Positions 1 through 64,000 of a stretch of DNA of 64,000 nt are shown piece after piece. Source of the DNA: a virus; IMG/VR virus record IMGVR_UViG_3300030117_004164, positions 7,216 through 71,215 of that record. One strand, written 5' to 3'. Position numbers and translations under genes: made by a program. Numbering within the stretch: position 1 is the stretch's first letter; each line of letters starts with the position of its first letter. The notes beneath the pieces are model-generated. The model worked only from the letters and a program-made list of their open reading frames with translations. It did not search any database and had not been told where the DNA came from.

Positions 1-492
1 ACGGGCTAACTTGGTTAAGGTTTCTAATTCTTTGAAATCTAAATTTTCCTTTTGAAATAACTCATCTAATTTCATATCTACCTTTTGAATATTTCTTGAT
101 AATAAATCAATCTCATCAATCTCTTTCTTAGCCAAAATTGCTGCTGCTGATTTTTGGACCAATGGTTGTAAATGAGATTGCATATGTAATCTAATCTGTT
201 CTGTTGTAGTTCCTAATGCTACTGCTAAATCGCTGGCTTTTAATGTCCCTTCTGCTAAACCCTGTTCATACATTTCTCTACCAGAATCGGTACATAGTTT
301 ACATCTAGGATTAGATTTTTCTTCATACTCACTAACATGATTTCTCATATGTCTACTTGTTGTACCTGAAGGCCATTCCATTTGTTCATCTAAATCATCA
401 GGGGTAATTGATAAAGAATTGATTGCATCCTCATGTTCTTTTCTATTTTCACATTGACACATTCGACAATGTTTACGGGTTTTCTTACTCAT
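1..492 (-). CDS. Zn-finger/HTH protein, possible terminase small subunit (partial, runs off the window)
   Basis: Translated by hand: MSKKTRKHCRMCQC...RHMRNH...CKLC...HMQSH followed by a coiled-coil stretch; ATG overlaps the TGA of 489..887. The TerS call is inference. Confidence 0.45.
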   Translation of the reverse strand, partial: MSKKTRKHCRMCQCENRKEHEDAINSLSITPDDLDEQMEWPSGTTSRHMRNHVSEYEEKSNPRCKLCTDSGREMYEQGLAEGTLKASDLAVALGTTTEQIRLHMQSHLQPLVQKSAAAILAKKEIDEIDLLSRNIQKVDMKLDELFQKENLDFKELETLTKLAR

Positions 493-887
493 TCTGCATC
501 ACCTAACGAATAAAGTCCACCTTCTTCAATTTGAACCCCATCTAACATTCTTAAAAAAGTAGTTAATTGTCGCTGAGTCGGAACGTTTTTTATTTTTAGT
601 TTTAGTAGTGACAACACTTCTGCGACACTAAGCGGTCTATCACTCTCACTTAAAATATCTATAACATATTTACCAAATCTTTTATTTTTTAGTTTAACTC
701 TATGCCCTTGCCTTTTTCTAAAGAAATCTTGCTCCTTTGGAACAATAGGAAATTCATCAATATTTTCTTCTTCTTTTTCTTCTTCTGACTTTTTACGCTT
801 TTTACCATAAGTAACATTAGTAATACCTGCTTTACCACTAGTAATGGTCCCGCCTTCTTTTAACATATTAAACCAATTTTCTTCCAT
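489..887 (-). CDS. Hypothetical protein with C-terminal winged-helix-like region and N-terminal W-x-x-MLK motif
   Basis: ORF track; ILSESDRPLSVAEVLSLL...PTQRQLTTFLR resembles a wHTH. Confidence 0.6.
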   Translation of the reverse strand: MEENWFNMLKEGGTITSGKAGITNVTYGKKRKKSEEEKEEENIDEFPIVPKEQDFFRKRQGHRVKLKNKRFGKYVIDILSESDRPLSVAEVLSLLKLKIKNVPTQRQLTTFLRMLDGVQIEEGGLYSLGDAE

Positions 888-2680
888 TAGTTACCACCTC
901 TCATAGTTCTTCTAGTTTCTTCATCAACTGTATCAGCAATAGTTCTTGTTTCTGGCTGTTGTGGAGTTTCTCCTACTTCTGCTGGACCAAAGACTTTTCT
1001 AAAGTAATCTTTTGCTTGAACATTATTTTCCCAATTAAGTTCTGGACTACCGTTTCCTAAATCCATAACTTCAAGTTTTGGGAAATCAGTAGCCTTACCC
1101 TTAATTCTTATAAAATTAATCTCTGGAATCTTTTTATTATACTTTATTAATACGTAACTTAATAATTTACCGGTCATAGTTTTAATAGGAACTACCTGCA
1201 TTGGTGCAATAGATGGGCCTTTTGGCGCAAATGGGTTCTTTTCCTTAAGATTGCGTTGAAATCTACCATCTATTCTAGCAATATAACTTCTTAAATACCA
1301 AGCGGCCAATAACATCTTGTCTTTATCAGTATTAATTCTAAACATTTCTGTTAAAGTATTATATTGCGCTCTAACTCCTGACCTAGTTTCATATGTAGTA
1401 TTATTTTGAACCCACTTAGGTAATAAATTTCTTTTTCTATCAGAAACATCAACAACGGTTGTTTGTACTCTAGGTTGCCTAACTTTTCTTTGATTTTTCA
1501 ATACATCAGCCCAATCTGACTTCATCACAGAATATTCAATTTTTCCTCCAGACTCTTCATAGAAATATCTTCCCCACCTTTGAAACTTTTGACTAGTATC
1601 GGCAATCACTTTTTTAATGTTTTCTACCATACGTCTACCAAGAACATCCAATCTATCAAGATTCCATGAAATGTTTTTAGCGCGTCTTGCTCTACTTTCA
1701 TCTCTACCAATTGACCCTCCTAACCCCGCAAATTCCTGCATAGCCTGAACATATTTTTTAAAAGTGTCTTGTAATAAAAACATCACTATTCCGGCATATA
1801 AATCCCCAAGAGGTTGTTCTCTCGAAGAAGAGTCAGCCCCTAAACACATTGTTTTGTAAAATTTACCATTTCTAAACTCTTGCATACAAAAGTCACCAGG
1901 TGTTTGTGATAAATTCATCTGAAATTTAAAAGAATGTTCAATACCTTTTAATATCCCAACTTCTTCTATTTCCCAATTAGGAGTAAAAGTAAAAGTTAAA
2001 CCTCTAGGACTTTTAGTTAATTTATATTTTCTAGTCCTGCTAGGAGCCAAATCATTAATAACTTCTATCAAAAAACTTTGTGCTCTTTGTCTAGGATTGG
2101 ATTGATTTTTCACATACTCACTATTTAAATAATTTGATAATTTGTCTTCAATTTTTGTAATTAACTCTGAGAATAAATAGTGTGCTTCCCGATACACTTT
2201 TTCTGCTTTTTCTTCAAACTCATCTTGAGTTATTTCTGGAGCATCCAATAATTCTTCAGGAAAAAGACGACCGGCTTTTGGAAATGCAGTAAACATTACT
2301 CTTGCTGCTTCTATTTCGTCTTTCTCATCAATTTTAGAAACAAAATCTTCCCAAGTAGGAGGTTGCATTTGTTGTCTATAATCATAAAACGCTTTCATAT
2401 TATTAAGACCAATAATATCATCTACCTCTAATTGTTCTTTAGGAGCATTTTCAACGCCGAAGTATTCCTGCTCGGGCATAACTTTCCTAGTTTTTAATCT
2501 ACCTTGAAGCCACCATTTCTCAATAGAATTCCTATGATTATTATCTAATAATTGTGTTAAATATGCTTCATATGCCCCAAGCAAAGGTAATGGGTGTTGA
2601 CCAACTAATTTACCATCTATTTTTTCAGCACCACGTTGAAATGGTTGCCTATAAGGAGATTTTAAAACATTAGTCCACAT
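887..2680 (-). CDS. Hypothetical 597-aa protein with N-terminal and internal W-x-x-VLK motifs
   Basis: Long ORF, translationally coupled to neighbours. Confidence 0.75.
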   Translation of the reverse strand: MWTNVLKSPYRQPFQRGAEKIDGKLVGQHPLPLLGAYEAYLTQLLDNNHRNSIEKWWLQGRLKTRKVMPEQEYFGVENAPKEQLEVDDIIGLNNMKAFYDYRQQMQPPTWEDFVSKIDEKDEIEAARVMFTAFPKAGRLFPEELLDAPEITQDEFEEKAEKVYREAHYLFSELITKIEDKLSNYLNSEYVKNQSNPRQRAQSFLIEVINDLAPSRTRKYKLTKSPRGLTFTFTPNWEIEEVGILKGIEHSFKFQMNLSQTPGDFCMQEFRNGKFYKTMCLGADSSSREQPLGDLYAGIVMFLLQDTFKKYVQAMQEFAGLGGSIGRDESRARRAKNISWNLDRLDVLGRRMVENIKKVIADTSQKFQRWGRYFYEESGGKIEYSVMKSDWADVLKNQRKVRQPRVQTTVVDVSDRKRNLLPKWVQNNTTYETRSGVRAQYNTLTEMFRINTDKDKMLLAAWYLRSYIARIDGRFQRNLKEKNPFAPKGPSIAPMQVVPIKTMTGKLLSYVLIKYNKKIPEINFIRIKGKATDFPKLEVMDLGNGSPELNWENNVQAKDYFRKVFGPAEVGETPQQPETRTIADTVDEETRRTMRGGN

Positions 2681-2922
2681 TATCGTTCACCTCTAAATTC
2701 AGTAATTCTAGGAATTGGAATTTGTTTACCTTCTAAAACTACTTGTTTAATATACTCCACTAATTCTTGGTTAGCATCTCGCTCAATTATACTTTCATTA
2801 ACACTAGGATTTTCTTCTTTCAAATGCTGAATAAATTGTTCTCTCATTTCTTTAATGTAATTATCAATATATTGTTTGGCTGATTGCGTTTTAAGCACCA
2901 TTTTCCAATTCAACATAATCAC
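2680..2922 (-). CDS. Small hypothetical protein (W-x-x-VLK motif)
   Basis: ORF track, coupled stop/start. Confidence 0.65.
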   Translation of the reverse strand: MIMLNWKMVLKTQSAKQYIDNYIKEMREQFIQHLKEENPSVNESIIERDANQELVEYIKQVVLEGKQIPIPRITEFRGER

Positions 2923-3179
2923 TTTCCTATATAATAAGCATATTTTATTCTTTCATATGTTTTTCCAGGACTTTGAATACCAACTTCTTTTTTCTGAACA
3001 CCAGGATAAATCTCACGTCTAATTAATATTTTTTTCATAGCCGCCTTCACCGTATTAAAATGTACACCCATGTAATTTGCTATTTCTCGTATTGTTTTAG
3101 GTTCAGAACTTAATGCATCATATACTTTCCTAATATCAGCCATTGTTAACCTTTCACCTTTAAGCACATTTTCCCACAT
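2919..3179 (-). CDS. HTH DNA-binding protein (probable start MWENVLK at 3179)
   Basis: KTIREIANYMGVHFNTVKAAMKK is a typical HTH. Confidence 0.7.
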   Translation of the reverse strand: MWENVLKGERLTMADIRKVYDALSSEPKTIREIANYMGVHFNTVKAAMKKILIRREIYPGVQKKEVGIQSPGKTYERIKYAYYIGK

Positions 3180-3215
3180 GAAAAAAATCTCCGAAAATTT
3201 TTGGGGCAAATTTTT

Positions 3216-3398
3216 TTACAACAATTTTATCGTTTCTTGAAGTCTTTCTTTAATAAATTCAAGTTTTTCTTCAGTAGAATGGTCTTTACCAACAACACCC
3301 TCACCATTAATATATCTAAGTAATGCATATATCATTCTTTTAGGCACATCTTCTTTTGGCGTTGGCCTTCCTTTTTGAATTGAATCTTTCCAATTCAT
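3216..3398 (-). CDS. Small hypothetical protein
   Basis: GGTGA Shine-Dalgarno upstream; starts MNWKDSIQK. Confidence 0.65.
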   Translation of the reverse strand: MNWKDSIQKGRPTPKEDVPKRMIYALLRYINGEGVVGKDHSTEEKLEFIKERLQETIKLL

Positions 3399-3428
3399 AA
3401 TATCACCAATTTTTTTGGGGGAAATTTT

Positions 3429-3608
3429 TTAAGCATTATCCGAAATGCTCTCAATAAATTCAATTTCAGGATTTTTTCTCATATATGCATAAATTTGAGC
3501 AGACTGATAAGGACCGTGACCTTCAATCCACGCTAATCCCTTTCTAGGAGAAAGCCAAACAATATGCATTTCTTTTTCTGCTTTGAGTAAATCTTTCCAA
3601 TTAGTCAT
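3429..3608 (-). CDS. Small hypothetical protein, 59 aa (MTNWKDLLKAEKEMH...)
   Basis: Hand-translated, below ORF-track cutoff; AGGTG SD upstream. Confidence 0.65.
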   Translation of the reverse strand: MTNWKDLLKAEKEMHIVWLSPRKGLAWIEGHGPYQSAQIYAYMRKNPEIEFIESISDNA

Positions 3609-4382
3609 TTTAAAACACCTTTTTCAAAATTTGGGCTGTAATTTGTGAGGCACTAGCAAAATTTTTTTTAATTAATTGATTCTATTTCCAGAATAAGAAA
3701 ACATTGATTTGTTTATTTATATTTAAAAGCACGTTTCTATATAAAATGCATCTATTATAGAGTGTTAAATTAATATATAGAATAACGTGTGTTAAACGCT
3801 CCCTTATTTGTATATGCTTCCATAAAGGCAAACTTAGATATAACAGTGTTTTAATTGGATTATTAATACAAATCAGTTTAAGTTAGCCTAAAGTTCTTTC
3901 AACTGCCTTGATGCGTCATGTAGGCATACACATATTAAGTTCGCGGTTTGCCGTGTAAAAATTCTTTCGCTCAAACAGCAATTTAACCAAATAAGCCTAT
4001 TAATTTTATTAAATTAAAAATTTGGTGCAAAGCATATGGTTGTGGTAATAATGAAATTATACCTTGACTGAAAGGAATCCCCAATTGAGGACATCGCGGT
4101 AAATGTCAGATTCTATTCGCATCTTCCTTTATTTACCGACTCTACCATATGATTGGAATTACGGTAGTGTTTAATTAAAATATCTCAATTAATTTAAGTT
4201 AGGGGCGAAAACTAAAGAAAACCTAATGCTATTCGCATAATTGGCACTAGTGCCATTTCTTTAATTTTCTTCCAAACATATGGTTGCGTAGCAATATATG
4301 TGAATAACATATTGTCCTTATGGGGATTAATGGCGACTAAGAAGAACCTGCGAACAGAACCATCCTTAGTCAGCCATACTAC

Positions 4383-4663
4383 CATATGGTAGTGAAGGCG
4401 TGAAATGATAGATTAAAGAAGGAGATTTATCTCCTCTTTATTCTACTTATTAACGTATTACGCGAATAGCGTAATAAAGTGAATGAGAATAGCCTTAAAC
4501 TACCCTTAATGGGAGTAGTTCACTCGTAAAGGTATCTATTCCCTGAAAGCGGATTAAAAGAAATTTCAACCACCAACACTAATGCGGCGGCTGAAAACGC
4601 CAGACGCTTTTAATCCTATGAAACCATTAACGGCTCCTATCATATGGTAATATAACACTTTGG
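4383..4663 (+). ncRNA. Structured non-coding element, copy A (paralog of 6896-7211)
   Basis: Same order of hairpins and motifs as copy B, with compensatory stem changes; strand chosen from the GAATA loop. Confidence 0.6.
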
Positions 4664-4688
4664 GATTATATTGCCCCGAAGGGCGTAA

Positions 4689-4805
4689 TTAAATGTTTTT
4701 TATGTGATAAGCAGGAATTTCTCCGTCTTTTACACATTTGAGACAATAATATGCTCTACCGCCCCACTTCATTTTTTCTCCACAACCAATTGTTTTACAT
4801 TTCAT
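4689..4805 (-). CDS. 38-aa Zn-finger microprotein (MKCKTIGCGEK...YYCLKC)
   Basis: Hand-translated; GGAGA SD, ATGA overlap with upstream gene. Confidence 0.5.
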   Translation of the reverse strand: MKCKTIGCGEKMKWGGRAYYCLKCVKDGEIPAYHIKNI

Positions 4806-4960
4806 TTTTCTTCATCTCCTTTTATTACCCAATCTGCATAATGGTACATTTCATTTGTTATTTCTTCTTTTGCTTCTTTTCGTCGCATCCGTCTATCTTC
4901 GTTTTTAATTTCTGCTCTTCCGACAAATCGCCCTTTTCCTGTTTTCTTTGTTGAACCCAT
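4802..4960 (-). CDS. 52-aa basic microprotein with Arg-rich patch (DRRMRRKEAK)
   Basis: Hand-translated; follows the stop of 4961..5179 directly; GGAGG SD. Confidence 0.55.
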   Translation of the reverse strand: MGSTKKTGKGRFVGRAEIKNEDRRMRRKEAKEEITNEMYHYADWVIKGDEEK

Positions 4961-5179
4961 TTATTCTTCCTCCATTATACATCTTCCACATCTACAAATA
5001 GGCCAATCTTCTTGACCTCTTCCAGCCAGTAGAATAGAATCCCAATACCTATCAATATTTTCAAAATTCTCTTTAGCCCGAACCATTAAATGTGCAACTA
5101 CTTGACGCATTGGTGATTCAGGGTCTTTAGCAATCCAAGGTTCTAGTTTAGCAAATCTTGTATTCCATTTTTCATTCAT
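4961..5179 (-). CDS. Hypothetical protein with C-terminal CxCxxC
   Basis: ORF track. Confidence 0.6.
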   Translation of the reverse strand: MNEKWNTRFAKLEPWIAKDPESPMRQVVAHLMVRAKENFENIDRYWDSILLAGRGQEDWPICRCGRCIMEEE

Positions 5180-5295
5180 TCCTCTTCCTCCAATTCTCCT
5201 GTTTCTGGATTTAGTTTCATTCCAGCAATAGCCATGAGAATAGCAAAAGCGTGTTCCTCATAAGTTAATCTATCAGTTGATTCCGTTGACGTCAT
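5176..5295 (-). CDS. 39-aa microprotein (MTSTESTDRL...LEEEE)
   Basis: Hand-translated; strong GGAGGT SD; ATGA overlap. Confidence 0.55.
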   Translation of the reverse strand: MTSTESTDRLTYEEHAFAILMAIAGMKLNPETGELEEEE

Positions 5296-5430
5296 TAAAA
5301 TTACCTCCTTTTTCAGAAAAAACTGCCCCACAATTAAAACAGCCAAAATGAACAGTGTATTTCATCCCCCAACGTGGATGATAATTCCACTCTCTATCTA
5401 TTTCAACAATAATCTTACCATTACAACAAC

Positions 5431-5643
5431 TCATGCTTTCACTTCCATTTTTCCGATTTCAATTCTTAGTTTCATTTCATCAAATTCCTCTAAAGCCTCT
5501 TGAGTCAATTCCATCAACTCTTCAATCGTATTAGACTTAATAGATAATTCCTTAACAATCAAAATACCATTTCTATCGTGACCGACTTTCAAGGAATATT
5601 TCTTCTCTTGTATTTCTTCTTTTTTCCAAAACATTTTCATCAA
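5431..5643 (-). CDS. Hypothetical protein
   Basis: ORF track. Confidence 0.55.
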   Translation of the reverse strand: MMKMFWKKEEIQEKKYSLKVGHDRNGILIVKELSIKSNTIEELMELTQEALEEFDEMKLRIEIGKMEVKA

Positions 5644-5746
5644 ATCCTGTTATTGACAATTAACAACTCGACCCACGTTATACCTTGGGGCATACAAAGT
5701 ACCACCATATGGTATGGTTTAAACTTTGGGGTAAACAAGGCCCCAA

Positions 5747-6157
5747 TCAAAATAATTGAGAGAAGCACTTTGCACCGATAATTTGTCCTTTATCGTTTCT
5801 AACAGTTTGACCAACCATTAGAAAATCTGTGCGATTGGTGAATGTTTCGCAAACTGCGCGTGAGACAATATACCACACATTATCACGAATAGGTGGCAAT
5901 TCCATACCGTCATCAGGAATTTTCATTTGAACGGATTTAATTGGAATAACAAACTCATCATCAACTGCGGTGCAACTGCTAACGGGTTCATAATAAATAT
6001 CAAAGTGAAATTCACCCAATGGTCCCCATTCTTCAGAAAGCCGAATAGTGTTACCTGATGGTTGAATGGATAGCAAAACTTCACCATTATCGTCTACCAT
6101 GTTAATTTCGTGGGGTGTCATGTTTACAAATGTTTGATTGTCTTCATAGATTGTCAT
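5747..6157 (-). CDS. Conserved viral hypothetical protein (NxTPH...YIVS...VRN-GQIIG type)
   Basis: Motif pattern I recall from phage/archaeal virus proteins; GGAGA SD. Confidence 0.7.
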   Translation of the reverse strand: MTIYEDNQTFVNMTPHEINMVDDNGEVLLSIQPSGNTIRLSEEWGPLGEFHFDIYYEPVSSCTAVDDEFVIPIKSVQMKIPDDGMELPPIRDNVWYIVSRAVCETFTNRTDFLMVGQTVRNDKGQIIGAKCFSQLF

Positions 6158-6254
6158 ATTATCATCTCCTGTAATATAACAGGTTTTATTTTATTTTACT
6201 TATGAGATTGCAAAGCACATCATATGGTTGTAATGAAACTTTGTGAAATTCAAC

Positions 6255-6705
6255 CACAAAAAAAAAGAAAAGGAAATCCGCAGGTTTGCCAATTAGTGCC
6301 TATTGCATGCTCCAATACTTCTAGTGATTATCGGCCGATTTCACTATTCTTTGTCTGATACAAGTTGCTATCAGTTTCTTGACCTAACTGCTTCATTCCC
6401 AAATGGAATAAGAGGTGTCGATGGGATTACGTCGGATAACGCCTTCGCCATAAGTTTTCATCGTATCTCCTAGAATTCTGTTTCTTGAATTATAGTCTTC
6501 GATTACTTCCAACCACCCCACTAGAGCGTTATTTTCTCTAATGTTCCACTGACCGCGCTACACGGTGATAACCGAAGTTATCTTGTTCTCAGCCATTTGG
6601 CCATCAAACGTTCCTGCTAAGGAATCTCGGAGGTGTGCATTATTCCTGATAAGGGAATTATTCTGCCACGACAATGCTGAAGCCGCTAAGCCCCAGACAA
6701 TAAAA
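6255..6705 (-). ncRNA. Candidate ~450-nt structured ncRNA
   Basis: No credible ORF, raised GC, multiple hairpins including GAUAAC(UUCG)GUUAUC at 6567-6582; oligo-T tract at the 3' end (6258-6270). Confidence 0.55.
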
Positions 6706-6895
6706 CAAAAATGACATTCTATTACTTTCGGGGTTGCAAAGCACACCATATGATTGGAGAAAGGTTTTTAGGTCTGCGTATAGCAGAAATACCGTTAAGA
6801 AAACCCTACAATCTCAAAAATAGGGCCAAGGCCTAACCCTTAAATGCCTAGTGTTTTATGAAATAAACAAGTAATTTCAAAAACACACCCATGAC

Positions 6896-7211
6896 CATAT
6901 GGTACGAGGAGTGCTTAAATAAATTTATGATAGTTTTAAGAGGAAGATGAAATCTTCCCTTAATACTGCCGCTAGGTTTGGTATTATGTGCGAATAGCAT
7001 ATAATAAAGAAAACCGGAATAAATTTATTTAATTTAAACGACGAGTTACCCGAAAAAAAATCCTTTAGGACTATTGAAACTAAAGTATTCGCTAAAAGAC
7101 GCGGAAAATAGAATTAATTACCACCTATTAATAATGCGGCGGCAATCAATTCCATATACATTTTCCGCTCGAAAACATTAATGTTCCCCTATCATATGGT
7201 AGCACTTTGGG
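6896..7211 (+). ncRNA. Structured non-coding element, copy B (paralog of 4383-4663)
   Basis: See copy A. Confidence 0.6.
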
Positions 7212-7295
7212 CTAAATAAAGAGTCCCCAAAATCAAATTTCTCAGAAAATTAATTCCAAGAAAAATGATTTTGAGGGTGAGGGCGACAAATAACC

Positions 7296-7865
7296 TCACT
7301 CTTCTTCTTCAACCTCCGTTGAAGTTTCTGCCACGGGCGCGTGAATTACAGGAATATGCCCGTTCATCTCTCCATCCCAATAAATCGTATCATTAGATGA
7401 TTTCTCACCAGATGCAATCTTTAGGGAATTGCGGTAATAGGTGGTCAAACGGGACTTCATGCTCTTCATCAAAGACTCCGCATATTCGTCAGAATCGGCG
7501 TAAGTGCCGCCACCTGATTTACCGTGCTTCCGAACGATTTCACCATAAAGAGGGTCCGTCGCAAAAAACGCAGAAGCCGCCTCTGCGTATTGAGCAGCAA
7601 TCTGGGTTATTGTTTGACTTACTTCTTCCGGCAGGTCTGATTCCCGACCGCGTGAAATTGGGGAGTTCGGAAGCATCGAGAAAAGATTCGTAATATTATT
7701 CCAGAACTTTTTTCTGTTTGCTACATCTTCACGACCTTGGTCAAGGTTCCAGCGGATAACCGCTTCCATATCACCAATGTCGTTGTTCTCCAAATAAAGA
7801 AGAACTCTGCTTTCATTCTTAGACCACTTTGGGTCATCCATACTATAATCAGCCATTTTTTTCAC
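7296..7865 (-). CDS. Hypothetical protein, paralog of 9341..9844
   Basis: Shared SPxxRGxxSxLP, KHxKSGGGxYA, WDG and APVxxxxxxEEE motifs. Confidence 0.8.
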   Translation of the reverse strand: MKKMADYSMDDPKWSKNESRVLLYLENNDIGDMEAVIRWNLDQGREDVANRKKFWNNITNLFSMLPNSPISRGRESDLPEEVSQTITQIAAQYAEAASAFFATDPLYGEIVRKHGKSGGGTYADSDEYAESLMKSMKSRLTTYYRNSLKIASGEKSSNDTIYWDGEMNGHIPVIHAPVAETSTEVEEEE

Positions 7866-8226
7866 TTCCTAAGTTTTTTTTCTCCTGTGAAGGTTCTTTG
7901 TCGCCCTCATAAAAACGATTTTTGTTTTTTTATACCTTGAGGTGACAAAGTACCACCATATGGTTTTAATTATTATGGCGGTGAAACGTAACAAAGGTGA
8001 AGCCTTTGTCGCCATTGTAAGAAAAACCTTAAGGACAATTTATCGAGTTCAATTCCCAATATGCTATTCGCATATCTTCATTTCCACCCGTAAATATTGC
8101 TTACGCAACCATATGGTAATATTATGAACTTTGGGGATAATAACCCCAAATGTCCCCAAGAGCGGCAACGAATCGCCACTCAAGGGGAGGTTGGTAATCA
8201 ATGGGGGTTTCAGGCTCATTTCTGGC

Positions 8227-8628
8227 CTATTCGTGCTTTCCACGCTTGCGACGAATGATTTCATCAATCGTCTGCTTGGCGAAATCAGCCGCATCGACAA
8301 ATGGTGCAAAAATGCCGTTCTTGCCCTTCTGGAACAAATGACGTTCATAATCAAGATAGAACGCCATCAGGTCGTTAGTCATACCTTCTTGGTCATCTGC
8401 CATATCTGCCAATACTGGGTCAATACCCTTCAATTCATCGTAGAGTGCCTCATGGCCACCCTTCTTCAAAATTTCACGAATTGCGCCCCAAACGAATTTC
8501 TCCATCATAGGGGTTACATCCATGTTGACCAATTCGGTCAATTCGGCTTTTTCACTGTCTGTCATATCGCAATCATCACTTTCAAGAACTTCCTTCAAGC
8601 GATTAATGCGCTGTTGGTTTTTGCTCAT
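8227..8628 (-). CDS. Hypothetical acidic helical protein
   Basis: GGAGGT SD; protein-like composition, unlike the overlapping shadow ORFs. Confidence 0.7.
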   Translation of the reverse strand: MSKNQQRINRLKEVLESDDCDMTDSEKAELTELVNMDVTPMMEKFVWGAIREILKKGGHEALYDELKGIDPVLADMADDQEGMTNDLMAFYLDYERHLFQKGKNGIFAPFVDAADFAKQTIDEIIRRKRGKHE

Positions 8629-9340
8629 ACTTTGCTACCTCCAATATAACGAATTTAGGGGGTGTATAGTTGATACTCCCCAAAGTTACAGTATCGTATA
8701 TACACCCATATGGATGGAACATTCCCAATTGGGGGGTCTTTGCTCGCCATAGGCAGTTAATGCTTATTCAGCATTTTCCCAATTGCCATAGCGAGTAAAT
8801 CCCTATCTCCATATGGTTGTAATTAATTCATTTTAATTAATTGTATCTTTCGTGTGGAGGGTGGCTCTTTTGTGCGACTCGCAACTAACCCATATAAACG
8901 ACGTACTGTAAGCCACCAAAGAATATTCATCTGAAGAAATGAGGTCGTTCTTTTAGGTATATTCCAATTGACAATATACCATATACTATACCATATAGTA
9001 TAGAGTATAAATATAGAATATGTAATATTCATATTAGATAAACGCCCACGCATACCATTCTTTAAAATGGATTTAGAAGTAATGTTTAGGGATTTATGAT
9101 ACCTAATTGGCTATGATGAGCAGGTCACGCATGACTTTGCTTAAAATGAAGGCGAACTAGGTTCCGGTTTATTGGTAACATATCCATGAAAATTGCCACA
9201 ATGCAATATATATCATATGTATCACCGTGATACCTATTTCATAGGATTTATATGCTAAACACCTAATGTCAAGTCGCGCCGAGGCGTATGGGCAGTTTAG
9301 AATGATTATGGATGGATAAATTGCTTAAAATAAAACAAAG

Positions 9341-9844
9341 GTGAAAGAAATGGCTATGGAAGGATGGCAAGCACGAACTGAAGAAGTAGCGGAATTTATC
9401 GCAGTAGATGGATTTGACGCACAATTAAGACAAGTTGTTCAGTTCCAAATTAATTTTGGAAATGAAAACACAGACCAGCAAGAGCGAGTTTGGGACTCAA
9501 TTAAGTCCATGATTCGTGGATTAGACGGTAGCCCCGTTCGACGTGGAAAGAAGAGTAATCTTCCTGCAAGCGTAAATGTTGCTATTGCACAGATTACCGG
9601 AGAAGTTGCTTCATTGGCGGCTGATTGGTATGATGGCAATTCGCTATTACAGGCTGTATTGCTGAAACACGCAAAGTCTGGTGGCGGTGCATATGCAAAT
9701 GGTGAAGAGTATGGTGCTTCACTTTCAACAAAGGTTGGTTCACGACTAAAGAAGATGTATTCCGAGGGAACTTGGGATGGAACTACTGATGGTCTTTCAG
9801 CACCAGCACCAGTTGAAACCGCGTCTTATGACGAAGAAGAGTAA
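9341..9844 (+). CDS. Hypothetical protein, paralog of 7296..7865
   Basis: Motif sharing; GGTGA SD. Confidence 0.8.
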   Translation: MKEMAMEGWQARTEEVAEFIAVDGFDAQLRQVVQFQINFGNENTDQQERVWDSIKSMIRGLDGSPVRRGKKSNLPASVNVAIAQITGEVASLAADWYDGNSLLQAVLLKHAKSGGGAYANGEEYGASLSTKVGSRLKKMYSEGTWDGTTDGLSAPAPVETASYDEEE

Positions 9845-9891
9845 TTAAATTAACTCTTTAAAAAAAATCAAGATGACGTACATGGATGCAA

Positions 9892-9943
9892 TCGGGGAGA
9901 TGGGGTTTTATGCCTTATCTCTCCGGTTGTGTCCTATTTTTTT
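9892..9943 (+). terminator. Hairpin plus T-tract
   Basis: ATCGGGGAGATGGGG...CCTTATCTCTCCGGT then TATTTTTTT. Confidence 0.55.
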
Positions 9944-9954
9944 AATTTCAAATT

Positions 9955-10350
9955 CTTAAAATATCATAATTAAAATGATATATTATACATGATTAAAGTA
10001 ACGTTCGAGTGAACCCACTTCCTAGTAAAGAAACCGACGATGCGTACTTATGCAACAAAACGCGCAGTTTATTTATCAGTATCACATTTATATCAGTATT
10101 GATACTATATTTTATGGCCGAACAGGGTACTAGAAGTGTATTATTTTATTATATATATCATTATATCATTTATATCATATATATCTCTCTATTTTTCTCT
10201 GCTTCTCCCTATCCCCTTACACACGCGGCCCCATGTGATACTGATACTTATGATACTTATGAGCATGATATAAATGATACTTATGGCAAAGCGGGGTCTG
10301 GTTCGTGCATAAAATTCAACATATCATCACTGATACAAACGCTGATATTT
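9955..10350. repeat. TGATA/TATCA iteron-like cluster, origin candidate
   Basis: Many TATCA copies on the left, TGATA on the right; 14-bp inverted repeat 10074-10087 / 10233-10246. Confidence 0.55.
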
Positions 10351-10384
10351 TTCCCACTACTATTTTTTAACTAAAAGGAGATGA

Positions 10385-10888
10385 TTGAAAATGACAAGAA
10401 AACATTGGATAACAAAGAAAGAGATAAAGGAACTGTATGGTTTGAGCGATAATAAAATTGCTCTAATGAAGAAATTGAATTTGGTTAGTACCAAACTAGG
10501 TGTTAATGAAGGTAAAGGGCGTAAGCCGCTATTGTATAAGAAATCAATGGTTAATCTTATAAAAGATATGACACCAATCCAGTTAAATGAATTGGGTGAT
10601 ATTGTTGAAGATACAAAAGAGCAAGTTGAAGATTTTATCAAGAGTGATATTGAAGCAGTTGTTGAAGAAGATTGTAAACATAAATATTCATATGAACAAT
10701 CAGTAAATCATCCATCACATTATAACAAGACTCAACTTGAAGTAATTGATGCGATTGACATTTGGGGTTTGGACTTTAGTGAAGGTAATGTAATTAAATA
10801 CCTTCTACGGGCCAAACACAAGAACAATGCTAGAGAGGATTTAGAAAAGGCTCTTTGGTATGTTCAAAGACTTCTAGATAATCTATGA
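10385..10888 (+). CDS. DUF3310 (SaV-like) domain protein with N-terminal extension
   Basis: VNHPSHY...EVIDAI...GNVIKYLLRAKHK...EDLEKALWY. Confidence 0.8.
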   Translation: MKMTRKHWITKKEIKELYGLSDNKIALMKKLNLVSTKLGVNEGKGRKPLLYKKSMVNLIKDMTPIQLNELGDIVEDTKEQVEDFIKSDIEAVVEEDCKHKYSYEQSVNHPSHYNKTQLEVIDAIDIWGLDFSEGNVIKYLLRAKHKNNAREDLEKALWYVQRLLDNL

Positions 10889-11078
10889 TTATCTTTAAAA
10901 TGTTCCACGACAATTTATTGGCATAGGCGAATGCTTGAAGGTATGAATTCCTTGTGATAGTGTAAGTAGTCTTTAGTCAGTATAGGTTAAAAAGCAGTTG
11001 GAGGGCTGTATAATTATGGAAGCCGCCTCAATGGTAGAAATACCAGCACGGTGGAAATACGCGGAATGTTTTATTCAT

Positions 11079-11260
11079 GGGTCATTGGCGCAGTTAGGTA
11101 GCGCAACGGGCTTTTATGAGGTTTGCCGAATAATAAGAAGAAAATCTCTTCACAATCGGAATAGTAGTTTTATGGGTTATCTTCTATCCCTTTCATGTTT
11201 CTACGAACTTCTTTCCTCAAAGATACCCGTTGGTCAAGGGTTCGAATCCCTTATGACCCG
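11079..11260 (+). tRNA. tRNA-Lys(UUU) with 108-nt intron at 37/38 (11117-11224)
   Basis: GGGTCAT/ATGACCC acceptor, GCGC D-stem, ACGGG/CCCGT anticodon stem, TTCGAAT T-loop, canonical bulge-helix-bulge. Confidence 0.92.
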
Positions 11261-11583
11261 CATATTCAAAAATCAGCCATATTCCTGAGTAAGAATTAAA
11301 ACTGCTCATTTCCCACTCATATACTATAATCATCGGTTGCAGATTGTGATACTGCATTAAATATCGTCAAGGGTTTCTCTCCTATGACCTAAAAGATAGC
11401 CGACTTATATTCCAAAAGCCAATTATAGACGCTAAACTATAATAGGTTGTCACCACGCCCAAAGACAGAATGTAAAGGGTATTCAATTGCCGGTCGTTTT
11501 AGATGCAGGACATATAAATAATAAAAGCCATCTTGAGAGTAATTATGATAGAATCATAAGATGATGTTAAAAATTCTCACAAA

Positions 11584-11670
11584 AGCGGGATATCCGAGTA
11601 TGGCCAAAGGAGCAGGACTTAAGATTCTGTGCAAATTGCTTCGTGGGTTCAAATCCCACTCCCGCTACCA
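11584..11670 (+). tRNA. tRNA-Leu(UAA), CCA encoded
   Basis: AGCGGGA/TCCCGCT acceptor, anticodon loop CT-TAA-GA, variable arm, TTCAAAT T-loop, ACCA end. Confidence 0.9.
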
Positions 11671-11848
11671 ATTCATTAAATGGAGGAAATAAGATGTTAG
11701 AAGAACTAGAAAAAGTAGAAAATAAATGGATGACAATGAGAGAATATTTGCCACCAAGCCAACACAGACATTGGAAAGAAAGTTATCTTAACAAAACTGT
11801 GTTACAGGTGCGAATAGAAATAAAGAAACATTTGAGGAGGAATAAGAA

Positions 11849-12421
11849 ATGAATATATTTATATTACATAAAGATGCAACAGAAGCGGCTAATTATATGT
11901 TGGATAAACATATTGTAAAGATGCCAACAGAAACAATGCAAATGATGTGTACTAATCTTGACCATTTAGGTTATCAAGGTTGGTTGCCAATGAAGCCTGT
12001 AATGCTTAATCACCCATCAACTATTTGGATGAGGCAAAGTTACGGTAATTGGTTATGGTGTATTGAACATTTAGAATCAATGCTTAACAATTACACTCAC
12101 ACATATGATAGAATTCATATGGTTGAAAAACATTGGGATAAAATGTCTGATGATGTTTATGCCTTCTTACTTGAAGAATACCATGCAGATGAAAATGAAG
12201 ATTATGAACCAACACCATTTGCTATGGCTATGCCTGATAAGTACAAAAACGATGATGTAATCAAAGCATATCGTGATTATTATTTAGGCGATAAATGGGA
12301 ATTTGCTACTTGGAAAGCAAGGAGAATTCCTGATTGGTGGCCGCATGACCACATTCAGAACAAGAAGCAAGAGATGGTTGATAAGTTTAATAAACAGTTT
12401 GGTGCGAGTGTGAAACTATGA
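11849..12421 (+). CDS. Pyrimidine-dimer DNA glycosylase / endonuclease V-like family protein
   Basis: MNIFILH...DKHIVKMPTETMQM...NHPSTIW...AMPDKYK...AYRDYY. Confidence 0.75.
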   Translation: MNIFILHKDATEAANYMLDKHIVKMPTETMQMMCTNLDHLGYQGWLPMKPVMLNHPSTIWMRQSYGNWLWCIEHLESMLNNYTHTYDRIHMVEKHWDKMSDDVYAFLLEEYHADENEDYEPTPFAMAMPDKYKNDDVIKAYRDYYLGDKWEFATWKARRIPDWWPHDHIQNKKQEMVDKFNKQFGASVKL

Positions 12422-12670
12422 GTCGCGCTCAAAGAAAGTTTGATAGAGCATTGTGGCATTTGTGGAAAACAAATCCATATGATTTTAGATTAGTATTAAT
12501 AATTAATTGGGGGCTAGAGGAATGAATAAGAAAGATGAGATGATTGAAGAATTTAAAGACCTTTTATCTTGGTACGGTGGAGTTCAAGATTTTGAGTTTA
12601 ACATGGGAACATTTTGGTGGACAAACGAATATGGAAAAACATTTACTATGATTGTACAAGGTGTAGAATA

Positions 12671-12913
12671 ATGGGTGAATTAAGTGACCATCAAGATAGT
12701 GACCTGTTTACTTATGATAGGTCATGGGGTGAAATTGAGCAAATGCTAGATAAGGCTGAAAAGAAACTCAATTATCACAAAACAGAATCTTATGCTTCTC
12801 TTAAACGTGAAGATAAGATATACCACATTAGAAATTATAAGGCACTACAAGGTGTCGTAAAAACTCTCCGTTGGGTTCTAGGAGATATAAAAATAAATAA
12901 CCCACTAGAATAG
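12671..12913 (+). CDS. Hypothetical protein (probable start MGELSDH)
   Basis: ORF track. Confidence 0.6.
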   Translation: MGELSDHQDSDLFTYDRSWGEIEQMLDKAEKKLNYHKTESYASLKREDKIYHIRNYKALQGVVKTLRWVLGDIKINNPLE

Positions 12914-13088
12914 GTGAAACTATGAGTAGAAAAGATTATGAAAAAATTGCGTTCGTTTTGGGCGTAGAAAAGGCAAGCAAGAGAATGGTCAAGCATTTTT
13001 GTAAGATGCTTCAAGCAGATAATAATAACTTCAAAGAAGAAGTTTTCATTAAGGCTGTTAACAATCACCGAAATGGGGTTGTTTATAG

Positions 13089-13430
13089 ATGAATGTTAGA
13101 CCACTAACTTTCAATTGTTATCGAGTATATGATATGAAGAGACATTTTGAAGGAGAAGATAAAACATATGTTGTAGGTCATCATCTACAAAAGAAAGGTG
13201 ATACTCACACTCTTTGTGGATATAAAACTGACACATGGAAAAAGAACGGTCGTTGGGATTTTACCAGCGAAGAATATTTTACTGATGACCCTGTGGAAAG
13301 AGATAGGCTATGTTTTAGATGCTTAAGAGTTTGGGCATTAAAGAATAACTTAGAATATCCTAGACAATGGGTTATTGATAGAAGAAAGAAAGAAGAAAAG
13401 ACAGTAGGAAGGAGAGAAGATTATGTTTGA
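13089..13430 (+). CDS. Hypothetical protein with H...LCG...CxRC Zn-binding pattern
   Basis: ORF track. Confidence 0.6.
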   Translation: MNVRPLTFNCYRVYDMKRHFEGEDKTYVVGHHLQKKGDTHTLCGYKTDTWKKNGRWDFTSEEYFTDDPVERDRLCFRCLRVWALKNNLEYPRQWVIDRRKKEEKTVGRREDYV

Positions 13431-13692
13431 TGAAGCAAGACCAGTAGAATTTAGAATTATTAATGATGCAGAAATGCCACCAATTGTTATGACAATGAAT
13501 GAGAATGATGAAGTTAAAGTTGTTCTTAATCAGTATCACCAATTGTGGCTATCCTTGAATAGAAAGATTATTGCAGGGTGCGCTGAAGCATTATGGGAAA
13601 AGATGGATATGTTGTTGACAGGTTATTTAGAACAACAATATATGTATGAATTGCAAGATAGGACGGATTTTAATGAAATGCAAGACCTGTGA
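13423..13692 (+). CDS. Hypothetical protein
   Basis: ORF track, overlapping coupling. Confidence 0.65.
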   Translation: MFDEARPVEFRIINDAEMPPIVMTMNENDEVKVVLNQYHQLWLSLNRKIIAGCAEALWEKMDMLLTGYLEQQYMYELQDRTDFNEMQDL

Positions 13693-14083
13693 AGGAACAG
13701 GAGTTATTGAAATAAATGAACAAGGACTACAATATTCTAATAGATGTTATCTATGTGATGGGGTTGGTGAAGTTGTTAAATGTCAACCTTGTAATGGTTT
13801 AGGTGAATATATTTCAAATGGCAGATTCACTCCATGCCTAAATTGCAGAGGAAATGGTTTTAACCCAAAGATTGTTCATTATTGTAAATTATGTGAACAA
13901 CCTAACGGGAATGGTAACGGAATACTTTATACACTCACGCCGGATAACTACCGTGAGGATATATTGGTTTGCAGGGAACCGTGCGATTGTACGATAGAAT
14001 CCCTAATGAAAGACAAAAATGGAAATAACACAGAATATTATAACGAAATACACAGTATAAGGAGGAAGTATAATGGAGTTTGA
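13673..14083 (+). CDS. DnaJ-type Zn-finger (CxxCxGxG repeat) protein
   Basis: CKTCEGTG, CYLCDGVG, CQPCNGLG, CLNCRGNG; no J-domain. Confidence 0.75.
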   Translation: MKCKTCEGTGVIEINEQGLQYSNRCYLCDGVGEVVKCQPCNGLGEYISNGRFTPCLNCRGNGFNPKIVHYCKLCEQPNGNGNGILYTLTPDNYREDILVCREPCDCTIESLMKDKNGNNTEYYNEIHSIRRKYNGV

Positions 14084-15368
14084 AGAAGTAATGCCCCGAC
14101 GTTCATTAGGAAGTGGACATTGGGATAAGAGATTAAAGAGAAGAATGGTTGAACTATCGGTAGCAGATAACTATGATGATGCAAAACATGAATGGATTGT
14201 AACGGGCGAAACTTGGTATATCCCATTTGGTGAAGACGCAAATATTGTTTTACCTGATGTTCATTGTGAAGGTGATTTATTGAGAAATCATCCACATGAA
14301 TGTTTGTGCGGTCATCCAATTGTTTGGCATTTTGAGATTGAGAATACTGAAACAGGACAAAAGAATATTGTTGGTTCAGAACATATTGAATCTTACATGG
14401 TTATTCGTCACTTGGTTGAAGATAAGGGATATGACCCTGAAACTATTACTGAAGAGATGATTGACAAATGGGTTGGTGAAAGAATTAAAGCACTCAAAGC
14501 AGATTGGTGGTGGAAGTTACACGGTGAACAATTTGAAGAATGGTTTGCCGCAATTGCTGATTTAGATTTGAGAGTAAATGTTCGTCGTAAAGGTAATCAA
14601 TGGGATAATGAGACTAGAAGATATGAACCTCGGTATGTTATTCGTAAGAGAGCAGAAGGAACATTTGGAATGCCAGGATATAAAATGGCTTCTATTACTT
14701 GGCGTTGGAATAATCCAAATAATAGTCGAAGGCAAATTGATACTCGCGGTTATCCTAATGATAGATTGTGGAATGACTTACAAATATTTTATATTACAAT
14801 GGAAACTCATAAGCGAAGAGTTAATGCTGAAGATGCTAGAAGAACTAATAGATTAGAAGAATTAGAAGCAGATAGGCGTCGTCAAGAAGTATTAGCAGAA
14901 CAGCGTAGAATTGCTAGAGAACATGAAATGCTTCTTCGTAATCAACGTAGAGAAGAGAGTAATATTGCTGAAGCAGAAAGCGCAGGTGTTTCTGAACAAA
15001 AGCGATTAAATCAAGCAATTGCCGCTAGGATGGAAAATGATGAACAGAATGAAACATTCATTGAAGCGTGTGAGTATTATGATATTCCTCCATTCAAAGT
15101 TACTATGGCATCATCTACTTGGGAAAAAAGTTTCTTGACAGATATGAGAAGAATTATGGGTTCAGGTGTAGATTTAACTCCTAGACAATTAGAGCGTTTG
15201 CGAAATATTGTTGTTGATGAACCTTTACCTGCAACTGATAAACAGATTTGGTATCTCAAAAAATTAGATGCAGGTATTACTATTCCTGATGATATGAATA
15301 GAGTTGAGGCAAGTAAATTAATTGAGTTACTAAAAGAAAGAAATGAAAAGAATGAAGGAGGTGAATAA
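14073..15368 (+). CDS. Hypothetical protein: CxCGH motif, coiled coil, C-terminal DUF3072-like motif
   Basis: CLCGHPI...VGSEH; PATDKQIWYLKKL...EASKLIELLK. Confidence 0.7.
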   Translation: MEFEEVMPRRSLGSGHWDKRLKRRMVELSVADNYDDAKHEWIVTGETWYIPFGEDANIVLPDVHCEGDLLRNHPHECLCGHPIVWHFEIENTETGQKNIVGSEHIESYMVIRHLVEDKGYDPETITEEMIDKWVGERIKALKADWWWKLHGEQFEEWFAAIADLDLRVNVRRKGNQWDNETRRYEPRYVIRKRAEGTFGMPGYKMASITWRWNNPNNSRRQIDTRGYPNDRLWNDLQIFYITMETHKRRVNAEDARRTNRLEELEADRRRQEVLAEQRRIAREHEMLLRNQRREESNIAEAESAGVSEQKRLNQAIAARMENDEQNETFIEACEYYDIPPFKVTMASSTWEKSFLTDMRRIMGSGVDLTPRQLERLRNIVVDEPLPATDKQIWYLKKLDAGITIPDDMNRVEASKLIELLKERNEKNEGGE

Positions 15369-15426
15369 ATGTTTGGAATATGGACTTTAATCAAAGCAAT
15401 CTTGAGTGTTATGGATGATACAGTAG

Positions 15427-15627
15427 GTGAATAATTTGGTAACAAAACAAGAACTAGAACAACAGATTATTGATAAAGATAATCTAATTCAAACTCAGCA
15501 AATGCAAATGCAGAGTTTATCACGACAGTTAGTTGAAGCGAATAATTTGATTATTCACTACGAAAAAACACTAGCAATCGTAATTGCTCGAAAGTTAGAG
15601 CAAGGGGAGGCTTTAAGTAGCAACTAA
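15427..15627 (+). CDS. Small coiled-coil protein
   Basis: ORF track. Confidence 0.5.
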   Translation: MNNLVTKQELEQQIIDKDNLIQTQQMQMQSLSRQLVEANNLIIHYEKTLAIVIARKLEQGEALSSN

Positions 15628-15686
15628 GAGCAGAGTACCATGCGGCCCCGCGTTAAAGGTACTGCTTAAAACAAACAAAAAGGTGA

Positions 15687-15893
15687 ATGAAAATGAAATT
15701 GAGAATTTTGAACGAAACAGGACATACTGAACTAGAAGTTAGCACAAGCGAGGTAATCGACCAAATCAACGACCACCCTACACATTGGGTATTTGTTGAC
15801 GGAGAGATGGTGAGCCGAGAACAGATTAATGCTGTAAATTGGGACACTGTTGAAACAGTCGATTTAACACCCGCTATTGTTGGTGGACAGTAA
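15687..15893 (+). CDS. Ubiquitin-like (ThiS/MoaD/SAMP beta-grasp) protein, C-terminus GG-Q
   Basis: 68 aa; MKLRI...VFVDGE...ETVDLTPAIVGGQ matches the ThiS/MoaD pattern (VNGE...D.V.I.P.V.GG). Confidence 0.8.
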   Translation: MKMKLRILNETGHTELEVSTSEVIDQINDHPTHWVFVDGEMVSREQINAVNWDTVETVDLTPAIVGGQ

Positions 15894-15906
15894 ACAGAAT
15901 AAAGAT

Positions 15907-15948
15907 GGGGGTTCCTCCTTTATTGGGGGAACCTCCTACTTTTTTTTT
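15907..15948 (+). terminator. Hairpin plus T-tract directly after the Ubl gene
   Basis: GGGGGTTCCTCC...GGGGGAACCTCC then T10. Confidence 0.75.
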
Positions 15949-15958
15949 GGAGGAAAAT

Positions 15959-16357
15959 ATGTCAGACAATTTTTTAAATAATAACGCATTAGGAATGATA
16001 TTATCGTCATTGGGTTGGGAATACTCAGGTGACTTAATTGATTATGTTAAAGAAGTTGACACGTATAAAGGTGAAATACCAACAAGAGCGGATTTTTACC
16101 CTGAAGGTGTGAGGTTAGCATCATCAAAAAAAGCGATAATAATTTGTGATGGGAAAACTACTATTCAATATAAGGACACTATTTATTATACCCCTTGGAT
16201 GATTTTTAAATGTCATGGTCAAGAGGCTTTAGATGATATTGATAATTGGGTCTTTAGAGAAGAAAAACAATGGTTAATAAAGAAGATAAACGGGGAATGG
16301 GTAAGACCATTCACTTTATTGACCGAATGCCCGTTTAGAACAACAGTGAGGTGTTAA
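15959..16357 (+). CDS. Hypothetical protein (probable start MSDNF)
   Basis: GGAGG SD before 15959. Confidence 0.65.
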   Translation: MSDNFLNNNALGMILSSLGWEYSGDLIDYVKEVDTYKGEIPTRADFYPEGVRLASSKKAIIICDGKTTIQYKDTIYYTPWMIFKCHGQEALDDIDNWVFREEKQWLIKKINGEWVRPFTLLTECPFRTTVRC

Positions 16358-16358
16358 T

Positions 16359-18551
16359 ATGAAACTACCACATGAAAAAGAATGGATACAAAACTTATTG
16401 AAACAAAGATACTATGGAAAGGATGAAAACACATGGCCGCAAGTATGCCAAAGAGTTGCAGATTTAGGAGAGACTCCTGAAGATAAAGCGGCTTTCTTTA
16501 ATTACTTGTTGAATTGTGATTTCTTACCAAATAGTCCAACATTGTTTAATGCAGGAACAGGCAAAGGTAATCTTTCTGCTTGTTATGTATTGCCAATGAA
16601 AGATAGTCTAAACCAAATTTTTGATACTGCTAAGAATACGGCACTAATTCATAAATTTGGTGGAGGAACAGGATTTGATTTTAGTAGACTACGGCCTGAA
16701 AATGCCGCAGTTGGTGGAACAAATCAAGTAGCATCAGGACCACTTTCATTTATGAGAGTTATTGATGCAAACACACAAGAAATCAAACAGGGTGGAAAAC
16801 GTCGTGGGGCTAATATGGCTGAACTGAGAATTGACCATCCTGATATTGTAAAGTTTATCAAGATGAAAACTGCTGATGATGGAACATTAACTAACTTTAA
16901 CATTAGTGTTAGTGTAACAGATGGATTTATGGAAAGGCTTCAAAAATTCCCTGATGATATTTGTACATTTCATTGGGGAGAATGGGATGATAACGGAATG
17001 TTAGTTCCATACGATTTCTTTATTAATAAAGAAACTGATGAGCCTTCTTGTGCAGAACTAGGATTAGGTGATTGGACTCTTGAAAATGAAGCATATTATT
17101 CTAATAAGGAAATTTGGGATTTGATTGCTCAATCAGCATGGGAATGTGCAGACCCTGGAATTATCTTTATTGATAGAATTAATGAACAAATGCCAGCGAA
17201 CTATTTAGCACATGAAGAATACCTGAAAGAAACAGGGGATGATTTGACTATACGCGCAACTAATCCCTGTGGTGAACAACCACTTCCTGATTATGGTTCA
17301 TGTAATCTTGTTGCCCTAAATCTAGGTAACTTCGTATCTAAGGGTAAAATGGATTGGAATAGGCTTCAAGAAGCAGTTAAGTATGCTTATCGTTTAGGCG
17401 AAGCAGTAATTGATAAGAATGTTTATCCTATTCCTGAAATCGAAAAGCATAGTCGAGCATATAGAAACATCGGTATTGGTGTTATGGGATATGCAGATGC
17501 CTGTATTCTAATGGGTATGCGTTATGGTGAAGAAGATGCTTTAGCCTTTGGTGAAGAAGTAATGAAGTTTATTTACAAATGGACATTTGTTGAATCAGTA
17601 GAATATGCTGAAAAGAAAGGTGCATTCAAAGGTTGGGAATATGGTGACTATAAACCATTAATTGATGGTAGACAATTACCACCTGAAACTCGCAAGAAGT
17701 ATAAGGTAACAGGTCTTAGAAACATTTGTTTAACCACTATTGCCCCAACAGGTTCTATTGGGTATATTGCAGATTGTTCCACAGGAATTGAGCCGTATTT
17801 TGCGGCGCGTGTGTTTAGAATAGACCAATCAAACCCTGAAGGCACTTGGATTACTACCCCATTGGCGGCACAATATCCTGAAGTATTCGTATCAGCACCA
17901 GAATTGGCTATTGATGCCCATATTGGTGTTCAAGCGGCATTTCAAAAGTGGGTTGATTCAGGAATCAGTAAGACAATTAACATGGATAATGATGTTACCG
18001 TTGAAGATGTTAAAAGAGCGTATATGCTTGCTTGGGAGAATAATTGTAAAGGTGTGACTATTTATCGTGATGGGTCAAAGTCAGTTCAAGTATTGAATAC
18101 TAGCGAAAGTAAAACTAAACCTAAAGATTTAGATGATATTAGTGAAGCCGTTAGATTCCGATTACCGGCTGAAGGTCTTGAGGATGAATACATTTACATT
18201 ACTGTATCACATTATGAGAATACACCTATTGAAATGTTCGTGAACTATCCGTATTTGAACCGACCTACGATTGAACACACTCAAAGGCGTGAACAGTTGG
18301 ATAGTATTTCTCGACTTATTTCAGTGGGTCTAAGGTATCATATCCCACTTGATAAGTTGATTGAACAATTAGAGAAGTCAAAGGGTTCTATGCGTGGAAC
18401 CGTTGCACAGATTTCAAACGTTCTAAAAGAATTTGCATCAAGAAGTGATGACCCCTATACTGAAACTTGTCATACTTGTGAAGATGGCAATATGGTATTT
18501 CAAGGTGGTTGTGCCACCTGCGATAAATGTGGACATTCTGAGTGTGGATAA
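16359..18551 (+). CDS. nrdJ: Class II (adenosylcobalamin-dependent) ribonucleotide reductase
   Basis: PNSPTLFNAG, SAC, GGGTG, NPCGEQ, TIAPTG, SKTIN; C-terminal TSCPD-like region and Zn ribbon; no beta-subunit gene seen. Confidence 0.9.
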   Translation: MKLPHEKEWIQNLLKQRYYGKDENTWPQVCQRVADLGETPEDKAAFFNYLLNCDFLPNSPTLFNAGTGKGNLSACYVLPMKDSLNQIFDTAKNTALIHKFGGGTGFDFSRLRPENAAVGGTNQVASGPLSFMRVIDANTQEIKQGGKRRGANMAELRIDHPDIVKFIKMKTADDGTLTNFNISVSVTDGFMERLQKFPDDICTFHWGEWDDNGMLVPYDFFINKETDEPSCAELGLGDWTLENEAYYSNKEIWDLIAQSAWECADPGIIFIDRINEQMPANYLAHEEYLKETGDDLTIRATNPCGEQPLPDYGSCNLVALNLGNFVSKGKMDWNRLQEAVKYAYRLGEAVIDKNVYPIPEIEKHSRAYRNIGIGVMGYADACILMGMRYGEEDALAFGEEVMKFIYKWTFVESVEYAEKKGAFKGWEYGDYKPLIDGRQLPPETRKKYKVTGLRNICLTTIAPTGSIGYIADCSTGIEPYFAARVFRIDQSNPEGTWITTPLAAQYPEVFVSAPELAIDAHIGVQAAFQKWVDSGISKTINMDNDVTVEDVKRAYMLAWENNCKGVTIYRDGSKSVQVLNTSESKTKPKDLDDISEAVRFRLPAEGLEDEYIYITVSHYENTPIEMFVNYPYLNRPTIEHTQRREQLDSISRLISVGLRYHIPLDKLIEQLEKSKGSMRGTVAQISNVLKEFASRSDDPYTETCHTCEDGNMVFQGGCATCDKCGHSECG

Positions 18552-18841
18552 TCATGTGGTGGAAGAATAGATTCAAAGATTGGGATATGTTTGAGGCTAT
18601 AATTTGGGATATGGTAAGCCAAGGAATGTTTACTGAAGGGGAGTTTGTATTAGAAGTTTTAGAAAACGCGACAAACTTTACCACCATTACTAGTGACCGT
18701 ATAGATTTTACACTAACTAGAATACTTGATGGGTTTAAGTTCCCATCTAATAAATTTGCATATACCTATTTTTTGGCTATTGCGTCTAAAATAGAGGATA
18801 AGATAGATTACTACAACAAGAATCCGGAGGAAGAAGAATGA
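18542..18841 (+). CDS. Hypothetical protein
   Basis: ORF track. Confidence 0.6.
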   Translation: MWIIMWWKNRFKDWDMFEAIIWDMVSQGMFTEGEFVLEVLENATNFTTITSDRIDFTLTRILDGFKFPSNKFAYTYFLAIASKIEDKIDYYNKNPEEEE

Positions 18842-19122
18842 TAACTGATGAGAGATATTTTAATTTAAATGAGATGAAAAAGAGTGAACTAATTACAGCG
18901 TGGAAAGACTATGTTTTTCCAAATAGAAAGAGAGGTGGCATAATTAAAATGAATGGGTTTTCAAAAGAATCCATTGGTAGCGATATGTCACAACACCGTC
19001 CCAAAATTGGGGATGATGAATATACTTGGGGAGAAATAGAATCATATCCTGAAGATATGGTTCGTATCCTTTTTTACCAACAATTGAGTGCGGTAAACGT
19101 AGTCAAGGGTGAAGAAGAATGA
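18838..19122 (+). CDS. Hypothetical protein
   Basis: ATGA coupling. Confidence 0.6.
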   Translation: MITDERYFNLNEMKKSELITAWKDYVFPNRKRGGIIKMNGFSKESIGSDMSQHRPKIGDDEYTWGEIESYPEDMVRILFYQQLSAVNVVKGEEE

Positions 19123-19282
19123 GTAAAGACCCTGAATATGTTAAAAGCCCAAAATCATATATGAAAAGGGTAGCCACTAGATGTAGAATTTGTGGCAAAC
19201 AATTACTCGACCCTGCCGAGTCTAAGCAGGAATATCACAATAAGTGTATAAAAAAATATAAAACAAAAACGAGAGGATTTAG

Positions 19283-20494
19283 ATGAATGACAGAGAAATA
19301 ATACACATATATTCACCTGACGATTCAGGTAAATATCATAATGTACAAATTAGCACACAAGGAGATAATATGACATATACTAATTCTAGATACAGTTGGG
19401 TGAATTATACTAGAAGTAATGCTATTTATCCATCACGACATAGAAACGCTACTGAACCAACAATTGCTGCGATTAAATCATGGTTGCAGGGTTATTTGGG
19501 TTGGGGTGCAAAGAATAGACCATACTTTGACGGTTGGTTTATTATTCATAAAGGAATGGAACAGGCTAAAATTTATTGTTCTAAGTTGAATACTACATAT
19601 TCTGTTCAAGGTATGTCAACTAGTAAAGATACGGCATTAACCGCATTATCTAGAACACTATATCGTGCGTGTTTTACTGACGATACTGATGAATTAGTCA
19701 ATTACTGCTTTAAGCATATTCTATTGCCAGAAAATGTTTCGTATGCTTTAGAAAATCGTGCGCCTTATCATTGGTATAAGAAGGGTGTAAAAGTTGATGT
19801 TAGGTTTAATGTAAAAATGATTGGACCCGATGAATGTGCTATGGAAATTTCAGATGGGGTTTGGGCAGCAATTTCAGCAAAGAGCCTTAATACTTACATG
19901 AATTATTATTGGAAGAATCAAAAGAGTTCTTCTTGGGCAAAATCTAGATTGACTCCTAAGAAATTATGGACTCGTCTACTTAAAACTGAACCAACGGAAG
20001 GCCAAGTAAAAATGATGATTGCTTTCTTGGAACAAAATAGAACAGATGATTTAGTTCAGAAAAGAGCATATCAATTAGTTAAGGATATGGAGGCTCAATA
20101 TGAGGGCCGTCTTAGAGTATTTTGGGATAATGATAAAGTTGCGGCTATGTTGGTTCGAGGTAAAATTGCAGATTGGGTGATTACTGATAATCAATACAAA
20201 ACTGATATTCAGGCAGTATCTACCTTTGTGTTTAAAAAGATTAACGGACCAGTTAACTTTTTTGACGGAGAATTGGCAGGTCCAATTTGTATTGATAATA
20301 TGACTAAGAACTCATCTGTTGGTGACCAATTTGCTGCGAGGGCATTTGCTTTACTTAATGATAACTTAACTGTAAATCTTGTCAGCACGATTAAACATTA
20401 TTTGAATGATGAGCATTATGAAAATCAGATTGAGGCAAGAATCATGTTTGATGATGTAACACTAAAAGATTTAACAGAGGTGCTAGGTAAATGA
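19283..20494 (+). CDS. Hypothetical 403-aa protein with C-terminal GPICID...GDQFAARAFALLND motif
   Basis: ORF track. Confidence 0.75.
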   Translation: MNDREIIHIYSPDDSGKYHNVQISTQGDNMTYTNSRYSWVNYTRSNAIYPSRHRNATEPTIAAIKSWLQGYLGWGAKNRPYFDGWFIIHKGMEQAKIYCSKLNTTYSVQGMSTSKDTALTALSRTLYRACFTDDTDELVNYCFKHILLPENVSYALENRAPYHWYKKGVKVDVRFNVKMIGPDECAMEISDGVWAAISAKSLNTYMNYYWKNQKSSSWAKSRLTPKKLWTRLLKTEPTEGQVKMMIAFLEQNRTDDLVQKRAYQLVKDMEAQYEGRLRVFWDNDKVAAMLVRGKIADWVITDNQYKTDIQAVSTFVFKKINGPVNFFDGELAGPICIDNMTKNSSVGDQFAARAFALLNDNLTVNLVSTIKHYLNDEHYENQIEARIMFDDVTLKDLTEVLGK

Positions 20495-20663
20495 AATTAC
20501 CAACAGGATTAGACCCTAACAAAGTTAGAAAGATAATCAAAGCCATAGTTATCTGTGAAGATGAAGAAACTTGGCTAGAGACAGAAAAAGATATTAGAGA
20601 ACTATTATCTATGTTGTCTAATGTGAAAAGGCAAGCAACAATTATTGAAATGGAGGATGTAGA

Positions 20664-21632
20664 ATGAAAGAAGATATAATTAAATGTTCTGAATGTAATT
20701 CGAGAGAATTAAGTGTAGATGCTAATTCAGGTGAAACTTATTGTGAAGAATGTGGATTAGTATTAGAAGAAAATATATTTGAAGAAACAAGTGCGGGAAG
20801 AGAAAAAGATAGTGACCCTCAAAGTGATAGAACACATAATCCTAATAGAGTAGGATTTACTTTAGGAAGTATGGTTGGAACCACTAATGTAGATGGCAGT
20901 AAAGATAGGTCACAAACGGGTAGAACATTACGAAGATTGAATCAACGTGTGTCTATGAAAAGTCATGAAAAAAATAGAAGCAAAGGGTTTGCATTAGTAA
21001 CTATGTTAGTGAGTGAATTTGTTTCTTCTCCGGCATTTAGGGAACAAGCGGTATGGAATTACAAAAGAATACATGATAATCAAGTGTTAAAGGGTATGTC
21101 TTTAGAGACTAGAGCCGCCGCAGTAGTCTATTATACTTTTAAGGAAAATGGTATCTCTAGGACTATTGAGGAAATTTGTAGAAAAAATATGTCTCACCCT
21201 AGACAAGTAGCAAAATGTGCTAGAAGAATAGCAACTTTCTTTAGGAAACCTTGGATTCTTTCCCAAAAAAATATTGACCAAGATGTTGAAAAGTATTGTT
21301 CACAGTTAGGGGTGAATAGGTTATTTACTACATCAGCAATTAAACTAACATCTTTAATGCACAATATTGCTGAACAAAGATATATGAATGTAAACTCTGG
21401 TTTTACTGCTGCCTGTATTTATTTGACAGGAATTTTACTAACCCCAACTGTTGCCCCTAGAACTCAAATGGAAATTTCTAACGCGTTAAATATTACTGAA
21501 GTTACGCTTAGAACAAATCTAAGAAAGGCACTAAAGATGGTTGATAGAAGAAAAGAAAATTTACCTAATATGAGTTATGATGAATTTATGGAAGGAGTGT
21601 ATAGAATATGTCCAAAGGAAGAAGAAGAGTGA
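20664..21632 (+). CDS. tfb: Transcription factor B (TFIIB family)
   Basis: N-terminal Zn ribbon CSEC...GETYCEECGLVL; two cyclin repeats (AAAVVY, RTIEEI; AACIYL, RTQMEIS...ITEVTLR). Confidence 0.9.
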   Translation: MKEDIIKCSECNSRELSVDANSGETYCEECGLVLEENIFEETSAGREKDSDPQSDRTHNPNRVGFTLGSMVGTTNVDGSKDRSQTGRTLRRLNQRVSMKSHEKNRSKGFALVTMLVSEFVSSPAFREQAVWNYKRIHDNQVLKGMSLETRAAAVVYYTFKENGISRTIEEICRKNMSHPRQVAKCARRIATFFRKPWILSQKNIDQDVEKYCSQLGVNRLFTTSAIKLTSLMHNIAEQRYMNVNSGFTAACIYLTGILLTPTVAPRTQMEISNALNITEVTLRTNLRKALKMVDRRKENLPNMSYDEFMEGVYRICPKEEEE

Positions 21633-22177
21633 TGATAATTGGTGCAGGTGGAATTGGTAGTTATTTGATTCCGCTACTTGATAAAACGATGGTCTATGAT
21701 ATGACAGTTATGGACCCTGATAATGTTGAAAAGAAAAATTTGACTTATCAAAATTTCAAGGAAAAAGAGAACGGAATGAACAAAGCGTCAGTAATGAATT
21801 GGAACTATGATAGTGTCAAGCATTTTAGTCCCTATCCAGTTTTGACTGAAAAGCAAATCAAGAGTTTTGATTTAGTAATTTGTTGTGCAGATAATTTAGA
21901 TGTGCGAAGATTGCTTTATCGTTCAAATATACCTTGGTTAGATTTGAGGGCGCAAGGTAGAAATTGTGCATATATTTCATATCGTGCTGATAAGAACAAA
22001 CATGATACTTTATTGGCAGGGCCAGATGGTTCATTTAGTTGTCAAGGTAATTCATGGGATGGTTCAACAGAAGGACAACATTTTTCTCATATAATTGCCG
22101 CAGGTATGGGTGCTGAATGGATTCACCGATATTTTGCAAAAGATGATGTAGCAGATTTTAAGGTTGTGAATGTATGA
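21608..22177 (+). CDS. ThiF/MoeB/E1-like adenylyltransferase
   Basis: IIGAGGIGS, DPDNVEKKNLTYQ, NKA, DLVICCADN..VR. Confidence 0.88.
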   Translation: MSKGRRRVMIIGAGGIGSYLIPLLDKTMVYDMTVMDPDNVEKKNLTYQNFKEKENGMNKASVMNWNYDSVKHFSPYPVLTEKQIKSFDLVICCADNLDVRRLLYRSNIPWLDLRAQGRNCAYISYRADKNKHDTLLAGPDGSFSCQGNSWDGSTEGQHFSHIIAAGMGAEWIHRYFAKDDVADFKVVNV

Positions 22178-22426
22178 GTATGATGGATGAAACAAATGTT
22201 CTATTAGAGAAGTTAAATGTTTTGATAGAAAAAACAAATAGAATTATTATTACAGTCAATGTGGTAAACATTATTACATTGTGTGTATTGTTAATGGTGG
22301 TATTGAGATGAACGAGTATCAAATAAACCCATGTTATGTGTGTGGTGAACATATGCTGTATTTATGGACAATGATGCCCGTTTGTGTAAATAAGAAATGT
22401 GAAAAATATAAGATTGAGGTGAAAAG

Positions 22427-22654
22427 ATGACACTTAAAGGATTAGGAAGAATAACTAAGTTAGTTAAATATGAATGTGAAAAGTGTAATAAGATTTGGAG
22501 TTTGACTCCTGAATTTATTATAGTAGGAAATGGCCCAATATTTTGTGGCTTTGATAGTAGAGGTAGAAAACTATGGAGACAAGAAGGACACTGTTCTTGT
22601 GGGGTTCCATTCAACTACCCAAAGAAAACAATTGATGAAGTACGAGGTGATTAA
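22427..22654 (+). CDS. Small Zn-binding protein (CxxC...CxC)
   Basis: ORF track. Confidence 0.55.
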   Translation: MTLKGLGRITKLVKYECEKCNKIWSLTPEFIIVGNGPIFCGFDSRGRKLWRQEGHCSCGVPFNYPKKTIDEVRGD

Positions 22655-22855
22655 ATGAAAGAAGTTTTTATAGCAAAAAATGGTCGTCCTTATGTTAAGG
22701 ATGAATCTGGAAAGGTGCGCTTTATTAGTAGCGCAGAATGGCAAGAATACCAAAACAACAAAGAGGCATCAAACTATGGTAAGTATTTATTTTATACCAT
22801 TATGGCTGTTTTGTTTACTGTATTGGTAACAAATAGGGTAGGTGAATATTTATGA
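22655..22855 (+). CDS. Small membrane protein
   Basis: C-terminal hydrophobic segment. Confidence 0.55.
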   Translation: MKEVFIAKNGRPYVKDESGKVRFISSAEWQEYQNNKEASNYGKYLFYTIMAVLFTVLVTNRVGEYL

Positions 22856-23310
22856 TTTCAAGTGATAGTATTGTAGTAATGTTAGCAGATTGGGAAGAGC
22901 AGATTAAAAATGCTTGGGCTGATGGTAACTTTAATTATACAGATGAGAATTTCTTAGATGTTATTTGGGAAATGAGTTTAACTGCATTTGATATGGGTAG
23001 AGAAGTCCAAGTAGTTATTGATGGAAAAATGAATATTTATATTTCTGCGGGAGACCCAGGATTTGTTTGGTTTAAGGAACCTCCTGTTGGAATGTCTTTA
23101 CCTATTGAATGTTGGATTCATACTCATCCATTTGGTCAAGCGTATTTTTCAGGAACAGATTGGAACACAATTAATACATGGGAACCTGTAATGAATCACG
23201 CTATCGTTCTTGGTGATAATGAATCAATGGAATGGATTAAAGGTTTAGAACATACTATGTTTTATAAGAAAGTAGATATTCCAAATTGGGTGCGAGGTGA
23301 AGAAGAATGA
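22852..23310 (+). CDS. JAB/MPN+ (JAMM) metalloprotease
   Basis: GRE...HTHPFGQAYFSGTD is an exact E...HxHx7Sx2D motif. Confidence 0.88.
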   Translation: MISSDSIVVMLADWEEQIKNAWADGNFNYTDENFLDVIWEMSLTAFDMGREVQVVIDGKMNIYISAGDPGFVWFKEPPVGMSLPIECWIHTHPFGQAYFSGTDWNTINTWEPVMNHAIVLGDNESMEWIKGLEHTMFYKKVDIPNWVRGEEE

Positions 23311-23609
23311 GGTGTCCCATGTGTGGTGCAAATATGCGAGAAGAACATGATAGAAGTTATGACGGCAGACAAGTCCAATTTGTTTATTTTTGGAAATGTC
23401 GAAAATGTGGTTATTCCCACAATGAAAGTGGTGGTTGGAATGAATATTGATTTAGTGAAAGAAGTAGCAAATAGAGTGAGTGATGAGGATTCTGTAATTC
23501 TCTGGGACATTCTAAAAAAGACACGTACTGAAGATTGGTGGAATTTACATGAAGATACACTTTATCAATTGTGTCTTAAAATGTTAGAAGATATGGAGCG
23601 TGAGCAAGA

Positions 23610-23846
23610 ATGAGAGCGTATGGACATTGGGTAATCTTAAAACACTTTGAAGAAAAGACAGTATCAGGAATCATTAGTAACGAAGGTGCGGCTATGGAAG
23701 TTGTATCAATTGGTGAACAATGTCCTGAAGAATTTAAAACTTTGATTGGTAAAAAAACTTACTACAAACCTAGTAGGTCGGCACTACCTATGAATGGATA
23801 TATTTGTATTCATTGGCAAGATGTAACATATTCGGAGGAATTATGA
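23610..23846 (+). CDS. groES: GroES-like co-chaperonin
   Basis: MRAYGHWVILK..EEKTVSGII...EVVSIG matches the GroES N-terminus and mobile loop; directly upstream of groEL. Confidence 0.7.
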   Translation: MRAYGHWVILKHFEEKTVSGIISNEGAAMEVVSIGEQCPEEFKTLIGKKTYYKPSRSALPMNGYICIHWQDVTYSEEL

Positions 23847-25393
23847 TGGCAGAAATTTTATTTGATGAAGATGCAAGAAACAAACTTATGGAAGGAATTA
23901 ATTTAGTGGCAAATACAATTAGATGTACTTTAGGTCCACAGGCAAGAACCGTAGTAATTAAGCAAAATGGTAAACCTGTTGTAATTAACGATGGTGTAAC
24001 AATTGCTAAGGCTATCAAATCTGATGATGAATTTGTACAAATGGGTGTAGAATTAATGCAAGCAGTTGCTTCACAAGCCCAAGAAAATAGCGGTGATGGT
24101 ACAACAACTGCTACAATTATGGCACAACAATTATGTTACTATGGTTTAAATGCTGTACAATCTGGAGAAAATCCTGTTACACTAAAGAAACAATTAGATG
24201 CTGATGTTAGAACGGTATTGACTAGGCTAGATAAAATGTCTACTCAAATTCAAGACCGCGAACAATTAGAAAGCGTTGCTACTATCGCCGCAAACAATGA
24301 TTCTAAACTAGGAGAATTAATTGCTGATATTGTAGATAAGGTTGGACGAGATGGTATTATTTCAATTGAAGATGGTCAAAGTTTAGATACTACTTTTGAT
24401 ATTATTGAGGGTATGGAATTAGACTCAGGGTATATGAGTCATCTTATGATTAATAATGAAGAAGGAACGCACTGTGAATTTGAAGATTGTTTGGTTCTTA
24501 TGTCTAATGAGAAAATCAATAACTTTCAGGAATTACTTCCTGCTCTTGAAATCTCAATGGCAGAAAAGAAACCACTATTGATTATGTGTAAAGAACTTGA
24601 AGGGACAGCATTCCCAAATTTATTGGCGAATGTGGCAAACAAGATTATCAATGCTTGTGCTATTAAGACTCCTGATTTTGGAGATGAGCAAATTGAAATT
24701 CTGAAGGATATTCAATCAATGATTGGAGGTACTGTATTCAATGCTGACCTTGGAGATAAGATTTCTGAGGTTAAGTTGGAAGATTTAGGAGTAGTTACCA
24801 AAATTAAAATTGGTCGAAGTAATAGCACATTGATTCACGATGCAACTATTGAACAAAGCGAAAAAATTACTGCTCGCGCTAAAGAATTATCTAACCAAAT
24901 GGAAGCACAAACTAATGAGTGGTTTAAAGAAAAATTACATAAGCGAATAGGTAGACTTTTGGGTGGAGTAGCATTAATTAAAGTTGGTGGTTCAACTGAG
25001 ATTGAAATTCGTGAAACCACAGAAAGATTAGATGATGCCTTAAATGCAACAAGAGCGGCACTTCAAGAAGGAATTGTTGTTGGTGGTGGATTGGCACTTT
25101 GGAATTGTGTTGATGGTGAAATGCTTAGTATGCTAAGGTCGGCTTTGAAATCACCACTTCAACAATTGGCTGAAAATTCTGGACACGATTTAAATTATGC
25201 GAGTTTGTCAATTCGTGATGGCTATGACGCCAAAGAAAATTGTTACACAGATATGTGGGAAGCAGGAATTTTAGACCCCGTTAAAATCACAAAAAGTGCA
25301 TTGGTTACTGCGGCTTCAATTGCTGGATTAGTTTTGACAACTGAAGTTTTAGTTGGTTCTGATGATGAAGAAGAGGTGCAATTTTATGGCTGA
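23843..25393 (+). CDS. groEL: Group I chaperonin GroEL/Cpn60
   Basis: TLGP, NDGVTIAK, GDGTTT, AANND, GGVALIKVG, DALNATRAA, GILDP; lacks the GGM tail. Confidence 0.93.
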   Translation: MMAEILFDEDARNKLMEGINLVANTIRCTLGPQARTVVIKQNGKPVVINDGVTIAKAIKSDDEFVQMGVELMQAVASQAQENSGDGTTTATIMAQQLCYYGLNAVQSGENPVTLKKQLDADVRTVLTRLDKMSTQIQDREQLESVATIAANNDSKLGELIADIVDKVGRDGIISIEDGQSLDTTFDIIEGMELDSGYMSHLMINNEEGTHCEFEDCLVLMSNEKINNFQELLPALEISMAEKKPLLIMCKELEGTAFPNLLANVANKIINACAIKTPDFGDEQIEILKDIQSMIGGTVFNADLGDKISEVKLEDLGVVTKIKIGRSNSTLIHDATIEQSEKITARAKELSNQMEAQTNEWFKEKLHKRIGRLLGGVALIKVGGSTEIEIRETTERLDDALNATRAALQEGIVVGGGLALWNCVDGEMLSMLRSALKSPLQQLAENSGHDLNYASLSIRDGYDAKENCYTDMWEAGILDPVKITKSALVTAASIAGLVLTTEVLVGSDDEEEVQFYG

Positions 25394-25628
25394 TGATTTT
25401 GATGTGAGAGGAAGAATTCCAAGAACAGCAACAGAAGAAATAAAAGTGAAAACAGGAAAGTATTGGAATATTCCTATTGTGGATATTCGTTGGCACAAAG
25501 ATGACAAGCCAACAAGAAAAGGTATTAGAATTAACATGAATGAATTAAACCATTTGGTAAATATATTAGGGAGGATTAGAGATGGTGAGCGAACAAGAAA
25601 TAGTGAGAACAATCAAGAAAACGAATAA
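25386..25628 (+). CDS. PC4/YdbC-like ssDNA-binding protein
   Basis: VDIRWH..DKPTRKGIRI...EL matches the PC4 fold signature. Confidence 0.75.
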   Translation: MADDFDVRGRIPRTATEEIKVKTGKYWNIPIVDIRWHKDDKPTRKGIRINMNELNHLVNILGRIRDGERTRNSENNQENE

Positions 25629-25827
25629 GACTGAACAGTGGACTTCTGAAGCCAAAAAAGTATTTAAAAATAACATTGAATCGTTGATGGTATTTTTAGC
25701 AGAACGGTCCATTAATATCAAAGAAGATAGATGGGATAAAAGCCAAAAGCGAGTGATTAGTAATGACGTAAATGCAGCATTTGGTCAAATTTGGCCGGAA
25801 TTATTTACAGGTGATAATAATGAATGA
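25582..25827 (+). CDS. Putative histone-fold protein
   Basis: IVRTIK...TSEAK...LAERS...KRVISNDVNAA resembles the archaeal histone RxIK...SxxA...RKTIxxEDIxxA pattern. Confidence 0.5.
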   Translation: MVSEQEIVRTIKKTNKTEQWTSEAKKVFKNNIESLMVFLAERSINIKEDRWDKSQKRVISNDVNAAFGQIWPELFTGDNNE

Positions 25828-26050
25828 GATTAATTTTCAAGAACTATTGCAGGGCATCCAAGATGCAGAAGTACACATAACAGAACAAACAGGCCAAACT
25901 ATGGAAGAATTGCTTATGACTCATTATGAATCATTACCATTCGCTTTAGGGCATATGTTGGGAATGCGAGATTGTTTAACTATTGTGCAAAATATGCTTC
26001 TTGGTATTCTAGACCCTGAAATCCAAAGAATGGCGGAGGAAGAAGAATGA
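25820..26050 (+). CDS. Hypothetical protein (probable start MNEINF)
   Basis: ORF track; GGTGA SD. Confidence 0.6.
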   Translation: MNEINFQELLQGIQDAEVHITEQTGQTMEELLMTHYESLPFALGHMLGMRDCLTIVQNMLLGILDPEIQRMAEEEE

Positions 26051-26162
26051 TGGGAAAATGTGAAAAATGTGGAGAATTAACAGAATGGTTTCGTGAATGT
26101 GGATGGGTTCATGTATATGATACAGAATGTCTTGAATTTAGACTGAACGAGAAGGTGGTAGA

Positions 26163-26456
26163 ATGACACAATGGTTGAGAAAAAAAATCATTTCGATTAT
26201 GGGAAATGTATATGTTTGGTTAGATAAAGGACTAGAACATGAAACAGAAGAAATTCTTGGAGTCCGTATTGATATGGACTTACAACAAAAATCAAGACGA
26301 GAATTGTGTCGCCATATTGAAAATAAATTTGGTTGGGATGAAGATTCTTTTTGGAATTTAGAGTCCACACAAAAAATTAGATTGTGTTGTCAAAAGGCTA
26401 GGCAAATGCAATATATTAATGAAAAGCCTAAGTTAAGTAAAAAGGTGTTAAAATGA
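26163..26456 (+). CDS. Hypothetical protein
   Basis: ORF track. Confidence 0.6.
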   Translation: MTQWLRKKIISIMGNVYVWLDKGLEHETEEILGVRIDMDLQQKSRRELCRHIENKFGWDEDSFWNLESTQKIRLCCQKARQMQYINEKPKLSKKVLK

Positions 26457-26532
26457 GTGATGCTTATTGGTGTATAATGTTTGTTTGGATAATGTTTGCA
26501 CTATTTATATTAAATGATTGGAGGAAGATGGA

Positions 26533-28056
26533 ATGAGTTGGTTGAATTTTTGTAGAATGAATGAAGCGATTGAACACTTAACGCCTACGGCATCTATTGG
26601 TGTTATTCGTAGGTCTTGGGATGATTTACCAGAAAAAGATTTGGTAGCGTCACTATTGACGTTAGAATACCCTCAAAACAATTTGGGTAAGAAGAAAGCA
26701 ATTAAGTGGATTACTAGTCACTATGATGCGTTTGATGATGAAATTGAACAGTACGCTGATATGTATGGTGATTTAGGAGAAGGTGTTTATTTCTTTGATG
26801 ATGATGGCGAAGATAGTGATTTAACTATTTCTCAAGTGCATAATGTTCTTTTGTTAGATTGTAGCCGTATGGATGGTAATGCTTTCCGTCTTTGGGATTA
26901 TGCTTTCAATAGAATGAGTGCTTTGGAAAAGAAATGGTTTATTCGTTATTGGACAAGAACACTCCGTCACGGTTTCGGCAAAGGGAATTTCTCTAAACTT
27001 TTGGCTAAGATATATGACAAAAAAGATTCTGAAATCAAGAAGTATGCTTCTACTAATTCTTACACTGATATTGTTAAAGCATATGAAGCGGGTGAAGAAC
27101 CTAGCAATAATTTATCTTATGCTACGTTTTTGAAACCTATGTTAGCAAAAGAAGTTGCTCGTAATAAATGGCCTACCGATAAACTTATGGATATTAAGTA
27201 TGATGGTGCTAGATACCAAATTCATCGAAAGCAAGATGAAATTACTATTTTCAACCGTAGTGGTAAAATTGTGACTCAACAGTTTCCTGATGTTGTTGAA
27301 ATGTTCTTGGATGAATGTAACATAAAGGACTTTATCATTGATACTGAAATATATCCTGTTTTAACAAATGGGCGACCTGCTGAATTCAAGAAGATGAACA
27401 CCCGATTTCACAGTAAGAATCATGCTGAAGCCGCTCTAAAATGCCCTGTAACGGTCGCCGTGTTTGACGCTTTGATGGTTGAGGGCGTGAGCCTCATTGA
27501 TGAGTCTTTGCGCGTCAGAATGGCCTCCGTAGAGCGATTTCCATATCAGGCTTTAAGAGCAAAAGAAGGTAAAAACAGTATTGAATTTTACAATGAAGCA
27601 ATTGCAGGAGGATTCGAGGGTATCATGGTAAAAGACCTAAATGGTAAATATGAGTCAGGAAAGCGCAAATGGTTCAAGTATAAGCCACCACAAATTAATC
27701 TTGATTTAGTGGTAACAGGTGCTAGATATGGAGATGGTAAACGAGCAAATGTATTTGCTTCGTTTGATATTGCAGTATCAAATGGTAATGAATTTATTAA
27801 TGTAGGTGCGACGGGAACAGGATTTACTGATATGGATTTTATCAATATGACTCAACAACTAAAACCGTTAGTTACTGATTATGAAAATGGAACGCATAGT
27901 GTATTACCAAGAATTGTATTGGAAATTAAAGCAGATATGATTACAACAAATGAACAAGGTGGTTACGGCCTAAGATTCCCACGATTGGTTAGAATTAGGG
28001 ATGATAAACCTGTAAGTGATATTAATACGATTGATGATTTAAAGGAGATGATGTAG
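26533..28056 (+). CDS. lig: ATP-dependent DNA ligase
   Basis: KYDG adenylation motif, EGIMVK, WFKYK, LRFPR..R.DK. Confidence 0.93.
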   Translation: MSWLNFCRMNEAIEHLTPTASIGVIRRSWDDLPEKDLVASLLTLEYPQNNLGKKKAIKWITSHYDAFDDEIEQYADMYGDLGEGVYFFDDDGEDSDLTISQVHNVLLLDCSRMDGNAFRLWDYAFNRMSALEKKWFIRYWTRTLRHGFGKGNFSKLLAKIYDKKDSEIKKYASTNSYTDIVKAYEAGEEPSNNLSYATFLKPMLAKEVARNKWPTDKLMDIKYDGARYQIHRKQDEITIFNRSGKIVTQQFPDVVEMFLDECNIKDFIIDTEIYPVLTNGRPAEFKKMNTRFHSKNHAEAALKCPVTVAVFDALMVEGVSLIDESLRVRMASVERFPYQALRAKEGKNSIEFYNEAIAGGFEGIMVKDLNGKYESGKRKWFKYKPPQINLDLVVTGARYGDGKRANVFASFDIAVSNGNEFINVGATGTGFTDMDFINMTQQLKPLVTDYENGTHSVLPRIVLEIKADMITTNEQGGYGLRFPRLVRIRDDKPVSDINTIDDLKEMM

Positions 28057-28057
28057 A

Positions 28058-28555
28058 ATGAAAAGTCAAAAAGTTGGAGATATTGTACCAATTGGTGCAG
28101 ATATTTATATGATTGAAAAGATTGATAATGGTTGGGTATATATGCGCCAACCAAATGCGCGTGGTAAATCTAAGAAAATGTATTGGCGAGAAGTGCCATA
28201 TTTTGATGAAGGTAAATTAGTTGTACCAACAATGGAGAAGTTGCCAAAGTTTAATTCAAAGATACATTTGGGTTCATTTTTCAAAAAGAACTCAGGTGAA
28301 GAATTTCAAGTATCTAAGGAATTTATCGCATATGCTTATGAGATGATTGATGATTTATTGCATAGAGTATTAGATGATTGTATTGCTAATGCTATTGATA
28401 ATGGCGATAGAAGATTAATGCCAGCACATTTTAGGCCAATTTATTATAACCATAATTATAGGTATTATGAAGAGGACCAAAATGATTACGCTAGAAAGGA
28501 ATCTATATGGCTACAACTTGATGAAGAAAGGAGAGCAAATGAAGATGCACTTTAA
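28058..28555 (+). CDS. Protein with N-terminal beta domain and putative histone fold
   Basis: FFKKNSGEEFQVSKEF...LLHRVLDDCIANAIDNGDRRLMPAH. Confidence 0.55.
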   Translation: MKSQKVGDIVPIGADIYMIEKIDNGWVYMRQPNARGKSKKMYWREVPYFDEGKLVVPTMEKLPKFNSKIHLGSFFKKNSGEEFQVSKEFIAYAYEMIDDLLHRVLDDCIANAIDNGDRRLMPAHFRPIYYNHNYRYYEEDQNDYARKESIWLQLDEERRANEDAL

Positions 28556-28889
28556 TGATGACATTAGAGATTGGTTAGATAGATTTGGGTCAGTTACAAC
28601 ATACACATTTATGGTATATGGCTCGCTATCTATAAAAGATAATGCTATTATCAACAAAGGATTAACTCTAACCTTAGTAGACCAAGGGTGGGATGACATA
28701 AGATTTATGCAAAATGTGTTTGAAATTAATCAAGATGAAGCAGAAAGGTATGACTATAATCGTGGTTGGAATCTTCAATGGGTATTTCCTGGAAATTTTG
28801 AACATGAATTTATTCCTATGTTGATTAGTGATGGATTGGCTCATTTAAGATTAGAACATGAATATGTTGGTATGTTTGGGAGTGTATAA
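28539..28889 (+). CDS. Hypothetical protein
   Basis: ORF track; start uncertain. Confidence 0.55.
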   Translation: MKMHFNDDIRDWLDRFGSVTTYTFMVYGSLSIKDNAIINKGLTLTLVDQGWDDIRFMQNVFEINQDEAERYDYNRGWNLQWVFPGNFEHEFIPMLISDGLAHLRLEHEYVGMFGSV

Positions 28890-28890
28890 T

Positions 28891-29289
28891 ATGATTAGTG
28901 ATGGTATGTTAAAAGGTATATTGTTAAGTGCTGCTAGGCCAGAATTAACTATATATCGAAATGAAAAGAAAAATCTAGGATATGAAGTTAGAACGCGAGT
29001 CTTTTTTAGAGCAGATAATGTAGACTTCTTAACTAACATTTGTGATAAGTTAAACGAGATTGGTATTAATTATACGTTTAGAGACTTTGAAAGTAAGGTT
29101 AGACCAAAGCCTGTATTGTGGGTGTCAGGAATAATTAATTTAATTGCTCTATCGGAACTTGTTCCTGATTTACCTGATGCAAAAAATCTTTGGAAGTCCT
29201 TTAATGAAGCCCTTCATATTATTTATGAGGGCGAACATAATACCCAAGAGGGCTTAGATAAATTACTGAATATTAAAGGGGCCATTTGA
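28891..29289 (+). CDS. LAGLIDADG-fold protein with degenerate motif
   Basis: LKGILLSAA, GYEVR, and C-terminal EHNTQEGLDKLLNIK typical of single-motif LAGLIDADG proteins. Confidence 0.65.
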   Translation: MISDGMLKGILLSAARPELTIYRNEKKNLGYEVRTRVFFRADNVDFLTNICDKLNEIGINYTFRDFESKVRPKPVLWVSGIINLIALSELVPDLPDAKNLWKSFNEALHIIYEGEHNTQEGLDKLLNIKGAI

Positions 29290-30128
29290 TGTTAATGAAC
29301 AGTGTAACAAAACAACCACAATTATTAATTGGTAAAAGTATGACAGGTAAAACTACTAGGGCAATTAATGAATTAGGAGGCAATCCTATTATTCTGTACG
29401 CCAATGAAATACCAACAGATATTTATTCATTACCTAAAGAAAATGGTTTGTTGATTGAAGATGTTCACCATAAAGCAAATGTGAATGCTATATTAGAAAT
29501 AATTAGAACCTATCAGGGTGATATTTTCATTACTTCTCTAAATCAAAAAGATGTGCCTAAGAAGATTAAAGATAGGTGCAAAATGAGAAGACAAACAGGA
29601 AATATTGGAAGAGAAGAGATATTAAAAATTGCTCCTAATTCTGATAAACCTGATGATGTTCACAAAGATATGTACACTATGATGCGAAATTTTGTGAATA
29701 ATAAAGATAGAGACTATGTTGCCGAGATGTTTAAAATCAATAAGCCACCAATTACCCAACTAATGCATTGGTTAAATGTGAATATAAATGTTAACAAGTT
29801 AGCATTTATTGATGGTCATATTAAATGGAGATGGCCTTCACAATATTTGTATGAGTTGGTTGCTTATTGTGATAAGGGTAAAGGTTATTCAGTTAACTCC
29901 CCGAAAAGAGGGAAGTACACAGATATGATTAAGATTTGTAGAAAATTAAAACTAAAAGATAAAGAATTGTATTTGCTAGAGGATTTATTAGAAGATGCTG
30001 AATTTAGAGAATTTGCTAAGAGTAAACTGAGTCACCAACATTGGAGAATGTTAGGGTATGGTGAAAAGAAAATGAGAACAAATAAAACATATACAAATAA
30101 TTATACAAAAACTTTGGAGGATTACTAA
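29286..30128 (+). CDS. Divergent clamp-loader (RFC large subunit-like) protein
   Basis: LLIGKSMTGKT, LLIEDV; C-terminal PIP-like TKTLEDY; near RFC small subunit. Confidence 0.55.
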   Translation: MMLMNSVTKQPQLLIGKSMTGKTTRAINELGGNPIILYANEIPTDIYSLPKENGLLIEDVHHKANVNAILEIIRTYQGDIFITSLNQKDVPKKIKDRCKMRRQTGNIGREEILKIAPNSDKPDDVHKDMYTMMRNFVNNKDRDYVAEMFKINKPPITQLMHWLNVNINVNKLAFIDGHIKWRWPSQYLYELVAYCDKGKGYSVNSPKRGKYTDMIKICRKLKLKDKELYLLEDLLEDAEFREFAKSKLSHQHWRMLGYGEKKMRTNKTYTNNYTKTLEDY

Positions 30129-30412
30129 TGGTTAGTAGAAAAGGTAGAACAAATGGTTTACAAGATGGAATGAAATTACCTGATGGTATTACGTCTAGTA
30201 GGCCATCAACACTATGGAAAGTAATTAAAGTCATAAAAGATGACGGAGTAGGCACTAAAGCAGAAATTACAGAAAGAATGAGAGCGAAATGGAAAAATTT
30301 TCCTACACTAACTTCATTGGCTATGATGTTGCATCATAGACCTGATGTTTTTGTTAAAGTGGATAATGATAGATGGGATTTAAAGGAGGAAATTAGAAAT
30401 GCTATGGACTGA
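30128..30412 (+). CDS. Winged-helix protein
   Basis: TKAEITERM...PTLTSLAMML...FVKVDNDRWDL. Confidence 0.55.
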   Translation: MVSRKGRTNGLQDGMKLPDGITSSRPSTLWKVIKVIKDDGVGTKAEITERMRAKWKNFPTLTSLAMMLHHRPDVFVKVDNDRWDLKEEIRNAMD

Positions 30413-31304
30413 AAAATATAGACCCGAAACTGTACAGCAAGTAATGGGAAATGAATCTTTTGTAGAAGATGCGAAAAGTTGGATTATCAATAATGATATT
30501 CCTAATTTGCTTCTTTATGGCCCCGCAGGTACAGGAAAAACAAGTGCCGGTATTGCCTTAGCAAAAGATATACTTAAGGAAGATTTTAAAACAAATTTTC
30601 TAGAACTTAATGCTAGTGATGATAGAAAGTTAGAAGCGGTAAGAACCAAGATTAAAGAGTTTGCATCAACCGGAACAATGGGCAAAGTCCCGTTTAAGAT
30701 TGTGCTATTAGATGAAATGGAAGGTATGATTCTTGATGCCCAAAATGCACTTAAACGAGTGATGGAAAGGTATCATAGTAATGTAAGGTTTATTATTACT
30801 TGTAATGATAGAAACAAAATTATATACCCTCTTCAATCTAGATGTGCAAACTATTTCTTTAAGTTATTGCACCCATCTACCATTGAGTTTACATTAGAGC
30901 GAATATTAACTAACGAAGGAATTAGTATAGAAAATCCTAATGAACTTAGTAATTTTGCTATTAAACATAATGGGGATTTAAGGGCGGCTATTGGGCAACT
31001 TCAGGCAATTACGGCAGGAGGGAAGCCATTAAATAGTCTGCATGAGAAGAAGGAGGCTGGATATAGGAACCTATTGGAAATGCTCATTTCCAGAGATTCC
31101 AAGGCTTTAGATAAAACACATGAATTATTATTTAGTGGTTTATCTGTTAAAGATATATGTCATGGTTTACATGATGTATTGATTGACGGTAAGTATGAAA
31201 GTGAAGTAAAATATAAATTCTTACGAATTATAGGAGAAACAGAATATAGAAGTAATACTATGACGCCAAGAATCGTAGCGTCATGGATGATTGCCCAAAT
31301 TTGA
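30399..31304 (+). CDS. rfcS: Replication factor C small subunit
   Basis: WTEKYRP, GPAGTGKT, ELNASD, LDE, AQNAL, SRC, GDLR. Confidence 0.93.
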   Translation: MLWTEKYRPETVQQVMGNESFVEDAKSWIINNDIPNLLLYGPAGTGKTSAGIALAKDILKEDFKTNFLELNASDDRKLEAVRTKIKEFASTGTMGKVPFKIVLLDEMEGMILDAQNALKRVMERYHSNVRFIITCNDRNKIIYPLQSRCANYFFKLLHPSTIEFTLERILTNEGISIENPNELSNFAIKHNGDLRAAIGQLQAITAGGKPLNSLHEKKEAGYRNLLEMLISRDSKALDKTHELLFSGLSVKDICHGLHDVLIDGKYESEVKYKFLRIIGETEYRSNTMTPRIVASWMIAQI

Positions 31305-31315
31305 GGTGAAGAAAA

Positions 31316-32527
31316 ATGAATGATGAACAAGTGAAAAATGAACTGAACAAAGCAGCAGTTGGTCTAAATATGGACTTATCTGCAATCGAACAAAAATTTA
31401 ACGAAATTCGTGAACAACACAATTTTGGACCAGAACAAAATGTAATTGCGATGCAACTATTTAGACAGTGGCATTCTCAAATGCGAAATAGTTCTGGAAC
31501 AGAAAATGTTGAGCGAAAGTCGTCAGGCACAGATAATCACACAGTATTTGGTTATGTTGTAGCAGTAGACGAATTGCGAGATTTTGAAGAGTATAATCGC
31601 AATCAACTTACGGCAGAAATTATTAGAGATTCTAATTCTGCCTTTAATGCTGGTAAGTTTGCGCGAGTACGCAAAACTGAAACAGGTTATGAAGTTAGTC
31701 AAGTTATGAATAATGAAGTTTTGACACGACCTCTTCAAAACACAGAATTGCCAGAATCAACAATGGAAGTAAATGGTGAACTAATTGTTCCTATTGATGA
31801 GCGAAAGCAAACTCCTTGGGGTGAAAATAAACAATATGGTCATCCTAAGCCAAAGCATAATTTCCGACGAACCGCTCATTTTATTGGCGCATTAGAAGGA
31901 AAAGATGTAAAGTATTACCAAATTGGTTTGAAGGGAGAAGTTGCTCAAAATTGGAATGTTGATGTTTGCCGAGCAGTTTACATTGATGTGTATGCTACTG
32001 AATCCCATTTGGATTCAAATAATCTATACAACCCCGATTTGTCAACTATTACATATAACGATGAATTGGAAAACCCAAAGAACGTAAGTGCAGATATTCA
32101 AACAATGATTGCTGAAAATATGCGAGGATTTGTTTGTCCACTAGTCAATTTGGAAAACTACCACATGAATACAAAGGGACGTTCTGCGAAAGAGCGAATT
32201 GTTGTTACTGATGGTCTAGTTACTAATATGTATATGAACCCTAATTCAAATGGAAATCGTACATTGTATATTTCTGATATGAATGCAGAGTATGATTATG
32301 ATGACCCAATGGGTGCAACACCATGTTGGGTTCCTGAACACGTTGAATTAGATTTTGGTATTGGTAGTCAAATTTTGGTTATTGGTCGAACAAATCAAAG
32401 TACCAATCAGGAAACAGGAGAATTGCGACCATGCAGTATTAATGTATTTGGCGTAATTGTATTGAATCGACACGGTTCACCGAATACAACTCCTGATAGT
32501 GGGGAAACCTACACAGGTTGGTTCTGA
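31316..32527 (+). CDS. Probable OB-fold ssDNA-binding (RPA-like) protein
   Basis: Replisome context, beta-rich C-terminal pattern (GLVT...RTLYISD...FGIGSQILVIGR); inference. Confidence 0.5.
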   Translation: MNDEQVKNELNKAAVGLNMDLSAIEQKFNEIREQHNFGPEQNVIAMQLFRQWHSQMRNSSGTENVERKSSGTDNHTVFGYVVAVDELRDFEEYNRNQLTAEIIRDSNSAFNAGKFARVRKTETGYEVSQVMNNEVLTRPLQNTELPESTMEVNGELIVPIDERKQTPWGENKQYGHPKPKHNFRRTAHFIGALEGKDVKYYQIGLKGEVAQNWNVDVCRAVYIDVYATESHLDSNNLYNPDLSTITYNDELENPKNVSADIQTMIAENMRGFVCPLVNLENYHMNTKGRSAKERIVVTDGLVTNMYMNPNSNGNRTLYISDMNAEYDYDDPMGATPCWVPEHVELDFGIGSQILVIGRTNQSTNQETGELRPCSINVFGVIVLNRHGSPNTTPDSGETYTGWF

Positions 32528-32596
32528 AATTAATTCAGAATTGTTGTGTAAGCGTTGGCGCAAAAATGACGCTCAGTGGGGTGCAAAGCCCCATAG

Positions 32597-32815
32597 GTGA
32601 TTTTAATGGGATTTATTAAAGTGCATAGAGCAATTATAGAGGAATCTGAAATAGAAGCAGTAGAATGGAATTCGGTATCAAATGAACTTCCTGATGATTC
32701 AGGTAAAGAATTATACCAAATTCAATTCCACATGAAAAGTGGTAAGAAATTTACGCGGCGAGTTTATGAGTCGCAATTACAAGATATATTAGAACATTTG
32801 GAGATGAGAGAATGA
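32597..32815 (+). CDS. Hypothetical protein
   Basis: ORF track. Confidence 0.55.
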   Translation: MILMGFIKVHRAIIEESEIEAVEWNSVSNELPDDSGKELYQIQFHMKSGKKFTRRVYESQLQDILEHLEMRE

Positions 32816-33654
32816 GTTGGGCAACAGCAACAACGACACAAGCGGTGTCAAAAGAAAATCTATTAGAAATAATTAAAGCAGAAGTAAGCGAAGAACTAGA
32901 GGCTTTACTTCAAAGACAGAGAGCGCATCTTTGTACTTTAATTTATGGAGATGCTAAAACAGGTAAGTCTGGTTTGGCATTAGATTGTAGAACGGCAAAA
33001 GAATTAGATGAAGATGCTATCATTATGGTATTGGATTTCGATAATGGGTGTGAACCTACTTGGAGAACAAATTGGAATTCTGACCCTAATATCAAAATTC
33101 TAAATCCTATCGTTAGAGATGAAGAAGGATTTCCTGATTTGGATAGAACCGTTAGACGAGCAGAAGCATTTATTGTTATTGCTAAAGATTACATGGAAGA
33201 AGGAAAAACTGTAAAGTTTGTATTTGATGGTTGCGACCGATGGTTGCGACTTTGTTGGTATGCTATGGGAATTGATAAGCGTTCAACAGAAGTTAAACAA
33301 ATGCCAATGAAGTGGGGCAAGCGAAATACTGAATATGAAAACTTAATTGAAAAAATTACTGATGGATTAGAATGTGATAGATTTTTCATTACACATATGA
33401 AAGATGAATATGCACACAATAATCCTAACCCAATTGGTAGAGTAGTAAATATTAAGGAATCTACTATGGATAAAATGAATCAAGTGATTGAAGTCAAGAC
33501 TAATAAGTTAGGGACAAAACAAACATCTACTGCAACAGTTGTAGCAAGTAAAACTAATACTGAATTAGTTGGAAAGTCCTTTGACTTTTTAACTATTGAT
33601 GATGGAGAAGTTACTTGGAATTCGATTGAACAGTTGCAGACAGGTGAACTATAA
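32812..33654 (+). CDS. RecA-fold/AAA_24 (Sak4-like) ATPase
   Basis: YGDAKTGKS Walker A, LDFDNG, FVFDG, FITH. Confidence 0.7.
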   Translation: MSWATATTTQAVSKENLLEIIKAEVSEELEALLQRQRAHLCTLIYGDAKTGKSGLALDCRTAKELDEDAIIMVLDFDNGCEPTWRTNWNSDPNIKILNPIVRDEEGFPDLDRTVRRAEAFIVIAKDYMEEGKTVKFVFDGCDRWLRLCWYAMGIDKRSTEVKQMPMKWGKRNTEYENLIEKITDGLECDRFFITHMKDEYAHNNPNPIGRVVNIKESTMDKMNQVIEVKTNKLGTKQTSTATVVASKTNTELVGKSFDFLTIDDGEVTWNSIEQLQTGEL

Positions 33655-34421
33655 TGGAAATGACTTTAGACAAAAGCGTATTTACTACGGCTCTCAATGC
33701 AGTAGAAATGAAAGGAAAATGGTTTTCTTCAACAGGGCTAACAAGTGATAAACTCAGTGAGTTTGTAAAAATTGTATGGAAAAGAGATGAACCTAAACGC
33801 GGTTATCATTTTATCAATGCTAACAATCAAACGTTTGTGGATTATTGGATTCCTGCTGATGTAACTATTGAACATTCAGCAGTATTGGAAATTAGCAAGG
33901 CTAGAAATTATTTGACAAATATGCCAAGTGGGGATATAACGCTTAGTGTTGGACAATGTGCATTATTTTCTTGTGATAATATTAACGCACAATTTCCTAC
34001 ACATTATAACCACCCAAACGATGCGGCTTGTGATAGTTTTTTTGTGGCATCGCAAAATGTTTCAGTTGGGGGAGAAGGTATAGAATGGGGAGAATATCCA
34101 ATTACTTCAGGATTTTCTATCTTAGCAGAAGATTTCTCTAAAATTCTAAAGTCTTGTGAAAGTGTTGGGCATGGAATATACAAGTTAGAATTATGTAACG
34201 AGTCTGTTACTATTTCTTCTGTAAGTAGCCCTAGAGAATCTTATAGGGAAAATGTCGTTCCTCTACTTGCTTGGGGAGAAGATGCAACAGTTGAATATAC
34301 TTCTCCTGTGCATAAGATTTTTCCAAATGGTTTTCTACAATGTCACTTTAATGACGATTCTTTGTTAGTTTTACAGAATCAAAATTTGTTAGTGGCTCGC
34401 GCACCTTATGTGGTGGTATGA
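33654..34421 (+). CDS. pcn: Sliding clamp (PCNA-like)
   Basis: 255 aa with two-domain alpha/beta periodicity, ends LLVARAP; between clamp loader and PolB. Confidence 0.6.
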   Translation: MEMTLDKSVFTTALNAVEMKGKWFSSTGLTSDKLSEFVKIVWKRDEPKRGYHFINANNQTFVDYWIPADVTIEHSAVLEISKARNYLTNMPSGDITLSVGQCALFSCDNINAQFPTHYNHPNDAACDSFFVASQNVSVGGEGIEWGEYPITSGFSILAEDFSKILKSCESVGHGIYKLELCNESVTISSVSSPRESYRENVVPLLAWGEDATVEYTSPVHKIFPNGFLQCHFNDDSLLVLQNQNLLVARAPYVVV

Positions 34422-34723
34422 TGGGAAAAGTAAAAGAAGTCTATATGATGTATTATCAAGGTAATATGTCAATAGATAAAATAGCAAAAGTGTTAAATAT
34501 CGAGAAACAATCGGTTGCTAACTTAGTACATAGTATTTATTTTGGAGATGAAGAAGAATGAGATATGGTAGAATTGTAACATTTAAAATTGAATCAAATA
34601 ATCTGGGAGATTTAAAGGCTTTTATTTCAGGCCTAAAAGGATTTGCAGATGGTAATGCGATTGTAAGTAGAACTAATATTGCATATGTAACTGAAGAACC
34701 TTGTGTTGAAAGGAGAGATTGAA

Positions 34724-36391
34724 ATGATTATTAGTTATACGGATGATGGAAATATTCATGTTAGGTATAGAGAATCGAATAACTTGAGAGTAGAAAGAGT
34801 GTATAATGATTTTAAACCTTATTTTTTCATTGATGAGAAGGCTAGGGAAATTGATTTCTATAAAATTAATATGAAAGTTAATGGTGAAAATGTATCACTA
34901 GAATTACCCTATGCTTATGAACATGGTGATTGGAAAAACCTTCTAGGAAAACCTTTGAAGAAAGTAATTGTTCAGAAACATTCTGATATTAGAACCGCCA
35001 AGAAATCATGGAATAGAACATATGAAGCAGATGTACCTTTTCATTATAGATATTGTGTTGACAAACTAGAAAAATTACATGAATATGATTTACGTAAATG
35101 GTATTGGGATATGGAATGGCTTAATGGCGACCCTGATGAGGGAGATGCGATTACTGCTATTGTAGTATATGATAACTATGATGATAAGTACACCGTTTAT
35201 ACTTGGAACCCTTATCTTAATGAAGATAAATTTCCTGAATATAATAACAATAGTGTAATTTTTACTTTTCATTCTGAATTTGAAATGCTTAGGGGATTTA
35301 TGAGAAAGATTCAGGATTGTGACCCTGATATGCTCATATCATGGTTCGGTTCAAAATTCGATTTGCCTAAGTTAATTCATAGGCTTCATTATAGAGGCAT
35401 TGACCCAAGAGGACTTTCACCATATAATGAAGTAAAGGGTGTATATGCTAACAAGATAACTGATGCAGTTGATAATTATTCTCCGGTAGCACAACCTATA
35501 CGGGGGCGTATTACCTTGAATTTAGACTTAGCATTTGAGCGTCAATGGAATGATTCTCAACGTGGGACTCTACCTTCATTAGCACTTGATTATGCGGCAG
35601 AGGTAGTATTGGGTGCAAAGAAACTAGTATCAGAAAAATTTCCAGATAAGAATGAATTCTTTAGAAGGGGTTGGTTAGAAGATACTGAAAGGTATTTAGA
35701 ATATGCTAGAGTAGACGTAGAATTACTTCATCGTATAGATGATGAGATGGGACTATCTGAAGGTATTTTATCACTACAAAGGTTACTAGTTGCACCTTTT
35801 GATGCTTGTTTTTATGCCTCTAACATGGGGAGTATATACTTTATGCGTAATGCTTGGTGGAAGGCCCCAACAGGTGATAAATCAAAAGATAGAGAAGATT
35901 ATGATGGTGCATTGATTTACGACCCATTGAGTGAAGAAACAAATGGATTACATATAGGGGTGGCCGCTTTTGATTATGCCGGACTATACCCATCAATGAT
36001 GTTAGCCCGTAACATTTCATGGGAAACATTGACCCATTCAAAGACAGAATTTGCTGTAAATTTGAAAACTCCGCGTGACTTTTCTCCTGTTGTAGATAAG
36101 GATATGGTGTATTTCAAAACAGATAAACTAGGACTATTACCACAATCCGTCTTAGAGTTGAAAACATTAAGAGATGAATACAAACGCCGAAGAAATGAGG
36201 CAGAGGATAAAAGAGAATATACTAAGTGGGAAAATAGTCAAATGGCTGTAAAAAGATTAATGGCTTCATTTTATGGAATTATTGCGTATCAAGGTTTTGG
36301 TTGGGCTAATGTAACTTTAGCGGCGGCTATTACTGCAAGCGCAAGAGAAGCGATTAGAGAAGCCGCATTTAAAGTGAGGGAGTTAGAATGA
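34724..36391 (+). CDS. polB: Family B DNA polymerase, N-terminal part (3'-5' exonuclease and motifs A, B)
   Basis: WDME, FDLP, YARVD, FDYAGLYPS, KRLMASFYG. Confidence 0.92.
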   Translation: MIISYTDDGNIHVRYRESNNLRVERVYNDFKPYFFIDEKAREIDFYKINMKVNGENVSLELPYAYEHGDWKNLLGKPLKKVIVQKHSDIRTAKKSWNRTYEADVPFHYRYCVDKLEKLHEYDLRKWYWDMEWLNGDPDEGDAITAIVVYDNYDDKYTVYTWNPYLNEDKFPEYNNNSVIFTFHSEFEMLRGFMRKIQDCDPDMLISWFGSKFDLPKLIHRLHYRGIDPRGLSPYNEVKGVYANKITDAVDNYSPVAQPIRGRITLNLDLAFERQWNDSQRGTLPSLALDYAAEVVLGAKKLVSEKFPDKNEFFRRGWLEDTERYLEYARVDVELLHRIDDEMGLSEGILSLQRLLVAPFDACFYASNMGSIYFMRNAWWKAPTGDKSKDREDYDGALIYDPLSEETNGLHIGVAAFDYAGLYPSMMLARNISWETLTHSKTEFAVNLKTPRDFSPVVDKDMVYFKTDKLGLLPQSVLELKTLRDEYKRRRNEAEDKREYTKWENSQMAVKRLMASFYGIIAYQGFGWANVTLAAAITASAREAIREAAFKVRELE

Positions 36392-36654
36392 AAAGGAATT
36401 ATTATTCAAGACACAAACTAGTAAAACAAAGGTTAGATAAAGAAGCCTTTGAGATGAAAGAGTTTTATGCTTCAGAAATGTTGGATAGATTAAACTCTTA
36501 CAAAGATGGTAATGGTAGAAACAATACAACTAGGTTTGCTATTGGTCTAAGAAGGTTACTGAACTTCTTAAAACAGAACCCGAGAATAGAATATATACCA
36601 AATAGTTCTAGTAAGAAAGCAGGTAGATGGAGATGGATTGGTGATAAAGAATGA
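36388..36654 (+). CDS. Small basic (wHTH-like) protein inserted between PolB halves
   Basis: ATGA coupling on both sides. Confidence 0.6.
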   Translation: MKRNYYSRHKLVKQRLDKEAFEMKEFYASEMLDRLNSYKDGNGRNNTTRFAIGLRRLLNFLKQNPRIEYIPNSSSKKAGRWRWIGDKE

Positions 36655-36902
36655 GATTAGAAGGAAGAAAGTGTAGTTTTAAAACTTGTAAAACAAGAAT
36701 ACTATCTAACACAGTATTTTTAGGTAATGAGCCTAAATGGATGGTTAAAGGTACAATGAAAGGGTATTGTATGGAATGTTCTTTGAGAGAATATTCTAAT
36801 CTTATTCCAGTAGTAAATGCTCATCCTGATGATAAGTTTGAATTTTGGGCTATGATAAATGGAGAACTTACCCCTTTAGTACCAAAGGAGGAAGAAGAAT
36901 GA
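36651..36902 (+). CDS. Small Zn-binding protein inserted between PolB halves
   Basis: CSFKTC...CMEC; ATGA coupling. Confidence 0.6.
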   Translation: MRLEGRKCSFKTCKTRILSNTVFLGNEPKWMVKGTMKGYCMECSLREYSNLIPVVNAHPDDKFEFWAMINGELTPLVPKEEEE

Positions 36903-37690
36903 AAGTAGTTTATGCACATACAGATTCAATCTATGTTCCTATTGAGAACGTAGAAAAAGCAAAAGAAATTTGCACAACGTTGAACAATCATATGCGAGAA
37001 CATTTTCCTAATCTTTTGGGATTAGAAACTCATCCTGTAACTTTAGAGTTTGAAAAGTATTATGAAGGTTTAGGAGTTGGTGTGAAGAAGAATAGAAATG
37101 CTGGTTATATATCTTGGAAAGATGGTAAGTATTTAGATGAACACCAATTTGTTGTTACAGGTTTCTCTACTAAAAGAATTAGTGAGAATAAGATTGGAAA
37201 AGAATTTCAAAGTGATTTGCTTAAGATGTGGGCAGGTCAAAAAACTAAATACGATATTGTTGAGTTTTGTAAACAAAGGTATAACGATGTTAAACACGGT
37301 AGAGTAACCTTAGAAGATATTGTTAAAAGAGGTAGAGTTAGAAGGGAACTTGAAGAATATAAATCTATTGCTGGTGGAATTGCTGGGGTTTGTTATTATA
37401 ATGAACACATTAATCCTGATGACCCAATAGATGATTCATTTTTCTATATTGAATGTAATATTGTCAACGGACCAAGTAGAATGATTTTTCCTAATGGTGC
37501 AGAAAGACCTGTAAAATATGTATCAGTGAAAGAAATGAAAGAGTTTAATGAAGATTTTGAAATAGATTGGGGGGCATATGCTCAAAAATCTATTGTACAA
37601 AAAGCCAAACCCATTTTCCTAGCGATGGGTTGGGATATGAAAGAATTTATTGTTGACGAAAATCAACAAAGTTTAGGGAAGTGGTTATAA
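36899..37690 (+). CDS. polB: Family B DNA polymerase, C-terminal part (motif C, thumb)
   Basis: VVYAHTDSIY, LEFEK, KKNRNAG; terminal PIP box QQSLGKWL. Confidence 0.88.
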   Translation: MKVVYAHTDSIYVPIENVEKAKEICTTLNNHMREHFPNLLGLETHPVTLEFEKYYEGLGVGVKKNRNAGYISWKDGKYLDEHQFVVTGFSTKRISENKIGKEFQSDLLKMWAGQKTKYDIVEFCKQRYNDVKHGRVTLEDIVKRGRVRRELEEYKSIAGGIAGVCYYNEHINPDDPIDDSFFYIECNIVNGPSRMIFPNGAERPVKYVSVKEMKEFNEDFEIDWGAYAQKSIVQKAKPIFLAMGWDMKEFIVDENQQSLGKWL

Positions 37691-38622
37691 TGAGTGATGG
37701 ATATAAGAGAACATACGGACACGAAAATGAAAATGGGGAATGGGTTAGACCTGTTCCAAAACCTGATGATGAATATACATACCAATGGAATCCTAAATGG
37801 ATAGATGAACATGATAAACCTATTTTGAAGATTACGAAATCTTCACTTGGTTCATTTAAATGGTGCAATAAACAATATGAGTTTTCTTATCTTGATAGGC
37901 GACCTCAAGACCAAAGCGAAGCCATGTTAAAAGGGACTATTGTGCATGATGCTTATGAAGATTTCTATAAGAGCGTAGATATTAAGAAAGTAGAAAACAT
38001 GACATTTACTGAAATGAATGATTATTTTGTTGGTCATTTCCCAATTACGGATTATTCGGATATGACAGATTCTATTGCCACCTTTGAAGCACAAAGATTC
38101 GTTGATGCTCGTAATGAAGATAAAATTGATGAATGGATGCCAACAGGAAATGAATTACAATTAGATGCCAAAATAACTATTGGTGCTAATGATAACCCTA
38201 AGTACCCATTATCAAGAGATTATATTGTACATATTCAAGGTATCATTGATAGAATTTATACAGAGAATGGTAAGTCTATTCCTTTTGAACTTAAAACAGG
38301 AGTATGGAAAGATAGTAAAAAAACTACTATGCGAAGAGAAATGTCATTCTACAAAATGTTGATGGAAGCCTCTGATGATTGGGAAGGAGAAATTACGCAT
38401 TGGGGATGGTATTATCCCGCTAGTAATTATGTATATGTTGAAGAAGTGAACAAGCGTTCTATCACTTCAATGAAAAAATCTCTTGCTGAACTTATTCATT
38501 CTTATGAACAGAACAATTTTAAGCCAAGTTACTTTCATAAGAAGTGTGTACATTGTTCTTTTGTTGGTATTTGTCCAGCGGCTCTTGATGCAGAATTAAA
38601 CAGGGGGAGTAGTTGGGTATGA
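37690..38622 (+). CDS. Cas4-like PD-(D/E)XK nuclease
   Basis: WCNKQY, GTIVH, GIIDR, ELKTG, CVHCSFVGIC. Confidence 0.8.
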   Translation: MSDGYKRTYGHENENGEWVRPVPKPDDEYTYQWNPKWIDEHDKPILKITKSSLGSFKWCNKQYEFSYLDRRPQDQSEAMLKGTIVHDAYEDFYKSVDIKKVENMTFTEMNDYFVGHFPITDYSDMTDSIATFEAQRFVDARNEDKIDEWMPTGNELQLDAKITIGANDNPKYPLSRDYIVHIQGIIDRIYTENGKSIPFELKTGVWKDSKKTTMRREMSFYKMLMEASDDWEGEITHWGWYYPASNYVYVEEVNKRSITSMKKSLAELIHSYEQNNFKPSYFHKKCVHCSFVGICPAALDAELNRGSSWV

Positions 38623-39029
38623 ACATTGAAGAATATATTATGAACAGAGAATGGAAGTTTGCAGAACTATTACAGTTAACTGAAACTTCTAGAAGGGTTG
38701 CTGAAGAATTGTATGAGGAAATGGAAGTTGTTGATGTGATTAATAATTTATGGGGTAGACAAATTGATGCTGAGGCAATACATGAAAGAGCCTCATTTGG
38801 CCAATTGTATAAACATATGGCTATGGAGTATTTAACCCAAGAAGTTATGGATGCTTTCAAAAAATACTTTGAATCTGCGACTGTTAGTTTTGACCCTCCA
38901 ACTTTATTACAGAACCAAACTGGAATTATGGAAGAACCGCCTTTACCACCAAAACCAAAAACAATTAACAAGAAACTATCTAAAAATACAGATGGAACAG
39001 ATTTACCGCCAGGTGTTGAAAGAATATGA
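38613..39029 (+). CDS. Hypothetical protein
   Basis: ORF track. Confidence 0.6.
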   Translation: MGMNIEEYIMNREWKFAELLQLTETSRRVAEELYEEMEVVDVINNLWGRQIDAEAIHERASFGQLYKHMAMEYLTQEVMDAFKKYFESATVSFDPPTLLQNQTGIMEEPPLPPKPKTINKKLSKNTDGTDLPPGVERI

Positions 39030-40033
39030 AATTTCCAAGAGAAGTATGGGCAGGAAGTCATTTAACTAGAAAGCAACAGTTAAAAAGGCAGATTGTCCAA
39101 AATCGTGAAGAGTTTGCCACATTCTTACAACGATTCAATAATAAAATGAATTGTTATACAAGTGTGTATGATTACAAAAGGTTTGGTGATACCCAAGCAT
39201 TCACTTCTTCAGTAATTTTAGATAGATTGTTTCTTGATTTTGATTCTCATGGTAAACCTTTAGATTTATCTTTACAAGATACTAAATTAATTGTTGACCA
39301 TCTGTATGGAAAAGATTATGAATTTGAAATCTACTTTAGTGGAAACGGGTTTCATGTTTTTGTATTTGGCGAAGTTGCATCTTCAATTAGGGATATTCAA
39401 CAATTTTTTAACAAACTTTATCCTATTGCTACAAATAAAACATTAGATAAATCAGGGGTCCAAACGCGAAGATTGAGAAGAGTACCAAATACAGTAAATA
39501 TGAACACTGAGGGCTTTTTGTATTGTATTCCTTTGACAAGAGAACAATTGACTAATATGGACGATATAATTGCTTTAGCAAAGAATCCCCCTTTCTCTTC
39601 GCCAAAACGCTATGGAAATCGTAAGGTCGCGTGGCCCAATGCCCCCCTATTTGCGTATGCACCCATTGAAATTGCTACGGTTGAGACTGTCGGAAAATTG
39701 CCATTGTTGCCTTGTTTAAATAATAGCATCATGGTGGAGAATCCAACACATGAAGCGAGAGTTTATCTTGTATCTTGGTTTAGAACATTGTTGGCTAATA
39801 ATCAGAAGTGTTATGATTATACTGAACAACAAAAAATTCTCAATACTATTATGGAAGAAATTAAGAATATTGCTTCTAAAGATGGAGTATGGTTAGATTG
39901 GGATGAAAGTGTAACTCGCCATCATGCAACATATACTGTATCAAATGATGGTGGTTATATGGCTCCCACTTGTGAAAAGTTAATTAGCGAAGGTTATTGT
40001 GTTGGAAAATGTTGGCGTTATCCGGAGGTATGA
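39026..40033 (+). CDS. priS: Archaeo-eukaryotic primase, PriS fused to a PriL-like Fe-S domain
   Basis: LDFD, SGNGFH, RRVPNT; LPC...HEAR...PTCEKL...CVGKC. Confidence 0.85.
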   Translation: MKFPREVWAGSHLTRKQQLKRQIVQNREEFATFLQRFNNKMNCYTSVYDYKRFGDTQAFTSSVILDRLFLDFDSHGKPLDLSLQDTKLIVDHLYGKDYEFEIYFSGNGFHVFVFGEVASSIRDIQQFFNKLYPIATNKTLDKSGVQTRRLRRVPNTVNMNTEGFLYCIPLTREQLTNMDDIIALAKNPPFSSPKRYGNRKVAWPNAPLFAYAPIEIATVETVGKLPLLPCLNNSIMVENPTHEARVYLVSWFRTLLANNQKCYDYTEQQKILNTIMEEIKNIASKDGVWLDWDESVTRHHATYTVSNDGGYMAPTCEKLISEGYCVGKCWRYPEV

Positions 40034-40734
40034 AAATGAAATTATTTATAGATAGCAGAGAAAATTCAAAATTAGGTGATATGGTTACTGTTCAAGCAAA
40101 TAAAATGGGAATACTAAATGAAAAGAAATGGTTAGAAGTTGGAGATTATGTTATAGGTAATGTTTGTTTTGAAGCGAAATCAGCAGTTGATTTTTTACAG
40201 TCAGTGGTTAGTAAAAGAATTTGGACACAGATAGATAATATGGATAAATGGTATGATAGAAACTTTGTTGTAATTTATGGGTCATTAGAAGATGCACTAT
40301 CTAGTATGAAATACATTACAAATATGAATCAGAATATTAACCCTAAACAACTTAAAGTAACATATACAAATAGGTTTAAGGGTGCAATTGGTAGACTAAG
40401 ATTAGATTATGATATTGGAGTAATATGGAGAGATACAATGAAAGATGTAGTAGATGAAATGATAACGATTTGTAAGATGGCCCCTATTGAAAGGAAAATG
40501 ATTAATCCTTCTATTCCTACAAGAATCGCAACTGATGATGTTAGAGTAGATATGTTAACAACGATTAAAGGGGTAAGTGAGAAGAAAGCGAGAGATTTAT
40601 TGAAGGAGCATGGATGTATTATGGAGATTGGAGATAGTAATTTGAAAGAGTTGATGATAGTTAAGGGAATTGGAAACACAGTAGCAGATAGAATTAATAA
40701 TGTATTAAATTCACAAACGAAGGTGAAACAATGA
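40030..40734 (+). CDS. ERCC4/XPF-family nuclease with HhH motifs
   Basis: IDSRE, GDY, EAKSAVDF, IKGVSEKKA, VKGIG. Confidence 0.85.
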   Translation: MKMKLFIDSRENSKLGDMVTVQANKMGILNEKKWLEVGDYVIGNVCFEAKSAVDFLQSVVSKRIWTQIDNMDKWYDRNFVVIYGSLEDALSSMKYITNMNQNINPKQLKVTYTNRFKGAIGRLRLDYDIGVIWRDTMKDVVDEMITICKMAPIERKMINPSIPTRIATDDVRVDMLTTIKGVSEKKARDLLKEHGCIMEIGDSNLKELMIVKGIGNTVADRINNVLNSQTKVKQ

Positions 40735-42218
40735 ATGAAGAAAATTTACAAAAAGAATTAGCAAATTTTACAGTATCTTTGGAGAATATGTCGGAAGAAG
40801 AATCTCTTCCTGCATTTGTTAGAGAATGGACTGAAACATTTGGTCAAGTCTCAAGGCAGAATGAATACCCTGCTATTTTAGCGGCATTTACTTTATTAGG
40901 ACAACTTATGAAAGATTTTGTTAGAATCCCTTATGGTCACACTATTGAAGATACAAGAGTTCATGTTTGTTGGATTCAAAATGCAAGAAGCGGGAAATCA
41001 GTTCTTAATGACTTCTATTCTGAAATTTGTGATGAAGTTTGGAATAGGATTGATGAACAACATGAACAAGTATTTACTACTTTTGATTGTTCAGATTTTA
41101 CAGATTCAGCATTAGTAAGTAGTTATGTTGAAGTTAGAAATCCAAATAGAGGTGAAGAAGGAGAACCTGATACCATTTGGAATGAGGTTAAAGGGCATAT
41201 TGAAGGTAGCGGGCTTTTACTTTTCGATGAGTTTGAAAGTAGTGGTATCTTTAAGCAAATGTCTAACAAGGATAGTATGGTAACATTCTTCCAAAAACTT
41301 ATGAATACTTTAACAACTGATGGATATTTAATTAGAAGAGTATTGACAGGAAAACCTATTGCCACAACTGATTGTCAAAGGTCAGTTTGGGCGACAACAT
41401 ATGTTCCTGAACAAGTTCACAAAACTATTGCAGAAAAAGGTGTCTTACAAAGGATGTTTCTATTCGTTAGAATTGTTCCTCAAGAGACATTAAATGAAAT
41501 GCGTAGAGAATTGATTAGTTCAATCGGTACAATCAAAAGAAGAAAAACCCCAACTACTAAGTTTAGTAATGGTATGACTACATTGTATAATCAGGCTAAA
41601 GAAAGGTTCAATGAACTTAGTATTGACTTTGATGAAAGAATGTCCAGACTTCCTGAAGAAGAAAGATTTAACTGTCCTCAAGAAGAAATGATGACATTTG
41701 GGCAAGACGTACAAACTTTAGTCCAAATGAATTATGATAGTATGATTGAATATTTGGGAGATATCCCCGCAAACATACGAAATATTGTTGGTCTGTTTGA
41801 AACTAATTGTCTAATTTATATCACTAAACTAGCAGTATTGTGTGCTATTTTTGAAACGCCATCAAGACAGAATGTAAATGAAAAATGGGTTGTAACTGAA
41901 AGAAATGTTGCTCAAGCAGGTTGGATTGTCCAACAGGGTTATAAGAGTCTAGTTGCTTGGCTACTTACGAGCCTTAAGGCTCAAAGGCAAAGTGTCGCTG
42001 AAGATACAAAAACGCAAGATTTCAGAAATGCTTACTTTAAACTGAAAGAGAATTCAGAAGATGGTTGGGTATTACATTCCGAAATGAAAAAATTATTGGA
42101 AGAACAGTTTAATATGCCCCACGCAACTTTTAGTAGATGGGTAGGAAAACATAGAGATAGTTTCTTCTATACTCAAAAACAAGGAAGAACATTATATTAT
42201 AAATTAAAGGAGGACTAA
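40731..42218 (+). CDS. Divergent MCM-like AAA+ helicase
   Basis: HVCWIQNARSGKS, FTDSALV, LLFDEF, LQRM, VTERNV; C-terminal wHTH. Confidence 0.6.
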   Translation: MNEENLQKELANFTVSLENMSEEESLPAFVREWTETFGQVSRQNEYPAILAAFTLLGQLMKDFVRIPYGHTIEDTRVHVCWIQNARSGKSVLNDFYSEICDEVWNRIDEQHEQVFTTFDCSDFTDSALVSSYVEVRNPNRGEEGEPDTIWNEVKGHIEGSGLLLFDEFESSGIFKQMSNKDSMVTFFQKLMNTLTTDGYLIRRVLTGKPIATTDCQRSVWATTYVPEQVHKTIAEKGVLQRMFLFVRIVPQETLNEMRRELISSIGTIKRRKTPTTKFSNGMTTLYNQAKERFNELSIDFDERMSRLPEEERFNCPQEEMMTFGQDVQTLVQMNYDSMIEYLGDIPANIRNIVGLFETNCLIYITKLAVLCAIFETPSRQNVNEKWVVTERNVAQAGWIVQQGYKSLVAWLLTSLKAQRQSVAEDTKTQDFRNAYFKLKENSEDGWVLHSEMKKLLEEQFNMPHATFSRWVGKHRDSFFYTQKQGRTLYYKLKED

Positions 42219-42221
42219 GTA

Positions 42222-42443
42222 ATGAAAGTTAGTTATGAAAATGATATGGTAGTATTTGATATTTCAAAAGGCCCAGCGGCAATTATTGAAGTATTGAATG
42301 CTAAGGGTAAAGATGGTTGGGTAACAACTGCGACTGTAAATGTTGGTGGTGAAAAGATTGTATTCTTTTTGGCTAAACCTACATTTACTTTGCCAGATAG
42401 ACAATCAGACAAGCAAAAGGAAATAGATAAACTGTGGGGTTGA
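42222..42443 (+). CDS. Small hypothetical protein (DUF4177-like LNxxGxxGW)
   Basis: LNAKGKDGW motif. Confidence 0.5.
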   Translation: MKVSYENDMVVFDISKGPAAIIEVLNAKGKDGWVTTATVNVGGEKIVFFLAKPTFTLPDRQSDKQKEIDKLWG

Positions 42444-42447
42444 AAAG

Positions 42448-43047
42448 GTGACTAATGTTGTTGCATTTGATATTGAAACTAAAAACCTTTCTTCGGAAAT
42501 TGGCGGGTGGGGAAATACACATATGTTCCTTGTCTCGACGGTGGCAACGTGGGATGGACAAATTGGAAAGGCGTATGTAGAAGAAGAGTTAATGGATAAA
42601 GTAATTGAAAAAACAGATATGCAAGTATTACCATTAAGGCAACTTAAATACGATTTAGACGATATGTTCAAAGCAGGAACTAAATTATTAGGACATAACA
42701 TTGTAGCCTTCGATTTACCTGTATTGCGAGACTCATTAGATATTTATTGTGTTAGGAAATTCTTAAATGAAAAACAATATATTGATACTAGTCAGGAAAT
42801 TACAAAGCAATATGGTGAAAGAATTAGCCTACAAAATCTAGTAGATAATACATTAGGCGAAACTAAGTCATTAGAAAGTGTAATGGCCCCTGCATTATGG
42901 AAAGCAGGTGAATATCAAGAAGTAGTTGATTACTGTTTAAAGGATTGTAAATTAGTTTATGATTTATATAATCATGGATTAGACAATGAACTTAAAGCAT
43001 TCAGCATAGAAAAGGAAGAATTTATTAAAATGGAAATGGAGTGGTAA
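42448..43047 (+). CDS. DEDD/RNase H-like 3'-5' exonuclease
   Basis: FDIET, GHNIVAFDL, YCLKD. Confidence 0.82.
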   Translation: MTNVVAFDIETKNLSSEIGGWGNTHMFLVSTVATWDGQIGKAYVEEELMDKVIEKTDMQVLPLRQLKYDLDDMFKAGTKLLGHNIVAFDLPVLRDSLDIYCVRKFLNEKQYIDTSQEITKQYGERISLQNLVDNTLGETKSLESVMAPALWKAGEYQEVVDYCLKDCKLVYDLYNHGLDNELKAFSIEKEEFIKMEMEW

Positions 43048-43049
43048 TT

Positions 43050-43202
43050 ATGGAGACAGGAGAAGTATTCGCATGGCTTGTTTTCTTATGTATTATTTCA
43101 GTTTTGTTTTTCGCGGCGTTTGGTCAAACAAGCATCACAGAAGATACAATTGAAGAATACATGGAAAACATCATGCAAAAAATTAAACGTGGTGAAAAGT
43201 AA
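43050..43202 (+). CDS. 50-aa membrane protein
   Basis: Hand-translated METGEVFAWLVFLCIISVLFFAAF... Confidence 0.55.
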   Translation: METGEVFAWLVFLCIISVLFFAAFGQTSITEDTIEEYMENIMQKIKRGEK

Positions 43203-43378
43203 TGGGCCTAAAACAAAACTGCCCTGTTTGTAATATGCAAACAATTCCTAGAAGAATTATTGGAGTATATGTTGGCTCTGCTGATTCTATTAAAGTTTGG
43301 GAATGTAGGGAATGTTTTGGATTGTGGACTAATAAAACAAAAATACAGGTCGGGGGAATTTCGGTTCCCTCGGCCTAA
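43202..43378 (+). CDS. 58-aa Zn-ribbon protein
   Basis: Hand-translated CPVC...WECREC; GGTGA SD. Confidence 0.6.
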   Translation: MGLKQNCPVCNMQTIPRRIIGVYVGSADSIKVWECRECFGLWTNKTKIQVGGISVPSA

Positions 43379-43400
43379 AATTTTTTTATTTTTATTTTTA
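43349..43400 (+). terminator. UUCG hairpin plus T-tracts ending the early/middle block
   Basis: GTCGGGGGAAT-TTCG-GTTCCCTCGGC then T-rich run. Confidence 0.7.
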
Positions 43401-43594
43401 GGTGTTATTTTTTCGACCCAAAATATAACGCTATCAGTTTGGGCGAATCCTCAATTGGGATGCTCTGTAAGGGGTCTAGGATGCTCTGTAAGCGCATTCG
43501 ATGGGTAGGGTAGGTGTGACCCCTACCGCCCACTTCGATGCTCTTAGAAGGGGCGATAGAGGCCATTGTTTCAAAACCATTTTAGATTAAACCA

Positions 43595-44932
43595 TCACAA
43601 TACGGTTCCTTTAATTAAAACGTGCCAAGTTCCTGAACCGCCAACTATTTGTACAAATTCACCTTGATTTAATCCTAAAGTAGTTGTTGTAGCACCACCA
43701 ACAACAGTAATTGTATCTGAACCATTTCTAGTTAAAGTTGCTGCACCTCCACCATCATTCTTGATATGGTAAATTCTATTTGTAGCACCTGAAACTGCTG
43801 GAAGATTAACAGTAATAGGGCTACCATTTTCAAAAACTACATAAGAATTTGCTAAATCTAAAGTCTTACTAGTTGAAGTATCTTTAACAAATGCTACACC
43901 TAAAGAACCACCAACATCTAAAGTAGATTCTGGACTTGCTTGATTAATTCCTACCCTAACATCTCCTGAAGAAGCACTACCAACTAAAGATAAGGTTTCA
44001 ACTAAACTGCCATTTTGGTTAGCAATACTAAATCTCATATCTCCATATTCATTTCCAGCCGCAACATTTAATGCCTTTGAAACAATTTTACTAATTGCAG
44101 CCGCACTACCTCCATTATCAGCAACACCAAAATTAATCGTACCTGCAACGTCATTATTTGCACCATTACTTGCTCTTTCATTTTTTAATGAAAGGGATGG
44201 TCCTGTTGCTGCATCATTAATATTGTCAAGTAAAACTAAATCTGTTGTACCACCACCTTGATTATTTACAGTAATATCTTGCATTGTAGCCCATGTAGTT
44301 GCAGAAGAACTTGAACTAATACTTCCTGCAAACCCAGCAACTCCAGAATTATCATAAAGTAATTGTAAAGTATTTGCAGTTTTATCTGTGGTAAAATATT
44401 GAATTGGTCTATCTGTTGCAGTATCAGATGAACCGGCAACCATTTTAACTAATGCTATTGGAATATCTGTTGTTAACAACATTGGGACTTTATTGGTATC
44501 TGCATTTCTTCCTCGTATTTGGACGCTATTATCTGCGGCAACTACTATCATAATATATACATCTCCACCGGAAACAGGGGTAACATCTTGATTTGCTGTA
44601 ACACTCGTCCCATTAGTGGTAAATTTTGAAAGTGCATTATTTGTAGATAAATCTAAATTAGTTGGACTTCCACCTCCACCACTTGTAATAGTTACTAATT
44701 GCCCATCTCTAAAAATTGAACCACCCTTTACTGCTAATCTTGTTACTGAACCAGTTGAAGATTGTGTAATATCAAAATCATCAGCATGACCTTTAATGGC
44801 AAAATTACCTCTCATCCCTTTATGTAACATATCAAATAAACCGCTATGCGGAAAATCAGTTCCGTCTTGGAGATTTAAAGTTGGTGTGGCATCCATTTGG
44901 CTTAAAAAATGTGGATTAAGCGTACTAGTCAT
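43595..44932 (-). CDS. Tail fibre / receptor-binding-like structural protein
   Basis: G/S/T/N-rich; RVGINQASPESTLDVGG; C-terminal TVNLPA...RIYHIKN domain. Confidence 0.65.
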   Translation of the reverse strand: MTSTLNPHFLSQMDATPTLNLQDGTDFPHSGLFDMLHKGMRGNFAIKGHADDFDITQSSTGSVTRLAVKGGSIFRDGQLVTITSGGGGSPTNLDLSTNNALSKFTTNGTSVTANQDVTPVSGGDVYIMIVVAADNSVQIRGRNADTNKVPMLLTTDIPIALVKMVAGSSDTATDRPIQYFTTDKTANTLQLLYDNSGVAGFAGSISSSSSATTWATMQDITVNNQGGGTTDLVLLDNINDAATGPSLSLKNERASNGANNDVAGTINFGVADNGGSAAAISKIVSKALNVAAGNEYGDMRFSIANQNGSLVETLSLVGSASSGDVRVGINQASPESTLDVGGSLGVAFVKDTSTSKTLDLANSYVVFENGSPITVNLPAVSGATNRIYHIKNDGGGAATLTRNGSDTITVVGGATTTTLGLNQGEFVQIVGGSGTWHVLIKGTVL

Positions 44933-45330
44933 TATTCCACCTCTATTGTTAATGTGATTTCTAATTCATCTGATGAAGCAAATGTCCCTAATTCATCAAA
45001 ATTTACTCTAGCCAACATTGTTGTTTCAGCAGAATAAGATGTTGTGGTTCTTAATTCATCAAAATTTTCATCATCAGGCGTTGTGGCACTAAAAATTCCA
45101 AACTCTCTTACAGTGTTTCCGTTTAATTCTGAGCCTGTAAATGTTGCAGTAAAATCTAAAACATTCGCTGATGACTCTGAAACTGTAATAGATTTATTTG
45201 CACCAAGAATTGGAACATCTAGTGTGTTTGAATTTGGATTTGGGGCATTACCGCCAACTCCTACATTTGCAGTATTATAGAACTCTTTCAAAAAAAGAGC
45301 AATTTTTCTTTTTGCTGTTTCTGTTATCAT
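44932..45330 (-). CDS. Tail/baseplate structural protein
   Basis: VREFGIF...MLARVNF pattern; context. Confidence 0.55.
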   Translation of the reverse strand: MITETAKRKIALFLKEFYNTANVGVGGNAPNPNSNTLDVPILGANKSITVSESSANVLDFTATFTGSELNGNTVREFGIFSATTPDDENFDELRTTTSYSAETTMLARVNFDELGTFASSDELEITLTIEVE

Positions 45331-48300
45331 AAGTCTTTCTCCAATAAAGTTACTGTTGTAGACGCTGAACCCGTAAAGCCCATAGTAGCCGTACCGATAT
45401 TAATGGGAGTTGTGAATCCTATAAATGTTCCCGTTGCCGTGGTAGTTGTTTTCTTAATTAGTAGTTTAAGTGGTTTAATTTTAATAGTGTCTAATAACTC
45501 GTTAGTTATTGTATTGCCCTTAAACTTGTCATTTCTTAAGAAGGCGGTAGTCAATTTATTTTGGGCTAATAAGTCTGCAATTCTATGTTCCATACCTTTA
45601 GAATACGAGCCTAAGTTCATTCTTATCTTTCCTAAAGATGAATGATAAATTTCTAATACCTTAAATGGTTGTCTAGGAATACCTTCATTAACTAATTCAA
45701 CTGTTACAATATCTCCTGCTTTAACATACTCTAATCCTGTAATTCCTGTTTCAACTTGAATAGTTTTTTCAGCGGAAGAATGTATTTGTAATAATTCTTT
45801 GGCTTTTTCATTTACATCTGATAATGTAGTCAAAGCGTTATCAAATTCTTCTAAAGATTTTTTACCTATTTTTTTGATGCTTTTAGGGTCTCTAGCAGTA
45901 GATTTAATTCCTCTACCATAAACAGTAACGTGGTTGTAAAATTCAAAAGCGGAGTCAGTTTTTTTAACAGAAATTAAATTTATATCTGTTGAAGTATCGG
46001 ATATAACAACAGGTGTAAATCTAATATTTACATCTTCTTTCTTTTCCAAAACAACTGTATCTAAGTCTACAAATAATCTTTTTTGTTTTAATTTTGCTAA
46101 ATAATCTGCGGCACTAAATACATCTACTCCTTGGAAATTTGGAGCAAAGTATTTGGGGTATTCTAATGTGTCTCTAGTGTAAGTAAACTTATTAGTCTCC
46201 AAAACGTCGTTAAGTATATCTTCTGTTTCAGAACATATTGTTAATGTTGAACCTATTTTTGCAGTTTGAACATCTTGCAGATTTGATGCTTTTGATGTTA
46301 CTATTGTAAAGGGTGTACCCATAGAAACTGCTCCTACCATTTTTGGTAAATCTTTGTTAAATGTTACTGTAAAGTCTTTAAATCCTGAACTTCTTGGGCT
46401 AGAAAACGTTAATGTTCTAGTAATAGTTTCATTACCATCAGTAAGGACAAACTCATAATCTCCATCTTTTAGTGGCTGAGAATCTGTTCCGAATAATTTT
46501 GTTGGGTCTCTTGGAATTAAATAGTTTGAATCAGACCTGTTATCAGGGTCAATTATAACATACATTGATAAAACACCTTCGTTAAAATCATATTTACCAT
46601 AATTACTAGAACCCTCACCTAATCTTGAAACTGTTAAAGGTTCTGAAATTTTTGCACCTGCACCCCCACCTGATGCTGATAATTCTGCTCTTTGTATAAC
46701 AGCATAATTTGGAATATTACTATACATTTTTGCTTGGAAAGGCATTTTAGTAGTCTTAGAACTTAAATTATATAATTTGAATTTTTTAGGCGTAGTAGGA
46801 TATGTACAAACTTCTGCTGGTCGCATAACTCTAAATGATGTACTATCTAAATCAAAAGAAGATATTCCTGGTGGTGCGTCAATTAATATATGATGGGTAA
46901 TACCTGATGAATTTAAAGTATCTTTCTTTTTAGTGTGAGAAATAATATAACAAATATCTTCAGGACAAACCTCTGCTGAACTAAATGGACCACTACTTAC
47001 CCCCACTCTTACATTTGAATCTGCTAAAGACGTTGCAGTAGTAATTTCATCTGTTATAACTCCTCTTGAAGATACTAAATAATAACCTGTTAAATTAGGA
47101 ACAAAATCTAACCAATGATTTACTTCCCAAGAATTACTACTACTTTGAACTTCAGCAGGATGAGCATTGTTTATTGATATTAATAAAGTATTTCTTTTTG
47201 TGCCACCAATTATTAATGTGTCATCAGGAAATATACCTGATAATCCAGTACAACCAGTAAATGTCGTACTAGTTTTTCCTGTGTAAGTAAAAGTTCTTCC
47301 TCCTACTTCAGCATCACCAGAGGAAGCGAAATCTGCTGTACTATCAACATGAATTGTTCCACCAAAAGAAGAAGTATTTGTTGTACCATTAGTTTTAGTG
47401 CTTACAATATCTTGATTAAAATGTTCATCCATTATTCTTCCGCAATTACTTCCTGTTTGAGCAATAGATGAACCGGAACCTAAATGTAGAATTGGTTTAA
47501 AGACAAAGTATGCTCCGCTTCCTTTGTATTTGTTTGTAGAAAATGCTGCATCTGCTTCCAAATCAAAATGTGCGAAGCCGTATTCAGATTCTAAATATAA
47601 ACAGTTGTGTTCAGAATTATCACCAAATGAAGAGGTTTTTTTACCATCATTTTTATTTCTAATTTTTTTATCAACAGATATATTCATTCCTGGCGCAACG
47701 TCTATTTTTTCTGGTTCAGGTGTTGTTTTATATCCTGATAAAATTACTACTCTATTATAGTACCAAGGATTTACTTCATTATTAGTAAATGTGTGACTAG
47801 ATAATTGACCCTCAGACATTTTTCTTAACATAAATGATGGGTGGTATTTGCCAATTGTAGAACTAAACATTGAGTCATATTTTCTAAGAGTTTCCCCATT
47901 AGTGGCAGAAGTGTCAAACTCTAGTAAAGAAAGTTTATCATTTTCTACATCATCAACTCGACCTAAGAAATCATCATCAGAAAATACACCATCACCAATT
48001 CTAAAAATATCTTTAAGATTTACTGAACCTGCTCTAGTAACATGAGAACTTGTGCTAGAAGCAATAGTTTCTCCAGAATTAGTGTTATGTATAGTTAAAG
48101 TTTTCCAAGGCAATTCAATATCTTCTCCTGCTAAAATTTGAGATTTTTGGAAATTGCCTAGTTGCCTTACTGCTCCATTTCTACCAAAAACTTTGCCTTG
48201 TGTTAAATTGAGTAATCTATTTGTATCTGACCCTGCACCTTGTTTTCCAGCGTTACCCATAGTTGTGAAACTTTGGAAATTTTTACTACCACCACCACCA

Positions 48301-51300
48301 ATACCCATTTCTACTTTGTATATTGGACCTAAATATCTTTCCCCATCTCTATTATATTCTCCATCAGCATTCAAAGTAATTTTTCCAGAAGAGGGTGTAT
48401 TTAATCCTGCTGAAGTATGAATTCTCCCAATTAATGTTCCATTGTATGCGTAAATATAGTCACCATTTGCTAAATTGTTAAAATCGCCTGTAACAGATAA
48501 TACTGTTGCACTATCCCAAGCAGTAATATAGGGGTCTGTTGAAGAACCCGTAACTTTCTCAATTACGCTATAAGTAGTATATTTGAAACTTCCACTTCCA
48601 GAATCCTCTGCTGGTGGAATCTCAGGGTCTAATAAATTAAAATGGGAGTCATAAGTAACTTCAATTAATCTCATCATATTATATCTACGAAGTTCACTTA
48701 AAGTTTTATTTGATGATTCAATAGTTTGAGTTTCGTAATTATCATCTTTTAAAACTTCTCTAAATGCACTACCTTTATATTTATCAGGAACTTCTGAACT
48801 TATTTCTTGTGTACCTTTAGATTTCAATAGCAAGTTATAATCAGTAATAGTTCTAGTCCCATATAATAAATTGTTTTTTCTATTCGCACAGTCTGGATAT
48901 AAATCAGATTGCCCAAATAAATAATACTTTACAGTCTTAGGGTCTAAAATTTCCCAATGGTCTTTTGCTCTCTTAATAGCATTTGTTTTCCAACCTATAT
49001 GTTGACCAACTGTTCCTGAATGGTCACCTCCTGATTCACTAAATGCCCAATCTCCTTGTATTCCGTTACTATGTGCGCTACCACCTGATAGACTAAATTT
49101 AGGATAAACTTCTATTAATGCCTGATTATTTACTCCCCATTGACCTTCCATTAATGTTTCCCCATCTGCTACTGCCGCTCTAATTGTATCGTATAAAACA
49201 ATACTAGTAGAACTGACTGTTTTAATCATTCCTAATAATTCGCCATTAGCATTATATACAAAATCACCAACACTGAATTTACTTGTAGCATCTGCGTCGG
49301 TTGTAATTGTAGCATTAGCGTGTTTAGCCAATGCCCCATCAACTGTAATACCTGAACTGTTTGCAAAAATATATTTATCATAATCTTCAAAATTACTACC
49401 TCTCAATGGCAAGGCTTCTCTCATTTCAGGAGGAATTTGTTTTATTTTTTCATTGACTTCATCATTATCTTTTAATGTGTCTATTGTCATATCTGTTCCT
49501 GTAATTAGTATGGGTTTAGTTTTATACGCTCTACCAAAGCCTAATAAGTTACCTGTATCTTCTGCATAGGTATCTACCGATTCTGTTCTGTTACTAATAT
49601 CATCCATTGAATGTCTTTTTGCTTTGTATAAACTTCCTGCTGGATTTTTATGTATATCGTAAACTCTAAATTGATACCCACCAAATCTATTTAAAAATGT
49701 AGTATTACCATAATCATTTGTGCTAGTATTATCATCCTTAATATAGTGATTAAACATTATACTATTTCCAGCAGGAGATATTACTTGGCTCATTAGTTGT
49801 AATACGGCACCATTATCAATCCCATGAGTATTTAAGAAACTTATGTTATGGTTTTTTCTATTAGCAATTGTATAAATTTTATCTCCAGCATTAATTGTAG
49901 AAATGCCTTCCTCATTAGGATTTCTGTCTAACACTATAAATTGATTACCACTACTATGTTTAAATTTATTTATAACTTTACCGTATGTTACCCCATCTGC
50001 ATTGTATATAAATTCATTTTCTGGAATATTAGCAAAAGTACCTAAAACTTGTTGGGCATCATAAGATAATATAGAAGTGTCATCAGCAGCAAAAGTTATT
50101 CCAGAATCTGTTAAACTTTCAGGTTTAGTGTATCTACCATCCATATCTGCTCTTGCTAAAACTATTGGAGAAATAGGTGCAAGAGTTATAAGACCTTTAC
50201 CATCATCACTAGATACAGAAGTAACAGCAAAATTTGGAACTGAAGAAGGAGTATCAAATGTTGCTCTATATGTTGTACCACCAATACTACCTTCTAATGC
50301 ACCCATAAATGCAGAATCTCCTTCTTTTCTTGCTAAAATATTAGTAGAAATTGCTCTAGGATTTTTAATAGGATACCCTACTGCATCCCTATGAATCTCA
50401 TTATCTGAAGAATCTCTATAAATACTTGTAGTTAAAAGGCTTGAACTCTCCACCCCATCCACAATTTTATTACCAGCAGTAAAAAATAACCCTTTTCCTG
50501 CTGTACTATCTAAAGAAGTTGGTGTTAATGGTGAGTATTTTGATGAACTCATAGCCTTTGAAAATGAATATATTTTACCATTAGTTGTAGGTTTTGAAAC
50601 TCTAATGGTTGTAGAAGAAGTTGAAGTTAACATTCCATCTAATAATTTTACACCTTGGGGGTGGCTAGTATCATCAACACTTAAAACTTCTCCAATTAAA
50701 TCTCCATCAGTTGTCCATAAATAATCTCCGGCTTCTAAAATTGTACCACTAACGGTTTCTAATGAATAATTAAACGCTTCATCAGAGGTAGCAGAAACAA
50801 TAACAGTAGTACCATCATAACTAGGCAAATATGGGCCAACAGTAGAATAAATAATATCTTCAGAATGTTTATAGTTTTTATTTACTATTGGGCCAAGTAA
50901 TTTACCTATTTCATTTCTACCCTTTATTCTGTATTTGTATTGACCATCTTCAATGTAATCTTCTATGAATTCTGCATAGCCGGAAAACACTTTCTTTTCT
51001 AGAACATATTCTCCAATATAGTAAGCCAAATAGTTTTCTGTTGTAGAACTCTCATCTAAGTATAATTGTGTGCGAGGGGATTGTAGTTTAACAAATGAAT
51101 TTTTTTGGTCACCATAAGATACTGCAAACCTTTTTCCGTTATATGGGCCACCTAGTAAACAAATTTGAGTTTTGTATAATTTACTAGAAGAAGGAGATAT
51201 TGAAGCGTTGCCTACTTTTAAAGTAACTAATGAATCGTTAACAGCAGTAATACTAGTACCAGAATAATCAGCAATAGTATCAATATTAAATTCCACCATT

Positions 51301-53168
51301 AATGTTTTAGTTAATGGCGACCATGCTCTTCTAAACGCATTAGCATCTGTAAGAGTTTCTGCCGCACCGCTAATTCCTGTTGTAAATGAACCAGCAGAAG
51401 TTAATTTATAGGCATCAATTGTAATTGTTTGTGTTCCAGCAGAAGTGCTTGGCGCACCTACCGCAGTTATTCTATATACATATCTTCCTATTCTAATTGT
51501 CTCAAAACTGCTACTACTTTGTAATAATAATCTTAAATCTTGACCATCTTCTAATCCTGAAAATGTTAAAGTGGTAGAAGAAGTTGTTCCGGTGACAGTA
51601 CCATAAATTAAAGCGTCATAGTTATTAGATATATTACCATTACTTAACATTTTATAAGACTCTATTCTGTCATTAGATTTTATCTTTTTACCATAAATTC
51701 TTTTAGGGTCAATAATATCTAAATTCATAAATGTCCCTGTTTTAGTTACTGATTCAAACACTTCTAAATTAATTACATGGGGAATAGCATTTACCTTTTG
51801 AGGCGAATCAGTATAATGTAAATATCTAATTGGGCCATTAAATTCATCATTAGTACCCATAGTGCTATGCTTCAAATCATTTTCATTTCTTCGTATATTT
51901 CTAAAACAATCATCCCAATCCGAAACATCCATAGTGTAATTACTATTGCCACTATATTGCTCTTGGGAAACCGCTGAACTATTTGGTTTATCAGCAGTTC
52001 TTAAATTATCTACCAAAGAAACATAAGTTTCATACTTACTATAATCCACTATTCGTTTACCATAATCTTGTTCAGTAACAAAACATCTTTGATAATGTTT
52101 TTCTGTTGTACCGTCACTTCTTGAAGAATGTAAAGTGTATTTTTTATTATGGTCCAATTGATTTGGTTTATCTAATCTATCATTGTAGAAAAAGAATAGT
52201 GGGCGAGCAATATAAGTAAAGGCATTATGCCTACCATATCTAGCATATCCAGCACCATCTGTATTATCTGTATCTGCTGAATAAGCATAACCATTTCCTT
52301 CTAATCCATAAGCAACAGCAACTACACTTGTTTCAGATACAAGTGGTCCCTTATAAATAGCATATTTTGTTCCTTTAGGAATTTGCCCACTATATGCTGG
52401 AGAAAACTCAAAAGAGTCTCCCGTAGCATCTGAACTTGTAATTTCTGTAATTTTAGCAAAATGATGTTTTAAGTGGTCATCTGCAAAAATCATAACGAAA
52501 TAATCCACTGTGTCAATTAGACTTCCCGATAAAAGTAATTGACTTCCATCTGCATCTACGTCCATTTCAATTCTATACCCTTCAGTTAATTCCCTATTTT
52601 CACCAAAACCGGAAGAAATCTGAGCGGCGGAACCTAATGAAGAACTAGGGAAATATCTATTTAAATGTGTAAATTGGTTGGATTGAGAAACTCCGTACTC
52701 AGGGCCACCGTTTAATCCGGTTGAACCCCCATCATCTGCCGCGTTAGTCGGGGCAAATGGGTCATTTTCTGTAATTTCATAGCATACAATTCTGTTTGCA
52801 TTGGTGCTATTCCAAAAAGACTGTAATTGTAAATTATTTGTTGCAGTAGCAACACTAACAGATTCTAAGTAAAATCTGTTATTAACTGTATCGAAATAAT
52901 CAAACGTGCCTATGAATGTTCCACCAATATAAATTGCATCACCTTTAATGTATTTATTTGTTGGCGCACCAGCAGAACCATCATCAACAGTAATAAATGC
53001 TGAACCACTAGCAGCAGTACCATTAACAAAAATACCTGTATTTTCTAAATCATCACAAATAATCAGTGGATTAGTTGGGCAATCATAATATACATTTTCA
53101 TTTGATGTTGAAGGGGTATCTCCAGGTTTTGACCCTTTACTCATAATAAATAAATCTGTATTTGGCAT
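45327..53168 (-). CDS. Giant (2613 aa) tail-tip/baseplate hub protein
   Basis: Position downstream of the tape measure; hub-like C-terminus (YNHVTVYG...SIKKIG...AGDIVTV); internal repeats. Confidence 0.65.
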   Translation of the reverse strand: MPNTDLFIMSKGSKPGDTPSTSNENVYYDCPTNPLIICDDLENTGIFVNGTAASGSAFITVDDGSAGAPTNKYIKGDAIYIGGTFIGTFDYFDTVNNRFYLESVSVATATNNLQLQSFWNSTNANRIVCYEITENDPFAPTNAADDGGSTGLNGGPEYGVSQSNQFTHLNRYFPSSSLGSAAQISSGFGENRELTEGYRIEMDVDADGSQLLLSGSLIDTVDYFVMIFADDHLKHHFAKITEITSSDATGDSFEFSPAYSGQIPKGTKYAIYKGPLVSETSVVAVAYGLEGNGYAYSADTDNTDGAGYARYGRHNAFTYIARPLFFFYNDRLDKPNQLDHNKKYTLHSSRSDGTTEKHYQRCFVTEQDYGKRIVDYSKYETYVSLVDNLRTADKPNSSAVSQEQYSGNSNYTMDVSDWDDCFRNIRRNENDLKHSTMGTNDEFNGPIRYLHYTDSPQKVNAIPHVINLEVFESVTKTGTFMNLDIIDPKRIYGKKIKSNDRIESYKMLSNGNISNNYDALIYGTVTGTTSSTTLTFSGLEDGQDLRLLLQSSSSFETIRIGRYVYRITAVGAPSTSAGTQTITIDAYKLTSAGSFTTGISGAAETLTDANAFRRAWSPLTKTLMVEFNIDTIADYSGTSITAVNDSLVTLKVGNASISPSSSKLYKTQICLLGGPYNGKRFAVSYGDQKNSFVKLQSPRTQLYLDESSTTENYLAYYIGEYVLEKKVFSGYAEFIEDYIEDGQYKYRIKGRNEIGKLLGPIVNKNYKHSEDIIYSTVGPYLPSYDGTTVIVSATSDEAFNYSLETVSGTILEAGDYLWTTDGDLIGEVLSVDDTSHPQGVKLLDGMLTSTSSTTIRVSKPTTNGKIYSFSKAMSSSKYSPLTPTSLDSTAGKGLFFTAGNKIVDGVESSSLLTTSIYRDSSDNEIHRDAVGYPIKNPRAISTNILARKEGDSAFMGALEGSIGGTTYRATFDTPSSVPNFAVTSVSSDDGKGLITLAPISPIVLARADMDGRYTKPESLTDSGITFAADDTSILSYDAQQVLGTFANIPENEFIYNADGVTYGKVINKFKHSSGNQFIVLDRNPNEEGISTINAGDKIYTIANRKNHNISFLNTHGIDNGAVLQLMSQVISPAGNSIMFNHYIKDDNTSTNDYGNTTFLNRFGGYQFRVYDIHKNPAGSLYKAKRHSMDDISNRTESVDTYAEDTGNLLGFGRAYKTKPILITGTDMTIDTLKDNDEVNEKIKQIPPEMREALPLRGSNFEDYDKYIFANSSGITVDGALAKHANATITTDADATSKFSVGDFVYNANGELLGMIKTVSSTSIVLYDTIRAAVADGETLMEGQWGVNNQALIEVYPKFSLSGGSAHSNGIQGDWAFSESGGDHSGTVGQHIGWKTNAIKRAKDHWEILDPKTVKYYLFGQSDLYPDCANRKNNLLYGTRTITDYNLLLKSKGTQEISSEVPDKYKGSAFREVLKDDNYETQTIESSNKTLSELRRYNMMRLIEVTYDSHFNLLDPEIPPAEDSGSGSFKYTTYSVIEKVTGSSTDPYITAWDSATVLSVTGDFNNLANGDYIYAYNGTLIGRIHTSAGLNTPSSGKITLNADGEYNRDGERYLGPIYKVEMGIGGGGSKNFQSFTTMGNAGKQGAGSDTNRLLNLTQGKVFGRNGAVRQLGNFQKSQILAGEDIELPWKTLTIHNTNSGETIASSTSSHVTRAGSVNLKDIFRIGDGVFSDDDFLGRVDDVENDKLSLLEFDTSATNGETLRKYDSMFSSTIGKYHPSFMLRKMSEGQLSSHTFTNNEVNPWYYNRVVILSGYKTTPEPEKIDVAPGMNISVDKKIRNKNDGKKTSSFGDNSEHNCLYLESEYGFAHFDLEADAAFSTNKYKGSGAYFVFKPILHLGSGSSIAQTGSNCGRIMDEHFNQDIVSTKTNGTTNTSSFGGTIHVDSTADFASSGDAEVGGRTFTYTGKTSTTFTGCTGLSGIFPDDTLIIGGTKRNTLLISINNAHPAEVQSSSNSWEVNHWLDFVPNLTGYYLVSSRGVITDEITTATSLADSNVRVGVSSGPFSSAEVCPEDICYIISHTKKKDTLNSSGITHHILIDAPPGISSFDLDSTSFRVMRPAEVCTYPTTPKKFKLYNLSSKTTKMPFQAKMYSNIPNYAVIQRAELSASGGGAGAKISEPLTVSRLGEGSSNYGKYDFNEGVLSMYVIIDPDNRSDSNYLIPRDPTKLFGTDSQPLKDGDYEFVLTDGNETITRTLTFSSPRSSGFKDFTVTFNKDLPKMVGAVSMGTPFTIVTSKASNLQDVQTAKIGSTLTICSETEDILNDVLETNKFTYTRDTLEYPKYFAPNFQGVDVFSAADYLAKLKQKRLFVDLDTVVLEKKEDVNIRFTPVVISDTSTDINLISVKKTDSAFEFYNHVTVYGRGIKSTARDPKSIKKIGKKSLEEFDNALTTLSDVNEKAKELLQIHSSAEKTIQVETGITGLEYVKAGDIVTVELVNEGIPRQPFKVLEIYHSSLGKIRMNLGSYSKGMEHRIADLLAQNKLTTAFLRNDKFKGNTITNELLDTIKIKPLKLLIKKTTTTATGTFIGFTTPINIGTATMGFTGSASTTVTLLEKDL

Positions 53169-53947
53169 TATTCATCAACCTCTTCAAATCTTAAGTATAA
53201 TAAAGTATTTCTAAAATTAGGTAATAGTGTGTGCATAAAAGGAAAATCGCTTTGAGAATTTAATGATATTGCAAATTCGTGCATTTCCCCCATAAATTGT
53301 TTTCTAGTAATAGGATTCTTATTTTCGGCAGATTGCCCTACTCCTAAATAACAATCAGATTTTTCCATAGAAAATGGCAAACTCGCTGTACTACTTTTAC
53401 CACTATGAACAGTCGTAGCAATTAAAGAATTATTTAAGTATATAGACATAATACCATCTGATACACTTAAGGTTGCAGCAATATGATAAGGAGTCAATAA
53501 GTATAATGCTTCAGGATTAGTACTGTAAGCAGTTTCACCTTTAATTACTACCGCCGAAGTTAAAGTTTCCGTAGTGCCGTTTGCAGTAATAATTAATTTT
53601 ATTTTGTATTCTGCTGGTTTATTTGCTGCATTAGCAGCATCATTTACTAAATATAGTTGTACATTAGTGCTATAAAATATACACATCTCATGGTCTAATC
53701 TTGCTGTATGAGTCATGTAACTATAACTTTGATTATTAGAACTAGTAGAATACGGCATTGTTTTAGTAGAAGTTTTTATAGTCCCAGAAGAATTACCATT
53801 TACATCATATGGAGTAACAATTGCCTCAATAGTAAATGAACTTTTTAAATCCCATAAACCATATGTATTATCATTTAATGTGCCTCCATCATCTGCAACA
53901 TCAGGGATATTTTTATCATAATCTACCAAAACATATCCATTACACAT
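53168..53947 (-). CDS. LamG/concanavalin A-like structural protein
   Basis: SFTIEAIV, YHIAAT, IYLNN, FMGEMHEFAI, LYLRFEE. Confidence 0.7.
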   Translation of the reverse strand: MCNGYVLVDYDKNIPDVADDGGTLNDNTYGLWDLKSSFTIEAIVTPYDVNGNSSGTIKTSTKTMPYSTSSNNQSYSYMTHTARLDHEMCIFYSTNVQLYLVNDAANAANKPAEYKIKLIITANGTTETLTSAVVIKGETAYSTNPEALYLLTPYHIAATLSVSDGIMSIYLNNSLIATTVHSGKSSTASLPFSMEKSDCYLGVGQSAENKNPITRKQFMGEMHEFAISLNSQSDFPFMHTLLPNFRNTLLYLRFEEVDE

Positions 53948-54004
53948 GACAGGAAAAACTAAAGAGTTTCTTTCACCAATATATGTTTGATAAATAATAC
54001 CACC

Positions 54005-54700
54005 TCAGAATGATACGTCTGCAATTTGGAAATCTAAAGAAAATTCCATATATGGTTGCCCTGCTTGCATTGTAGTAGAAAAGTTTCTTACAAAGCCTTT
54101 TAATGCAGTAGTTACTGTATCAGTTGCCGATGTAATTTTTTCAGGAAAAGTTCCAGGTTTATTTGCAAATAAGAATTGTTTATTATCCTTTGACCTTGCT
54201 TTGTATGTAAATGGAATTAGTGGGCAACTATCAACTAAAGTTGTTTCAGTGACTCCCGCATGATAATCCCAATCCTCACCAACTCTTGACGGTATAAGAA
54301 TCAATAAACGGTTTGGGTTTTGATTTGACTGAGCGAAAGAGGAATCAACATAAGAATGAATTAATTGTGACACTTCATGTGCAGTTAAATATTTACTAAC
54401 ATCATTAGTGGTTTCGCTATCTTCAAAGTTCTTCACAATTGTTTGTTCAGTAATGATACCATTAATACTTAATGTTTTATCTGTCATTCCTAAATCTAAA
54501 GCAGCAGTTCTAGATTCTCCATAAATAACACCTGAACCCGGAATAGCGTGAGAAACTACTTGTTTAGATGTGTTGATAGTAATTGTTTCACATTTTAACG
54601 CTATTCTATTAGAGGCCCAATTACCTCCTGTGGCACTTTTGTTATTTTTAGTTTGTAGTTCTAACCAAACGTATTGATTATCTAATTCTGAAAAAGTCAT
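54005..54700 (-). CDS. Distal-tail-like structural protein
   Basis: Directly downstream of the tape measure; synteny inference. Confidence 0.5.
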   Translation of the reverse strand: MTFSELDNQYVWLELQTKNNKSATGGNWASNRIALKCETITINTSKQVVSHAIPGSGVIYGESRTAALDLGMTDKTLSINGIITEQTIVKNFEDSETTNDVSKYLTAHEVSQLIHSYVDSSFAQSNQNPNRLLILIPSRVGEDWDYHAGVTETTLVDSCPLIPFTYKARSKDNKQFLFANKPGTFPEKITSATDTVTTALKGFVRNFSTTMQAGQPYMEFSLDFQIADVSF

Positions 54701-56787
54701 TACATTCCCCTCGTTGATGATGCTGTTGTTCTATTTATTTCTTGGCTCACTAATCTTCCTACCTTTCTAGCAATATCTCTAATTTCTTGGTCACTAGCAC
54801 CTAAGCGACCATTTACATGAACATTGATTGTATTTCCTCCTTTAGAAGACATAATACTTTTGCTTTCAGTATTAGAATAAACTCTAGAACCTCCCGGCAA
54901 ATTTACTAATTCTGGTCCTTTTTCACCAACTACGGCAAGACCTTGTTGTGGCATTGTACCACCTTCGGAAAAGAAAGGAATATAATTTCCTTCTTTACCT
55001 CTAAAGGCCCCAACTATTCTATCTCCTAATTTACCCATCGCTCCTCCTAACCAACTAGTTGCTTTATCCCAATAAGCGATAACTAAGAATGTTATTCCTG
55101 CTACTAATAATGCAATACCAATTGGTATAGCACCTAATAGACCTGCAACATAAGATAATGTAGCAACAACAGACCATCTAATTAAAGCGTAAGTCCACCA
55201 CGCAGTTAGTACTTGTAATAGTAATATTCCTAATTTTGCAAAACCTTCTTGTTTAATATAAACAATTAGAGAACTCATTAATCCTGTTATAAGAGCCACA
55301 CCTATTGCTATACTTGCTAATGCTATTTGTAATAATACATGAGCAGATTCTACAAGGAATCCAGATAATCCTTCAATTATTCCTGTCATATCTCCAGTAA
55401 AAGCAGAATATATAACCTTCCATAATTGACCAGCCCAAGCAAGTAACGCTGCAAACAATTTACTCATTCTAACTCCAATTCTTAACCCTTCTGCACCAAT
55501 TGTTTTTAAGGCTTCATCGTAACCATCAAAATAGGTTATCATTGTCTTAACAAATGCTACGACAACAAATATTCCAAGTAAAGCCATAATGAAATAAGTC
55601 ATCGCTAATTTAAGTTTTGTAAATACAAATAACATATTAGGAAGTATTTTTCTAAAACCTTCTCCTACCTTATCCCATATTTTACCAGCATTTTTAAAGA
55701 ATGAAAACGTGGGACCAATTGGTGTAAACATTGATAACCCTTTCCAAAACTTACCACTTTTTAAGAACCCAAAAGTATCTTTAAAGGAATTCATTACCCC
55801 TTCGTTATTTTTAGTAAATTCTGAAATCATTTCTGCTGATGTACCCATTCCTGCGTAACCTGCAACAAACTCTTGCCTTCCTGATAATTGCCCTTTAACC
55901 TCTTGCTTTTTTAAGTCACCAACTGCTTTAGTTCCATCTTTAACCTCTTGGTCATCTGCCGTAAAATACTCAGCAGGTTTGGCTATTATTTCTCTTTTTC
56001 CGAAAATTTTATTTCTAAGTTTATCTAAATTATTTAAACCCATCAATTCTATTTTAGCAATTTGTCTTTGTAGCATTTGTCTAATTCTTCCACCCTTAAT
56101 TAGTTTTTCTTGTCTCTCTAACAATTCATCAGTAGCATTTATTTCTCTTTTTAATAAACCAAGAGCCACTTCTTCCTCAATATTTTTATCTAACATAAGT
56201 CGAAATGATGCGCTTTCGGCCTTTAATTTATCGTAGTTTCCTGCTTCTGCTTCTCTTAATGCTGGTGCTAATTTAGTAATTTCTTCTCTATACCTACTTT
56301 CAACTTCAGCATAGTTCTCCATAGCCTTTGTTGCTTTTTGGCTAATCTCAATTTTCTTTTCTTGACCGGTTTGATAAATAGCAAATACGTCAATAACACC
56401 ACGAACTGCATTTTGAATAGACCATAAACCTGTTCCAGACAATAATCTTGATGCTGCTGTCCAAACTTTACTTCCACTTGCTGCTTGAAAAAAAGTTTTA
56501 TTCATGCCTTTTGTAACATGAGTAACTTCCATAATTTCTCTTCTAACATCCATTAAAGTATCAGAGAATCTTAAATTTTCTGCAACTATATCTTTTTGAA
56601 GTTCTAATGCTTCTGCATTGGCTTGATTTGCACTTTCTTGTACTCTTCTTGTTTTTTCAGCCTCTCTTCTTATTTTTGCTTGTTCACCGGCAAGGTTGTT
56701 GATGGCATCTGTTACATCTGTTATTAATCTTTTTTGAACAGCAAGCGCGTCAATATATTTTTCAAAAGCCCTCAGTGTATCAGTCAA
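54700..56787 (-). CDS. Tape measure protein
   Basis: Helical N-terminus, hydrophobic segments, FSEGG...VVGEKGPELV C-terminal motif. Confidence 0.8.
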   Translation of the reverse strand: MTDTLRAFEKYIDALAVQKRLITDVTDAINNLAGEQAKIRREAEKTRRVQESANQANAEALELQKDIVAENLRFSDTLMDVRREIMEVTHVTKGMNKTFFQAASGSKVWTAASRLLSGTGLWSIQNAVRGVIDVFAIYQTGQEKKIEISQKATKAMENYAEVESRYREEITKLAPALREAEAGNYDKLKAESASFRLMLDKNIEEEVALGLLKREINATDELLERQEKLIKGGRIRQMLQRQIAKIELMGLNNLDKLRNKIFGKREIIAKPAEYFTADDQEVKDGTKAVGDLKKQEVKGQLSGRQEFVAGYAGMGTSAEMISEFTKNNEGVMNSFKDTFGFLKSGKFWKGLSMFTPIGPTFSFFKNAGKIWDKVGEGFRKILPNMLFVFTKLKLAMTYFIMALLGIFVVVAFVKTMITYFDGYDEALKTIGAEGLRIGVRMSKLFAALLAWAGQLWKVIYSAFTGDMTGIIEGLSGFLVESAHVLLQIALASIAIGVALITGLMSSLIVYIKQEGFAKLGILLLQVLTAWWTYALIRWSVVATLSYVAGLLGAIPIGIALLVAGITFLVIAYWDKATSWLGGAMGKLGDRIVGAFRGKEGNYIPFFSEGGTMPQQGLAVVGEKGPELVNLPGGSRVYSNTESKSIMSSKGGNTINVHVNGRLGASDQEIRDIARKVGRLVSQEINRTTASSTRGM

Positions 56788-56792
56788 TTAAA

Positions 56793-57011
56793 TCACCACT
56801 TTTTCTTTTGAGCATCTTTCATAGATTTATCCATTTCTTCGGCTTTTAATTGTTCAACTACACCATGAACTGTTAGTAAATCATTAACTAATTTTGCTGG
56901 CATTTTATATATTTCTAATGGGCTAATTGCTAAGGCTTTCGCTAGGCTATAAACCGCAACTAAGGAGGCATCCTGTGGGGTAAGTTTCCCACTTTTCATC
57001 GCCTTCCTCAA
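56793..57011 (-). CDS. Tail assembly chaperone, -1 frameshift extension (gpGT-like)
   Basis: In the -1 frame after slippery site A AAA AAC. Confidence 0.65.
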   Translation of the reverse strand: MRKAMKSGKLTPQDASLVAVYSLAKALAISPLEIYKMPAKLVNDLLTVHGVVEQLKAEEMDKSMKDAQKKKW

Positions 57012-57379
57012 TCTACGTTTTTTGCTTCATCCCCCTGTAATTCCGTAAACGGATTTGGGAGAATTTCTTTTAGTTGATTGCCCACAAAGGGCGTGAGTCG
57101 TAATAAATCGACAGCACTAAGCGAAGGCTCAGTTTTGTCGATAAAGTTGTCAACCATAAATTTGTACATAGCGTTCAAATCTAAATCCATTTCTTGCGTT
57201 TTGGCATTTAGTTTTAACACGCTAGTTGTGGCTTGTTCTACTTGTAGCCACGTTGGTTGTTTAATCCAAACTTTCAAATATTCTTCTGAGTCAGGCGATA
57301 CTTTAACATAATGTAGTTCGCTCTCACTCCCAATAAATAAGGCATTTTTATCATTCACTATTTGCTTTTCTTCAAACAT
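57008..57379 (-). CDS. Tail assembly chaperone (gpG-like)
   Basis: Between major tail and tape measure genes; slippery heptamer at 57017-57023. Confidence 0.7.
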   Translation of the reverse strand: MFEEKQIVNDKNALFIGSESELHYVKVSPDSEEYLKVWIKQPTWLQVEQATTSVLKLNAKTQEMDLDLNAMYKFMVDNFIDKTEPSLSAVDLLRLTPFVGNQLKEILPNPFTELQGDEAKNVD

Positions 57380-57435
57380 TTCATCACTTCCACCTACCAC
57401 TTTACATACACACATACTGTGGTGGAATTTTATGT

Positions 57436-57555
57436 TTATTCTACGGGTTCATCTTTTTTCTCCGTTTTCTTATTAATTGGCTTGGGCTTTTTGGCTTTTT
57501 TAGCCTCGTCTAACCTATCTTGCATAACTTTTCTTTTATCAAATTTATCAGCCAT
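57436..57555 (-). CDS. 39-aa Lys-rich microprotein
   Basis: Hand-translated MADKFDKRK...; GGTGA SD. Confidence 0.5.
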   Translation of the reverse strand: MADKFDKRKVMQDRLDEAKKAKKPKPINKKTEKKDEPVE

Positions 57556-57561
57556 TTAAAA

Positions 57562-59223
57562 TCACCCCTGTAATACCCAATGGGTAGTTACTTCGCATAA
57601 ATGTAAATCTCTTGGCATAACAGTTGCTTCAACTGTAATTGGGCCTCTATCTTCAGGAATAGTAACATTTGAATTGTTAATATGGTAGTTCTTAAATTGT
57701 AGTTTAATTTTTTCAGTATTACTCTTAGTAAATTCTAATTGAATTAACCCATTAGTACTACCATCAGTTACTACACTTGTTGAAGTAGATTCAGTTTCAT
57801 TAAACAACTCTTCAAATAACTTGTTATCAGTAATTAAAGCAGTAAATGATAGTTCGTAATTTCTTTGTGCAGGAATACCATATTTTAAATCTTTGGTTGA
57901 AATTCCAACAAATCGCTTATCTTGAATGTTGTTATTAATAGTTAAAGATAAACTTGTAATCTTTAAAAATTCTTGACCAAAGATACTAAATGAACCATCT
58001 GAGAAAAAGAAAGGTTCTAAAAATTCTGCTTCATCTGCGGCTTGTTCATAATTAAATAATTGTGAATTTTCCTGAATACCAGCACGAGCCTCATAACTTT
58101 CATTTGTTGCTAATTTGTGAACACCTGCGGTATTTAAATCCATAGTCATTTTCATTTCTTCATTTTCATTAGCAGTTATGGTCATTGTGTTTACGCGATT
58201 ACCTCTAGCAATTCTTGTAAATGCGTGAGATTCAGTCCCAATACTAGTATCACCTGTTTTAAGTGAATTACTTGCTTCTAACTTACTAATACTTTGTTCT
58301 AAAGCAAAAGAAGGTAATAGACCTGTATTTCCTTCTGTAAATGTATATTTAATTGCATTTGTTAGGGCAGTAGCCGTAGTAGTGGTTCTATCTAGTAATT
58401 CTAATTGACTCACATCATTCAAAGGTTTTAGAATTGGAGGGGTAAATTCTGTACCACCTCTTCGTGTTTTGTAGAAAATTGGACCAGTTCCGATAAATTC
58501 AGCATCAGTAATATCAGCAGTTTCAGCACCACCAGCAGTAGTATCAAGATAGACTCTTCTGCTATCATCACCTGATGGGCTTGCTTCAGCATTAAATTCA
58601 TCTGATACTGTTACCGCCTCAAAAGTAGCATTAATATTAGAACAATGCCCTAAAGCATAATAAAGGAAAGCACCATGATGAGTGGCTAAATTAATATTTG
58701 CGCCTGATGCAGTTTTAATACCTTTGTATTGATGAGTAAAATTGCGTGTTCCGCCAAGATTAAGATTTAATTGTTTCATCTCAACATCAACGTTTGGAAA
58801 AGTAGCACTTTCGACTAGACCAAGCCAATTATCAGCATTTAACCTTTTAACTGTACCATCTTTAGTTCCAACACAAGGTGCAGCATATCCTCTAATTACA
58901 GCAAAATCGCCATTTGCTAGAGTAACTTCATGACGAGGGGTAATTGTAAATTCATCAGAATCATTTGCAGTAATAGTATGACTTGAAACTGGGGTTGTTG
59001 AACTAGCACCATCATATAAATCTAAAACACATCCGACATATAAATTATCTACTAATAAATATTCAGCAGCAAAATCAGTATGAACTTTTAATTTAGTTCT
59101 AACATCACCACTATCATAACCTGCACCTGTTTGAGAATGCAAAATTTCAACGTATAAGTCTACTTCTGGTACTAACGTTAATGTTGCACCACTACCCAGA
59201 AAAATTTCTTCGTTTATTGCCAT
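57562..59223 (-). CDS. Major tail (tube) protein with insertion domains
   Basis: LPSFALEQ, RGNRVNTMTI, SLSLTINNNI...RNYELSF; synteny. Confidence 0.7.
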   Translation of the reverse strand: MAINEEIFLGSGATLTLVPEVDLYVEILHSQTGAGYDSGDVRTKLKVHTDFAAEYLLVDNLYVGCVLDLYDGASSTTPVSSHTITANDSDEFTITPRHEVTLANGDFAVIRGYAAPCVGTKDGTVKRLNADNWLGLVESATFPNVDVEMKQLNLNLGGTRNFTHQYKGIKTASGANINLATHHGAFLYYALGHCSNINATFEAVTVSDEFNAEASPSGDDSRRVYLDTTAGGAETADITDAEFIGTGPIFYKTRRGGTEFTPPILKPLNDVSQLELLDRTTTTATALTNAIKYTFTEGNTGLLPSFALEQSISKLEASNSLKTGDTSIGTESHAFTRIARGNRVNTMTITANENEEMKMTMDLNTAGVHKLATNESYEARAGIQENSQLFNYEQAADEAEFLEPFFFSDGSFSIFGQEFLKITSLSLTINNNIQDKRFVGISTKDLKYGIPAQRNYELSFTALITDNKLFEELFNETESTSTSVVTDGSTNGLIQLEFTKSNTEKIKLQFKNYHINNSNVTIPEDRGPITVEATVMPRDLHLCEVTTHWVLQG

Positions 59224-59251
59224 TTAAAATCACCTTTATTTTACGTACATA

Positions 59252-59833
59252 CTAAGGTATGGAAACCGCATACTTTTTCATATCTGCGGTCAATTTGTAC
59301 CCGAATAATCTTTTGTTTCTATTATTTGATTCTGTTCTATTTCCTACAAATAATTGATTCATCTTTAAAGATTTACCATCGGATAATGTAATTGTCGCCC
59401 CCTTACGGTTCTGTTCTAACCTATGTCGTATTACTTTATAGAGGTTTGCCAACCGACTACGGGCAAAGTTTGGGTCGGATGCGCCTCTTTCATCTTGAAG
59501 GGTTCTAACATCTATTGTCATGTTATAATTCTCATTACGAACATCCCAAGATATTGTTGGGTATTCAATAGTTTGACCACTTTCATAAATAATAATTAAA
59601 TCACCTGAAGATAAATCATATCTCATGGCAGTATTTTTATTCATATTTCTAATATCTACAACTGTTGGTGTTCCAACTAATGTTGCCCAAGAACCGCCTA
59701 AAACAGTTTCTGCCGATTTAGCCCAACTATTTGTTGAAGAAAATGATGCGCCATTTATTTGACTCACTGTTACAGAATTATCTGAATAACCAGAAGGGTC
59801 TAATAATGCAACTAAATATGTAGTTTCATCCAT
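59252..59833 (-). CDS. Tail terminator/completion-like protein
   Basis: Synteny upstream of the major tail gene. Confidence 0.45.
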   Translation of the reverse strand: MDETTYLVALLDPSGYSDNSVTVSQINGASFSSTNSWAKSAETVLGGSWATLVGTPTVVDIRNMNKNTAMRYDLSSGDLIIIYESGQTIEYPTISWDVRNENYNMTIDVRTLQDERGASDPNFARSRLANLYKVIRHRLEQNRKGATITLSDGKSLKMNQLFVGNRTESNNRNKRLFGYKLTADMKKYAVSIP

Positions 59834-59837
59834 AGTA

Positions 59838-60068
59838 TCATCTCAATGCTGTGCGTAAATCTTCATCATATGCGTTAAGAATTTGTTCTTCCAAATCATA
59901 CATGAATTTATTGTAAACTCTTTCTGATATTAATTCTTTATCTATATTAGAAAATGATGGAAAATAAGAAGCAATTACTTTTTCTCTTTCTATTTCGATT
60001 TCTACTAATTGTTCTATTAAACTTTTAGCGTTACTTAATTTATTAATTGCCTCTTCTAATTTACCCAT
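59838..60068 (-). CDS. Hypothetical protein
   Basis: ORF track. Confidence 0.55.
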   Translation of the reverse strand: MGKLEEAINKLSNAKSLIEQLVEIEIEREKVIASYFPSFSNIDKELISERVYNKFMYDLEEQILNAYDEDLRTALR

Positions 60069-60070
60069 TA

Positions 60071-60355
60071 TTACAACTTCCTATAAACTGTATGTTTCAT
60101 GTTATTAATATATTTTATATTACCTTCATACCCTCTATTTTTAAGCATATTACCTAATATTGATTTTAAATTTATAGCGCGGTTAGTAGGATTATAACGT
60201 AAGTAAGTTGATACTATCATTTTATTAAAATCCTCAATAGTAAATTCTTCTTCCATGTTTGGTAAAACGTGGTCTACAATTTTTCTCAAATGGTCCATAT
60301 TAACCTTTTTTCTTTTTCTTGTTTTAAGAACTTTTTCCCATGACATATTAATCAC
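60071..60355 (-). CDS. Basic wHTH-like protein with W-x-x-VLK motif
   Basis: MSWEKVLK...FTIEDF. Confidence 0.6.
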   Translation of the reverse strand: MINMSWEKVLKTRKRKKVNMDHLRKIVDHVLPNMEEEFTIEDFNKMIVSTYLRYNPTNRAINLKSILGNMLKNRGYEGNIKYINNMKHTVYRKL

Positions 60356-61440
60356 TCAATCAAAAAGATAGTTTCCTTAGTTAAATTAAGAGCCTCTTCT
60401 GCATCCTTCTTTAGTAAATCATATTTAGTTTTTAAGTCTATTTGATTTCCAGACTCTGCAATCAAAACTGTTTGGTCATCGTGTCTTAGAATTTCACAAG
60501 CGGCTAATTTAGTTGCAGCATCAGAAATAATTCCTGGAACTCTAGGATTACCTGAAATATATGTTACTCGTATAGAATTTTTTTCTAAATATGGAAAATT
60601 AGTTCTAAAGAAAATTCTACCTTCATCATCAAGTGTCCAAAAAGTACCAATTCTTCTCATTTCTTCATTGTCTGTAAAATCTGTTTTAGAAAGTCCTGAA
60701 CCTGTTACTGCAATAGTACAATTAGAACCATCATCATTAGGCAATAAAGATGAAATATTAACTTTAGTTTGGTCCTCGGAATCTACTTCAGCAAAGAAAT
60801 AATCTGATGAATTTCTACCATTACTTCCAACTAAAGATTTAGGGGCTGTTGCGCCGGTAAATCTAGCAGTTTGAGCAGGGTAAGTTTCATTAATTAAATG
60901 TACAATTTCTTCTGCTATGGTTTTAGCACCAAAAGCGTTATTGTATTGACTATCTGTGGTTCCTTTATTTAGAACAAATGTTGTGCTATCTGGTAAAGTT
61001 AAAGTAATACTTCCACTAGAACCTCTTTGGTCATGAGTTACAGTAATACTAGCAGTTGCCGAAGCAAGTTCTACATACCTATTACCTTGCCAAACTTGTA
61101 AACTAATAATTTTGCGAATATGTCTGTGGTTGAGTTGCACAAAACCGATGTAATCCGACCACCAAGTAGGGGTTCGGCGCAGATTGCCGGTCGGACTTCT
61201 GAAGTTGTGCATCTCATGTTTATACACAATGGGTCTATATGTCATTCCAGTGCGTTCATCTATGTAATCCTCTATATTTTTGATTATGGAACCCACTTGG
61301 TCGTATGATGGGTTCGTCGTCGCACTGAAGGATGGTATTTGTAGCAAATCTGCCACTAAGTTCTCATTTGTGTAATGACCTTGCCCAATTGCATAATTAG
61401 GGTTTACAGCAGTATAGTCTGATGGTGATGATAGTTTCAT
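60352..61440 (-). CDS. Head-tail adaptor-like protein
   Basis: IEDYIDERTG...IRVTYISG...VPGIISDAATKLAA. Confidence 0.65.
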   Translation of the reverse strand: MKLSSPSDYTAVNPNYAIGQGHYTNENLVADLLQIPSFSATTNPSYDQVGSIIKNIEDYIDERTGMTYRPIVYKHEMHNFRSPTGNLRRTPTWWSDYIGFVQLNHRHIRKIISLQVWQGNRYVELASATASITVTHDQRGSSGSITLTLPDSTTFVLNKGTTDSQYNNAFGAKTIAEEIVHLINETYPAQTARFTGATAPKSLVGSNGRNSSDYFFAEVDSEDQTKVNISSLLPNDDGSNCTIAVTGSGLSKTDFTDNEEMRRIGTFWTLDDEGRIFFRTNFPYLEKNSIRVTYISGNPRVPGIISDAATKLAACEILRHDDQTVLIAESGNQIDLKTKYDLLKKDAEEALNLTKETIFLIE

Positions 61441-61442
61441 TT

Positions 61443-62873
61443 TTAATCACTTCCTTGTATTCTAGATATTGCAGAATTTAATTGTTTTAACCTATTAGAT
61501 ACATGAGTCGCTAAATAGTTTCTATAAGAATTATAACCTCTTCCTTTAATTTTATCCCCTCTTGCTGAAACCATTCTAGTAGTTTCTCCAGTAAAACCTT
61601 CTCCCATATTATATCTTTGAACACTAGATTCTCCTGCAACCGTTGTTAAAAGTTCTTTGACTAGTTCTCTTTTTTGATTGTAAACCCAACTTACTTCGCT
61701 AGTAATATTTCCTGTTTCATCTTCTCTAATTTTAAATAATAATTCATAGTTACCAACTGATGTTACAGATAGAGGTAATGTCCCTTTTAAGAAATCCCAA
61801 AGATTATTGTTTTTAGAATTCCATAACTTAAGAAACCATTTTTTAATGTCTTCTTTGGTTGGGTCATCTATAATATCTTCTATCCTTTCGTTAAAAATAT
61901 GACGTTTATTCCACTCCCTAATCATTTCTTGTGCGCCTTCGGATTCAGCATATTCTTTTTCTCTTTCTTTAAATTCATCAGTTTTTGGTAAATTTTTTGG
62001 TTTAGTTTTAATTCCTAATCTTGATACTTCTGATTCTTTTATTCGACCCTCTGTACCTTCAACCGCAGGGTCATCTTCAATAACTTCTAAATCTCCACTT
62101 GGTACAGAAGTTTCTATTTCAAATTTAGGTTTTTTAGAAGATTTTTCTGTTTCGCGAGCATCAACATATTGAACCTTTTGACCCTTAAATATATCTTCAA
62201 CTCTTTTCTTGTGAATAGAAGAATTAGTATCAAAACCAAAAGATATTGTAAAATCTAAAGACGTTTGCTTTGCGCGCTCTTCTAAAATACTTTTTGATTT
62301 AGTAATTCTAACTTCTAAATTTTTCACTACACTTTCTAAATCTTTCTTTTCTAAAGGTATTAAACCTTTTACTAATTTTTGCTGTTTTGCAGTTAAATCT
62401 TCTTTACCATATCTAAATAAAGATTGGTCAAATTCTGAAATGTCGGATGCAATTTCTCCAACTTTCCAAGACCTATCATCATCATCTAAATATAGCAAAT
62501 CTAAAAACAAAGGTTTACCGCTTATTGGCAACTTATGATTACCAATATACAATTTAACTGCATCCTTTACAGTCATATTTAAAATTGAATCTAATGCAGT
62601 TTGAATATCTTTACTAAATTTTTGTGCTTTTTCATCATTCCATTTAGTTTCATCAGGAATAGAAACAGGATAAGCAGAAATGGTTCTTTCTTCAATATTT
62701 CTAATCTGATTGGGAACAACGTCCCATTCATCAGAATTAGGAAAATCTAAAAGATACCCACCTAAAGACTTTGCTAAAATGTTAGGGTTAGTAATCATTC
62801 GTCTACGTTCATCTAATAGATTAGTTGGCTTTTTACCCTCTAATATATTAAACCATTGTACACGATTTGGCAT
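61443..62873 (-). CDS. Hypothetical 476-aa protein
   Basis: ORF track. Confidence 0.7.
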   Translation of the reverse strand: MPNRVQWFNILEGKKPTNLLDERRRMITNPNILAKSLGGYLLDFPNSDEWDVVPNQIRNIEERTISAYPVSIPDETKWNDEKAQKFSKDIQTALDSILNMTVKDAVKLYIGNHKLPISGKPLFLDLLYLDDDDRSWKVGEIASDISEFDQSLFRYGKEDLTAKQQKLVKGLIPLEKKDLESVVKNLEVRITKSKSILEERAKQTSLDFTISFGFDTNSSIHKKRVEDIFKGQKVQYVDARETEKSSKKPKFEIETSVPSGDLEVIEDDPAVEGTEGRIKESEVSRLGIKTKPKNLPKTDEFKEREKEYAESEGAQEMIREWNKRHIFNERIEDIIDDPTKEDIKKWFLKLWNSKNNNLWDFLKGTLPLSVTSVGNYELLFKIREDETGNITSEVSWVYNQKRELVKELLTTVAGESSVQRYNMGEGFTGETTRMVSARGDKIKGRGYNSYRNYLATHVSNRLKQLNSAISRIQGSD

Positions 62874-62886
62874 TCATTTTGCCCCC

Positions 62887-63561
62887 TCACACTAGCCACT
62901 TTGCCCATGCTGCTGCTTTAGCCATTTTTTGACCTAAACCAATTCCACCACTAGGCGGTGTATATGACATTTGGCCTGTATTTGGGTCAATCCAATAAGG
63001 ATTATTCATTTGGTCGTAACCATTAGGTGGAATTGGATAACCACTTTGCATTCCTTGATTTATACCCATTACACCTCCGGCCATTCCACCGGATGCTGCT
63101 CCCATTCCAACACCTTGAGCAACTGTATAGTTTTGTGCTTGTCCTGTTGTTTGTGGGCTAAATCCTTGACTTTCAAGATATTGTTGTTTAGCCATCTTAC
63201 GCTGATGAATAACTTCACTATTTACTGCACTAGCAAGAATTTGTTGAATATCTAATTGGATATTTTCCTCTGTAATCTTTTGATAATCAGATAGACATTT
63301 TTCTTGTAAAGTAATATGATTTGTTGTTGGATTTAAAACAAACTCTAAACTACCTAACATATCTGCTACTACTCTTTGAACAACATCTTCCATAAGTTTT
63401 TCTAAAGCGGCCATAAATTCAGGACCGTGATATTGAAAGAATTCTTCTACATGGTTCTCTTGCAAAGTTAAGAGATTATTCATACTCTTGAAACTCTGAT
63501 TCTGAGAATCCGACAGTGCTGCGTTTAATGTACTACTTCTCACCATTTTCTTCAACCTCAA
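62887..63561 (-). CDS. Hypothetical protein with G/Q/M-rich low-complexity C-terminal half
   Basis: ORF track. Confidence 0.65.
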   Translation of the reverse strand: MRLKKMVRSSTLNAALSDSQNQSFKSMNNLLTLQENHVEEFFQYHGPEFMAALEKLMEDVVQRVVADMLGSLEFVLNPTTNHITLQEKCLSDYQKITEENIQLDIQQILASAVNSEVIHQRKMAKQQYLESQGFSPQTTGQAQNYTVAQGVGMGAASGGMAGGVMGINQGMQSGYPIPPNGYDQMNNPYWIDPNTGQMSYTPPSGGIGLGQKMAKAAAWAKWLV

Positions 63562-64000
63562 TTAAAGGAATAATTTTTTGTATTTGCGAAAGTTTTCCTT
63601 GAACTTCCAACATAATTCTAGTATATTGCATATGGGCTGTTTCTTTTGTCCCTTTTGGTGGTTCAATTACCCATCCTGCTGATACTAGAGTTGTAACGTC
63701 TGCTGGCGATAAATCCGTTAATGGGCCTCTTTGCATCATTTTTGGGACCTTAGCCTTTGGAATATATTTCTTGAATTCTAATCCATGATTATTTGCAAGA
63801 ATTTGTTGTTCTAATGTTTCCATTTGAATGTACATTGATGCGTGTTTAGGGCAATATGTTCCTTTTAGTGGTCTACCCTTGTGAACTTCAGATAATGGAA
63901 TTGGTGGCCTCATTGTATCTGATGCTTCCCATTCGTGATAAGCCCCACAAACCACGCATCTATGACGAACATTAAATTTAAATCCATATTTAATAAACAA
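63533..64000 (-). CDS. Zn-binding hypothetical protein (5' partial)
   Basis: CVVCG...YCPKH. Confidence 0.6.
   Translation of the reverse strand: MFIKYGFKFNVRHRCVVCGAYHEWEASDTMRPPIPLSEVHKGRPLKGTYCPKHASMYIQMETLEQQILANNHGLEFKKYIPKAKVPKMMQRGPLTDLSPADVTTLVSAGWVIEPPKGTKETAHMQYTRIMLEVQGKLSQIQKIIPLIEVEENGEK

Follow-up and report, generated by a model that had tools for sequence, protein, structure and literature searches.

The manA motif is described as a structured RNA of marine phages that is commonly located 5' of genes and is regarded as a candidate riboswitch whose ligand is not known (Weinberg et al. 2010, PMC2864571). On a larger scale, about 8,500 short candidate viral RNAs with motifs of 29-151 nt have been reported from IMG/VR (PMC10690425), and one of those motifs may overlap a hairpin of the RNA presented here. 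Among proteins, the Crn4 enzyme family degrades cyclic oligoadenylate immune signals and is marked by the conserved residues T13, H15 and R112 in Crn4a numbering (PMC12830947). Magroviruses, which infect uncultured archaea of Marine Group II, are abundant, and the gene content reported for their marine group B includes PolB, a chaperonin, a ribonucleotide reductase, tRNA-Leu and a second tRNA (Philosof 2017). The portions of the magrovirus literature at hand make no mention of a non-coding RNA, a promoter element or a ring nuclease.

The window analyzed here is a stretch of 64,000 nucleotides of viral DNA (positions 7,216 to 71,215 of IMG/VR record IMGVR_UViG_3300030117_004164). It encodes PolB, a chaperonin and a ribonucleotide reductase as judged by Pfam, has two tRNA matches, and is represented in marine runs. 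On gene content, the virus matches what has been reported for magrovirus group B, which makes the archaeal-virus setting assumed by a first-pass annotation of the sequence plausible (Philosof 2017). The GenBank phage collection holds no close relative of this virus; the best PolB matches by tblastn are 26% identical and belong to haloarchaeal tailed viruses, with distant T4-like matches also present.

Within the window, positions 6258-6700 of the minus strand can be regarded with high confidence as the gene for a real, highly structured non-coding RNA of approximately 435 nt, organized into two separable domains. The locus and its neighbors, in the order in which they are read, are as follows.

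6733..6754, minus strand: upstream (promoter-associated) element, read directly; palindrome ACCATATGGT (6745-6754), then GTGCTTTGCAAC
6701..6732, minus strand: divergent A/T-rich spacer with a putative TATA-like box, 58.5% identical to the homologous contig L002; conservation begins abruptly at about 6700
6405..6700, minus strand: 5' domain, about 296 nt, 12 helices (RNAalifold on alignment A6)
6267..6404, minus strand: 3' domain, about 138 nt, 6 helices (RNAalifold, covariance model R1)
6258..6271, minus strand: oligo-U tract UUUUCUUUUUUUUU, read directly, directly after helix P1; putative archaeal-type terminator
6208..6228, minus strand: second copy of the upstream element, CATATGATGTGCTTTGCAA, read directly; fronts the next gene (crn4)
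5747..6157, minus strand: predicted Crn4-family ring nuclease, 136 aa (profile, Foldseek, aligned residues)
5431..5643, minus strand: small gene of 70 aa with no assigned function, next after crn4

All of the sequence features listed by the first-pass annotation were found in place, and its reading of the region as lacking a credible open reading frame holds. The longest frames are 63, 56, 49 and 42 aa, no frame is conserved across 6258-6700, and the 63-, 56- and 42-aa frames have no PHROG match. Codon-type conservation among homologs, which would have spoken against an RNA, is not seen: the 95%-identical L002 differs from the window by 1-nt indels in the 5' domain and by one further 1-nt indel in the hairpin loop at the junction between both domains, and its substitutions fall by phase as 4/5/4 in the RNA region versus 12/11/28 in the adjacent crn4. 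The region is indeed GC-richer than its flanks (0.39-0.475 versus 0.31-0.365), but this property is unspecific since equally high values (0.44-0.49) are seen for coding genes, namely those at 7300-7700, 8100-8500 and 9500-9800. Folding energy had been proposed as a further check, with a value no better than shuffles to count against the RNA. The z-scores against shuffles are -0.44 and -0.44 on the two strands of 6255-6752 and -0.59 to -0.97 for sub-domains of the minus strand, so neither strand folds better than shuffles, an outcome judged not decisive. Because these scores are null, the window sequence alone does not beat chance, and the deciding evidence comes from homologs and RNA libraries.

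Homologs of the RNA are present in three other viral contigs (L002, L084 and L085), and a further virus has the 3' domain by itself (L008/L016, E 4.2e-11). L002 shares 95% identity with the window across the 5' domain and 88.5% across the 3' domain; the non-coding spacer at 5644-5746 is likewise 95% identical to L002. L084 carries a full-length homolog (nhmmer E 6.6e-31, about 70% identity by eye), and L085 combines a match to the 5' domain (E 4.8e-10) with a longer, divergent 3' part that ends in an invariant GCAAACCU block. A covariance model of the 3' domain, R1, matches L002, L008/L016 and L084 (E 9.4e-6), with a weak match at locus L086 (E 0.068). The 5' domain is absent from L086 and from the kinase-anchored relative L082/L083. 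A blastn search of the GenBank phage collection with positions 5600-7400 gave no match. In the viral contigs, an exact 27-mer and a gapped 3'-domain pattern recovered the L002 contig only, and a pattern for the RNA family recovered the L084 and L085 contigs only; matches to two 18-mers in L004 and L005 share only about 20 nt and were set aside as chance. Two pattern scans of genome contigs returned 0 matches and are uninformative on diverged copies in host genomes.

Comparison with known RNA families, as the first-pass annotation had suggested, did not place the RNA. Rfam 15 at gathering thresholds gives the two tRNA matches only for the whole window, and a search of positions 6100-6900 at E up to 10 gives a single chance SNORD28 match outside the RNA. 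Among the homologs, L084 and L085 yield on the RNA only manA (RF01745), with a best score of 19.5 bits (L084 only; E 0.0081, search space 561 nt). The gathering score of this 192-position model is 55.2, and membership was rejected on that basis. In the window and in the whole virus record, manA gives 0 matches even when E values up to 10 are allowed.

The structure of the 5' domain was derived by RNAalifold from four aligned sequences (alignment A6: window, L002, L084 and L085), of which the first two are close to each other. The multi-helix junction of this domain is closed by the long-range helix CACCUC 6635-6630 / GGGGUG 6519-6514. Across the 54 pairs, 97.2% of 215 cells are paired versus 81.1±1.9 in shuffles, and 26 pairs are changed on both sides (11.7±2.1 in shuffles, reached in 0/500; slid controls 2-5), counts that are inflated by having been made on the same alignment that gave the structure. 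The covariation signal is nonetheless held to be real because the slid controls are low. Every one of the 12 helices contains at least one pair changed on both sides, while one change in L002 breaks a pair (A-U to A·A). The following elements of the domain are singled out.

6611..6624, minus strand: hairpin UUCCU-UAGC-AGGAA (helix 5), whose closing pair covaries as U-A / G-C / C-G
6567..6582, minus strand: hairpin GAUAAC-UUCG-GUUAUC (helix 8), which reads GAAUAC/GUAUUC in L084; 3 of 6 pairs changed on both sides
6552..6566, minus strand: hairpin ACCGU-(G)UAGC-GCGGU (helix 9), 3 of 5 pairs changed on both sides
6503..6513, minus strand: conserved joining strand GUUGGAAGUAA, identical in the window, L002 and L084 and partly retained in L085

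The hairpin at 6567-6582, earlier called perfect and readable on the plus strand as GATAAC-CGAA-GTTATC, is thus both present and covarying. Hairpin tips (UAGC twice and UAACG) and joining strands of the 5' domain are invariant. The UAGC loop at 6611-6624 is identical in the window, L002, L084 and L085, and the second UAGC lies at the tip of the hairpin at 6552-6566, where UAGCG is invariant in all four sequences. As a mere count, the 4 copies of UAGC in the RNA versus 1.1-1.6 expected are not significant (p ~0.07); the two loops are what is invariant across the four homologs. A GAAUAA-hairpin-UAA module with a covarying stem (helices 2 and 3) is found in all four family members. A possible pairing CRYUG...CAGYG, a candidate pseudoknot, is readable in the homologs and needs a shifted alignment in the window.

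The 3' domain is a three-hairpin junction closed by P1 and P2, with P1 abutting the U tract. Its three hairpins include CUGAUA/UAUCAG and UAGUGA/UCACUA, and the further stems named beforehand, CTGATA/TATCAG at 6355-6374, TAGTGA/TCACTA and ATTCC/GGAAT, are all present, the last as two hairpins. Over 31 pairs, 94.9% are paired, and 13 are changed on both sides (6.5±1.5 in shuffles; slid controls 0-4), a count that comes from five distinct sequences and is inflated since the alignment was fitted to the model. Changes on both sides occur in all 6 helices. The homolog covariation that had been asked for therefore supports the structure of both domains. Next to the closing helices, an alternative hairpin can be drawn.

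6400-6396 / 6276-6272, minus strand: P1, GGGAA / UUUCC
6391-6388 / 6283-6280, minus strand: P2, GCAG / CUGC
6393..6411, minus strand: alternative hairpin UUAUUCC-AUUUG-GGAAUGA (RNAfold in the window, L002 and L016; read as AUCCC/GGGAU in L084)

The 3' arm of the alternative hairpin is also the 5' strand of P1, so that the two pairings would be mutually exclusive. Both the hairpin and P1 are present in all four sequences examined (window, L002, L016 and L084).

Two lines of evidence bear on whether this structure belongs to an RNA and to which strand. G·U pairs occupy 24 of the 215 cells of the 5' domain. When the opposite strand is read instead of the minus strand, the paired share drops from 97.2% to 86.5% in the 5' domain and from 94.9% to 87.6% in the 3' domain, which supports the minus strand. 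The region is also represented in marine RNA data: six marine RNA runs contain 0.28-0.45 of its sampled words, and the four of them that were examined for contigs, from four studies, supply one contig each of 207-256 nt. The contigs carry no information on strand, true ends or level.

6415..6689, no strand: combined cover by the four RNA-library contigs, named below after their runs
6440-6689, no strand: contig X15, depth 26.1
6454-6662, no strand: contig X17, depth 3.6
6433-6686, no strand: contig X18, depth 3.79
6415-6668, no strand: contig X20, depth 20.6

The proposed metatranscriptome check thus comes out in favor as far as presence in RNA libraries is concerned, with the caveat that RNA libraries can contain DNA. 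All four contigs lie wholly inside 6415-6689, that is, on the 5' domain; within 5000-8000, the 3' domain (6267-6404), crn4 and the other flanks have no contig cover, and such a gap proves nothing. Contig ends (6689/6686 and 6415-6454) are not taken as RNA ends because they are close to polymorphic sites; at most, the ends at 6689 and 6686 from two studies are a weak hint at an RNA 5' end near 6690-6700. Natural variants in the contigs keep the helices in local folds, as in AUCG/CGAU to ACCG/CGGU and, with a register shift, CUA/UAG to UGA/UCA.

The RNA is framed by signals resembling those of its neighbors. The sequence CATATGGTGTGCTTTGCAA reads on the minus strand from 6752 and the near-identical CATATGATGTGCTTTGCAA from 6226, which bears out the claim that the RNA and neighboring gene cassettes have an upstream element in common. 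With at most one mismatch, CATATGGT occurs 121 times in the window versus 64.6±7.7 in shuffles, and the exact CATATG sites flanked by the upstream element all lie between 4033 and 8810. Equivalent elements precede the RNA homologs in L002, L084, L085 and L016, and the element may well function as a promoter. Transcription would start at about 6695-6700; the first hairpin of L084 is preceded, at a distance of about 26 nt, by a TTTAAAT box. At the other end, the 3' oligo-U tract noted earlier is present as UUUUCUUUUUUUUU at 6271-6258 on the minus strand (U4CU9), and L002 has UUUAUUUUUUU at the equivalent position. Archaeal transcription termination occurs at oligo-T, and by analogy the tract may act as a terminator. 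Since a U4CU9 tract would end the RNA in this virus, a separate transcript is most likely here, a view held with reasonable confidence. The early-region cassettes flanked by ACCATATGGT are exchanged, inverted and re-ordered between related viruses at the CATATG elements.

Downstream, the 136-aa protein is a member of the Crn4 family of ring nucleases and is predicted to cleave cyclic oligoadenylates. A profile of 66 homologs matches the PDB entries for Crn4b, 9r7b (E 1.2e-21), and Crn4a, 9sma (2e-16), as well as 9qs9 (2.1e-14). An AlphaFold model has a pLDDT of 90 (an earlier one from 7 sequences, with a pLDDT of 43, was unusable), and Foldseek ranks 1-7 are all Crn4 with probability 1.00 and TM 0.58-0.75. 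T14, H16 and R120 align with T13, H15 and R112 of Crn4a; among the 66 homologs T14 and H16 are invariant and R120 is nearly so. Pfam, PHROGs and a protein atlas gave no function for this protein.

Crn4 homologs are encoded at the window, L002, L084 and L016 as three very different alleles with 29-48% identity between lineages. Each of the four has the RNA, or at least its 3' domain, directly 5' of crn4 on the same strand, and from this arrangement the RNA appears genetically tied to the ring-nuclease gene. The spacing takes two forms. In L084 and L016, neither a promoter element nor a long T-run separates RNA and crn4, leaving a continuous leader, and the RNA there would therefore be part of the crn4 transcript or processed from it. 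The window and L002, by contrast, have both a strong U tract and another complete upstream element between the two. The earlier description of a stand-alone unit accordingly appears to fit the window, with its own upstream element and U4CU9 tract, but not L084 and L016, where the RNA runs on into the Crn4-type gene. Over the 16 kb examined, L085 has no crn4, and its RNA is followed by a homolog of the 70-aa gene. Another homolog of that gene precedes the weak 3'-domain-like match in L086 (E 0.068), which comes after a gene rather than before one, at the gene end and before a T-rich run. No significant match to R1 is seen at about 70 further loci with Crn4 homologs in other phages (best E 0.26 and 0.65).

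The best explanation of these observations, which we rate somewhat above an even chance as a whole, is a small and so far undescribed RNA family of marine viruses resembling group-B magroviruses: a two-domain early viral RNA that is tied to an anti-defence cassette and would regulate it. The first-pass proposal, a large viral RNA with structure that is transcribed from the minus strand in the manner of an early gene, is supported: covariation in diverged homologs speaks for the structure, G·U pairs for the strand and the library contigs for presence in RNA. The RNA gene would have an upstream element to itself, ACCATATGGT plus GTGCTTTGCAA, of the kind found with the short cassettes around it in the early region. 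The 5' domain could be a binding or sensing part and the 3' domain a 3'-end or termination module that sets the balance between a stop at the U tract and run-on into the ring-nuclease gene, with the 5' strand of P1 free to pair instead with the hairpin arm just upstream. As such, the RNA would be the regulatory RNA of the anti-defence cassette. A regulatory link to crn4 specifically through the 3' domain is put forward tentatively.

Other readings place the same observations differently. Rather unlikely, though the strongest of these, is an abundant viral RNA acting in trans as a protein decoy, scaffold or small-molecule sponge, with its place beside crn4 resulting from clustering and swapping of cassettes and with the 3' domain serving as a general module for protecting or defining the 3' ends of transcripts. 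Such an RNA agrees with the window and L002, where crn4 is preceded by the strong U4CU9 tract and an upstream element of its own; in agreement, too, are the position of the RNA-library contigs on the 5' domain, the RNA without crn4 in L085, the match at a gene end ahead of a T-rich run in L086, and the shuffling and inversion of cassettes at CATATG elements between relatives. Its size and complexity, with 18 helices, also recall large stand-alone phage RNAs. Against it stand three crn4 alleles, 29-48% identical, that each lie directly behind the RNA or its 3' domain, and the lack of a promoter element or long T-run before crn4 in L084 and L016; no partner for a trans-acting RNA is known. Those same two loci, together with the placement of the RNA or its 3' domain 5' of every one of the four crn4 genes and the apparently mutually exclusive helices beside the U tract, would suit a purely cis-acting leader, in which the RNA is a riboswitch-like attenuator of the ring-nuclease gene, the layout of the window is derived and the RNA in the libraries is prematurely terminated leader. 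We consider this quite improbable. The weak, partial likeness of the first ~70 nt of L084 to manA fits a leader, but its 19.5 bits are far below 55.2 and the window has no manA match; moreover, the window and L002 have a second upstream element before crn4, L085 has the RNA and no crn4, and L016 has the 3' domain only, so any role of the leader in that locus must do without the large 5' domain. To our knowledge, structure-dependent termination in archaea, the presumed hosts here, is not established, and little is known of any control of archaeal termination by RNA structure.

Least probable is that no functional RNA exists and that a gene in decay, or an element acting as DNA (for example a replication origin, recombination site or protein-binding array), lies here in a palindrome-rich region at a sign change of GC skew. 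The missing thermodynamic signal, the location inside the ACCATATGGT palindrome cluster near the GC-skew switch and the equally high (95%) identity of the spacer at 5644-5746 to L002 all speak for it. It is opposed by compensatory changes in all 12 and 6 helices, by G·U pairs that fit one strand only, by contigs in four RNA libraries, and by the 1-nt indels and the lack of codon periodicity.

Returning to the regulatory RNA of the anti-defence cassette, a more specific version makes it a sensor or sponge for a second messenger of immunity, with cyclic tri-, tetra- or hexa-adenylate as examples, which we hold to be very unlikely. As a sensor, the 5' domain would bind the signal once host defence fires, and the switch between P1 and the hairpin would let transcription reach crn4. 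As a sponge, the abundant RNA itself would soak up the signal. Either is supported only by the conserved position before three highly diverged crn4 alleles, by an anatomy like that of a switch and by the weak manA likeness. If true, this would be the first case of a riboswitch-type RNA that responds to cyclic oligoadenylates, and also the first in which an RNA controls an anti-defence gene of an archaeal virus. More generally, a covariation-supported RNA of ~435 nt that also appears in RNA libraries of four studies would be the first candidate functional RNA of magroviruses. Through its conserved place before a ring nuclease of the Crn4 type, a large structured RNA is connected with counter-defence directed at signaling by cyclic nucleotides, a link that is testable in vitro although the host cannot be grown.

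Among described systems, the viral ring nucleases (AcrIII-1 and phage Crn4b), which serve as anti-CRISPR or anti-signaling genes, are the counterpart of the neighboring gene, a viral Crn4-family member with the catalytic His and Arg conserved; the likeness concerns that gene and not the RNA. In the portions of that work available here, no RNA element is described upstream of crn4, and the word 'archaea' is absent from the main text (PMC12830947). The manA motif is likewise marine, virus-borne and structured. In L084, the first ~70 nt align with it as an initial hairpin, GUGnCUGAAUAA, a hairpin and a UAA closed by a 2-bp stem. Both RNAs have a 5' hairpin followed by a UGAAUAA/UAA internal-loop hairpin, and GAAUAA...UAA is also found in the window, L002 and L085. 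The new RNA differs from manA in being more than twice as long, with another junction topology and a separate 3' domain, and the cmscan alignment of L084 gaps out the remaining stems of the motif (multi-stem junction, second long hairpin and pseudoknot). Moreover, manA belongs to cyanophages and gamma-proteobacteria while the virus here is presumed archaeal. The weak and partial resemblance would suggest a shared sub-motif or a very distant relative rather than membership.

Riboswitch and attenuator leaders, such as the cyclic-dinucleotide riboswitches, resemble the new RNA in their conserved, covarying junction fold with invariant loops and joining strands, in two apparently mutually exclusive helices beside a U tract, and in a position 5' of a gene acting on a small signaling molecule. 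They differ in that no Rfam riboswitch model matches and that crn4 in the window is served by a separate upstream element. In type III toxin-antitoxin systems, too, the order is an RNA, a U-tract terminator and a small protein gene on the same strand; here, however, the RNA is no tandem repeat array and the protein is a ring nuclease instead of a ToxN-type endoribonuclease. GOLLD and ROOL, the large phage RNAs, reach no match at the Rfam gathering score, and the new RNA at ~435 nt is smaller; what it has in common with them is that it is a large, ornate non-coding RNA encoded by a virus whose genome also has tRNA genes.

The minus strand of the window carries a non-coding RNA gene of about 435 nt (6258-6700), with a 5' domain at 6405-6700 and a 3' domain at 6267-6404. 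It defines a new family of structured RNAs with two domains in marine, probably archaeal, viruses; RNA libraries contain it, and it is linked to a viral ring nuclease. A first-pass annotation had proposed a structured RNA on this strand at 6255-6752; its finding holds up and is of greater interest than originally described, and every sequence feature that it named was found at the coordinates given.

In a four-sequence alignment, RNAalifold predicted 81 pairs, 37 with compensatory changes. Across the 12 helices of the 5' domain, in which 54 pairs were counted, 97.2% of 215 cells are paired compared with 81.1±1.9 in shuffles, and 26 pairs changed on both sides compared with 11.7±2.1 in shuffles (0 of 500 reach 26) and 2-5 in partner-slid controls; these counts come from few sequences and a structure derived from the same data. 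Such a pair is present in all 12 helices, including the UUCG hairpin singled out earlier. The domain is organized around a five-hairpin junction closed by one helix:

6635-6630 (CACCUC) with 6519-6514 (GGGGUG), minus strand: long-range helix of the 5' domain

Also kept are UAGC at two hairpin tips, a UAACG loop and the strand GUUGGAAGUAA. For the 3' domain, five sequences were aligned by a covariance model, so that the alignment is itself model-fitted; its 31 pairs are 94.9% paired, and 13 changed on both sides compared with 6.5±1.5 in shuffles and 0-4 in slid controls. One pair is broken by a single change in L002, a locus from another viral contig. Covariation in both domains therefore backs a structured RNA, and the proposed strand is supported by G·U pairs, with better pairing on the minus strand than on its opposite (97.2% versus 86.5% in the 5' domain, 94.9% versus 87.6% in the 3' domain). 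Folding energy on either strand is no better than in shuffles, an outcome the first-pass annotation had named as counting against its proposal; this lack of signal is not decisive.

The interval also lacks a credible ORF, as had been claimed. No frame in 6255-6752 exceeds 63 amino acids, the next longest having 56, 49 and 42, and a PHROGs scan of the 63-, 56- and 42-residue frames gave no match. Substitutions in L002 lack codon periodicity, falling 4/5/4 across codon phases compared with 12/11/28 in the neighbouring gene. The reported GC enrichment holds in that GC is raised (0.39-0.475), but nearby coding genes are equally raised.

L002 and L003 denote one IMG/VR contig, collinear with window 6704-5176, with identities of 95.0% in the 5' domain, 88.5% in the 3' domain and 86.1% in the neighbouring gene, and 1-nt indels separate the two RNAs. 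The roughly 50 nt from the CATATG element to position 6700 are just 58.5% identical; conservation therefore starts at the expected RNA start. Loci anchored on the neighbouring protein and a conserved 167-aa early protein yielded three additional lineages. L084 has the RNA at full length (nhmmer E 6.6e-31), L085 a 5' domain (E 4.8e-10) followed by a longer divergent 3' part ending in an invariant GCAAACCU block, and L008 and L016, identical in that stretch, the 3' domain alone (E 4.2e-11). The 5' domain was not found in the related virus L082/L083 or in locus L086, and 185,579 prokaryote genomes, scanned by pattern, gave no match to the RNA.

The RNA is also represented in RNA libraries. Each of 14 DNA runs contains half or more of the sampled words, and each of six RNA runs a fraction of 0.28-0.45. 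From each of four RNA runs, which belong to four studies and were mapped to 5000-8000, a single contig of 207-256 nt was obtained, wholly inside 6415-6689, with depths of 26.1, 3.6, 3.79 and 20.6; these contigs carry no strand, end or level information, and gaps in their cover have no evidential weight. Variant contigs from runs X18 and X20 differ at seven bases and two indels, all inside 6461-6521, and retain the local helices via compensatory or register-shifting changes.

The window runs from base 7216 to base 71215 of an IMG/VR virus record of 71,215 bp, whose completeness is estimated at 75%, and the sequencing runs containing its sequence are marine, seawater or estuarine. Its genes include ribonucleotide reductase (RNR), a Cpn60/TCP-1-family chaperonin, a three-domain ATP-dependent DNA ligase, a family-B DNA polymerase and a tail tube protein. 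RNR, a GroEL-type chaperonin, tRNA-Leu and tRNA-Arg are described for group-B magroviruses of Marine Group II archaea in passages of Philosof et al. (2017, PMC5434244), and comparison of gene content with those passages suggests a "group-B-like magrovirus". The GenBank phage collection holds no close relative; the top polymerase matches, 26% identical, are haloarchaeal tailed viruses. Rfam matches two tRNAs in the window, one being tRNA-Leu(UAA). The second (11079-11260, plus strand) spans 182 nt, implying an insertion of about 110 nt, and ARAGORN makes no call; L084 has a 174-nt counterpart (9763-9936), the insertion being about 100-110 nt across both copies. It may be an intron-bearing viral tRNA, fitting an archaeal host. 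At 8000-10000, GC skew and gene orientation switch sign beside a palindrome-rich region, which may mark a transcription divergence point or replication origin.

On the minus strand, the element CATATGGTGTGCTTTGCAA starts at 6752 ahead of the RNA and recurs as CATATGATGTGCTTTGCAA from 6226 ahead of the next gene; kindred elements centred on ACCATATGGT lie between 4033 and 8810. Over that interval the ACCATATGGT palindromes are clustered, flanked by CAAAG/CTTTG arms, and delimit short cassettes. The order, orientation and presence of these cassettes vary among related viruses, with break points at the ACCATATGGT palindromes: segments follow a different order in L002 and L082, with breaks at CATATG sites, window 4641 is joined to 6904 in L002, and L082 carries 7193-7879 in inverted form. 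The RNA and the 167-aa gene share a strand in L084 and L085 and lie on opposite strands in the window, which together with the re-ordering argues that the cassettes are mobile. The palindrome may be an activator site doubling as a recombination hotspot. Two more cassettes without credible ORF, 6896-7193 and 6752-6896, may be additional small RNAs; identity is 81% for 6895-7202 in L082 and 96% for 6742-6904 in L002, and a hairpin with a T-run lies on the minus strand at 6840-6822. L016 has an ORF-less cassette of about 120 nt (4655-4775) between two CATATGG elements, with UAUCAGC/GCUGAUA hairpins, just 5' of its 3'-domain copy. Several early-region proteins carry C-terminal glutamate runs (EEE/EEEE; 7296-7865, minus; 9341-9844, plus; 4961-5179; 5176-5346). 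The 189-aa and 167-aa proteins have GKSGGG(T/A)YA in common and, by sequence, look like paralogs; 61 relatives of the latter gave no informative name or recurrent Pfam domain.

Downstream of the RNA lies a gene whose product was assigned by profile and structure model:

Window 5747-6157, minus strand: crn4, Crn4-family ring nuclease, 136 aa
L084 4847-5209: Crn4-family ring nuclease homolog
L016 ~5008-5372: Crn4-family ring nuclease homolog

The 136-aa protein has no Pfam match, and its PHROGs matches are all of unknown function. A 66-sequence profile matches solved Crn4b and Crn4a structures (E 1.2e-21 to 2.1e-14), and Crn4 chains fill ranks 1-7 for the protein model (pLDDT 90). Its T14, H16 and R120 align with Crn4 T13, H15 and R112, residues implicated in binding and catalysis in passages of PMC12830947, which also describe cleavage of cA3, cA4 and cA6 and suggest phage copies as anti-CRISPRs. 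The word "archaea" is absent from the main text of that paper; the present sequences would place a Crn4-family ring nuclease, a type of enzyme that breaks down cyclic oligoadenylates, in presumed archaeal viruses, with the catalytic T, H and R kept. Relatives occur at about 76 metagenomic loci from many habitats.

Crn4 homologs are found in the window, L002, L084 and L016, just 29-48% identical between lineages, and the retrieved portions of L083, L085 and L086 contained none. In all four Crn4-bearing loci the RNA (in L016 the 3' domain alone) lies directly 5' of crn4 on the same strand. Because of this position and its complex 5' junction, the favoured reading, a reasoned guess, is that the RNA would act as a regulatory RNA of an anti-defence cassette. 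The gap to crn4 has neither a CATATG element nor a long T-run in L084 and L016; in the window (6258-6271 and 6208-6228) and in L002 it contains the U tract and a second element. In this virus the U tract probably frees the RNA as a transcript of its own. Behind the RNA of L085 comes a homolog of the 70-aa gene seen in the window; L086 has a weak match resembling the 3' domain (E 0.068), placed after such a homolog and before a T-rich run. In the main rival reading, the RNA would act purely in trans, its 3' domain serving as a general module for transcript ends. The covariation makes a decayed gene or a DNA element very unlikely.

With respect to the regulatory reading, the 5' strand of P1, the closing helix of the 3' domain (GGGAA, 6400-6396), has two possible partners: UUUCC (6276-6272), which immediately precedes the U tract, or the arm UUAUUCC (6411-6405), a short way upstream. 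The window, L002, L016 and L084 all offer this choice, and by analogy the arrangement resembles an attenuator platform. Such an RNA is not mentioned in the passages searched of magrovirus papers or in the literature listings, and short viral RNA candidates catalogued in PMC10690425 could overlap its single hairpins. The RNA matches no Rfam family, the sole lead being manA RNA. The window has no manA match and is therefore not a manA member by Rfam's criterion; L084 reaches 19.5 bits where 55.2 are required, and only its first hairpin and the hairpin with the GAAUAA/UAA internal loop are matched. This manA-like module is kept in all four members of the RNA family, which is at most a distant relative of manA or the bearer of a common module.
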